Shown: positions 1 through 24,000 of the stretch, one piece after another | Layout of the letters: every line of letters starts with the position of its first letter | How positions within the stretch are numbered: position 1 is the stretch's first letter | NCBI GenBank assembly: GCA_002789015.1 | Contig: PFSJ01000019.1 | Span: 26,012 to 50,011 of the forward strand | Length of the DNA: 24,000 nucleotides | Reading direction: 5' to 3' | Source of the DNA: a candidate division WWE3 bacterium CG_4_9_14_0_2_um_filter_35_11 | Lineage (GTDB): Bacteria > Patescibacteriota > WWE3 > 2-01-FULL-39-13 | Notes under the pieces: generated by a model | What the model was told of the DNA's origin: nothing | The model's database searches: none | The model's input: the letters and a program-made list of their open reading frames with translations, nothing else | Translations under genes and position numbers: made by a program

Positions 1-654
1 AACATGTAAAAATTTATTTTGATACTTTTCGAGTACATTTGGGTTGTCATGAAAAAGCTTTACTACTGCGAATATAATGTCATCAAAGTCCAAAGCGTGG
101 TTATCTTTTAACCTCTCTTGATACTTTGGATATATCTTACTAACTCGATCAAAAAAATAATTTCCGCCAGATTGCCTTGCATACTCTTTTGGATCAATTA
201 GCTCACTTTTCGCACGAGAAATTGAGGACAAAACAGCTTTTGGCGCCAAATCATTCATTGAATCGCCGATGTCAGCCATCACTTCCTTAATTATCTTTAT
301 GGAATCATCTGTATCATAAATAACAAAATCACGAGCAATCTCAAGTGCTTGACCTTCTATCCTTAAAATACGAACGCAGATTGAATGAAATGTGCCAATC
401 CAAGAAGGCGCGATAAAACCAGTATCTTTCAGTAAAGACTCTACCCTTTCCTTCATCTCTTTTGCGGCTTTATTTGTAAAAGTAACAGCCAATATTTGGT
501 CAGAACTTAAACCCTTATCTTTCATTAAATAAGCAATCTTATGGGTTAAGGCTCTTGTTTTACCACTTCCTGGGCCGGCTATTATCATAGCCGGCCCACT
601 ATCATGCAAAACAACATCTTTTTGTTCCTGGTTAAGCTCTGATAATAAATCCAT
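1..654 (-). CDS. pcrA: ATP-dependent DNA helicase, UvrD/PcrA (SF1) family; N-terminal ~218 aa, the rest lies beyond the window start
   Basis: The minus-strand frame stays open to the window edge, so it is absent from the ORF track. The ATG at 654-652 overlaps the upstream stop (TAATG). My translation is MDLLSELNQEQKDVVLHDSGPAMIIAGPGSGKTRALTHKIAYL..AVTFTNKAAKEMKERV..GTFHSICVRIL..LDFDDII. This shows the Q motif, Walker A and motif Ia typical of UvrD/PcrA. Confidence 0.85.
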   Translation of the reverse strand, partial: MDLLSELNQEQKDVVLHDSGPAMIIAGPGSGKTRALTHKIAYLMKDKGLSSDQILAVTFTNKAAKEMKERVESLLKDTGFIAPSWIGTFHSICVRILRIEGQALEIARDFVIYDTDDSIKIIKEVMADIGDSMNDLAPKAVLSSISRAKSELIDPKEYARQSGGNYFFDRVSKIYPKYQERLKDNHALDFDDIIFAVVKLFHDNPNVLEKYQNKFLHV

Positions 655-1736
655 TAGTACTTAGGCAAATAGCTCTGAAAGTTTGAAGAATCAATAACAA
701 CTCTATCCGTTTTCTTTTCAACAATTTCAAGCGCTGCTTTTCTAGCCATATTTTCTAAAGTTCTTTGCAAGGATCTTATTCCACTATCAAAACCCAGAGG
801 CCTTAGGATTGAAGCCCAAACGTCACTTGAAAACTCAAGCTGAGATTCATCAAGACCTGTCTCTGCTCTAACGCGTGGCAATAAATAATCTCTTGCAATT
901 ACTTGCTTTTCATCATCTGTATATGAAGGCATTCTGATAACTTCCAAGCGATCTAAAAGCGCCGCACTAAATGTCCCTATTTTATTTGCGGAAACAATAA
1001 ACATAACCTTAGACAAATCAATCGGGAAATCAAAATAGTGATCTCTAAATGAGGTATTTTGTTCTGGATCTAAAACTTCAAGCATCGTGGCCATAATGTC
1101 AGCTAAAAGTCCACTTTGACCACTCGCTTTATCTAACTCATCTAGTAAAATTACCGGATTTCTAACACCAGTTCGAATAATTGCTTTTATGATTTGTCCT
1201 GGCTCAGCACCTTCAACAGCTTTATCCCTTCCTCTAATTTCAAGAACAGATCCGATAGCTCCCATTGAAACTCTATAAAACGGTCTATTTAAAGCTTCAG
1301 CAATACTTTTTGCCATTGTTGTTTTACCAATACCTTGAAGACCAACCATACATATAATTGGTGACCTATCAACAGCCTTGAAATCTTTCTTTTCAAAAAG
1401 CAACTGTCTAACAGCTAAATATTGAGCAATTCGATCTTTTACAACATCAAGTCCATAATGATTTTTATTTAGCACAGTTCGTACTCGATTTATGTCAAAA
1501 ACTTCTTCTGCGGTTTTTGTCCAAGGGAAAGAAACAATCCAATTAATATAATTGCTAATAATGTCGTGTTCTCTTGAGTAAACTCCTGACTCAGACATCT
1601 TCTCTAACCTACCCAGCATTGCCAAGCAAGTAGTTTTCAATTCGTCCGGAGCATCCACTGAGTTTAATTTTGATTTCAAAACCTCTATTTCGTCTAAATT
1701 TTTTAAATTCCCAATGGACGGGACAGATTGATTCAT
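654..1736 (-). CDS. Lon-like AAA+ ATPase module without the N-terminal LON domain and without the protease domain
   Basis: 360 aa. Walker A GLQGIGKTT, Walker B ILLDELDK, LEVLDPEQN, FIVSAN (sensor 1), LLDRLEVI (Arg finger) and GIRSLQR (sensor 2). All closely follow the Lon A-type ATPase consensus. The protein ends where the Lon protease domain would begin. Confidence 0.85.
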   Translation of the reverse strand: MNQSVPSIGNLKNLDEIEVLKSKLNSVDAPDELKTTCLAMLGRLEKMSESGVYSREHDIISNYINWIVSFPWTKTAEEVFDINRVRTVLNKNHYGLDVVKDRIAQYLAVRQLLFEKKDFKAVDRSPIICMVGLQGIGKTTMAKSIAEALNRPFYRVSMGAIGSVLEIRGRDKAVEGAEPGQIIKAIIRTGVRNPVILLDELDKASGQSGLLADIMATMLEVLDPEQNTSFRDHYFDFPIDLSKVMFIVSANKIGTFSAALLDRLEVIRMPSYTDDEKQVIARDYLLPRVRAETGLDESQLEFSSDVWASILRPLGFDSGIRSLQRTLENMARKAALEIVEKKTDRVVIDSSNFQSYLPKY

Positions 1737-1742
1737 AAGTTG

Positions 1743-1751
1743 ATTCTAGCA
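1743..1751 (-). promoter_or_regulatory. Extended -10 box TGCTAGAAT, 6 nt upstream of the ATG at 1736 (leaderless-type promoter)
   Basis: The minus strand reads TTATTGTGCTAGAATcaacttATG. No Shine-Dalgarno sequence fits in the 6-nt gap. Confidence 0.55.
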
Positions 1752-1796
1752 CAATAAATTCAACCAATTTAACGTGTAGACGATCGGTTTTAATCC

Positions 1797-1805
1797 TGAT
1801 AACAT
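1797..1805 (+). promoter_or_regulatory. Extended -10-like box TGATAACAT, 7 nt upstream of the ATG at 1813
   Basis: The plus strand reads TGATAACATctggataATG. It has the same geometry as the other operon-first genes in the window. Confidence 0.4.
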
Positions 1806-1812
1806 CTGGATA

Positions 1813-2121
1813 ATGCCAAAACAAGATAATTCGTTCGATTACGATTTCAACGACGACGACACAACAGATTCATCGGTTCGCGTAAGCGACAATGAAGAAG
1901 CCTCTCGTGATGACTATCTAAATAAGCTTGGGAAAGTAATTGAGCAAGTTCAGGATGAATTAGAAGCTGAAGCGGATAGCGACGATACTATTTTTGTTGA
2001 TCCAGAGAAAATAACAGAAGCGATAGAAACTTTGACAGAATTACTTCACATTAGATCAGAACAACTTGCCGAAAAAGACTTACCTACTCACGTAGACGAA
2101 AAAGTCGAAGAATACAGATAA
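1813..2121 (+). CDS. Small, highly acidic hypothetical protein (102 aa)
   Basis: The ORF fills the gap between divergent and convergent neighbours. By my count 32 of 102 residues are Asp/Glu and 10 are Lys/Arg. A -10-like box sits 7 nt upstream. I recognise no family. Confidence 0.45.
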   Translation: MPKQDNSFDYDFNDDDTTDSSVRVSDNEEASRDDYLNKLGKVIEQVQDELEAEADSDDTIFVDPEKITEAIETLTELLHIRSEQLAEKDLPTHVDEKVEEYR

Positions 2122-2123
2122 GC

Positions 2124-3503
2124 TTAAACAATCCTCATAAATAAATTTTCTGAATGTATTTCCCCTGTTATGATTTTTTCTATTTTTGATGATGTTTCCG
2201 GCATGATCGGAGCAATCAGACCTACAACCTCTAGGATTTTTTCGATTGCTGTATCTATTACAAGCTTTTGAGCTTCTCCTTCTAACTTCCACGGAGCTTC
2301 TGTGCTGAAATAATCATTAGCTGATCGAATAAGCTCTTGAACACTTGTTACTACTTCATTTAACTTAAAGTCCTCGTATGACATATTTATAAGGGCTACC
2401 CTTTCTTTTAAGGGGCTACCCTCATTTATAAACTTAGCCACTCTCGAAACCAAATTTCCTAATCCATTGGCTAAATTTGAATTATATTTTTCGTCAAACC
2501 ATTTCATACTGACATCACTATCGTCAGAATATGGCATACTTGCAGCAAGTAAATATCTTGTACCATCTACTCCATACCTATCAATCAAGTCTTGCGGAGA
2601 TATCACATTACCCAATGACTTTCCCATCTTGCGACCTTCAACATTATAATATCCATGAACAAAAATTCTTTTTGGCAAAGGTAAATCCAAAGCCAATAAA
2701 AGTGCTGGCCAAATTACAGAATGGAACCAATTATTACCCTTTCCTAAAAAATGCACATCTGCAGGCCAAAACTCTTCCTTATTCCAAAACTTTGTCGCAG
2801 AGTAATAATTCATCAGCGCCTCTATCCATACATAAGTTGTATGTGATGTATCCCACGGAATCGGAATCCCCCACGCAACATTTTGTCTTGAAGCCGACAA
2901 GTCATTCACGCCTTCATTAATTCTAGACAACATTTCGTTCTTCTTATTTTCTGGCTCTACCAAAAGCTCTTTACTGTCGATTAGTTCTTTAACCTTTGGA
3001 ATATATTTCGACAATCTAAAAAAGTAGTTTTCTTCTTCTTTGTACTCAATCTGGTCTGGCCTGTGTTCTGGACATTTTCCATCCACTAAATCTTTTTCCG
3101 ATTTAAATTCTTCACATCCCCAACAATAAATACCTTTGTAGACACCTTTGTAGATATCGCCTTTCTCCTGAAGCTTAATCAATAACTCCTTAACAATTTT
3201 TTCATGTCCAGGTAATGTCGTTCGCATGAATTGATCGTTACTTATATTTAGCTTTTTCCAGTATTCCTGCCATTTTAATGCTAATTCATCTACGAACTCT
3301 TGAGGTTTTTTGGATGCCATTTCTGCTGCCTTTGCAACTTTTTCCCCGTGCTCATCGGTTCCTGTTAAAAAGAAAACCTCCTTGCCTTGCGATCTTTGAT
3401 ATCTTGCAATGATATCTGCAAAAACGGTAGTTCCAGTATGCCCAATATGTGGAACATCATTTGAGTAATAAATAGGAGTTGTAATATAAAAACGCTCTGA
3501 CAT
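2124..3503 (-). CDS. metG: Methionyl-tRNA synthetase (short form, no C-terminal tRNA-binding domain)
   Basis: 459 aa. HIGH motif (VPHIGHTGT), KMSKS variant (RKMGKSLGN), zinc knuckle CWGCEEF..CPEH, WGIPIPWD and the anticodon-domain LGNLVSR helix. Confidence 0.95.
   Translation of the reverse strand: MSERFYITTPIYYSNDVPHIGHTGTTVFADIIARYQRSQGKEVFFLTGTDEHGEKVAKAAEMASKKPQEFVDELALKWQEYWKKLNISNDQFMRTTLPGHEKIVKELLIKLQEKGDIYKGVYKGIYCWGCEEFKSEKDLVDGKCPEHRPDQIEYKEEENYFFRLSKYIPKVKELIDSKELLVEPENKKNEMLSRINEGVNDLSASRQNVAWGIPIPWDTSHTTYVWIEALMNYYSATKFWNKEEFWPADVHFLGKGNNWFHSVIWPALLLALDLPLPKRIFVHGYYNVEGRKMGKSLGNVISPQDLIDRYGVDGTRYLLAASMPYSDDSDVSMKWFDEKYNSNLANGLGNLVSRVAKFINEGSPLKERVALINMSYEDFKLNEVVTSVQELIRSANDYFSTEAPWKLEGEAQKLVIDTAIEKILEVVGLIAPIMPETSSKIEKIITGEIHSENLFMRIV
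2385..2431. repeat. Mini-element copy A: ATTTATAA|GGGCTACCCT-N10-GGGCTACCCTC|ATTTATAA, inside metG
   Basis: Exact 10-mers at 2393-2402 and 2413-2422 (starts 20 bp apart). Perfect 8-bp direct repeats at 2385-2392 and 2424-2431. Core plus one flank is 39 bp, or 13 codons. Confidence 0.8.
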
Positions 3504-3509
3504 AACAAA

Positions 3510-3518
3510 AGTATATCA
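3510..3518 (-). promoter_or_regulatory. Extended -10 box TGATATACT, 6 nt upstream of the metG ATG (3503)
   Basis: The minus strand reads TGATATACTtttgttATG. The same 9-mer precedes the aldolase and GH1 genes. Confidence 0.55.
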
Positions 3519-3528
3519 TCTGCAAATA

Positions 3529-3538
3529 AGGCTACCCC
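3529..3538. repeat. Possible degenerate solo copy of the 10-mer (GGCTACCCCT), intergenic
   Basis: The plus strand reads aaATAAGGCTACCCCTATCTTATgg. It shares GGCTACCC with the GGGCTACCCT unit and is flanked by ATAA and TTAT. Confidence 0.3.
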
Positions 3539-3542
3539 TATC

Positions 3543-3962
3543 TTATGGCTCTAGCCGACGAATTCCAGAAACACCATCAAAGTCCTTATCGTAAGTGTAT
3601 ATATCTTTTAACCCATTTTCATCCATGTATGCAACGTTATATGCATCTTCAAAATCGACCTTCGATTTAGATAAAATACCGAGGGCTTTTATAACAAGGT
3701 ATTTTTCGTCTATTTTGAGATTTGGAATTAGAATTATTGGAAGCAATAATTCAACGATTTCACTACCTTGGATTTTATACAACTGTGGAGATTTTAAAAC
3801 ATAAAACACTTCTGCTATTACTAAAATTGAGGTTCTTAAATTTAGCTTCCCGTCTTTAGCACCTTCAAAAATTTTTTTACACTGTCTAGACTTTAGCTTG
3901 TCATCGCTAGTTAAATATCTTATGAAAATATTTGTATCAACGAATTTCCCTTCTGTGATCAT
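3543..3962 (-). CDS. vapC: PIN-domain toxin, VapC family
   Basis: 139 aa. Acidic PIN residues occur in FVDTNIF, IAEV, FEDAY and YDKDF. Its ATG overlaps the upstream antitoxin stop (ATGA). Confidence 0.85.
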   Translation of the reverse strand: MITEGKFVDTNIFIRYLTSDDKLKSRQCKKIFEGAKDGKLNLRTSILVIAEVFYVLKSPQLYKIQGSEIVELLLPIILIPNLKIDEKYLVIKALGILSKSKVDFEDAYNVAYMDENGLKDIYTYDKDFDGVSGIRRLEP

Positions 3963-4225
3963 TGAGTCTCCTTGCTACTTTTATAATCTTTTGCTATCTT
4001 GACCATCTCTTCTACTGTAAGTAATTTCTCAAGTGGAGGCAAAATACCATATACATCATCTAGAGAATATTTTGAAGAAGTCAAAACAACAGCGCCATCA
4101 TCCTCAATGCTATACACAACAACATCGCCGGATTTAACTCGCAAAGCATCTCTTACAACAACAGGCAATGTGATTTGCCCTTTCGAACTAATTTTTGAGA
4201 CATACGAAGTCTTTACTTTTTTCAT
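3959..4225 (-). CDS. vapB: AbrB/SpoVT-type antitoxin, VapB-like
   Basis: 88 aa. SKGQITLPVVVRDALRVKSGD is a swapped-hairpin AbrB/MazE-type motif. It lies upstream of, and overlaps by 4 nt, the PIN gene. Confidence 0.8.
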   Translation of the reverse strand: MKKVKTSYVSKISSKGQITLPVVVRDALRVKSGDVVVYSIEDDGAVVLTSSKYSLDDVYGILPPLEKLLTVEEMVKIAKDYKSSKETQ

Positions 4226-4231
4226 ATGTAA

Positions 4232-4240
4232 AGAATAACA
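4232..4240 (-). promoter_or_regulatory. Extended -10-like box TGTTATTCT, 6 nt upstream of the vapB ATG (4225)
   Basis: The minus strand reads TGTTATTCTttacatATG. Confidence 0.4.
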
Positions 4241-4252
4241 AAGAATACGGTT

Positions 4253-4921
4253 CTATTCAAGATATCTTCCGCGCATCTTGTATAGGACGATTAAAGCTAA
4301 AATCAAAACTGGAATAAGATACAAAGTTAAATTGGTCCCAAGTACTCCACCGAAAATCCAATATATTGGGACGCCAATAATCAAATGGGAAATAACCATC
4401 GCAATTGTATATTTCCAAAAGTCAATTCTAAAAAGCCCTGCCGCATAATGGATTGCCTCTACAATTGTAGCTCCAGCTAAGATTCTTAAAACTATTAAGC
4501 CTTCAATTTCCTTCCCTTTTTTGATTTTAATAAGGCCAATTTTTTCCGAAATGGCATTACCAAAAAACTTCTTAACAATCTTTATGCCATATTTTCTTCC
4601 AAGGTAATAATCAACGGATCCACCTAGAACTGACCCAGTTAAGTCGCAAATTAAAGCATATTCCCAACCTATAATCGGAATTGCAGCAAGTGTGAAATAT
4701 CCGCCAGAAATCGGTGGATAAACAATTCCAACAAACTTAATAAAAACCAAGACCGAACAAAACAAAACAAAATTGTCATCGGCATATTCGTTAAGTGAAC
4801 TAGCATATGGAGATTTGACAAACCACATATAACCAATAAGCATAACAAGGCTTATTAAAAGGAAAAACATTAAATCTTTAGTAATGTGTAACTTAATACT
4901 ATTTATAACCTTATGGAACAT
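4253..4921 (-). CDS. DedA / TVP38-TMEM64 (VTT-domain) family membrane protein
   Basis: 222 aa with multiple hydrophobic helices. GSVLGGSVDYYLGRKYG matches the DedA/SNARE-associated signature. Confidence 0.7.
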   Translation of the reverse strand: MFHKVINSIKLHITKDLMFFLLISLVMLIGYMWFVKSPYASSLNEYADDNFVLFCSVLVFIKFVGIVYPPISGGYFTLAAIPIIGWEYALICDLTGSVLGGSVDYYLGRKYGIKIVKKFFGNAISEKIGLIKIKKGKEIEGLIVLRILAGATIVEAIHYAAGLFRIDFWKYTIAMVISHLIIGVPIYWIFGGVLGTNLTLYLIPVLILALIVLYKMRGRYLE

Positions 4922-4924
4922 AAG

Positions 4925-5215
4925 CTAAATGATATCAAAACGACGCTGAAGAAATAGCAGGAGAATAAATATAAAACCAATAACCACAGCCTTCTTAAAT
5001 TGTCTTCGAAAACGTTGCCTATCGCTTTCATGGCCAAAAGGCCTACTGAATATATAAAACATAACGGATAAAAATAAACAAATAAAAGCCCAAAGCAAAA
5101 AAAGAAATAAATACAAAAAATACCCAACTGGCGGAATCATCAAGGCACTATACGAAATTCCACATAATGCCAAAAGCATCAAAATAAAAACTGTAAGCAG
5201 AAAATGAGACTTCAT
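4925..5215 (-). CDS. Small hydrophobic membrane protein (96 aa), hypothetical
   Basis: About three predicted TM helices. Its stop is 3 nt from the next ATG. A TATAAT box lies 7 nt upstream. Confidence 0.55.
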   Translation of the reverse strand: MKSHFLLTVFILMLLALCGISYSALMIPPVGYFLYLFLFLLWAFICLFLSVMFYIFSRPFGHESDRQRFRRQFKKAVVIGFIFILLLFLQRRFDII

Positions 5216-5222
5216 AAAAATT

Positions 5223-5228
5223 ATTATA
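5223..5228 (-). promoter_or_regulatory. -10 box TATAAT, 7 nt upstream of the ATG at 5215
   Basis: The minus strand reads GGTTATAATaatttttATG. It is part of a divergent promoter pair with rmuC. Confidence 0.5.
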
Positions 5229-5254
5229 ACCTTTTCTTGCTTCTCCTTTTACAC

Positions 5255-5260
5255 TAGAAT
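5255..5260 (+). promoter_or_regulatory. -10 box TAGAAT, 6 nt upstream of the rmuC ATG (5267)
   Basis: The plus strand reads ACACTAGAATgcctacATG. Confidence 0.5.
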
Positions 5261-5266
5261 GCCTAC

Positions 5267-6352
5267 ATGGATTCAACTATTCTTTTTATATCTTCAATGT
5301 TTGTTAGCGTTGCCCTTTTTGGAACGATTTTCTATTTCATGCAACAACAATTCAAAAAACTTCAAGATGGAAATCAAAATGAAAAGAAAGATGAAATCTT
5401 AACTAAATGGCTTGAAAACATGCAAGGAACAATGGATATGCGTCTAAAAAATGTTCAAGATCAACTTCACCAAACAACGTCAACATTAAATGATCGCGTC
5501 GATGAATCTTCCAAAAGCATGAACTTTCGACTTGATAAAGCCGCCGAAGTTATAGGAAATGTCCAAAAAGAATTAGGTTCTATGAGTGAAATCGGACGCG
5601 GCATGAAAGATCTACAAGACTTTTTAAGATCGCCAAAATTGCGAGGCAATATTGGCGAAGAAATACTCAAAGACCTTTTAGAACAAATGATTCCATCCGA
5701 AAATTACATGCTCCAGCACACCTTTTCTACAGGAGATCGCGTTGATGCACTTTTAAAAGTGGAAGAAGGATATATTTCTGTAGACTCAAAATTCCCGATG
5801 GAAAACTTTAACCAAATGTCTCAAGCAGAAAAACAAGAAGACCGAGAAACAATTCGAAAAACATTCACAAGAGATGTCAAAAAACACATTAGCGATATTT
5901 CTAAAAAATACATATTGCCATCTGAAGGAACCGTTGATTTTGCCTTAATGTATATTCCAAGCGAAGCAATTTACTACGAAGTCGTTGTGAACAATCCAGA
6001 ACTCGGAAAATATTCATGGAGTCAAAGGGTTTTACCTGTTTCCCCAAACGTTTTTTACTCATATTTAAAAGCAATATTAATCGGACTTGAAGGCAAAAAA
6101 GTCGAATCAAGAGCAAAAGAAATACTTGCAGCAATAAGAAGCATAAAAGAAGACTCAATCAAATTCTCTGACTCACTTAGGGTTATGACAAAACACATTT
6201 CAAATGCAAAAAACAGCGCTGATGACGTTACAAAGAACTTTGAAAGATTAGATAACAGAATTGGAGGACTCGACAACATAGGACGAATCGGAGACAGAAA
6301 AATTGCTGAAGTAGTTAAAGGAAGCGAACAACCAGAACTAATAGAAAACTAA
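5267..6352 (+). CDS. rmuC: DNA recombination protein RmuC
   Basis: 361 aa with an N-terminal TM helix and a coiled region. LRSPKLRGNIGEEILKDLLEQ and ALMYIPSEAIYYE are typical RmuC blocks. Confidence 0.85.
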   Translation: MDSTILFISSMFVSVALFGTIFYFMQQQFKKLQDGNQNEKKDEILTKWLENMQGTMDMRLKNVQDQLHQTTSTLNDRVDESSKSMNFRLDKAAEVIGNVQKELGSMSEIGRGMKDLQDFLRSPKLRGNIGEEILKDLLEQMIPSENYMLQHTFSTGDRVDALLKVEEGYISVDSKFPMENFNQMSQAEKQEDRETIRKTFTRDVKKHISDISKKYILPSEGTVDFALMYIPSEAIYYEVVVNNPELGKYSWSQRVLPVSPNVFYSYLKAILIGLEGKKVESRAKEILAAIRSIKEDSIKFSDSLRVMTKHISNAKNSADDVTKNFERLDNRIGGLDNIGRIGDRKIAEVVKGSEQPELIEN

Positions 6353-6744
6353 GGTTCTTTTACCTTTATCTCTGAAACCTTTGCGAGTTTTTTATCATAT
6401 GAATAAATCGCATCAACACCGACTTCTATACCCATCGCAATTTCGTACGCATCTATAAATTCGATGTTTTCCTTTACCCAAATATCAAGGGCTAATCTTA
6501 AGGCTTGTTTATTAGTAACTACAGATTCAGATTCGATTACAGCAACTAACATTTCCTCGATGGCATCTGAATCTAATTTATAAAATGAAGATAAAACCCA
6601 TACACATTCGGCGACAACAACATCCAAAAGGAGTACCCTATCATTATTGGAGCTCAATAATTTCTTAACTTTAGTTGCCTTAGCTAGATCATCTTTTACA
6701 AAAAACCGAATAAGTAAATTTGTATCAATTATTGCAAACGCCAT
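6349..6744 (-). CDS. vapC: PIN-domain toxin, VapC family (second copy)
   Basis: 131 aa with IIDTNLL, VAEC, FIDAY and YDKKL. It has the same architecture as the 3543-3962 protein, including the C-terminal EP ending. Confidence 0.85.
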   Translation of the reverse strand: MAFAIIDTNLLIRFFVKDDLAKATKVKKLLSSNNDRVLLLDVVVAECVWVLSSFYKLDSDAIEEMLVAVIESESVVTNKQALRLALDIWVKENIEFIDAYEIAMGIEVGVDAIYSYDKKLAKVSEIKVKEP

Positions 6745-6998
6745 TTCTTTTTGTATAAATCAACTACATGCTCACGCGCAATTTTATGGATATCAATTTC
6801 ATCAATGGGTTTACCACTTTTAACAGAACCCATAACCTCATCCAATGACTTAACTTTTTTCAAAACAACTTCGTTTTTCAAGTTAATTGAAAAGGTCACC
6901 TTATCAGAAGGCTTAATGCCAAGGCTATCTCTTACATATGAAGGAAGCGTAACCTGATATTTGGTTGTAAGTTTAGAAGACGCGTTCATGGCATACAT
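6729..6998 (-). CDS. vapB: AbrB/SpoVT-type antitoxin, VapB-like (second copy)
   Basis: YQVTLPSYVRDSLGIKPSDKV is an AbrB-type motif. The track ORF begins at a TTG at 7025. I prefer the in-frame ATG at 6998 (or 6989), but the start is uncertain. Confidence 0.7.
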   Translation of the reverse strand: MYAMNASSKLTTKYQVTLPSYVRDSLGIKPSDKVTFSINLKNEVVLKKVKSLDEVMGSVKSGKPIDEIDIHKIAREHVVDLYKKKWRLQ

Positions 6999-7033
6999 GA
7001 TACATTGAGGTATACCAAAAGACAATGGGTATA

Positions 7034-8143
7034 CTAAAGCCTTCGATCAATCATATAGTCCGCAATGCCAATAAGATAGTTAAACCCTTCGTCTTTCCAA
7101 TTAGAGGATCTGTTTTTAATTAATGATTTTTTTGCCTTTAAGACTAAGTCATTTGCAACTTTCTTTGAATAATCAAGAGAGCCAGAGTCGATAAGTATGG
7201 ACTTAACATCAGCTAATTCCTTGGCTTTAACATTCGGATTTCCAAGGTTTTGGGTAAGAATCTCCTTTTGAGCTTTTGATCCTACTTCAAATGCATGATG
7301 CATCAAAAGTGTATATTTCCCTTCCCTTAAATCATCATAAACGGATTTTCCTGTATCACCTGAATTTCCAAAAATACCCAAAATATCATCTTGAATTTGG
7401 AAAGCTATTCCTGCAGGAATCGCATATTCGGATAACTTTCGGAGCTCCTCGGAGTCTTTTTGTCCTGCCATAATTGCCCCTGTATGAATTGGGTTTTCAT
7501 ATGTATAAACGCCTGTTTTCCATTCAAGCATTTTTAAAACATCTTCTTCAGTTACATTTGGATTGCTTGCGTTAACGACGTCTGTAATTTGCCCATGAGC
7601 TGTAATTTCAATCTTTTCATTTAAATTATTTGAAAGTGCAATCAAAATCTCCTTACTGAAATCCAAAGACATCAAAATCTGCATCGCCATATGAAATCCA
7701 GCGGCGCCAATCGAGACTGCAATTGAATCTCCAAAATGTGCTGAATCTCCGCTTCTAAAATTCTGTTTTGAGTAATAATCTTTCATTAGAACATGAGCTG
7801 TTGGGCCACCTCTTCTTAAATCAGATTTGTCCATAAAATCATCAAGTAATAAAAGATATGCATGAGTAAGTTCCAAAACAATGCCCATTTTTAAAGCTTC
7901 AACATCATTTTGGCCACCATACATCTTATAAACATAATATGAAAACGCCCCTCTAGCCCTTTTTGCACCACGAGTGCAAATATCCTCGAATACCTCAATA
8001 GCTTTACACGATGCATCTGGGAAATTATTTCTTATTTTGATCTTCTCTTTTAAGAAAAAATCCTTAATTAATGGATTAACCAAATCCTGGTATGCCAAAA
8101 GCCTACCTTTTGCGTTTTGTGCCGACTTTTTAGTATCTAACAT
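7034..8143 (-). CDS. Short-chain trans-prenyl diphosphate synthase (FPP/GGPP synthase type)
   Basis: 369 aa. First Asp-rich motif LLLLDDFMDKSDLRRG and second FQIQDDILG. Tyr lies five residues before the first motif. Confidence 0.85.
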   Translation of the reverse strand: MLDTKKSAQNAKGRLLAYQDLVNPLIKDFFLKEKIKIRNNFPDASCKAIEVFEDICTRGAKRARGAFSYYVYKMYGGQNDVEALKMGIVLELTHAYLLLLDDFMDKSDLRRGGPTAHVLMKDYYSKQNFRSGDSAHFGDSIAVSIGAAGFHMAMQILMSLDFSKEILIALSNNLNEKIEITAHGQITDVVNASNPNVTEEDVLKMLEWKTGVYTYENPIHTGAIMAGQKDSEELRKLSEYAIPAGIAFQIQDDILGIFGNSGDTGKSVYDDLREGKYTLLMHHAFEVGSKAQKEILTQNLGNPNVKAKELADVKSILIDSGSLDYSKKVANDLVLKAKKSLIKNRSSNWKDEGFNYLIGIADYMIDRRL

Positions 8144-8153
8144 TAAATATGGG

Positions 8154-8882
8154 TTAATACTTTTTGCTGTCTCCGCCCATTCTGCGTTCTCTTCCTGAAT
8201 AGTCTAAAAGGGCTTTTTCAAGTTGAGCTGGGCCAAAGTCTGGCATATAAGTATCAGTAAAATAAAACTCAGCATCCGCGATCTGCCAAATCAAATAACC
8301 AGAAGTTCTCATATCTCCGCCAGTTCGAATCATAAGATCAACGCTAGGTTGCCCTTTTGTATATAAATGAGAAGAGATCGTCTCTGTAGTTATTTCAGAA
8401 GCGGGAATCCCTTCCTTAATAATATCTTTAACAGCATCGACTATTTCACCACGACCTTCGTATCCAACGGCTATATTTACATCAATTAATTTTTTACCTG
8501 GCTCGCCAGAAATTCTAGCTATGGCTTTTTGCCTTATGTCATCTGGAAAACCTGCCCAGCTACCGATATGGTGTAACTTGGCACCTTTTTTGGTGGCTCT
8601 GGCAAAAAGCCCGTCATCAGAAAGTTGCAATCTAAAAAGTGCGATAATATCGTCAATAAAGTCTTTACTTCTTTTCCAGTTTTTCGGAGACCATGCCCAC
8701 AAAGTCATGTACTTAATTCCCATCTTGGCGCTATATTCAATCAATTCCTCAATTCGCTTTAAAGCTTCTTTATGTCCATCTGTATATGAAAGTCCCTTGT
8801 CAACTGCCCACCTTCTGTTTCCATCCATGATTATGGCAACGTGTTGAGGAACGTTTGTGGTGTTATTTTGAGCTTCTTGCAT
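8154..8882 (-). CDS. uppS: Undecaprenyl diphosphate synthase (cis-prenyltransferase)
   Basis: 242 aa with HVAIIMDGNRRWA, TLWAWS, RTGG..R.SGYLIWQ and EFYF. Confidence 0.92.
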   Translation of the reverse strand: MQEAQNNTTNVPQHVAIIMDGNRRWAVDKGLSYTDGHKEALKRIEELIEYSAKMGIKYMTLWAWSPKNWKRSKDFIDDIIALFRLQLSDDGLFARATKKGAKLHHIGSWAGFPDDIRQKAIARISGEPGKKLIDVNIAVGYEGRGEIVDAVKDIIKEGIPASEITTETISSHLYTKGQPSVDLMIRTGGDMRTSGYLIWQIADAEFYFTDTYMPDFGPAQLEKALLDYSGRERRMGGDSKKY

Positions 8883-9210
8883 TTGAAATAATATTTGCTA
8901 AAAACCTATAATACGCTTTAATCTGATCTACTAAATAATTGCTGTCACGAACGATTTCGAATGACATAAAGTTACCATCTTTAGATGAAAAAGAATAGTC
9001 TACACGAGACACTTTTGCAAACATTGGGCCCTTTTTTAAGTCTTCAACAAAACTATCCAAAGCTTCCTTCGTTCCATCAGCCACTACCTCGACATTTCCA
9101 TCAGAAAGATTTTTAACGTAACCTTTTATTCCTTTTAAATCCGCGGACTTTTTGGCATATACTCGATAATTTACACCTTGAACAAATCCAAAAACCTTAG
9201 CTTTTAGCAT
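8863..9210 (-). CDS. acyP: Acylphosphatase with a short C-terminal extension
   Basis: VFGFVQGVNYRVYAKK..GYVKNLSDGNVEVV is the acylphosphatase signature. I start it at Met15 of the track ORF (ATG 9210), because a TATAAT box sits 6 nt upstream of that ATG. Confidence 0.75.
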   Translation of the reverse strand: MLKAKVFGFVQGVNYRVYAKKSADLKGIKGYVKNLSDGNVEVVADGTKEALDSFVEDLKKGPMFAKVSRVDYSFSSKDGNFMSFEIVRDSNYLVDQIKAYYRFLANIISNARSSK

Positions 9211-9216
9211 GTAATT

Positions 9217-9222
9217 ATTATA
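9217..9222 (-). promoter_or_regulatory. -10 box TATAAT, 6 nt upstream of the acyP ATG (9210)
   Basis: The minus strand reads TTATAATaattacATG. It lies back to back with the aldolase promoter. Confidence 0.5.
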
Positions 9223-9223
9223 A

Positions 9224-9232
9224 TGATATACT
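9224..9232 (+). promoter_or_regulatory. Extended -10 box TGATATACT, 7 nt upstream of the aldolase ATG (9240)
   Basis: The plus strand reads TGATATACTccacttaATG. Confidence 0.55.
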
Positions 9233-9239
9233 CCACTTA

Positions 9240-10064
9240 ATGGAACTATCATCTATAGCAAATACAAACGGATACATAAAAATCGCAGCCTTTGACCACC
9301 GTAGCTCACTTGTAAAATTGATCACTGAAGAAAAGATGTCTGAATTTAAAGTATTGTGTGCACAGTTGTTTTCGCCATATTCAACAGCAATATTGGTAGA
9401 TCCCGAATATGGGAAAGAAGCAATCACCATAGCTAAAAATAACAACATTGGAGTTTTACTTAGTCGAGAACAAAGTGTATCCGGAGACGATACTGAAGAA
9501 CGAAGAATATTTTTATCAGAAAAATACACAGCTAGCCGACTAAAATCCCTTGGCGCAACGGCTATCAAATTATTTTTTTATTACAATCGCGATGCATCGA
9601 ACTCTCTAGAAAAAATAAACATAATAAAAGCTCTACATGAAGAAACAAAAAACGCCGATCTTCCATTATTAATCGAACCAGTCACCTATGCAGTTGATGG
9701 ATATGCATACCATCGAGGTGATGCAACACTTAGAGCCGTTAAAGATTTCTGTGGTCACTGCGATATCTTAAAGCTAGAATACCCCATCGACCCAGAAATC
9801 GAAGGCGTAAGAAGTGCAATTCCATATTTGAATCAAATTTCAGAAGAGATAGATATCCCCTGGGTTTTATTAAGCCGTGGAATGAAATTTGAGAATTATA
9901 AAAAAGCTCTGATACTTGCAAAAGAAGCTGGTTGCAGTGGCTTTGCAGTAGGAAGAGCCGTTTGGCAAGAATTTGCTAACTTTGATTCATGGGAAGACAA
10001 AGTGAAATTCATGGAGACTATTGCGGTAAATAGAATGAAAGAAATCTCCGAAATATGGAACTAA
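9240..10064 (+). CDS. Class I aldolase of the LacD/DeoC-like family (tagatose/fructose-1,6-bisphosphate aldolase)
   Basis: 274 aa. IAAFDHRSSL resembles the LacD ALDQR block. ILKLEYP resembles the Schiff-base Lys strand (VLKVE.P). It is the first gene of an operon with pgk. Confidence 0.7.
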   Translation: MELSSIANTNGYIKIAAFDHRSSLVKLITEEKMSEFKVLCAQLFSPYSTAILVDPEYGKEAITIAKNNNIGVLLSREQSVSGDDTEERRIFLSEKYTASRLKSLGATAIKLFFYYNRDASNSLEKINIIKALHEETKNADLPLLIEPVTYAVDGYAYHRGDATLRAVKDFCGHCDILKLEYPIDPEIEGVRSAIPYLNQISEEIDIPWVLLSRGMKFENYKKALILAKEAGCSGFAVGRAVWQEFANFDSWEDKVKFMETIAVNRMKEISEIWN

Positions 10065-11134
10065 AAGCTATAAACTCAGCCGATCTACAAAATAAAACGA
10101 TTTTATATCGTTCGCCCTATGATATAGATATTGAATTCATAAACGGGAGTTATGTTGTAAAAGACACTTCAAGAATAGAAGCTACGATTCCAACTTTAAA
10201 ATATTTATTAGAGAAAAATTGCAAAATCGTTATATTAACGTGGGTTGGAAGACCAAACGGCATTGATAAAAGTTTGAGTACAAAACCACATGCCAAAGCA
10301 CTTTCTGATCTTCTTGGAGTTGCTATCGAACACGTCTCCGACTGCATTGGCGAAAAAGTTGAGTCGAAAATTAGCCAAATGAATCCAAAAGATATCCTGA
10401 TGCTTGAAAACACTAGGTTTTACAAAGAAGATTCAGAAAACTCAAAAGAATTTGCAAAACAATTAACAAAAGGATCTGACCTAATTGTTTTTGATGCATT
10501 TCCCCAATCACACAGAGAAAGTGCTTCTGTAACAGGAATTATGGATTTTTTACCAACATACGCAGGATTCTATCTTGAAAGTGAAGTAAACGGCCTTGAA
10601 AAGCTTTTGGATAACGTACAACGTCCTTATACAATAGTCTTTGGTGGGGCAAAAATTTCAGAGAAAGTTGATGAGATCGAAAGCTTGGCAAAAATTTCTG
10701 ACATGATATTAATAGGAGGAAACGTGAATTCAGCAAGGCAAGAACTCGAAGGTTTAAAACACTTGATAGATTCAACCAAGATAATAATCCCAAGCAAAAG
10801 CGAAATGATAGATGGATTGGATATAAACAAGGAAATAGCTCAAAGATACGTTGATATCATTGAAAGATCAAAAACTGTCTTTTGGGCAGGACCTCTTGGA
10901 AAATATGAAGAAGAAAAATACTCAAACGGAACAAAAATGATTGTACAAGAAATCTGTAAGATAAAAGCAAATGGAGGATTTTCTGTAGTAGCGGGCGGCG
11001 ACACAGTCGCCGCCCTAGATAAATTTGGCAGTAAATCCTCCGTTTCATACATCAGCCTTGCTGGCGGAGCAACTTTAGAATTTTTAGCCGGTAAAAAACT
11101 TCCGGCAATTGAAAAACTATGTATGCATCAATAG
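10055..11134 (+). CDS. pgk: Phosphoglycerate kinase (short, divergent)
   Basis: 359 aa with VGRP, LENTRFY, FDAFPQSHRESAS, GGAKISEKV, WAGPLGKYE, AGGDT and SLAGGATLEFL. Confidence 0.85.
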   Translation: MELKAINSADLQNKTILYRSPYDIDIEFINGSYVVKDTSRIEATIPTLKYLLEKNCKIVILTWVGRPNGIDKSLSTKPHAKALSDLLGVAIEHVSDCIGEKVESKISQMNPKDILMLENTRFYKEDSENSKEFAKQLTKGSDLIVFDAFPQSHRESASVTGIMDFLPTYAGFYLESEVNGLEKLLDNVQRPYTIVFGGAKISEKVDEIESLAKISDMILIGGNVNSARQELEGLKHLIDSTKIIIPSKSEMIDGLDINKEIAQRYVDIIERSKTVFWAGPLGKYEEEKYSNGTKMIVQEICKIKANGGFSVVAGGDTVAALDKFGSKSSVSYISLAGGATLEFLAGKKLPAIEKLCMHQ

Positions 11135-11928
11135 ACATCGGTGGAACAAAAACAAAAATAGGACTTTCAAAAGACTTGAATCAATTTTTTGATATACAAA
11201 AGTTCCCTACACCAAAAACTTTCAATGAACTTCATTCAAAAATCAAAAGTGTCCTTGAATCAAATAGTTCCTATGAAGGGATATCAATTGGAGCTGCTGG
11301 TTTTGTAAATCGAGCTGAAAAACGAATCCACTATGCACCTCACGCAGGATTTCTTAATAACCGACTCGCCGAAGAAATTGTTTCGGACTCAAGATACAAA
11401 TCTATATATCTTGAAAACGATGCGACTTTAGCAGCCCTTGCAGAAGCAACCCACGGAGCCGGCAAAAACTTCACAAGAGTTGCATATATAACAATCAGTA
11501 CTGGTGTTGGCGGATCAATTATAGTAAACAAAAAAATCTCCGATACTATATTTAATTTTGAGCCAGGTCATCATATTTTGAATTACACAACGAAGGAAAC
11601 ATTTGAAAGCCTATGTTCTGGAACTGCTTTCAGGAAAAAATATGGCGTCTCGCCTGAAGAACATAATGATGAAGGAATCTGGTCAGAATTCGGTAAAAAT
11701 CTTGGATTCGGACTTCACAATATTATACTTCTTTGGCGACCCGATATAATAGTTATAGGCGGAAGTTTATCAAAAAAATCTCAACTTTTTCTGCAAAAAA
11801 CAAAAGACACATTAACTTCACTCGAACCTTTTAAAAGCTACCCAAGTATAGAAATCTCACAACTTGGCGAAGAAAATGGAATCATCGGCGGACTTGAATT
11901 AATATCCGATATTAAAGGAGATTTTTGA
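11119..11928 (+). CDS. ROK-family sugar kinase (probable glucokinase)
   Basis: 269 aa. SIDIGGTKTKIG (phosphate-1), ENDATLAALAE and ITISTGVGGSII. EPGH is present, but the CxCGxxGC zinc motif is absent. Confidence 0.8.
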   Translation: MYASIDIGGTKTKIGLSKDLNQFFDIQKFPTPKTFNELHSKIKSVLESNSSYEGISIGAAGFVNRAEKRIHYAPHAGFLNNRLAEEIVSDSRYKSIYLENDATLAALAEATHGAGKNFTRVAYITISTGVGGSIIVNKKISDTIFNFEPGHHILNYTTKETFESLCSGTAFRKKYGVSPEEHNDEGIWSEFGKNLGFGLHNIILLWRPDIIVIGGSLSKKSQLFLQKTKDTLTSLEPFKSYPSIEISQLGEENGIIGGLELISDIKGDF

Positions 11929-12179
11929 TCACTCACTACACGAACAAATCAGTAATTTTTGCTGACAGTTTTGGACCAGAAGGCTACTTCGTTGAAGATG
12001 AGTATAGGATCTTTGTTTCCCTATCTTCCTCACCTTTCCCAAAGTTTAACCAAGCTGGCTCGGAAAAGATTTCTACTTGGCTATATCGGGCTCCCTTATT
12101 CATCAAGCCGATAGATCCTGAAAGAGCCTTTGTAGAGATAAAGTCAACGTACAAGATAATAATCGAAGGCAAATCTTAG
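11925..12179 (+). CDS. Hypothetical 84-aa ORF (TTG start overlapping the kinase stop)
   Basis: It occupies otherwise empty space at the end of the plus-strand operon. It has no recognisable motif and a non-ATG start. Confidence 0.3.
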   Translation: MITHYTNKSVIFADSFGPEGYFVEDEYRIFVSLSSSPFPKFNQAGSEKISTWLYRAPLFIKPIDPERAFVEIKSTYKIIIEGKS

Positions 12180-13246
12180 TTAAATAAGGCTTTTCCTGTT
12201 TCCCAAAAATAAGAGTTATTATTAACATTCTTTTCCCAAAGCCACCATTCAACTCCCCAAAAGTATAAATCACTAAAGCCTGCCTTTTGTGCATAATTTA
12301 TCGTCTCTAGAAAATCTGTCCGAGACATTGTTTTATCTTTTTCGGTTTGCGAAAGTTTTGAGTTTATTGCCGGACCCCACGGCTCTGACTGAAGCTCTGT
12401 AACAATAATATTTTGATATGGGACGTTAACTAGATCTGCTTTAATCTTATATGTCCAATGCGCAAGTGGATATTGGAAATATATAAATCGACCAAAAAAT
12501 ATTTTCCAAAAATCGTACCAAATTTTTCTATACATCGAAATTCCTAAGTAGTCGGCTATTTTATAACTTGGATACCAGAATCCGCCTTCTCCGCTGTCCT
12601 GAATTAATATCGGCCTTGAATCCAAGCTTTTTACAATCTCAACTTCGTTTTTGACAATTTCAGGCGAAGATTTTTGACATTCACCAAACGGGAAAAATGG
12701 TTCATTTTCAACTTGCCATACTTTGATCACATCATATGATTTAAGCTCCTGGACTGATTTTTTCACAAATTCGTAAAGCTCCGTTTCTTTTAATTTTTCA
12801 TCATCAGAGTTTCTCCACCAATCTGGCTCATGGCATTCAGGATATCTTGGCTCTTTTCGCCCAATTGCTAAAATTACGTTTATATTTCTTTTTTCAGCTT
12901 CGTCAAGTTGCCATTTAATGTTACTGAAATCAAAAGTGTCATTTGTTTTTTCAATGTCATTCCAATATGCAACAAGTCTAATATTTTTAACGTTTAATCC
13001 GTCTAATATTTCGATATATGAAGTTTTCCAATCCAAACCAAGATCTGTCGCGTATTTGTCACTGAAATTAACTCCATAGTTTATGTTCGATTGAACTTTC
13101 GGTTTTAGTATAAAAAATAAAACTAAAGGGAGTGCAACTAAAATAAAAATGAACAAAAACAGAAGTCTCGCAATTCGATTAAAAAACAACCTTCTAAATA
13201 AAAAGGTAGTTACTGATATATCTTTTTTGAAGTCTTTTCTGGGCAT
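12176..13246 (-). CDS. Membrane-anchored clan GH-A (TIM-barrel) glycoside hydrolase, family uncertain
   Basis: 356 aa with an N-terminal TM anchor. WQVENEPF is the acid/base NEP motif and VTELQSEPW is a likely nucleophile strand. AYWNDIEKTNDTFDFS..INVILAIG is typical of GH5/GH42-like folds. Confidence 0.65.
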   Translation of the reverse strand: MPRKDFKKDISVTTFLFRRLFFNRIARLLFLFIFILVALPLVLFFILKPKVQSNINYGVNFSDKYATDLGLDWKTSYIEILDGLNVKNIRLVAYWNDIEKTNDTFDFSNIKWQLDEAEKRNINVILAIGRKEPRYPECHEPDWWRNSDDEKLKETELYEFVKKSVQELKSYDVIKVWQVENEPFFPFGECQKSSPEIVKNEVEIVKSLDSRPILIQDSGEGGFWYPSYKIADYLGISMYRKIWYDFWKIFFGRFIYFQYPLAHWTYKIKADLVNVPYQNIIVTELQSEPWGPAINSKLSQTEKDKTMSRTDFLETINYAQKAGFSDLYFWGVEWWLWEKNVNNNSYFWETGKALFN

Positions 13247-13253
13247 TAAACTT

Positions 13254-13259
13254 ATTCTA
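13254..13259 (-). promoter_or_regulatory. -10-like box TAGAAT, 7 nt upstream of the ATG at 13246, abutting the GH1 stop codon
   Basis: The minus strand reads TAG-TAGAATaagtttaATG. Confidence 0.35.
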
Positions 13260-14489
13260 CTACAGTTTTAATTCGCCAGTTTTACATATTTCCGAATAAT
13301 ATTTGAATGATGGCCGTTTACTTCTTTTTAAAGTTTTCCTATCAACTCTTACCAAACCAAAACACGGCCAAAAGCCATGATGCCATTCATAATTATCTAA
13401 AAGTGACCAATGAAAATATCCTTTCAAATTGACACCTTTGTCTATCGCTTTTACACAAGATTCCAACATATCTCGAATAAAAGACTCTCTTTTTTCATCC
13501 TTATCGTCGGCAAGACCATTTTCGGTCACGAAAATATCAACACCATATTTTTTGAGTGATAAAAGCACATTCTCAAGCCCTTTTGGATATATCCACCAAC
13601 CCAAATCATTTGTAACATCATCTGGATTTTTTGTTTTTAGATTCTTGATTCTATTAGTAAAGTAATAATTTAAGCCAATTACGTCGAATTTATTTTTTAC
13701 GAGGAGGAAGAAAAATCCACTGCCGATGAAATTTAAAAATTTTGCCACTACATGATCTAATGGATTTTTTGATGATTTTGAAACCTCATGCCAGACAATG
13801 TTTTTGACAATTCCTATTATAGGGGCTACCCTTTTTTTAGAAGGGCTACCCTTTATGTCATCATATGCCCTATTATTTGCTCTAGCTAAATTGATTTGCA
13901 CCCACAATGATAAAACAGCACTTACTTTATTTGGCGGCCAAATTCCGTGGAAATATGACATATACACATAAACTTGAGGCTCATTTATTGTCAAAAAGAC
14001 ATCGATTAGATCATAAAATTCTTCTGCGCATTTTTTTGCATATTTCGCAAAATAACTTGGTGCATTAACATTCGTCCACCCACCGATTTTCGAAAACCAA
14101 ATTGGATTTGTGAAATGATGTAGAGTAACAAAAGTTTTCAAACCTCGAACTTTTGCAGCTTTTAGAACCTTTTTGTAGTGCAATATTTCTTTCTCATCAA
14201 AATTGCCTTGAGTTGGCTCTATTCTTGCCCATTCAATAGAAATTCGAACTGCATTGTTATTTAAATCAACACATAAATCAAAATCTTCCTCATATCGATT
14301 ATAGGAATCACATGCAATGCCAGATGCTTCCAATGGGAATTCTCTTTCAGAAACTACACCCGAACTTTGCGAAAAATATTTTTTAGATTGCTCCCATTCC
14401 CACCAATCAGAATTTGTATTATTACCTTCTATTTGATGTGCTGAAGTTGCTGTTCCCCAAATAAAATCTTTTGGAAAAGTATAATTCAC
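13260..14489 (-). CDS. GH1 family beta-glucosidase
   Basis: 409 aa. FPKDFIWGTATSAHQIEG, TINEPQV (acid/base) and FVTENGLAD (nucleophile). GTG start. Confidence 0.92.
   Translation of the reverse strand: MNYTFPKDFIWGTATSAHQIEGNNTNSDWWEWEQSKKYFSQSSGVVSEREFPLEASGIACDSYNRYEEDFDLCVDLNNNAVRISIEWARIEPTQGNFDEKEILHYKKVLKAAKVRGLKTFVTLHHFTNPIWFSKIGGWTNVNAPSYFAKYAKKCAEEFYDLIDVFLTINEPQVYVYMSYFHGIWPPNKVSAVLSLWVQINLARANNRAYDDIKGSPSKKRVAPIIGIVKNIVWHEVSKSSKNPLDHVVAKFLNFIGSGFFFLLVKNKFDVIGLNYYFTNRIKNLKTKNPDDVTNDLGWWIYPKGLENVLLSLKKYGVDIFVTENGLADDKDEKRESFIRDMLESCVKAIDKGVNLKGYFHWSLLDNYEWHHGFWPCFGLVRVDRKTLKRSKRPSFKYYSEICKTGELKL
13817..13856. repeat. Mini-element copy C: TTAT-AG-GGGCTACCCT-N10-GGGCTACCCT-TTAT, inside the GH1 gene
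   Basis: Exact 10-mers at 13823-13832 and 13843-13852. TTAT is present on both sides. The element adds 36 bp (12 codons), read as KGSPSKKRVAPI. Confidence 0.75.
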
Positions 14490-14495
14490 ATTCGC

Positions 14496-14504
14496 AGTAT
14501 ATCA
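14496..14504 (-). promoter_or_regulatory. Extended -10 box TGATATACT, 6 nt upstream of the GH1 GTG (14489)
   Basis: The minus strand reads TGATATACTgcgaatGTG. This is the third occurrence of this exact 9-mer at a gene start. Confidence 0.5.
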
Positions 14505-14521
14505 CGACAGATCGAGACACT

Positions 14522-14560
14522 TTATGAGGGCTACCCTTGTTTTTTAGGGGCTACCCTTAT
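14522..14560. repeat. Mini-element copy D: TTAT-GA-GGGCTACCCT-N10-GGGCTACCC-TTAT, at the 3' end of the kinase gene
   Basis: Exact 10-mers at 14528-14537 and 14548-14557, with TTAT at 14522-14525 and 14557-14560. The kinase stop codon (14531-14533) lies inside the element. Confidence 0.75.
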
Positions 14561-15205
14561 TGTAAAGATCGTCCCATGGTTTTCCCCGACATTACTTTTC
14601 ACGGTAATCTTTCCACCAAAATCTTTTTCAATAATTGATTTACAAATATAAAGGCCAAGGCCGCAATTATTATTTAATTCCCCTTTTGTCGAAAATCCAT
14701 TTTTAAAAACATCTTTCAAAATTCCTTGTGGAATACCTGGCCCATTATCCTTAATTTCAATTACAACCGACTCTTTAGACCTACCGGAATCAACCATTTT
14801 TACAGCTACAATTATCCAAACATCCTTTCCACCAGCCTCGATTGAGTTCTTGAAAAGATTGCAAATCACTCTTTTGAACTTTAACTTATTTCCATGCAAA
14901 AAATGCTCATTACCGAAGCGGTAGATAAAGTTGTTTTTCTTAAAGTTCCCACACACAGACGATATCGCATCATTAACACCAAACTCCTCATTCTTATTTT
15001 TACCAACGGGAGCGACACTAACTAATTCCTTTATATAACCCAACGATTCATGGATATCACTCAAATTTTCGAGTACATTCTGACTATCAAAATTTAAATT
15101 TCGATTTTTCAGATCTAGCAAACATTCGCACGAAATAATAGCTGAAGTTAACGGACTTTTAATGTCGTGAAGAATCTCGTCACTTTTGCTTGAGGACTTT
15201 CTCAT
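14531..15205 (-). CDS. Histidine kinase core (HisKA + HATPase_c) with no sensor or TM region
   Basis: 224 aa. H-box LHDIKSPL at residue 13, N-box NLFKNSIEA, G1 DNGPGI, F VFKNGFST and G2 GLGLYICK. A GAGGAG Shine-Dalgarno sequence lies 4 nt before the ATG. Confidence 0.85.
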   Translation of the reverse strand: MRKSSSKSDEILHDIKSPLTSAIISCECLLDLKNRNLNFDSQNVLENLSDIHESLGYIKELVSVAPVGKNKNEEFGVNDAISSVCGNFKKNNFIYRFGNEHFLHGNKLKFKRVICNLFKNSIEAGGKDVWIIVAVKMVDSGRSKESVVIEIKDNGPGIPQGILKDVFKNGFSTKGELNNNCGLGLYICKSIIEKDFGGKITVKSNVGENHGTIFTIRVAPKKQG

Positions 15206-16370
15206 AAATCTCCTCTAAATCATATGCTTTCGAATCCCAGCTATAATATTTTTCAATTATCTTTTTTGTTTCTGCATATCTATCAGGCTGAGCGTCAATT
15301 TTTAAAATTGCATCAGCCAATTCCTTAGCATCGATTTTCTCTAGGTATAACAAATTGGGGACATCAACAGTCAACTCAAATCCCGAAGCAACGACTTTGT
15401 TTCCACACGTCAATGCCTCGATTACAACTTTTGGCAATCCTTCGTGACTAGATGGCAATACAAAAAATTCGGCGCTTCTATAATATTTATGAGCAATAAA
15501 GTTGCTAACTTTCCCAAGATATTTGATACGAGATTCCAGATTATATTTTTTTATCAATGGATTTACAATTTCGTCTCTAAAGTCTTCGTCCCAAATACCA
15601 ACCAAAGATAATTTGAATTGAGTTGGCAAATAATGCAAGGATTCGACCAAAACATCAATATTTTTCCTCTTGCTAAGCCTCCCTATATTGAAAATAATCT
15701 TGTCATCACTTGAAAATCCTAAATCAACTTTCTCTCCTTCTTTTGCAAACCTATCCAAACTAACTGAATTTTCAACGACAACGATTGGAACCCTTGGGTT
15801 ATAAAATCTTTTCATTTCATCAACTAAACCAGTGCTAACAGCGATTAAAACTTTGGCGACCTTAGTGGACAGCAAGTCATTAAATTTCCAAATTGGATAT
15901 TCAAAGTATTTTGTCCAAAAATCCAAAGTTTGCCCCTGCTCTAGTGACGTTTCCTCACGACCCTTAATCGATCCATGATTAGTATGAACAACAGGAGTCT
16001 TATCAATAAATCCAAACAGATATTTGTATAACAAAAACCACACGCCCATTTGCTGGTGGTTGTGCACTATATCTATTTTTTTGAAAATCTTAAGGTAAGA
16101 ATAATACGGCAAGACGAAAAGCGATGTTGACAAAAATGGTCCAAATCGCCAAATAGCTCTCGGAAGATTATAAACCGTAATATTATTAGCTAATTTGTAG
16201 CTCAGTTTCCCTTGCTTCAGATTCTTTCCATTTAGATTACCGGTGAGGACGTATATTTGATTCCCCTGTATCTTTCCCTGAGCTATTGTTAAGTCGTATG
16301 GTCCGGGTGATAAACCTTCAGTTTGGACATTCTCGTCGGCAAAATCATAAATTATTCGGAGGATATTCAT
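15180..16370 (-). CDS. GT4-family (GT-B fold) glycosyltransferase
   Basis: 396 aa. C-terminal EGLPKVVIEALTCG (E-x7-E motif). Its length and layout are typical of GT4. Confidence 0.8.
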   Translation of the reverse strand: MNILRIIYDFADENVQTEGLSPGPYDLTIAQGKIQGNQIYVLTGNLNGKNLKQGKLSYKLANNITVYNLPRAIWRFGPFLSTSLFVLPYYSYLKIFKKIDIVHNHQQMGVWFLLYKYLFGFIDKTPVVHTNHGSIKGREETSLEQGQTLDFWTKYFEYPIWKFNDLLSTKVAKVLIAVSTGLVDEMKRFYNPRVPIVVVENSVSLDRFAKEGEKVDLGFSSDDKIIFNIGRLSKRKNIDVLVESLHYLPTQFKLSLVGIWDEDFRDEIVNPLIKKYNLESRIKYLGKVSNFIAHKYYRSAEFFVLPSSHEGLPKVVIEALTCGNKVVASGFELTVDVPNLLYLEKIDAKELADAILKIDAQPDRYAETKKIIEKYYSWDSKAYDLEEIYEKVLKQK

Positions 16371-17233
16371 AGTAATAACGCTCCTCCAATTAAACTAACC
16401 GTCAACCTCACTACATGCATCATTAATGAAACCGTTATTGAGACTTCCGAAGTAACCCCAACTCCGTTAAACAAAAATGCATATACGGTTTCTTGAGTTC
16501 CAAAGCCGTTAAATGAAGGAATCAAAAGAGAAAGCGATGCAATTGGCATGTACGCAAAAACGCCCCAAAGTGGCAATGTAATTCCCATGCCCATGAATAA
16601 TACATACGATGTGGCAAAGGATATCATTTGAACCAAAAATGAATATAAAATGACCATCGAACCATTTTTCTTGTCCTTTACGAAAAGGTCGCTCGCCCGT
16701 TTGAATTTATTCAAGAATTTAATTTTTTTGGAAAATAAATTTAAAACAGGAAAATATAGTGCTAATCCAATTACTAAAATAGCCGTTGCGGCTAAAACCC
16801 CAACAACTCCATACATAGATGAAATTCCAAATAGCCCAATTATAAGGAGTACAATAAGTCCACTAAATCTATCCATAAATACGCTAAAAAGCGCAGTTGC
16901 TTGGTCTTTGATTATATTCCCCAAACTTACGGACTTATAAACATCACCACCCATTTGTGTAGGCAAAAAGTTGTTATAAAAATAACCTTTTATATAGAGC
17001 TTAAATAAATCAATAACTTTAACGTGAACTTTGGAGGTAGACAGAATTGCTTGCCATCTTAAACTTGAAACTAATGTCCCCGATAAAAGCAAGATCAAAG
17101 CGAAAATTATAAATATAGGATTGTATGATAAAACTCCAAGTCTAATCTTTTCAAAATCTTGAGTATAAAGTAGATACGAAATCAAACTTACGCTTATACC
17201 GACACGAATAAGTGTTTTAAAAACTTTTCCCAT
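16367..17233 (-). CDS. Flippase-like / lysyl-PG-synthase-TM (UPF0104) family membrane protein
   Basis: Polytopic with an LRWQAIL block. I prefer the ATG at 17233, one nt after the upstream stop, over the TTG at 17296 used by the track. Confidence 0.6.
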   Translation of the reverse strand: MGKVFKTLIRVGISVSLISYLLYTQDFEKIRLGVLSYNPIFIIFALILLLSGTLVSSLRWQAILSTSKVHVKVIDLFKLYIKGYFYNNFLPTQMGGDVYKSVSLGNIIKDQATALFSVFMDRFSGLIVLLIIGLFGISSMYGVVGVLAATAILVIGLALYFPVLNLFSKKIKFLNKFKRASDLFVKDKKNGSMVILYSFLVQMISFATSYVLFMGMGITLPLWGVFAYMPIASLSLLIPSFNGFGTQETVYAFLFNGVGVTSEVSITVSLMMHVVRLTVSLIGGALLL

Positions 17234-17234
17234 T

Positions 17235-18296
17235 TTAAGATTCAGATTTTCTTGAAATCTGTCTGACCATGTACGGCTTTCTACCCGATGATTCAAAATA
17301 GATTCTCATCAATAGCTCACCTAGCATCCCAAACATGGCCATAATTACGCCAAGAACAACCATTAATATCCCCGTTGTGAATAAAGGCCTGTCAGAAAGC
17401 GCGGAACCAAATACTAATTTACCCAAAATCAAAATAAATGAAATAAACCCGCCCGAAACAGCCATAATTGCACCCGTAAACCCAAATAACCTGCCTGGCA
17501 TCATGGTGTGTGGTTTTTTCGCAAAATAAAGCATGAATAATAAAGTTGTTAAATCAAGTAAAACTTTAACAGTTCTTTTGTGACCTTTATATGCTGAAAC
17601 TCCAAATTCTCTATCTTGAAATTTTGTACTAAATTCAACGATTCTTGCTCCATAAACACTAACATAATCTGGAATAAATCTGTGCATGTCACCATAAAAC
17701 TTTAAATTTTGCGCAAGTGGAGCGATCATGCCCTTCATTCCGCTTCCTCTATCTTGAATATCCATTCCTGAAATTTTCTTTATTATTCTATTTGCATAAC
17801 CGCTTTTAACTGCACGATCCCCACCCCATCTACCAACACGATTTGTGTTAACAAAATCATAACCAGAATCTAAATAATCAATAATTCTATTTATATTTTC
17901 AAGTGGAGTTTCAAGATCAGCAGAACAAATCAAAACATAATCTCCAGTTGCTATATCAAAACCAGCTTGGTAAGCCTGTGATTGACCAAAATTACCTAAT
18001 TGTTGAATACCAATAACCTGTGAGTGTTTTTTTGAATAACTTTCAATAATATTCCATGTATCATCTTTGCTTCCATCATCAACAGGAATAATTTCAAACT
18101 TATAATCAGACTTCTTTTCCTGATCTAACAAACCATCAATCGTTTTACCAATATTTCCGGACTCGTTATAACAAGGAATAACAATTGAAACAATTCCATT
18201 TTCAGACCTTCTCTTAATAAGACGTGCAATATCCTTAACATTGGATGTGACTATTTCGGCAGGAGCTTCGTTATTGGACTTTTCTTTTGTATCCAT
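17235..18296 (-). CDS. GT2 glycosyltransferase with C-terminal TM helices (polyprenyl-phosphate sugar synthase, GtrB/ArnC/Dpm1-like)
   Basis: 353 aa with IVIPCYNESGNI, VDDGSKDDT and SADLE, followed by two hydrophobic helices. Confidence 0.8.
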   Translation of the reverse strand: MDTKEKSNNEAPAEIVTSNVKDIARLIKRRSENGIVSIVIPCYNESGNIGKTIDGLLDQEKKSDYKFEIIPVDDGSKDDTWNIIESYSKKHSQVIGIQQLGNFGQSQAYQAGFDIATGDYVLICSADLETPLENINRIIDYLDSGYDFVNTNRVGRWGGDRAVKSGYANRIIKKISGMDIQDRGSGMKGMIAPLAQNLKFYGDMHRFIPDYVSVYGARIVEFSTKFQDREFGVSAYKGHKRTVKVLLDLTTLLFMLYFAKKPHTMMPGRLFGFTGAIMAVSGGFISFILILGKLVFGSALSDRPLFTTGILMVVLGVIMAMFGMLGELLMRIYFESSGRKPYMVRQISRKSES

Positions 18297-18318
18297 ATTT
18301 AAATTTGTAAAAACTAAT

Positions 18319-19278
18319 CTATGCTACTAATCTTTCCCTTGTCGTGTATATTAACTTATTCTGTCCTTCGAAGTATGTTCTTATTATTATTTCACCAAGA
18401 ATTCCAAAGACTAAAAACATTGCGCCCAAAATTAAAAGTAAAATTGAAAGCATTAATAAAGGACGCGTTCCAATGTCTTGACCAAATGCAATCTTTTGAT
18501 ACGTGAGAAATGCTCCGCCTGCTAATCCAAGAAAAGCAGAAATACTGCCAAGTCCACCAAATAATCTAATTGGAGCCATGTGAAATGGAGGTGTTGTCGC
18601 CGAAACAAAAAACTTTAAGAATATAATGTCGAATATAAACTTAAATAAGCTGGTTTTTGGAGCGATGTATGACAAATCCTTAGGTTTAGTATGTTTTATT
18701 TTAATTTCTTCAAATTTAGCACCGTATAAAGTTGCCAAAACGGGAAGATACATATAAGCGTCTCCAAAAAGTTTTATGTTATCGATGACTTCTCTTTCAA
18801 AAGCACGAACAGGAGAAGTTACGTCTGCAAAACTATTTTTTGAAACAAATTTCAAAACACTATGTGCAAGTGAAGATCTAATTCTTGAGAAAAGCCTTCC
18901 ATCATATCTTTGAGATCTAACACCAATTACCATATCATTATCTTTTTTAATAAGTGCATCATATAAATCTGAAAGGTCTGCTGGATCATTTTCCAAGGAC
19001 GCTCCTATAGTTAAAACCGACATTCCTTTCGAAATATCAAAACCAGCTTGAAGTGCAGCTGACTGACCATAATTCCTTCTAAAATCGATAGCTTTAATGT
19101 GAGGGTCTTTTTTTTGAAAAGCCGAGATAATCTTCCAGGAATTATCTACAGATCCATCATTAACAAAAATCAATTCATATGACTTGCCTATATTCTCGAA
19201 AACGTCTGTCAACCCTTTATACAACTCTTCGATGGTCGACTCGTTATTATAAATTGGTACTACTGTTGAAATATCCAT
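18319..19278 (-). CDS. Second GT2 glycosyltransferase with C-terminal TM helices (GtrB/ArnC-like paralogue)
   Basis: VVPIYNNESTI and VNDGSVDNS, with C-terminal TM helices. I start it at ATG 19278, which is preceded by AAGGAA; the track start at 19344 is a GTG inside the upstream gene. Confidence 0.8.
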   Translation of the reverse strand: MDISTVVPIYNNESTIEELYKGLTDVFENIGKSYELIFVNDGSVDNSWKIISAFQKKDPHIKAIDFRRNYGQSAALQAGFDISKGMSVLTIGASLENDPADLSDLYDALIKKDNDMVIGVRSQRYDGRLFSRIRSSLAHSVLKFVSKNSFADVTSPVRAFEREVIDNIKLFGDAYMYLPVLATLYGAKFEEIKIKHTKPKDLSYIAPKTSLFKFIFDIIFLKFFVSATTPPFHMAPIRLFGGLGSISAFLGLAGGAFLTYQKIAFGQDIGTRPLLMLSILLLILGAMFLVFGILGEIIIRTYFEGQNKLIYTTRERLVA

Positions 19279-19316
19279 AATGGTTTCCTTCCGCAGGAAG
19301 CTCTGCCTAAATAATA

Positions 19317-20396
19317 CTACACATCTGACATGGTTTGATACCACTCTGGCATCAACTTAAAAACTTCGACTTGACGTCTCACTGTCTCGTTTAGTTTCAT
19401 TTTCGGTTTATATCCAAGCCTTTTTTTAGCTTTTGAAATATCAGCACTAGAAACTACGTCAGCGACATCCTTGTCACCAATTTCCAGCATAACGTCAGTT
19501 CCATAATGTTTTCCAATTGCATCAAGCCATTGTTGAATCGATTGAGGATCTGATGTTCCGATATTATAAACTTCAAAATTAAAATCAGAATCTAAAGCAA
19601 GAATAATTCCATCAACTTCATCATCTATATAAGTACTGTCCTTTGCCGTATTAAGGCCGTTTTTACCGTATATATTCATCGTCTTTTTATTGTGGACAAA
19701 ATTCAATGCCCTTTGCATAAACATTCCTTTTGGGCGTTGGAGTGGCCCATAGATTGGCCCAAAGATTCTAATTACAACACAATTTAAACCAAATATTGCA
19801 TTCGCTGAGTGGCATAAAACTTCACCCGCGACTTTTGTGGCACCATAAATCGAGACCGCCTTTGTAACATCGTCTGTTTCTTCAACCTTTTTATCATTTC
19901 TATCACCATATACAGAAGAAGAAGATCCAAATAAAAACTTTTTAACACCATGTTCTTTAGAGAGGTTTAAAAGATTTACAGTTCCGTCAACATTTACTGT
20001 TGTGTAAAGTCTTGGATTTTTAGTTGAAACAGGAACCCCTGCCCAAGCAGCAAGATGAACTACTGCATCAAACTCTTCTTTAATAAAAAGATCCTGCAAT
20101 GCATCAAAATTAGTAATATCAATCTCGTAGAATGAAAAATGGCCGGGTTTATCAGATTTTTTTCCACTAAAATAACCTTCTATTTTTTTGTAAACTGGGG
20201 AAACTGTTTTATACGGGAAAAACTGTGTTTTCCTGCCGGAGGCTAAATTAACAAGATCAACATTAAATTCTTTACAGTTACGAGGATAATAAGAACTGAA
20301 ATTATCTATTCCACAAACATCATCTCCACGCCATAAAAGCGCACGTGAAACATAACTTCCTATAAAACCTGCCGCACCTGTTACTAAAACCTTCAT
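19317..20396 (-). CDS. NAD-dependent nucleotide-sugar epimerase/dehydratase (extended SDR; UDP-glucuronate 4-epimerase-like)
   Basis: 359 aa with MKVLVTGAAGFIGS, GIDNFSSYY, SSSSVYG and YGATK (YxxxK). Confidence 0.75.
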   Translation of the reverse strand: MKVLVTGAAGFIGSYVSRALLWRGDDVCGIDNFSSYYPRNCKEFNVDLVNLASGRKTQFFPYKTVSPVYKKIEGYFSGKKSDKPGHFSFYEIDITNFDALQDLFIKEEFDAVVHLAAWAGVPVSTKNPRLYTTVNVDGTVNLLNLSKEHGVKKFLFGSSSSVYGDRNDKKVEETDDVTKAVSIYGATKVAGEVLCHSANAIFGLNCVVIRIFGPIYGPLQRPKGMFMQRALNFVHNKKTMNIYGKNGLNTAKDSTYIDDEVDGIILALDSDFNFEVYNIGTSDPQSIQQWLDAIGKHYGTDVMLEIGDKDVADVVSSADISKAKKRLGYKPKMKLNETVRRQVEVFKLMPEWYQTMSDV

Positions 20397-20405
20397 ATGG
20401 AACTG

Positions 20406-20414
20406 ATTTTAACA
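20406..20414 (-). promoter_or_regulatory. Extended -10 box TGTTAAAAT, 9 nt upstream of the ATG at 20396
   Basis: The minus strand reads TGTTAAAATcagttccatATG. Confidence 0.5.
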
Positions 20415-20437
20415 TACCAACTATAATAATATTTCTA

Positions 20438-21376
20438 TCAAGTAAGAGATTTTATCCAGTTAATAGTAGTTTTCAAACCTTCATCAAAACCAACCAGCGG
20501 TTTATACCCCAAGATACGACTTGCTTTTGAAATATCTGCTAAAGAAGATTTAACATCGGCAGGTCTTCCTTCAGAATACGTTGATGAAATTTTTTTACCT
20601 GTGACGTTGCAAATTTTATAAACAAGATCATTTAACGAAATAGATTTACCACAAGCAATATTAAAGACTTCTCCGAAAGAAGCTTTATTACTTGTGTCAC
20701 AGGCTATCAAATTAGCAGAAACAACATTATCTACAAAAGTAAAATCGCGCGAATTGCTCCCGTCGCCATAAATTGTTGGGCTTTTATCATGCAAAAACAT
20801 ATTTACAAACTTAGGTATAACTGCTGAGTATTCGGATCTAAATGATTGATTTGGACCAAAAACATTGAAATACCTAAAAGTTATAGTCTCTAAACCATAT
20901 AATCTAAAGAAAACTTTGCAGTACTCCTCTCCTGCAAGTTTCTGAATAGCATATGGTGATTTTGGATTTGTTGGCATTGATTCAACCTTATATTTTGAAT
21001 CCAAATCGCCATAAACAGAGGATGACCCCGCATACACAAACCTTTTCACTCCATTATCCCTTGCAGAAATAAGCATATTAAGTGTACCTAATACATTAAT
21101 TTCATTCGTTTGGATTGGGTCTTCAACCGATCTTAACACTGATGGCAATGCCGCATGGTGTAATACATAGTCAATGCCTTTCGTTACTGATAATGCCAAG
21201 TCAATATTAGAAATATCACCATTAATAAATTCGACGTCATCAATACAATCAGTTAAATTTGATAAACTTCCTGTGGATAAATTATCAACTATACGAACGC
21301 TATCATTTCTAGCTAAAATCTTTTTAACTATATTCGAACCAATAAAACCGGCACCACCTGTTACTAGAACTTTCAT
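20438..21376 (-). CDS. NAD-dependent nucleotide-sugar 4-epimerase (WbpP/WbgU-like, UDP-GlcNAc/UDP-Glc 4-epimerase type)
   Basis: 312 aa with MKVLVTGGAGFIGS, DNLSTGSLSNL, FINGDISN, SPYAIQK, RYFNVFGP and GDGSNSRDF. Confidence 0.75.
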   Translation of the reverse strand: MKVLVTGGAGFIGSNIVKKILARNDSVRIVDNLSTGSLSNLTDCIDDVEFINGDISNIDLALSVTKGIDYVLHHAALPSVLRSVEDPIQTNEINVLGTLNMLISARDNGVKRFVYAGSSSVYGDLDSKYKVESMPTNPKSPYAIQKLAGEEYCKVFFRLYGLETITFRYFNVFGPNQSFRSEYSAVIPKFVNMFLHDKSPTIYGDGSNSRDFTFVDNVVSANLIACDTSNKASFGEVFNIACGKSISLNDLVYKICNVTGKKISSTYSEGRPADVKSSLADISKASRILGYKPLVGFDEGLKTTINWIKSLT

Positions 21377-21385
21377 ATGACAAGG

Positions 21386-21394
21386 ATTTTAGCA
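21386..21394 (-). promoter_or_regulatory. Extended -10 box TGCTAAAAT, 9 nt upstream of the ATG at 21376
   Basis: The minus strand reads TTATTGTGCTAAAATccttgtcatATG. The TTATTGTGCTA.AAT part is shared with the promoter at 1743-1751. Confidence 0.55.
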
Positions 21395-21434
21395 CAATAA
21401 AAAGGATTCAAAATGAGAAACCTGATATATTGAT

Positions 21435-22346
21435 ATGGATAATATGAATCAAATTACATCTATAATACCAGTAAGAGATGAAACTACTCAAATTCCACAG
21501 GTTTCATATATAGCCGACCCAGTACAAAACGGAGCTACTGGAAGGTATTGGGCACCGTCAAAACCAACAAATCCAAATCCTGGACAACATACAATATACG
21601 TAAGCGAGGAGTCCTATAAAGACCAAGAACCTCCTTGGATTTGCGAGTTAGATGATGACTACATCTCCGATAGATTCCTACCTTTCACAAACGATTTAAT
21701 ATTTGCTTACCGAAGAATATCAAACAAAGCAAATAAAGAACGAATTATCAACTCTGAAATTCAGGATATATTAAATGAAAGTGTTAGAGAACATGAAAAA
21801 TCCCATTTAAGACAAGAGATCATATATAGCCTTGCAGACATCGACACCAAAATTGATTTGAGAAAGTCAAATTTAGACTTAGCTATAGAATTAGAACTTA
21901 AATTAGATGCATTAAAGGAAATAATCGCATTTCTCGATCAAATTGACTACTTACAAAAGGCTAGTCAAATGTCCGAGCAAGATATTTTGGCTAATATCTT
22001 TGGCGCAAATTTAATATCTGGATTAAGATTTCAAACTCCCAACAAATCAGCTTTAGAAATCTTGCTTAATAGTATTTCTACAAAAGATTATGGTCTACCA
22101 AACCTAGGGTCGAAATATATTTTAGCAATTCTAGCTACCATCTTGGAAGACACGGATATTTTAGAAAAACTAGAAAGACAAGAAACTACCCCAAAAAAAG
22201 TTACTGAAAATTTTGCAAATGCTATTACTACTATGCATCTTGGAAACGAAGCGCATAACTATCGACAAGGGCTATTAAGAAAAGCCCATGAAAAAATGGC
22301 CGAAACAACTTTAAAGATTGTTAACGCAGGAAAAAAAGAAGGTTAA
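21435..22346 (+). CDS. Hypothetical protein (303 aa), no recognisable domain
   Basis: A long ORF in an otherwise empty stretch. TGATATATT ends 3 nt before ATG 21435, so ATG 21444 is an alternative start. Confidence 0.6.
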   Translation: MDNMNQITSIIPVRDETTQIPQVSYIADPVQNGATGRYWAPSKPTNPNPGQHTIYVSEESYKDQEPPWICELDDDYISDRFLPFTNDLIFAYRRISNKANKERIINSEIQDILNESVREHEKSHLRQEIIYSLADIDTKIDLRKSNLDLAIELELKLDALKEIIAFLDQIDYLQKASQMSEQDILANIFGANLISGLRFQTPNKSALEILLNSISTKDYGLPNLGSKYILAILATILEDTDILEKLERQETTPKKVTENFANAITTMHLGNEAHNYRQGLLRKAHEKMAETTLKIVNAGKKEG

Positions 22347-23050
22347 ACAATGTCCCAAAGCGCCATGTATTCATCACGGCCTACACCAAGCCTTTCTAAA
22401 TAGGCTTTAGCACTAATGGTTTTACGTAACAATTTCCATTCATGTGTAATTCCAGTTCCAGTTTTCATATCTTCAACGCCAATTGGGTTACTTACTACAT
22501 GTGCGAATCTAGTTTCAAGTCCAAGTTTTGCACGTTCACGAGCAATATGAACCGCATAGATAGTTTCTTCTCCACCACCCAAGGGACCTTCAACTGTCTT
22601 ACCATCAACCTCAACAGACGACGTTCCAACGACGCCGTTTTCTGACATATTAAGTAAATCATCAGGTAATGCTCTTAGAATACTTACTGCTTCGGGAGAA
22701 TATAAAAACGCATAGTTATAACCCATAAGTCCTGGAGCAGAGCCATTATTTCCCTGTGGGCCGACATACCAACTAACGGCTTGATATTTACCAGTGCGTA
22801 TCATTTCTAAACCAGAATCTACTTGTTTGGCTGTTAATCCCGCGCCAGGACTTACTGACAACAGTGGCAACTTATCAGCACCTTCTACACGAAACGCATC
22901 TCTTAAAACACCAAATCCCCATGATTTAGGATCAACCTCTAAAACAGGTTTTGAATCAGAATGTAAGTATTGAGTGTCTAACAAACTAGGCGTCCCTTTT
23001 TCACCTGTTTGAGTTGCAAGAATAACCCCATTTGGCAAATTATGTTGCAC
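22343..23050 (-). CDS. Hypothetical protein (235 aa, GTG start); possibly the C-terminal part of a disrupted longer gene
   Basis: A long ORF rich in Gly/Pro/Ala/Val and visibly more GC-rich than its surroundings. The frame stays open upstream of the GTG to 23107 with no other start codon. Confidence 0.55.
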   Translation of the reverse strand: MQHNLPNGVILATQTGEKGTPSLLDTQYLHSDSKPVLEVDPKSWGFGVLRDAFRVEGADKLPLLSVSPGAGLTAKQVDSGLEMIRTGKYQAVSWYVGPQGNNGSAPGLMGYNYAFLYSPEAVSILRALPDDLLNMSENGVVGTSSVEVDGKTVEGPLGGGEETIYAVHIARERAKLGLETRFAHVVSNPIGVEDMKTGTGITHEWKLLRKTISAKAYLERLGVGRDEYMALWDIV

Positions 23051-23164
23051 AAAATCGGTTATCCACTCTTCTGGGCTTTGGCCGAATGACCTTAAAACAA
23101 CATTAAATCAACATCGAAAAAATCATTTTCTGTTAGCTTTGGGCCCACGTATTCGACCTCTTCC

Positions 23165-23623
23165 TCAATTTCGCAGATCGCAAGATATAACATAACTTAT
23201 AAATTCATCAGAACTAGCGGTAATTAAGTGACCACTAAAATCCACCATTCCGCCGAACACACCGTATGAACCCTTCCCGTATGTGACCGAAGATGACCTA
23301 ATATCAAGATATAAACATTTGTCAGCTAAGTCACAGAAAATTATATTGGTGCCGATTATTTGTGTCCCCATTATCTTCTTTTGCAAATCTCTGCTCCAAA
23401 TATTTCTTTTAAAATCTGTTTCACAAATATCTAGTTCAACACTGTCTCCTTTGACCAAAAATCTTTTACATGAAATGCCTTTACCATTAAAATTTTTTGG
23501 GTTTTCAGACTTCTTAAGGTCAAAATATTCATTGGCTTCGTTTTCCTCTTCCCTCGAAAGAACCGGACTATCAACCCATTTATATGTAACTTTTTTACTT
23601 TTTAAAGAAAAATATTCGTTCAT
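23165..23623 (-). CDS. Hypothetical protein (152 aa); possibly the N-terminal part of the same disrupted gene
   Basis: The ORF is in the same reading frame as 22343-23050. I recognise no confident domain. Confidence 0.5.
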   Translation of the reverse strand: MNEYFSLKSKKVTYKWVDSPVLSREEENEANEYFDLKKSENPKNFNGKGISCKRFLVKGDSVELDICETDFKRNIWSRDLQKKIMGTQIIGTNIIFCDLADKCLYLDIRSSSVTYGKGSYGVFGGMVDFSGHLITASSDEFISYVISCDLRN

Positions 23624-23832
23624 ATTTATTTCTGAATAACTATCTTATCCATTCGCTAGGATGAAATCGCTGTGATATCTACCAAATAAGAAACCGTTTG
23701 CTTAAATATCGGGGATGTCTTTTTTTCAAGTCGGTCTGTAATAGTTTTCGAATCGAACATAATACGAAGAGTTTACAACATCAACAGAATTTAGTGAAAT
23801 TAGAAATGATAAATTTGAAGATATTAAAAGGC

Positions 23833-23861
23833 AAAAAAAAAGCGGTCGCGAAAGCGACCGC
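23833..23861 (-). terminator. Rho-independent terminator of the RRM gene
   Basis: The minus strand reads GCGGTCGC-TTTC-GCGACCGC followed by nine T. This is a perfect 8-bp GC-rich stem with a tetraloop, about 35 nt after the stop codon. Confidence 0.85.
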
Positions 23862-23895
23862 CGATTCTTAAGACGATTAGGTCTTTACCTAAAGC

Positions 23896-24000
23896 TTAGT
23901 ACCTGTTGTTGGTAGCTGGGGCTTTTGGTCTTGCTTCGTTTACGACTAATGATCTTCCGTCGTGCTCTTTTCCATTAAACATTTCAATGGCTTTTTTGGC
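23896..24000 (-). CDS. RRM (RNP-1) RNA-binding protein, C-terminal 34 aa; the 5' part lies beyond the window end
   Basis: My translation is AKKAIEMFNGKEHDGRSLVVNEARPKAPATNNRY, ending at a stop codon. It matches the C-terminal strand pattern of bacterial RRM proteins (A...NG....GR.L.VNEA.P). It is not in the ORF track because it is truncated. Confidence 0.75.
   Translation of the reverse strand, partial: AKKAIEMFNGKEHDGRSLVVNEARPKAPATNNRY

What the first reader, a model, noticed from the sequence alone, without database searches (positions are those of the whole stretch)
2385..2431. Miniature 31-bp element (GGGCTACCCT-N10-GGGCTACCCT) inserted in frame in metG with a perfect 8-bp target duplication
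The plus strand reads ATTTATAA|GGGCTACCCTTTCTTTTAAGGGGCTACCCTC|ATTTATAA. Two exact 10-mers start 20 bp apart, separated by a T-rich spacer and bracketed by a perfect 8-bp direct repeat. Core plus one flank is 39 bp, so MetRS stays in frame and reads ..AKFIN[EGSPLKERVALIN]MSYEDF.. just after the LGNLVSR helix of the anticodon-binding domain; the IN dipeptide is itself duplicated. The same pair with the same spacing recurs at 13823-13852 and 14528-14557. That makes six exact copies of a 7-GC 10-mer in an AT-rich 24-kb window, where my rough estimate of the chance expectation is far below 0.01. The direct-repeat flanks look like a target-site duplication left by a very small non-autonomous insertion that survives inside essential genes. 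This behaviour recalls Rickettsia palindromic elements, but the element is several-fold shorter and built from direct rather than inverted repeats. I know of no described family with this sequence.
Basis: seen in the sequence. Interest (0 to 1): 0.85.

Follow-up and report, generated by a model that had tools for sequence, protein, structure and literature searches.

The report
REP hairpin repeat inside metG
The 31-bp motif inside the methionyl-tRNA synthetase gene is one copy of a family of short GC-rich hairpin repeats (REP-like) that pepper this ultra-small WWE3 bacterium's genome. The same species carries the matching domesticated tyrosine transposase, so this is a known kind of element seen in a new phylum, not a new class.

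Summary
The sequence facts hold. There are six exact GGGCTACCCT copies, in three pairs 20 bp apart, one pair in frame in metG and flanked by ATTTATAA on both sides.

The interpretation needs revising. Each 9-mer GGG-CTA-CCC is itself a near-palindrome, so every "direct" pair folds into one imperfect hairpin.

The same units occur as direct pairs, inverted pairs and triplets in every related WWE3 (CPR/Patescibacteria) locus I fetched. They usually abut stop codons, and TAG often serves as the stop. About ten sit in frame in protein loops.

In the window's own species and two relatives, a single 186-aa Y1/HUH transposase sits beside rplL and is bracketed by these repeats. Its predicted fold is closest to E. 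coli TnpA_REP bound to a REP hairpin. That arrangement is a REP/RAYT "REPtron".

Target-site duplication is not a family trait: 21 of 23 copies show none, and four filled/empty comparisons show none. The metG copy adds no net length to a hypervariable linker. Yet its 20 motif bases stay 19-20/20 identical across four species whose four-fold sites are only about 50% identical.

Verdict: a new member of a known kind, moderately interesting.

The parts
2389..2425 (-). REP-type imperfect hairpin inside metG. It consists of two AGGGTAGCCC units (minus-strand reading) 20 nt apart plus A/T stem extensions, and is translated as EGSPLKERVAL.
   Evidence: Sequence. The fold is -16.8 kcal/mol (z = -6.3) on the sense strand, with a G.U/A.A/U.G irregular zone. 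The motif is 19-20/20 identical in four species.
2393..2402 (+). Unit 1 (GGGCTACCCT as read on the + strand).
2413..2422 (+). Unit 2 (GGGCTACCCT).
2385..2392 (.). Left ATTTATAA flank repeat. Its partner is at 2424-2431.
   Evidence: A flank repeat this long is rare by chance (P about 0.001), but it is not shared by other copies. The ATAAAT on both sides is also present in L110 and L115.
2424..2431 (.). Right ATTTATAA flank repeat.
2124..3503 (-). metG (methionyl-tRNA synthetase, 459 aa), the host gene.
   Evidence: It is 100% identical to the WWE3 bacterium CG_4_9_14_0_2_um_filter_35_11 protein.
13823..13852 (-). Second REP pair, in frame in a loop of a GH1 glycosidase (KGSPSKKRVAP).
   Evidence: It is kept in L114. 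L115 and L116 have a same-length loop without the motif.
14528..14557 (-). Third REP pair, at the 3' end of an HATPase_c (histidine-kinase-like) ORF. The TAG of the downstream unit (14531-14533) is the stop codon. It lies 38 nt upstream of the GH1 start.
   Evidence: L115 has an empty junction here, with 9 nt in place of 53 nt.
3529..3538 (-). Degenerate single unit (GGGGTAGCCT on the minus strand) in the spacer upstream of metG.
   Evidence: The orthologous spacer in L112/L113 holds a three-unit array.
16367..16370 (-). Empty site. The LPG-synthase and GT4 genes overlap here. Relatives L114, L115 and L116 carry a 2-3-unit element (+36 nt) at this junction.

Best explanation
The element is a REP (repetitive extragenic palindrome)-type hairpin repeat belonging to a REP/RAYT system ('REPtron') of a candidate division WWE3 (Katanobacteria, CPR/Patescibacteria) bacterium.

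Anatomy. The basic unit is the quasi-palindrome A-GGG-TAG-CCC-Y, which contains GTAG. In this clade two units sit 20 nt apart with an A/T-rich spacer. On a single strand they fold into one 9-13-bp stem with a central irregular zone. Inverted (perfect) pairs, triplets and centre variants (CAG/CTG, TAA/TTA) also occur.

Shown. The genome of the same species carries one Y1/HUH tyrosine-transposase gene next to rplL, bracketed by these same repeats, and its fold is closest to E. coli TnpA_REP.

Inferred mechanism. The enzyme recognises the folded single-stranded hairpin and cuts and rejoins it, spreading copies without target duplication. Selection then removes every copy that breaks a gene. On the GTAG strand only one of the three frames is free of TAG, giving GSP...RVA. 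Surviving intragenic copies therefore look 'in frame' and sit in length-tolerant loops such as the metG linker.

Most copies lie 0-20 nt after stop codons, with GGGTAGCCC on the sense strand. There they probably act as 3'-end or intercistronic RNA stem-loops. This role is inferred from position, from G.U pairing, and from an unrelated hairpin occupying one orthologous site.
For: Family and structure:
- The same 9-mer is present in every related WWE3 locus examined. There are 41 GGGNNNCCC-N5-15-GGGNNNCCC pairs in 220 kb, of which 25 have identical centres and 12 have reverse-complementary centres.
- Of 98 single 9-mers, 76 are CTA/TAG, against about 0.3 expected from base composition (my estimate).
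- All pairs fold to one hairpin, at -11 to -24 kcal/mol with z mostly -3 to -9.
- Centre variants are compensatory, e.g. GGGCAGCCC...GGGCTGCCC in UvrD and GGGTAACCC...GGGTTACCC.

Position:
- Stop codons lie inside or directly before the element at the HK, rplA, rplJ, RAYT and LPG-synthase 3' ends.

The enzyme:
- L100:3090-3650 matches PF01797 Y1_Tnp at E 3e-13.
- Its only NCBIfam hit is NF047646, REP-associated tyrosine transposase.
- H87, H89 (the HUH motif) and Y147 are invariant in 40 homologues.
- The AlphaFold model has pLDDT 92. The best PDB match is 4er8_A, TnpA_REP bound to a REP hairpin, at E 6.8e-7 and TM 0.62/0.70. That is about 100-fold better than the IS608/ISDra2 transposases.
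- The gene is syntenic and flanked by GGGTAGCCC pairs in L100, L117, L118, L120 and L121.
- Its NCBI accessions (PIR42158, PJC23799) fall in the same two MAG blocks as the window's MetRS (PIR42442, PJC23619).

Turnover and constraint:
- Gain and loss at orthologous sites is seen.
- The metG motif is 19-20/20 identical while four-fold sites are about 50% identical.

Literature:
- REPs are 20-50-nt palindromes with GTAG. They sit near a single-copy tnpA_REP, give TAG stops, and occur inside tRNA-synthetase and uvrD genes (PMC8266576, PMC3733652).
Against: - GTAG is not an unpaired tag at the 5' foot of the whole hairpin, as in classical REPs. It lies in the irregular zone, or at the foot of the inner stem only.
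- The transposase scores 42.5 bits against a curated cutoff of 80 for the NCBIfam RAYT equivalog. It is only 13% identical to 4er8.
- No activity on these hairpins has been shown.
- Only about 50 kb of the window's species was examined, so copy number and single-copy status of the transposase are extrapolated.
- Roughly half of the copies in this clade are intragenic, which is unusual for REPs.
- Filled alleles look like replacements rather than clean insertions. The genomes compared are about 20% divergent, so mobility is inferred and not observed.
Confidence: 0.8

Rival explanations
1. One reading: a new class of miniature transposon built from direct repeats. It inserts with an 8-bp target-site duplication and added 13 residues to MetRS.
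For: A perfect ATTTATAA lies on both sides, which has chance about 0.001. ATAAAT is on both sides in L110 and L115 too. One other copy (L054) has a 7-bp flank repeat.
Against: - Of 23 copies, 21 have flank repeats of 5 bp or less, as chance gives.
- No duplication is seen at four filled/empty junctions.
- The metG linker is not longer than in orthologues, so no empty site exists.
- The units are quasi-palindromes and fold as a hairpin.
- A cognate Y1 transposase is present, and that class makes no target duplications.
Confidence: 0.04
2. DNA uptake signal sequence. CPR bacteria import DNA through competence pili, and an exact 10-mer is over-represented through biased uptake. It accumulates in permissive coding positions and forms terminator-like pairs, as DUS and USS do.
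For: The core is exactly conserved while spacers vary. Copies are stable at orthologous coding positions across species. Both orientations occur in genes. The same core is seen in Saccharibacteria loci.
Against: - Units almost never occur singly and keep a fixed 20-nt (or 17-nt) period.
- Centre variants change in a compensatory way, which preserves structure rather than sequence.
- The repeats bracket a RAYT-like gene.
- No paper in the library reports uptake sequences in CPR.
Confidence: 0.05
3. Host-selected hairpins or protein operator sites unrelated to the transposase. These would be intrinsic terminators, mRNA-stabilising stem-loops, or paired binding sites for a dimeric DNA-binding protein that share sequence by convergence.
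For: - Most copies lie just after stop codons.
- At the rplJ-rplL junction the window's species has an unrelated short hairpin where relatives have the repeat.
- First units followed by T runs match a terminator pattern on the antisense strand.
- The 20-bp period is about two helical turns.
Against: Convergence on an exact 9-mer at dozens of sites, including protein loops, is implausible without a copying process. U-tracts are inconsistent. Some copies lie in divergent promoter regions or directly before start codons. This is more a statement about host function than a rival to the REP/RAYT origin, and the two can both be true.
Confidence: 0.1

Closest known systems
REP / BIME / REPIN sequences with their REP-associated tyrosine transposase (RAYT, TnpA_REP; 'REPtron'), e.g. 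E. coli and Pseudomonas (PMC8266576, PMC3116915, PMC3733652)
   Same: - Short GC-rich hairpin repeats containing GTAG.
- Singles, dimers and groups occur.
- Mostly within 20 nt of the 3' ends of ORFs, often supplying TAG stops.
- Some lie in frame inside genes, including tRNA synthetases and uvrD.
- G.T/G.U pairs occur in the stems.
- One syntenic Y1/HUH transposase gene is bracketed by the repeats, with a fold closest to TnpA_REP (4er8).
   Different: - GTAG sits inside the stem's irregular zone, not as an unpaired 5' tag.
- The commonest form is two identical units head to tail. Head-to-tail dimers are rare in described families.
- The whole element is only 30-38 nt.
- About half of the copies seen here are intragenic.
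- The transposase falls below the curated RAYT equivalog score.
- The host is a CPR bacterium. No paper linking the two turned up in the library.
Rickettsia palindromic elements (RPE)
   Same: Palindromic repeats that persist in frame inside protein-coding genes and are translated as extra loop residues.
   Different: RPE-1 is reported as 100-150 bp (from memory), several-fold longer. The sequences are unrelated. The short RPE-4 and RPE-6 are classed as CGTC-type REPs without a known dedicated transposase (PMC3733652).
IS200/IS605-family insertion sequences and their derivatives
   Same: A Y1/HUH transposase that recognises sub-terminal hairpins on one DNA strand and makes no target duplication. 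Two similar hairpins in direct orientation resemble a minimal left end plus right end.
   Different: Here the gene is single, syntenic with rplL in four related lineages, and not carried within the repeats as a mobile unit. The fold match to IS608/ISDra2 is about 100-fold weaker than to TnpA_REP.
Mobile GC clusters and double-hairpin elements of fungal mitochondrial DNA (PMC4478555)
   Same: Tiny GC-rich hairpin repeats in an AT-rich compact genome. From memory, some copies lie inside coding sequences.
   Different: A different domain of life, unrelated sequences, and no associated Y1 transposase.

Membership tests
REP / REPtron (REP + RAYT) | Short (20-50 nt) palindromic repeat able to fold as a stem-loop on a single strand | tested here: met
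   All 21 elements folded give one hairpin, at -11 to -24 kcal/mol and z mostly -3 to -9. The length is 30-38 nt.
REP / REPtron (REP + RAYT) | Conserved tetranucleotide (usually GTAG) 5' to the foot of the hairpin | tested here: inconclusive
   GTAG is invariant in every GGGTAGCCC unit. It lies in the central irregular zone of the full hairpin. It precedes the foot only of the inner stem, CCCYT...ARGGG.
REP / REPtron (REP + RAYT) | Many copies dispersed over the genome, mainly outside genes and near 3' ends of ORFs | tested here: inconclusive
   About 8 pairs were found in about 50 kb of the window's species, and 41 pairs in 220 kb of related loci. Proximity to 3' ends is met. About half are intragenic. 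No whole genome could be scanned.
REP / REPtron (REP + RAYT) | A tnpA_REP gene, typically single-copy and not itself mobile, immediately flanked by cognate REPs | tested here: met
   The Y1 gene lies beside rplL with a GGGTAGCCC pair upstream and an inverted pair over its stop codon in L100, L117, L120 and L121; L118 has a single unit upstream. All places found share this context. It is in the same MAGs as the window's MetRS.
REP / REPtron (REP + RAYT) | Transposase is an HUH/Y1 enzyme of the RAYT clade | tested here: inconclusive
   Evidence for: PF01797 passes, HUH and Tyr are invariant, and the best fold match is 4er8 TnpA_REP. Evidence against: NCBIfam NF047646 scores 42.5 bits against a cutoff of 80, and the sequence match to PDB is equally weak for ISDra2 and 4er8.
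REP / REPtron (REP + RAYT) | Enzyme binds, cleaves and rejoins the single-stranded REP | not testable with these tools
   This needs a purified-protein assay such as the cleavage/strand-transfer test of PMC8266576.
REPIN (two REPs in inverted orientation) | [quoted passage not shown] | tested here: not met
   All three pairs in the window have identical (direct) centres. Inverted pairs exist elsewhere in the family, 12 of 41.
Classical MITE / TSD-generating transposon | Target-site duplication of fixed length at most copies | tested here: not met
   Of 23 copies, 21 have flank repeats of 5 bp or less, like the null. None is seen at four filled/empty junctions.
Rickettsia palindromic elements | Long palindromic repeat (100-150 bp by my recollection; RPE-1 is called a 'longer palindromic insertion' in PMC3733652) of the RPE sequence families | tested here: not met
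   The element is 30-38 nt and its host is a WWE3 bacterium.
DNA uptake sequences (DUS/USS) | Single short motif, mostly as isolated copies, with sequence rather than structure conserved | tested here: not met
   Units are almost always paired at a fixed period, and the centre varies in a compensatory way.

The most novel reading that the evidence does not exclude
The intragenic copies may not be merely tolerated passengers. The metG and GH1 copies would then be held under nucleotide-level purifying selection (or continual RAYT-dependent re-homogenisation) across species-level divergence. That would imply that in these roughly 1-Mb CPR genomes the REP/RAYT system has a host-level role even inside essential coding sequences. 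Candidate roles are an mRNA or ssDNA structural signal, or a transposase docking site. A distinct RAYT clade with cognate AAGG-NNN-CCTT-type hairpins would also be a general, undescribed feature of Patescibacteria, including Saccharibacteria.
Probability: 0.25. Interest if true: 0.65.

Novelty: new member of a known kind. Interest (0 to 1): 0.45.

Why it matters
REP/RAYT systems are described mainly in Proteobacteria and are debated as long-lived, vertically inherited 'replicators' or domesticated tools. This one sits in a streamlined CPR genome, with homologous transposases across Patescibacteria. That shows such systems persist even under extreme genome reduction, and it offers a compact model.

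It has three practical consequences. It explains odd conserved peptides such as GSP..RVA or GYP..ATL in CPR protein loops. It flags a cause of contig breaks in CPR MAGs. It also gives a testable case of nucleotide-level constraint on a repeat inside an essential gene.

Tried and rejected
- Genome-collection scan for the pair. It gave 40 hits, nearly all chance or Gly-Tyr-Pro tandem repeats in high-GC genomes. The window's species is not in that collection.
- Metagenome scan. Useful only for the low-GC subset.
- Literature search for the motif string. It returned only primers and unrelated sequences.
- Searches for uptake sequences, REPs or RAYTs in CPR. Nothing relevant was found.
- Near-identical contigs L001-L006 were checked for insertion polymorphism. 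None exists; the apparent FtsK length difference is a gene-calling artefact.
- A rule that the sense strand always carries GGGTAGCCC. It holds for copies after stop codons but fails for coding copies, where 5 of about 7 direct pairs are in the other orientation. That split fits a random-insertion-plus-open-frame filter, which predicts 1:3.
- Rfam on the window. No family matched.
- Terminator reading. U-tracts are inconsistent, and the scan only flags the antisense mini-hairpins.
- Sequence search of the transposase against PDB. The single sequence found nothing, and the profile search was weak. Fold search was needed.
Full report
**Observation**

The plus strand at 2385-2431 reads ATTTATAA GGGCTACCCT TTCTTTTAAG GGGCTACCCT C ATTTATAA. 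The 10-mer occurs exactly six times in the window, always on the plus strand and always in pairs starting 20 nt apart: 2393/2413, 13823/13843 and 14528/14548. Dinucleotide-preserving shuffles give a mean of 0.25 matches even with one mismatch allowed, and none of 100 reaches six.

All three pairs lie in minus-strand genes:
- metG (2124-3503), which reads ..AKFINEGSPLKERVALINMSYEDF..
- a GH1 glycosidase (13260-14489), which reads ..DDIKGSPSKKRVAPIIG..
- the last codons of an HATPase_c ORF (14531-15205), which reads ..TIRVAPKKQG*. Here the stop codon is the TAG inside the downstream unit.

The identical metG is found on 23 contigs from ENA, JGI, Logan and NCBI assemblies. Its protein is 100% identical to methionine-tRNA ligase of candidate division WWE3 bacterium CG_4_9_14_0_2_um_filter_35_11.

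**What the unit is**

On the coding strand the unit is AGGGTAGCCC. GGGTAGCCC differs from its own reverse complement (GGGCTACCC) only in the central triplet. Two 'direct' copies are therefore also an imperfect inverted repeat.

ViennaRNA folds every pair, with 8-nt flanks, into a single hairpin. On the GGGUAGCCC strand the stem is GGG / U.G A.A G.U / CCC, extended by A-U pairs. The energy is -16.8 kcal/mol (z -6.3) for metG. The complementary strand folds more weakly in most cases.

One of the three reading frames of AGGGTAGCCC contains TAG. Because the two units are 20 nt apart, two of the three frames are closed on that strand. The only open frame gives GSP...RVA, exactly what metG and GH1 show. 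The kinase ORF uses one of the closed frames and ends there. 'In frame' is thus what any surviving intragenic copy must be.

**The family**

Scans of public collections returned mostly chance hits in high-GC genomes (Gly-Tyr-Pro tandem repeats). They also returned a coherent low-GC set with 10-nt spacers. Fetching orthologous loci through MetRS, GH1 and other proteins gave about 220 kb of WWE3 sequence.

In that sequence, every GGGNNNCCC-N5-15-GGGNNNCCC instance (41 non-identical pairs) has a centre drawn from CTA/TAG, CAG/CTG or TAA/TTA. Twenty-five pairs have identical centres, 12 have reverse-complementary centres (perfect palindromes), and 4 belong to three-unit arrays. Of 98 GGGNNNCCC 9-mers, 76 are CTA/TAG, where base composition predicts well under one (my estimate).

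The window's clade keeps a 20-nt period. A more distant clade (L112/L113, MetRS 70% identical) uses GGGGTAGCCCC units at a 17-nt period, often in triplets that allow alternative pairings.

Variants change both arms together. One example is AGGGCAGCCCCTGC...GCAGGGGCTGCCCT in the UvrD linker of the window's own species and of L109. This points to selection on pairing and not only on sequence.

**Where copies sit**

Copies outside ORFs lie 0-20 nt after a stop codon, or contain it, with GGGTAGCCC on the sense strand of the upstream gene. This holds at the 3' ends of the kinase ORF, the intein-containing gene, the transposase, rplA, rplJ and the LPG synthase. The next gene often starts 6-50 nt later. 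A perfect (inverted) pair sits between convergent genes (L100 3637, L120 7961).

About ten independent copies are in frame inside proteins, always in loops or linkers: metG, GH1, UvrD, a MurE-like ligase (EGYPFVKGATL), a SufS-like desulfurase (KGYPSKIRATL), a methyltransferase, GT2 and GT4 glycosyltransferases, the intein-containing protein, and C-terminal extensions of the LPG synthase.

Among coding direct pairs, two are in the GTAG orientation and five in the other. That is what random insertion followed by an open-frame filter (1:3) would give.

*Empty sites.* In an alignment of 32 MetRS orthologues, the stretch after the LGNLVSRVAK helix varies in both sequence and length. The window's linker (17 residues) is among the shortest, and only the closest relative P0005 (16) is shorter. 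No orthologue reads ..KFIN-MSY... The element therefore occupies part of a variable linker. It did not add 13 residues.

At the DNA level the motif is intact in four lineages (window, L062, L109, L115), decaying in two (L110, L111) and absent in L112.

In GH1 the motif is present in the window and L114. L115 and L116 have a loop one codon longer with unrelated sequence.

Three junctions give filled/empty contrasts:
- The kinase/GH1 junction has 53 nt in the window and 9 nt in L115.
- The LPG-synthase/GT4 junction is empty in the window (overlapping genes at 16367-16370) and carries +36 nt in L114-L116.
- The rplJ/rplL spacer holds the repeat in L100 and L118, and an unrelated short hairpin (AAGCG-loop-CGCTT) in the window's species.

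None of these shows a duplication.

*Flanking duplications.* Across 23 copies, the longest direct repeat shared by the 12-nt flanks is 8 for metG, 7 for one other copy, and 2-5 for the remaining 21. The null distribution from the window has its mode at 3. The flank consensus ATAA-GGG...CCC-TTAT is a palindromic stem extension.

The metG duplication is real and probably ancestral at that site, since ATAAAT lies on both sides in L110 and L115 too. It is not a property of the family.

**Constraint**

Between the four motif-bearing metG lineages, four-fold degenerate sites are only 49-52% identical. The 20 motif bases are 19-20/20 identical and the spacer 6-9/10.

In GH1 the two 9-mers are 18/18 identical between the window and L114, with a diverged spacer.

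The motif is therefore held at the nucleotide level in a protein segment that is otherwise free to vary. The cause could be selection or repeated homogenisation.

**The enzyme**

L100, the locus richest in copies, encodes a 186-aa protein (3090-3650) that matches Pfam Y1_Tnp (PF01797) at E 3e-13 and 50 bits against a cutoff of 23. Its only NCBIfam match is NF047646, 'REP-associated tyrosine transposase', at 42.5 bits, below the equivalog cutoff of 80.

It carries HFH (an HUH motif) and YIHENP. H87, H89 and Y147 are invariant in 40 homologues.

An AlphaFold model (pLDDT 92.3) finds as its best PDB match 4er8_A, E. coli TnpA_REP bound to a REP hairpin, at E 6.8e-7 and TM 0.62/0.70. The IS608, ISDra2 and IS200 transposases follow at E about 1e-4 and TMq about 0.44.

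The gene lies at the same place, next to rplL, in L100, L117, L118, L120 and L121. Upstream is a GGGTAGCCC pair, placed directly after the preceding gene's stop; L118 has a single unit there. Downstream, an inverted pair overlaps the gene's own stop, and its last residues, RVAP, are repeat-encoded.

L120 is NCBI assembly GCA_002774885.1. The protein's accessions (PIR42158.1, PJC23799.1) fall in the same two accession blocks as the window's MetRS (PIR42442.1, PJC23619.1). L120 is 81.6% identical to L100, matching the window-versus-L062 distance. The window's own species therefore has this gene.

Homologues are widespread in Patescibacteria. A Saccharibacteria homologue (L119) is flanked by related palindromes, CAAGGTTTACCCTTG / CAAGGGTAAACCTTG.

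**Comparison with the literature**

REPs are defined as 20-50-nt palindromes preceded by a conserved tetranucleotide, usually GTAG. They are present in high copy, mostly intergenic, and associated with a single-copy, non-mobile tnpA_REP flanked by REPs (a 'REPtron'). The enzyme cleaves and rejoins single-stranded REPs (PMC8266576).

GTAG REPs cluster within 20 bp of the 3' ends of ORFs and often donate the TAG stop. They show G.T pairs suggestive of RNA function, form dimers and groups, and are found inside genes including tRNA synthetases and uvrD (PMC3733652).

Every one of these behaviours is seen here. The differences are:
- the position of GTAG, inside the irregular zone
- the predominance of head-to-tail pairs
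- the very small size
- the high intragenic fraction
- the divergent transposase
- the host phylum

Searches of the held library found no paper connecting RAYTs or REPs with CPR bacteria. That is absence in this library only.

**Mechanism, with status**

Shown:
- family membership
- hairpin potential
- positional bias
- turnover between species
- nucleotide-level conservation
- a REPtron-like gene arrangement in the same species

Inferred:
- The Y1 enzyme mobilises or maintains the hairpins on single-stranded DNA without target duplication.
- Copies after stop codons act as RNA stem-loops.
- The metG copy is translated.

Not resolved:
- whether intragenic copies arose by insertion followed by trimming, by patch replacement, or by homogenisation of pre-existing sequence
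- whether the system is active today

**Verdict**

The finding is genuine. It is best filed as a new member of the REP/RAYT kind in a CPR bacterium, not a new class of element. The target-duplication and net-insertion claims are not supported.

Noticed in passing
L001 14216-14245 (same species, about 700 nt beyond window position 1); also L109 9807-9839: A centre-variant hairpin, AGGGCAGCCCCTGC-loop-GCAGGGGCTGCCCT, lies in frame in a variable linker of UvrD (RAAPA..AGAAL). L110 and L112 have unrelated sequence of similar length there.
   Followed up: partly
window 3529-3538: A degenerate single unit (GGGGTAGCCT on the minus strand) lies in the 39-nt spacer upstream of metG. The orthologous spacer in L112/L113 carries a three-unit array.
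   Followed up: partly
L112 6854-6896, 10496-10538, 16579-16604: A more distant WWE3 clade uses GGGGTAGCCCC units at a 17-nt period, in triplets (C,T,T or T,C,C). The first unit can pair with either of the next two, so alternative hairpins are possible. Each unit plus its flanks is also a 7-bp stem with a 3-nt loop.
   Followed up: no
L119 5900-6000 and 6640-6680 (Saccharibacteria GCA_016191105.1); L093, L095, L076: A Saccharibacteria homologue of the transposase is flanked by CAAGGTTTACCCTTG / CAAGGGTAAACCTTG-type palindromes. Peat-metagenome loci carry 21-bp tandem arrays GGGCTACCCTTGTACTACATA and the palindrome TGTACAAGGG-CTA-CCCTTGTACA.
   Followed up: partly
L120 8430-8463 versus L100 4137-4165 and L118 1690-1718: At the rplJ-rplL junction the window's species has a short unrelated hairpin (AAGCG-TAAAAA-CGCTT) where two relatives have the repeat pair. 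This suggests that a hairpin as such is wanted at this position.
   Followed up: partly
L120 5922-5952 and 5130-7331: The 733-aa ORF just upstream of the transposase has an intein-splicing domain hit. It also carries a perfect GGGCTGCCC...GGGCAGCCC hairpin inside its coding sequence.
   Followed up: no
window 3543-4225 and 6349-7025: There are two MazE/PrlF-antitoxin plus PIN-toxin gene pairs within 4 kb, and a third PIN gene lies just beyond the window (L001 19059-19454). That is dense toxin-antitoxin content for a very small genome.
   Followed up: no
L114 6483-7649 and L116 4757-5929: Relatives have an extra 388-390-aa gene without Pfam hits on the opposite strand between the kinase-like ORF and GH1. 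It is absent from the window and from L115.
   Followed up: no
L120 9000-9130 / L100 4700-4830: A strongly conserved roughly 100-nt block (GTCGCAGTAAGTTCCTAAGACAGCGGAGGCACAG...) lies between the rplA-end repeat and the rplJ start codon. It may be an L10-leader-type regulatory RNA.
   Followed up: no
L043 131-160: A 48%-GC Patescibacteria contig has the same pair at 20-nt spacing, in frame (RGYPEKLGATL), just upstream of the YADD motif of a reverse-transcriptase-like ORF.
   Followed up: no
window 2391-2403, 13821-13833, 14524-14540 (plus strand): On the strand antisense to the genes, each first unit followed by its T-rich spacer matches the simple terminator pattern (mini-hairpin plus T run).
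   Followed up: no

Follow-up and report, generated by a model that had tools for sequence, protein, structure and literature searches.

We analysed a 24,000-nt stretch of DNA (the window) from a WWE3 bacterium, in which a short repeat lies inside or at the end of three genes on the minus strand. The host genes and the copies of the repeat are as follows.

2124-3503, minus strand: methionyl-tRNA synthetase gene (metG), 459 aa, host gene; the product is 100% identical to a protein of WWE3 bacterium CG_4_9_14_0_2_um_filter_35_11.
2386-2426, minus strand: metG copy of the repeat, a direct doublet with cores at 2413-2421 and 2393-2401; encodes EGSPLKERVALI in a variable linker ahead of the anticodon-binding domain.
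3529-3537, minus strand: lone degenerate unit (GGGTAGCCT, flanks ATAG/TTATTT), positioned 26 nt ahead of the metG start codon.
13260-14489, minus strand: GH1 beta-glucosidase gene, 409 aa, host gene; the product retains both of its catalytic motifs, TINEP (E170) and VTENG (E323).
13816-13856, minus strand: GH1 copy, a direct doublet of two 20-bp units, whose GGGTAGCCC cores lie, in minus sense, at 13843-13851 and 13823-13831; encodes GH1 residues K213-I224 (KGSPSKKRVAPI).
14521-14561, minus strand: third copy, a direct doublet across the 3' end of the HATPase_c gene, whose stop codon is the TAG of the second core (14531-14533).
14531-15205, minus strand: gene for an HATPase_c-domain protein, 224 aa, host gene; its C-terminus (tail RVAPKKQG) and stop codon are supplied by the repeat.

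The plus strand at 13817-13856 of the window reads TTATAG GGGCTACCCT TTTTTTAGAA GGGCTACCCT TTATGT, and the GH1 reading frame crosses it on the minus strand as ..AYDDIKGSPSKKRVAPIIGIVKN..; the minus strand of metG across its copy reads ..FINEGSPLKERVALINMS.. A preliminary description of this DNA had called the GH1 stretch the second in-frame copy of a mini-element. The sequence is as described there, with the 10-mers paired as in metG, and its phase arithmetic also proved correct, in that GSP followed by RVA is the only open order in the sense orientation. Six occurrences of the 10-mer GGGCTACCCT are present in the window, as three pairs with a 20-bp offset (2393/2413, 13823/13843 and 14528/14548), against a mean of 0.25 in dinucleotide shuffles, and none of 100 shuffles reached six. 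The 9-mer GGGYAGCCC gave six matches where 0.09 were expected, and the three 41-nt copies make up the top-ranked repeat family of the window (D1, 41 nt), whose GC content is 34-37%. The 70 nt around the GH1 copy were identical in six independent assemblies of the source species (JGI, ENA and Logan), and chance or an assembly artefact was ruled out by the shuffle statistics together with this identity. No strain-level presence/absence polymorphism of the repeat was seen in 10 contigs of the source species. A known RNA family was rejected, as an Rfam search over the whole window gave no match at gathering thresholds. The 40-bp GH1 stretch is an inherited, in-frame copy of a small dispersed repeat in a WWE3/Patescibacteria genome.

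Among GH1 homologues, the repeat cores are shared only with an 86%-identical protein (P0001, locus L009), in which the repeat reads AAG GGT AGC CCT TAT AAA GAA GGG GTA GCC CCT, so the GH1 copy is lineage-specific and inherited. At 74-80% identity, the GH1 loop lacks cores and is either 12 residues (AVHKSKKLKVPK) or 8 residues (ADLGSAPS) long; L012 and L014, both close relatives, have a 12-residue loop and no cores. As to whether the L012 and L014 loops are decayed repeats, a DNA similarity of about 50% in AT-rich sequence was uninformative. More distant GH1 proteins all have a 7-residue loop, SVNxxYx. In the GH1 homologue alignment, the 12-residue segment was absent from proteins outside the immediate clade, so the conservation in unrelated taxa that would have refuted the preliminary description was not seen. 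However, the 36 bp, or 12 residues, said to have been added is an overestimate: the loop has 7 residues in the outgroups and 11 in the window, which gives a net gain of about four residues by alignment. Such a small gain from a repeat of about 40 bp may reflect an accompanying deletion, or an insertion into an already altered loop.

The GH1 protein was modelled with AlphaFold (AF2), with a mean pLDDT of 88.7 and a TM score of 0.87 to 1vff, the P. horikoshii beta-glycosidase, which it also matches in sequence (E = 2.4e-72). In the model, a coil of residues 215-223 connects helix 191-214 to strand 224-230, and the local pLDDT there dips to 79; the segment had been placed just before a conserved beta-strand, and the model puts it in the loop ahead of strand 224-230. 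The repeat-encoded residues 214-224 are, as modelled, the alpha4-to-beta5 loop, which leads into barrel strand 5 at the N-terminal end of that strand and on the non-catalytic face. In a TIM barrel, alpha-to-beta loops lie on the face opposite the catalytic residues (here Glu170 and Glu323). The insert is presumed to be tolerated because it is placed in a loop facing away from the active site.

The family was searched for with an exact 30-mer pattern scan of public genomes and metagenomes, and then in syntenic contigs of relatives. Units recur throughout one WWE3 (Katanobacteria) clade, that of the window, to which the low-GC Patescibacteria matches to the exact pattern were confined. A phage origin was rejected, with no exact pattern matches in viral contigs. 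The 30-mer also matched high-GC DNA of unrelated taxa (Collinsella, Mycobacteriaceae, Paralimibaculum and others); these matches proved to be true tandem repeats of 20 bp, and we disregarded them as a probable coincidence. The consensus from 19 distinct direct doublets is tAAATAA-GGGTAGCCC-YT.T...aaAA-GGGTAGCCC-YTATt, and its building block is a 20-bp unit, aaWAA-GGGYAGCCC-YTaT. A total of 39 unit clusters were counted in 183.5 kb (window and relatives). Nearly all units are paired at an exact 20-bp register, with the pair in the order ++, -- or +-; triplets at 17-19 bp spacing also occur, and inverted doublets exist at the 3' end of the transposase gene described below, in UvrD and at L009 4623. 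One variant core has GCAG in place of GTAG, and the variant GGGCAGCCC/GGGCTGCCC is a perfect 13-15-bp palindrome within UvrD, about 0.7 kb past the window edge.

The clusters were found in three settings: in intergenic DNA, frequently 2-8 nt ahead of a start codon; across gene 3' ends, where the TAG of the core is the stop codon (the window HATPase_c gene, the LPG-synthase gene of L013 and the transposase gene); and deep within Pfam-validated genes. In-frame intragenic copies are present in at least nine different genes and in both orientations. The metG and GH1 copies are in sense and read GSP..RVA. Those in the Mur ligase, class-V aminotransferase, GT2 and methyltransferase genes are antisense and read GYP..ATL or ATL..GLP, an orientation in which all three frames are open; the UvrD and GT1 copies are of mixed orientation, and an intein-containing protein gene has a single unit. 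The preliminary description had all copies in the same orientation relative to their host genes, which is correct for the three window copies (all in coding sense, minus strand) and incorrect for the antisense and mixed copies of the relatives. It did not mention that the copies favour gene ends, that the cores are conserved at the nucleotide level or that a Y1 transposase is associated with the repeat.

Length differences of 30-50 bp separate relatives at several sites, including the HATPase_c gene end (window vs L012) and the LPG-synthase junction (L009 vs window). At the LPG-synthase/GT4 junction, the repeat is present in four relatives and the window is empty. No clean pair of filled and empty sites was found among the relatives compared. 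An ORF of 388/390 aa lies in L009 and L014 exactly at the site of the third window copy; it has no Pfam, NCBIfam or PADLOC match and no flanking units, and no link to the repeat was made.

A short, dispersed, AT-flanked repeat could be an ordinary MITE: a DDE transposase would have moved it, it would have terminal inverted repeats within a target-site duplication (TTAT), and its copies inside genes would now be decaying. At the metG copy, both flanks read TTATAAAT in the window and ATAAATG in L012, and the TTAT at the GH1 copy had been interpreted as a decayed target duplication. However, a direct flank repeat of this kind is ambiguous because TTATAA is itself palindromic, and the 5' ATAA and 3' YTAT recur in the 19 distinct copies as consensus, so the ATAA/TTAT flanks belong to the repeat sequence. 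No consistent target-site duplication was found in these 19 copies, and the apparent TTAT and TTATAAAT repeats are explained by the consensus and the palindromic AT-rich flanks. The combination of terminal inverted repeats with a fixed-length target-site duplication that marks a DDE-type MITE is not seen, no DDE transposase with these ends was seen in about 180 kb, and the sole transposase associated with the units is of the Y1 class, which makes no duplications. The cores, moreover, do not decay. An ordinary MITE is thus very unlikely.

In MetRS, the LGNLVSR helix is joined to the anticodon-binding domain by a linker of variable length, in which the repeat is located; if anything, this clade has a shorter linker than the outgroups. 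The metG copy is common to four lineages, and 18 of its 18 core bases are invariant across them at a third-codon identity of only 0.58-0.60, while the spacer, the flanks and the neighbouring residues vary between lineages. Gene-wide in metG, 23% of the third positions of conserved four- or six-fold-degenerate codons are invariant, and all five core third positions are invariant (P ~7e-4). Among copies as well, the spacers vary and the cores are identical, a pattern that simple recent transposition would not predict. These alignments indicate that the cores are constrained at the nucleotide level, beyond the expectation for a passively decaying insertion.

Conservation could also act on the protein, if the recurrent peptide module GSPxKxRVA were functional in its host proteins, and metG and GH1 do encode near-identical peptides that are conserved in relatives. 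However, identical DNA is found in non-coding spacers, over stop codons and antisense as GYP..ATL or ATL..GLP, and the core codons AGC, AGG and GCC, which are GC-ending and rare, are kept in a genome of 35% GC. The GH1 peptide, in addition, is part of a loop that was modelled with low confidence and is distant from the active site. Protein-level selection of such a module is extremely improbable.

The folding of the repeat was also calculated. The core GGGTAGCCC differs from its own reverse complement only in the central triplet, so a direct doublet is at the same time an imperfect inverted repeat. In the sense orientation, the three window copies fold as RNA at -14.8 to -16.8 kcal/mol (z = -1.9 to -3.6), the GH1 copy at -14.8 kcal/mol (z = -1.9). 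As DNA, the fold of the GH1 copy is weak (-6.9 kcal/mol, z = -1.7; 13 of 200 shuffles were as good). Strong hairpins were obtained for the +- doublets (z = -3.0) and the UvrD variant (z = -6.2). The GTAG forms the stem interior of the doublet fold as U.G / A.A / G.U. No covariation of the bases flanking the cores was evident by eye, so a one-unit hairpin extending beyond GGG/CCC is unsupported. A hairpin for the GH1 copy is plausible.

The 24-kb window contains no Y1 transposase. A contig from the same metagenome as L009 (L041) has 10 cores in 11.8 kb, and its positions 3090-3650 encode a 186-aa protein matching Pfam Y1_Tnp (PF01797, E = 3e-13). The best NCBIfam match of this protein was the REP-associated tyrosine transposase NF047646 (5.8e-11, 42.5 bits, the curated cut-off being 80), and the NCBIfam IS200 model gave E = 0.012 and 15.8 bits. 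Profile matches in the PDB were weak and undiscriminating (ISDra2 TnpA, 0.003; TnpA-REP, 0.007), and a direct phmmer search against the PDB gave no match. The HUH motif (H87-F-H89), Tyr130 and a YIHxNP motif are invariant in 26 Y1 homologues. A ++ doublet lies about 55 nt upstream of the L041 gene and a +- doublet covers its last codons and stop (..KWIKRVAP, then the stop), and the same bracketing by doublets was found in L050 and L051, whose proteins are 81% and 78% identical. The Y1 gene adjoins rplL-rplJ-rplA in four lineages, at 59-99% identity, as seen in contigs rather than complete genomes. In more distant Y1 homologues (45-52% identity), the C-terminus is still KGYPF or KGLPF, an antisense reading of the core; the gene of one of them (L052) is bracketed by two AAAAAAGGGTTACCCTTT units, with no spread within 20 kb. 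No close Y1 homologue was present among the NCBI matches. The L051 sample also contains the window strain, and the source genome itself may still carry the Y1 gene.

As the units flank a syntenic Y1 transposase in three related genomes, with RAYT as its best family match, we read the repeat as REP/REPIN-like. It is probably one copy of a lineage-specific family of this type in the WWE3 (Katanobacteria, Patescibacteria) clade, tolerated in frame in the GH1 loop. Most likely, the family owes its spread to a RAYT-type Y1 (HUH) tyrosine transposase, IS200-like and single-copy, whose gene is itself bracketed by units in relatives, and the Y1 protein would be what mobilises the units. By analogy with IS200/IS605 and the E. 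coli TnpA-REP, such an enzyme would use single-stranded DNA as its substrate, without generating a target duplication. With nearly no intergenic space available, gene ends and dispensable loops of proteins would be where new copies settle, and only stop-free, in-frame copies would survive. The GH1 copy would predate the split between the window species and its 86%-identical relative; read as GSP-x4-RVAP, it would form the alpha4-to-beta5 loop opposite the active site and so be tolerated.

Some of the same observations would fit units that are not mobile, namely sites on the chromosome that, for example, a nucleoid, segregation or DNA-uptake protein binds or recognises, and that selection or biased uptake maintains where the coding sequence tolerates them. 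Each unit would then be a dimer-binding palindrome, with the pair two helical turns apart. Each unit is in fact a 17-bp quasi-palindrome (ATAAGGG-TAG-CCCTTAT), the 20-bp spacing is strict in any orientation, the metG cores are invariant across four lineages while spacers and flanks drift, and the intragenic copies in GH1 and metG replace variable loops rather than just lengthening them. Like the DUS/USS and HIP1-type palindromes, the repeat has a perfectly conserved motif of 9-10 bp that is found in coding and non-coding DNA, in both orientations, in tolerant frames or variable protein regions, and often in pairs. DUS/USS and HIP1 motifs arise by substitution without a change in length and are 10-100 times denser. 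In contrast to the WWE3 units, they have no link to a transposase and no fixed 20-bp doublet. Binding sites alone are also at odds with the bracketing of the Y1 gene in three lineages and the overlap with its 3' end in more distant ones, with the 30-50 bp length differences between relatives, and with the triplets and mixed-core clusters at one junction, which suggest turnover; no candidate binding protein was identified. We consider binding sites unlikely, noting that they would be compatible with a domesticated RAYT/REP system and are not fully exclusive of a REP/REPIN-like family.

A single-copy, syntenic Y1 transposase flanked by a dispersed repeat is the arrangement described for RAYTs and their REPs or REPINs (PMC5581495, PMC3733652), and in L041, L050 and L051, that is, in contigs of relatives, the units lie on both sides of a syntenic Y1 HUH transposase gene, which may be single-copy and vertically inherited. 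The WWE3 family resembles the REP/REPIN-RAYT systems, such as the E. coli REPs with TnpA-REP and the Pseudomonas REPINs, in being short (20-40 bp) GC-cored imperfect palindromes with many dispersed copies, mostly doublets, and in containing GTAG. Copies downstream of or between co-directional genes, with TAG often as the stop codon, and occasional intragenic copies, including tRNA-synthetase and UvrD-type genes, are further common features. A 3'-end location, TAG as stop codon and intragenic copies in tRNA-synthetase and UvrD-type genes have been reported for GTAG REPs (PMC3733652), and the WWE3 copies agree with this GTAG-tagged super-family (Di Nocera et al. 2013) in their location downstream of ORFs, their TAG stops and some intragenic copies. 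However, GTAG is unpaired at one end of the stem-loop in the described GTAG REPs (PMC3733652), whereas in the WWE3 unit it is central in the 9-bp core (GG-GTAG-CCC) and not an unpaired terminal tag as in the super-family (Di Nocera et al. 2013). The WWE3 doublets also differ in being direct as often as inverted at a rigid 20-bp register, the stems are very short, a large share of the copies is intragenic and in frame, the host belongs to the CPR/Patescibacteria, and the transposase scores below the NCBIfam RAYT cut-off. The inverted pair of a REPIN, which forms a long hairpin (Bertels and Rainey 2011), is not seen in the GH1, metG and HATPase_c copies (direct, ++), while inverted doublets exist elsewhere in the family.

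Two other systems can be compared. As in IS200/IS605 elements and their gene-less derivatives (PATEs), small hairpins stand on both sides of the Y1 HUH gene, the whole spanning about 660 bp (L041 3008-3665). Gene-less mini-derivatives with little beyond the end hairpins, and the lack of a target duplication, are further points in common. Unlike IS200/IS605, the WWE3 Y1 gene is syntenic in four lineages and may be single-copy rather than multi-copy, and its score favours RAYT (5.8e-11 vs 0.012). The Rickettsia palindromic elements (RPE) that Ogata et al. reportedly described in 2000 are selfish repeats that, like other intragenic REPs, lie in frame in protein-coding genes (reviewed in PMC3733652). 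The WWE3 repeat is similar to RPE in behaviour only, with no relation in sequence or size: in both, palindromic repeats occupy surface loops of essential proteins, in frame, in a host with a reduced genome, and related species have inherited them. RPE-1 is 100-150 bp long and encodes 30-50 residues, and to our knowledge it has no known dedicated transposase. The WWE3 repeat, in contrast, encodes just 11-13 residues and has a candidate transposase.

Patescibacteria (CPR) have genomes of about 1 Mb that are gene-dense and generally poor in mobile DNA. A literature search for the motif, and for RAYT or REPIN in connection with Patescibacteria, returned nothing relevant within its incomplete coverage. 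The family shows how a REP-type repeat behaves when intergenic space is nearly nil: at gene ends it rewrites C-termini and stop codons, and otherwise it sits in loops of housekeeping enzymes (MetRS, UvrD, Mur ligase, GH1). Because the cores are so conserved, we keep a functional reading open, either as a binding site of the Y1 protein or in a host-level role. A tentative extension, which we regard as possible though doubtful, is that the cores are under host-level purifying selection even in essential genes. The RAYT-REP pair would then be a domesticated system with a cellular role, for example in mRNA 3'-end or translation control or in chromosome organisation, and would repeatedly give rise to new protein loops and C-termini, going beyond selfish DNA that is tolerated. 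With perfect cores where synonymous sites saturate, the family is a compact test case for whether REPINs are selfish, tolerated or beneficial. For annotation, inserts of 11-13 residues that recur in CPR proteins could be mistaken for lineage-specific functional motifs.

At the junction between the HATPase_c and GH1 genes, two relatives carry an additional ORF, and its insertion site is the exact place of the third element copy of the window (~14490–14560).

L009 6483–7649, minus strand: 388/390-aa ORF between the HATPase_c and GH1 genes
L014 4757–5929, minus strand: 388/390-aa ORF at the same junction

The ORF matched nothing in Pfam, NCBIfam or PADLOC, and the junction in the relatives L012 and L013 contains neither this ORF nor intact cores.

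Window 3529–3537, minus strand: single degenerate unit, ATAG-GGGTAGCCT-TATTT
Window 3543–4225 and 6349–7025, minus strand: two MazE/PrlF-PIN toxin-antitoxin pairs

The degenerate unit is located 26 nt 5' of the metG start codon with a PIN toxin gene on its other side. The two toxin-antitoxin pairs adjoin metG and RmuC, and their presence differs among relatives: L046 and L012 have one pair each, at differing positions, and the locus L052 has a PIN gene at a further, different position.

Units also occur in two other coding sequences, one of them directly upstream of the Y1 transposase gene.

L041 917–3007: ORF of 696 aa that includes an intein splicing domain
L047 14216–14245 and L046 9807–9839: variant-core palindrome in the UvrD helicase gene

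The intein ORF contains one in-frame unit, read as ..NMRVAPEG.., and its TAG stop codon abuts the first core of the doublet upstream of the transposase (..TTAG-GGGTAGCCC). The UvrD gene contains an in-frame perfect palindrome with a 13–15-bp stem and the variant core GGGCAGCCC/GGGCTGCCC, which encodes ..RAAPANAGAAL.. and folds as ssDNA at −22.5 kcal/mol (z = −6.2). This palindrome is kept in two lineages; in L047 it lies ~0.7 kb outside the window, past position 1.

Within one species, FtsK differs at the strain level (L047 14764–17041 vs L048/L049 7292–9559), being 648 aa with a 71-aa antisense ORF in one assembly and 755 aa in the two others. Two short source-species contigs, L056 and L061, start inside GH1 just past the element (residues ~221 and ~229). 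Breaks in assembly may be due in part to the repeat.

In unrelated high-GC taxa (Collinsella, Mycobacteriaceae, Paralimibaculum and Bacteroidetes) there are genuine tandem repeats with a period of 20 bp, and their unit begins with the AGGGTAGCCC that is also present in the element.

L001, L003–L006, L008, L016, L017, L020, L028, L029, L035, L036 and L043, among others: high-GC tandem-repeat loci

The shared sequence is probably a coincidence of searching a very large collection, but the repeats form ~10 separate families, more than anticipated.

The arrangement of units also varied at one gene junction.

Window 16367–16400, minus strand: LPG-synthase/GT4 junction
L009 4623–4651, L012 1587–1633, L013 3481–3525 and L014 2933–2976: the same junction in four relatives

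The window has no units here, and the four relatives have two or three in varying arrangements. As the site is filled in differing ways in the relatives and is empty in the window, the comparison suggests that units were gained, lost or rearranged repeatedly at one site.

Follow-up and report, generated by a model that had tools for sequence, protein, structure and literature searches.

The repeat at positions 14522-14560 of the window (the whole 24,000-nucleotide stretch of WWE3 DNA that was analysed) probably is a cluster of an undescribed, REP/BIME-like family of short palindromic elements, and an extra 20-nt period within it seems to have moved the stop codon of a histidine-kinase-like gene. 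We give this reading a probability of about 0.6. The plus strand of the site reads TTATGA-GGGCTACCC-TTGTTTTTTAG-GGGCTACCC-TTAT, in which GGGCTACCC (on the gene strand GGGTAGCCC) occurs twice at a distance of 20 nt. A preliminary description of this DNA had reported the doublet and had stated that it supplies the end of the kinase; both points were confirmed when the sequence was re-read. The kinase terminates as ...GTIFTIRVAPKKQG*, i.e. ...TIRVAPKKQG, and its last 8 codons (RVAPKKQG) and the stop are encoded by the repeat (Table 1). Pfam recognized the HATPase_c domain at residues 106-218 of 224 (E=1.3e-20), a match that reaches the RV of RVAP. JGI, ENA and Logan assemblies contain 21 contigs with this very 224-aa protein, and both units were present in 10/10 contigs that were fetched. 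As at least 10 contigs of independent assembly share the same two-unit site, the junction is not a misassembly, an artefact that had earlier been considered. The two-unit allele of the kinase is fixed across samples.

Table 1. Repeat copies and neighbouring features in the window, and the kinase 3' end in orthologous loci.
Feature or locus	Position	Strand	Sequence or product	Remarks
GH1 beta-glucosidase gene	13260-14489	minus	Pfam Glyco_hydro_1, E=1.1e-78	GTG start, apparently leaderless
GH1 doublet	13823-13851	minus	KGSPSKKRVAP	in frame, in a variable loop
MetRS doublet	2393-2421	minus	EGSPLKERVAL	in frame, in the linker between the catalytic and anticodon-binding domains
Single degenerate unit	3529-3537	minus	GGGTAGCCT on the gene strand	intergenic, 10 nt upstream of the MetRS TGATATACT box
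Extended -10-like box	14496-14504	minus	TGATATACT	6 nt upstream of the GH1 GTG start at 14489
Relic of kinase C-terminal tail	14505-14525	minus	ATA AAG TGT CTC GAT CTG TCG = IKCLDLS	now untranslated
Repeat unit 2	14528-14536	minus	read G-TAG	kinase stop TAG (14533-14531) inside; promoter-proximal
A-rich 11-nt spacer	14537-14547	minus	CTAAAAAACAA on the gene strand, encodes P-K-K-Q	loop of the predicted hairpin
Repeat unit 1	14548-14556	minus	GGGTAGCCC on the gene strand	in frame as R-V-A-P
Histidine-kinase-like gene	14531-15205	minus	224 aa	HDIKSPL H-box and HATPase_c domain
L041			TTT ACA CTG GTT TTC CCG TGA-TATACT; FTLVFP*	no unit
L138			like L041, M and I replacing L and V; FTMIFP*	no unit
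L133			ACA ATA AGG GTA GCC CTT AAA TGA-TATACT; RVALK*	one unit
L131			ACA ATA AGG GTA GCC CCT ATA AAG TGT CTC GAT TTG GCG TGA-TATACT; RVAPIKCLDLA*	one unit and tail
L134			FKISVPLKISSNLS*	no unit; length as L131, same TGA
L135, L139				kinase locus rearranged, additional 388-390-aa ORF; not comparable

The site of unit 1 is also occupied by a unit in the orthologues L131 and L133. Unit 2 and the spacer, which together make up one 20-nt period, are missing from L131. In a multiple alignment the window and L131 are separated by a single gap of exactly 20 nt, i.e. one repeat period. This indicates that the frame of the kinase was shifted by a change from one unit to two and not by an insertion of 31+4 bp. 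As 20 mod 3 = 2, the second unit is read as G-TAG and the kinase is terminated there. The kinase of L131 (P0004) ends as ...TIRVAPIKCLDLA* at the TGA of TGATATACT. The DNA of its tail is identical to that of the window at 19/21 nt, and since L131 translates the matching DNA as IKCLDLA, the IKCLDLS stretch of the window was formerly coding. The preliminary description had placed the original kinase stop at the TGA of the TGATATACT box, and this TGA is indeed the kinase stop in five orthologous loci (L041, L131, L133, L134 and L138). It had also proposed that an end in KCLDLS might be found elsewhere. Such an end exists, as IKCLDLA in L131, but together with a unit and not in place of one. The orthologues without the element end in FTLVFP*, FTMIFP*, FVILI* or FKISVPLKISSNLS* and none of them in TIKCLDLS; the suggested replacement of 6 residues by 8 relies on an ancestral state that no orthologue shows. 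The distance over which the stop was moved, given as 27 nt, has to be corrected, as the new stop is separated from the old TGA by 26 nt, or by 29 nt when counted from start to start.

We propose that the kinase 3' end is a recurrent site for repeat units. The state nearest to that of the window would be one in-frame unit (RVAP) followed by the 7-codon tail IKCLDLS that ends at the TGA in the GH1 -10 box. An extra 20-nt period would have shifted the frame, by which the TAG at the centre of the second unit became the stop. The kinase would thereby have lost IKCLDLS and gained KKQG, and the old tail would persist as a 21-nt untranslated relic. The relic does not belong to a longer repeat, as 15 loci contain no further copy of it. 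We favour a gain in the lineage of the window over a loss in the relatives, because five orthologues, with L134 of a length equal to L131, read to the TGA of the -10 box. In the tree based on GH1, which is (((L041, L131), window), (L133, L135)) with L134, L138 and L139 outside, the unit-free L041 is the sister of L131. The unit-bearing kinases are therefore not monophyletic, which implies that the kinase site has changed repeatedly or has recombined. The extra period did not arise by simple tandem duplication of flanks like those of L131: the spacer CTAAAAAACAA agrees with CTATAAAGTGT at only 6/11 positions. Degenerate or proto versions of the unit are present at orthologous positions, i.e. 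in the GH1 loop of L131 and L041 and at the kinase end of L134. For the kinase the change probably was harmless, because it is located at or after the last strand of the HATPase_c domain. The event at the kinase is modest and probably neutral, and the family behind it is of more interest.

The 9-mer GGGTAGCCC forms the core of a 15-17 nt palindrome, TA[AG]GGG-TAG-CCC[CT]TA, in which the orientation of a unit is set only by the central triplet (TAG versus CTA). With at most 1 mismatch, GGGCTACCC was found 7 times in the window versus 0.81 times expected, and 0/100 shuffles reached 7. The three doublets of the window (2393/2413, 13823/13843 and 14528/14548) all have a start-to-start distance of exactly 20 nt. 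In 116 kb of WWE3 loci with 35% GC, a sample that was partly selected by the motif itself, the core 9-mer is present in 41 copies and is the second most frequent 9-mer, beside A/T-rich low-complexity 9-mers. It recurs in every related WWE3 locus that was fetched, including relatives with a GH1 that is 72-92% identical and one with a MetRS that is 70% identical. A dispersed family that is common to diverged WWE3 genomes exists. A scan of metagenome contigs with a stricter doublet pattern gave 6 loci, one of which was a high-GC false match (L140), and the stricter pattern had 0 matches in viral contigs. In the scan of genome contigs with GGGCTACCCN{8,14}GGGCTACCC, high-GC coding repeats were among the matches listed, of which L041, a WWE3 MAG, was the sole relevant one. 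An Rfam gathering search of the window and L144 returned two tRNAs only. The GC-rich 9-mer GGCGGCGAC, which is also frequent, was rejected as a repeat family; it is one conserved palindromic coding motif of PGK.

Units are found singly (for instance at the kinase end of L131 and L133), as direct doublets that are spaced at 18-20 nt and have a spacer rich in A on the gene strand, as triplets, and as inverted hairpin pairs, in clusters of 9-49 nt. Doublet spacers elsewhere fit the consensus YTWWAAARAAR, and a triplet is located in a GT2 gene (L146 20652-20700). Inverted pairs with perfect hairpins were observed at L133 1-60, L135 4623-4652 and L144 3637-3666 and in the UvrD gene of L146 and L150. 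Their perfect stems are 11-20 bp long, and the folding energy amounts to -45.4 kcal/mol (z = -8.0) for the pair of L133 and to -24.3 kcal/mol for that of L135. Even direct doublets form hairpins, because the unit itself is palindromic; on the gene strand they fold with -14.8 to -16.8 kcal/mol (z = -1.9 to -3.6) into a hairpin of about 9 bp with a central mismatch. For the gene-strand RNA of the kinase doublet the values are -15.4 kcal/mol and z = -2.45. The partners of an inverted pair always have complementary centres (TAG/CTA, CAG/CTG or TAA/TTA). At the orthologous UvrD site, GGGTAGCCC/GGGCTACCC of L150 is replaced by GGGCAGCCC/GGGCTGCCC in L146, which is a compensatory change.

In the 34 kb of the source genome that were sampled, 7 clusters are present. 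MetRS, GH1 and UvrD contain one cluster each and GT2 contains two, all of them in frame and entirely within the gene; of the other two clusters, one spans the kinase stop and one lies between genes. In L151, a more distant relative with a MetRS 70% identical, 7/7 clusters are outside genes, either immediately after a stop codon or between two divergent genes; they are mostly inverted arrays with a 17-nt period. Ten of the 11 exact units in the 34 kb of the source genome are on one strand, including those in a gene on the opposite strand, and both orientations were seen in L144 and L151. The MetRS doublet is conserved in L138, L150 and P0137-P0138. L133 and L135 have the same two units in the GH1 doublet but a spacer that differs at 4/11 nt, and at the site orthologous to the degenerate unit upstream of MetRS, L143 has a doublet and L151 a triplet. 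When the window is compared with L135 (GH1) or with L138 (MetRS), 18/18 unit positions are identical at a third-codon identity of only about 0.60-0.63, whereas the spacers differ, and only about 3% of equivalent placements in these genes reach the same level. This conservation above background would reflect constraint or homogenisation.

At the intragenic sites the units have little effect on protein length. Excision of the GH1 doublet would give AYDD-IIGIVKN, but 120/120 homologues keep 28-34 residues in this slice (33 in the window). The nearest relatives carry degenerate doublets of the same length, e.g. AAG GGT AGC TAT TTA AAA AAA GAC GAT GCT CCA in L131. The MetRS linker slice with the doublet has 60 residues and is shorter than most unit-free orthologues (mostly 63-71), and in UvrD the hairpin encodes a segment that exceeds the unit-free loop of L151 by only 3-4 residues. 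Compared with unit-free orthologues the net change is -11 to +5 aa. As the units fill variable loops with little net change in length at four intragenic sites, patch replacement, conversion or evolution in place is indicated. Presence or absence of unit blocks also occurs. At the LPG-synthase/GT junction the window has an ATGA overlap and no units, whereas 2-3 units are present in six relatives; in L041 the LPG-synthase and the glycosyltransferase are fused in frame.

Unit number and orientation may change locally by gain, loss and inversion of periods. Spread could take place through the copying of unit-spacer-unit blocks by replication slippage or template switching between units; alternatively, a hairpin-specific single-strand DNA enzyme of the RAYT/IS200 type might be responsible. 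One GT2 gene contains two clusters, 265 nt apart, with the identical unit-spacer-unit block GGGTAGCCCctctttttgaaGGG...CCC, which implies that whole unit blocks were copied. Such block copying and the bias for one strand are compatible with a replication-linked, hairpin-specific mechanism. Gene tables for about 34 kb of the source genome, and Pfam searches of selected ORFs, revealed no transposase, RAYT or other candidate gene for mobilisation. The 388-390-aa ORF between the kinase and GH1 genes of L135 and L139 was considered as a transposase or parent element and rejected, as it has no Pfam match and no flanking units. Nor is it related to another ORF of 390 aa from the same sample.

The preliminary description had explained the site differently, by a single insertion of a discrete 31-bp mini-transposon into a unit-free kinase that ended in ...TIKCLDLS*, with duplication of an ATAA target and replacement of 6 residues by 8. 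The arithmetic is right, since removal of 31 bp and one ATAA restores TIKCLDLS-TGA, but the empty site that is predicted in this way occurs in no orthologue. ATAA does flank all three copies of the window. It is, however, better understood as part of the inverted-repeat extension of the palindrome (ATAAGGG...CCCTTAT) than as a target-site duplication: at intact intergenic copies the flanks pair as inverted repeats at 5-6/6 positions (L142/L144 and L146 20387), and no consistent direct repeat was found at L144 3008, L144 4137, L143 and L041. That the tail IKCLDL[S/A] is truly coding in an orthologue and that blocks of about 35 nt are present or absent at the LPG_synthase/GT junction would suit an insertion, but one unit is already present in the orthologue that has the tail, and this orthologue differs from the window by 20 nt, not 35. 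Moreover, excision fails at GH1, MetRS and UvrD, with impossible loop lengths in the first two. Altogether this makes the single insertion distinctly improbable. The direction of the change might also have been the opposite, in which case the doublet and the truncated kinase would be older and L131 and L133 would have lost a 20-nt period by slippage, reopening the tail in L131. Direct repeats of 9-10 bp at 20-nt spacing are classic substrates for slippage deletion, and the direct 9-mers of the kinase site suit such a deletion; in addition, doublets dominate in the window genome and a tail of 7 codons could remain open by chance. Against this order of events stand the C-terminus of the unit-free L134, which has the same length as that of L131 and the same TGA, and the use of this TGA by five orthologues, which suggests that kinases ending there represent the older state. 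The deletion product, ...CCCTCATAAAG, also differs at 2 positions from ...CCCCTATAAAG of L131. We consider such a loss unlikely, though less so than the other alternatives.

Other explanations concern the function of the units. For CPR bacteria a dependence on DNA uptake is generally predicted, and the 9-mer might be an uptake signal like the DUS of Neisseria or the USS of Pasteurellaceae that accumulates in weakly constrained DNA, the kinase change being a by-product. Like DUS and USS (9-12 nt) it is an exact core that is extremely over-represented between AT-rich flanks, is tolerated in reading frames and loops, and forms inverted pairs at gene ends, as do DUS terminators. The degenerate or proto versions at orthologous positions, the nearly constant length of the loops at the four intragenic sites and the conservation of units above background fit as well. 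Uptake signals are, however, roughly strand-symmetric, and in the 34 kb of the source genome the units are biased to one strand, although L144 and L151 have both orientations. They are moreover palindromic; the compensatory change to GGGCAGCCC/GGGCTGCCC preserves the hairpin but abolishes the motif; and whole unit-spacer-unit blocks are copied, with 20-nt indels involved. A literature search for the motif or for uptake sequences of Patescibacteria found no relevant description. We hold an uptake signal to be improbable, and it is doubtful in a higher degree that GGGTAGCCC would be a signal specific to a species group of WWE3, the first in CPR, that continually rewrites loops, C-termini and gene boundaries by molecular drive, with the kinase truncation and the in-frame fusion of L041 as examples. 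The doublet could also have been kept for local regulation, as an RNA hairpin that would insulate the GH1 promoter or tune its activity, or that would stabilise the 3' end of the kinase mRNA. The predicted fold of the gene-strand RNA, the presence of a unit just upstream of 2/3 TGATATACT promoters in the window and the position of the L151 clusters after stop codons are in line with this, and REP and SMAG units have been reported to change the stability of upstream transcripts (PMC3184786). But the hairpin at the kinase copy does not resemble an intrinsic terminator, as no U-tract follows it 3' on the gene strand (UCAUAAAGUG is found there) and the sole terminator-like match is antisense, on the plus strand. 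Orthologues have the unit at anything from 3 to 23 nt from the -10 box, and close relatives have no unit here at all, which renders selection for a local regulatory role very improbable. Frameshifting and an artefact are likewise less likely than the palindromic family: a -1 frameshift on CCT AAA AAA C (product ...TRVALIKCLDLS, peptide ...KKTRVALIKCLDLS) would use the non-canonical heptamer U_AAA_AAA, and transcriptional slippage at the A-run of the kinase is unlikely, as the run is only 6 nt long. The KOPS motif of Escherichia coli is GGGNAG, to which GGGTAG fits. An FtsK-orienting, KOPS-like reading is not favoured, because the units are palindromic and form inverted pairs in relatives.

The WWE3 units act like REP, RPE and QMITE elements, yet fail defining features of each. 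REP/BIME elements are known in Enterobacteriaceae, Pseudomonas and Stenotrophomonas (including SMAG); they are extragenic by definition, and RAYT transposases are thought to mobilise them. REP elements of 21-65 bp are GC-rich, single or clustered, and have GTAG-associated and RAYT-associated subtypes (PMC3184786). The WWE3 units share with them that they are short GC-rich imperfect palindromes (about 29-37 nt for a doublet) with stem-loops, dispersed in high copy number, single or clustered, direct or inverted, and often just after stop codons. They differ in the smaller unit (a 9-nt core in a palindrome of 15-17 nt) and in location, as 5/7 clusters of the source genome are inside ORFs, although in L151 7/7 are extragenic. 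GTAG is present in every canonical WWE3 unit but is central (GG-GTAG-CCC) and not 5' of the palindrome as in REP of the SMAG type. In addition, no RAYT gene was seen in the approximately 34 kb, and the units reside in a CPR bacterium, whose genome is tiny and AT-rich.

The RPE of Rickettsia are palindromic elements of about 105-146 bp that are located in frame within genes (PMC3184786). The WWE3 units are also palindromic and in frame in proteins, including essential ones, where the peptide is added in tolerated surface regions; however, they measure 9-37 nt and replace loops, whereas RPE are net insertions of tens of residues, and no sequence relationship exists between the two. In Coxiella burnetii, copies of QMITE1 and QMITE2 supply C-terminal residues or stop codons, and an adjacent indel toggles the length of EnhC (PMC5896051). 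The overlap of the WWE3 repeat with the 3' end of a functional gene, to which it contributes C-terminal residues or the stop, is similar. QMITEs, however, belong to the classical MITEs, have terminal inverted repeats and direct repeats, and greatly exceed in length the WWE3 units, which show no consistent target duplications. Compared with MITEs in general (roughly 50-500 bp) the WWE3 clusters of at most 49 nt are small, no related IS was seen, and the predicted empty sites are absent.

The genomes of CPR bacteria are tiny and gene-dense, and few repeats and little mobile DNA are usually ascribed to them. The present observations show that repeat-driven tinkering with proteins, known from Rickettsia and Coxiella, operates in CPR too and at a much smaller unit size, with units that are in frame in essential genes (MetRS and UvrD), set the stop of a kinase and fuse ORFs (L041). 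They are of relevance to annotation, because the repeat-encoded peptides RVAP, GSP and GLP recur in unrelated proteins, and changes by a 20-nt period could serve as markers for strain typing. Whatever recognizes or copies such a short hairpin, be it a RAYT-like enzyme, a competence receptor or template switching, would in each case inform CPR biology.

The box in which the old kinase stop lies was also considered as a promoter. A generic promoter scan gave a single match, which took the GTGATA overlapping TGATATACT as -35 together with the downstream TATACT and did not call the box itself. It is plausible that TGATATACT is an extended -10 box that drives leaderless mRNAs, because all three exact copies in the window are located 6-7 nt upstream of a start (MetRS 3503, DeoC 9240 and GH1 14489). 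All orthologous kinase-GH1 junctions retain the box together with the 12 nt that follow it.

The site directly 5' of the MetRS promoter holds one degenerate unit of the repeat family in the window (3529-3537), a doublet in the related locus L143 (168-196) and a triplet in L151 (6854-6896), a locus of a more distant WWE3 relative. As judged from these three loci, this appears to be an old unit site with a variable copy number. All copies in L151 are intergenic, unlike the mostly in-frame intragenic copies in the window genome. The L151 arrays repeat every 17 nt, with spacers richer in GC, and the variant GGGTAACCC/GGGTTACCC occurs among the copies. One of these, AAAAAGGGTAACCCCTTTTTTTT, looks like a bidirectional terminator.

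Within UvrD of the window genome (locus L146), GGGCAGCCCCTGC-TAAC-GCAGGGGCTGCCC makes up a hairpin with a perfect 13-bp stem that encodes RAAPANAGAAL. The orthologous pair in L150 is the canonical GGGTAGCCC/GGGCTACCC, so the L146 variant is a compensatory change, T:A to C:G. In L151, which is unit-free here, the UvrD loop is 3-4 aa shorter. Within the glycosyltransferase (GT2) gene of L146, a doublet lies 265 nt from a triplet; the same 11-nt spacer occurs in both, and the encoded peptides are RVALQKEGLPRKKKGYP and RATLQKEGLP. The orientation of these units follows the chromosome strand, not the gene.

Coordinates of repeat clusters, extra ORFs and promoter-like motifs
Feature	Locus	Position	Strand	Context
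UvrD hairpin	L146	12449-12493		in frame within UvrD gene; window genome, ~9.5 kb past window position 1
UvrD orthologous pair	L150	4813-4857		
Repeat clusters	L151	4093-4124, 5224-5249, 6854-6896, 10496-10538, 16579-16604, 16670		intergenic
GT2 doublet	L146	20387-20415		GT2 gene on opposite strand
GT2 triplet	L146	20652-20700		GT2 gene on opposite strand
Extra ORF	L135	6483-7649	-	between kinase and GH1, strand opposite to neighbours
Extra ORF	L139	4757-5929	-	between kinase and GH1, strand opposite to neighbours
TGATATACT, exact	window	3510-3518	-	upstream of MetRS ATG 3503
TGATATACT, exact	window	9224-9232	+	upstream of DeoC ATG 9240
TGATATACT, exact	window	14496-14504	-	upstream of GH1 GTG 14489

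At the exact place where other genomes carry repeat units, the related loci L135 and L139 have an ORF of 388-390 aa (mutual identity 41%), for which a Pfam search returned no matches. The kinase C-termini in these two loci (FVILI* and FLDRVA*) differ from those of the other loci. On the GH1 side, TGATATACT lies upstream of the start codon; all exact copies in the window (3/3) are placed 6-7 nt 5' of a start codon, and because of this position they are suggested to be extended -10 promoters for leaderless mRNAs. TGNTATAAT had no copies within the window.

In L041 (WWE3 MAG, CALRDH010000001.1) a direct doublet (units 343-351 and 362-370) was observed between the LPG_synthase and GT1 genes. It leaves the frame open, and both genes form a single 513-aa ORF (24-1565) with the doublet-encoded linker GVAPIKKGSPY. 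The same junction in the window is an ATGA overlap (16367-16370) without a unit. In the regions L139 2916-2995 and L134 3464-3561, the last LPG_synthase codons, GGGGCTGCCC (G-A-A-L), can pair with the unit that follows or with its GGGCAGCCC variant, by complementarity; therefore a hairpin spanning the stop codon, with native coding sequence as one arm, can form.

The PGK gene contains a perfect palindrome of 21 nt, GGCGGCGACACAGTCGCCGCC (window 10994-11014), that encodes GGDTVAA and is kept in all relatives; it was rejected as a repeat family, being one orthologous PGK site only. The FtsK gene calls differ, perhaps through an indel or through the choice of start site, between two strains of the window organism (L146 12997-15274 versus L147 7292-9559), with 648 aa plus an upstream 71-aa antisense ORF in one strain and 755 aa in the other.
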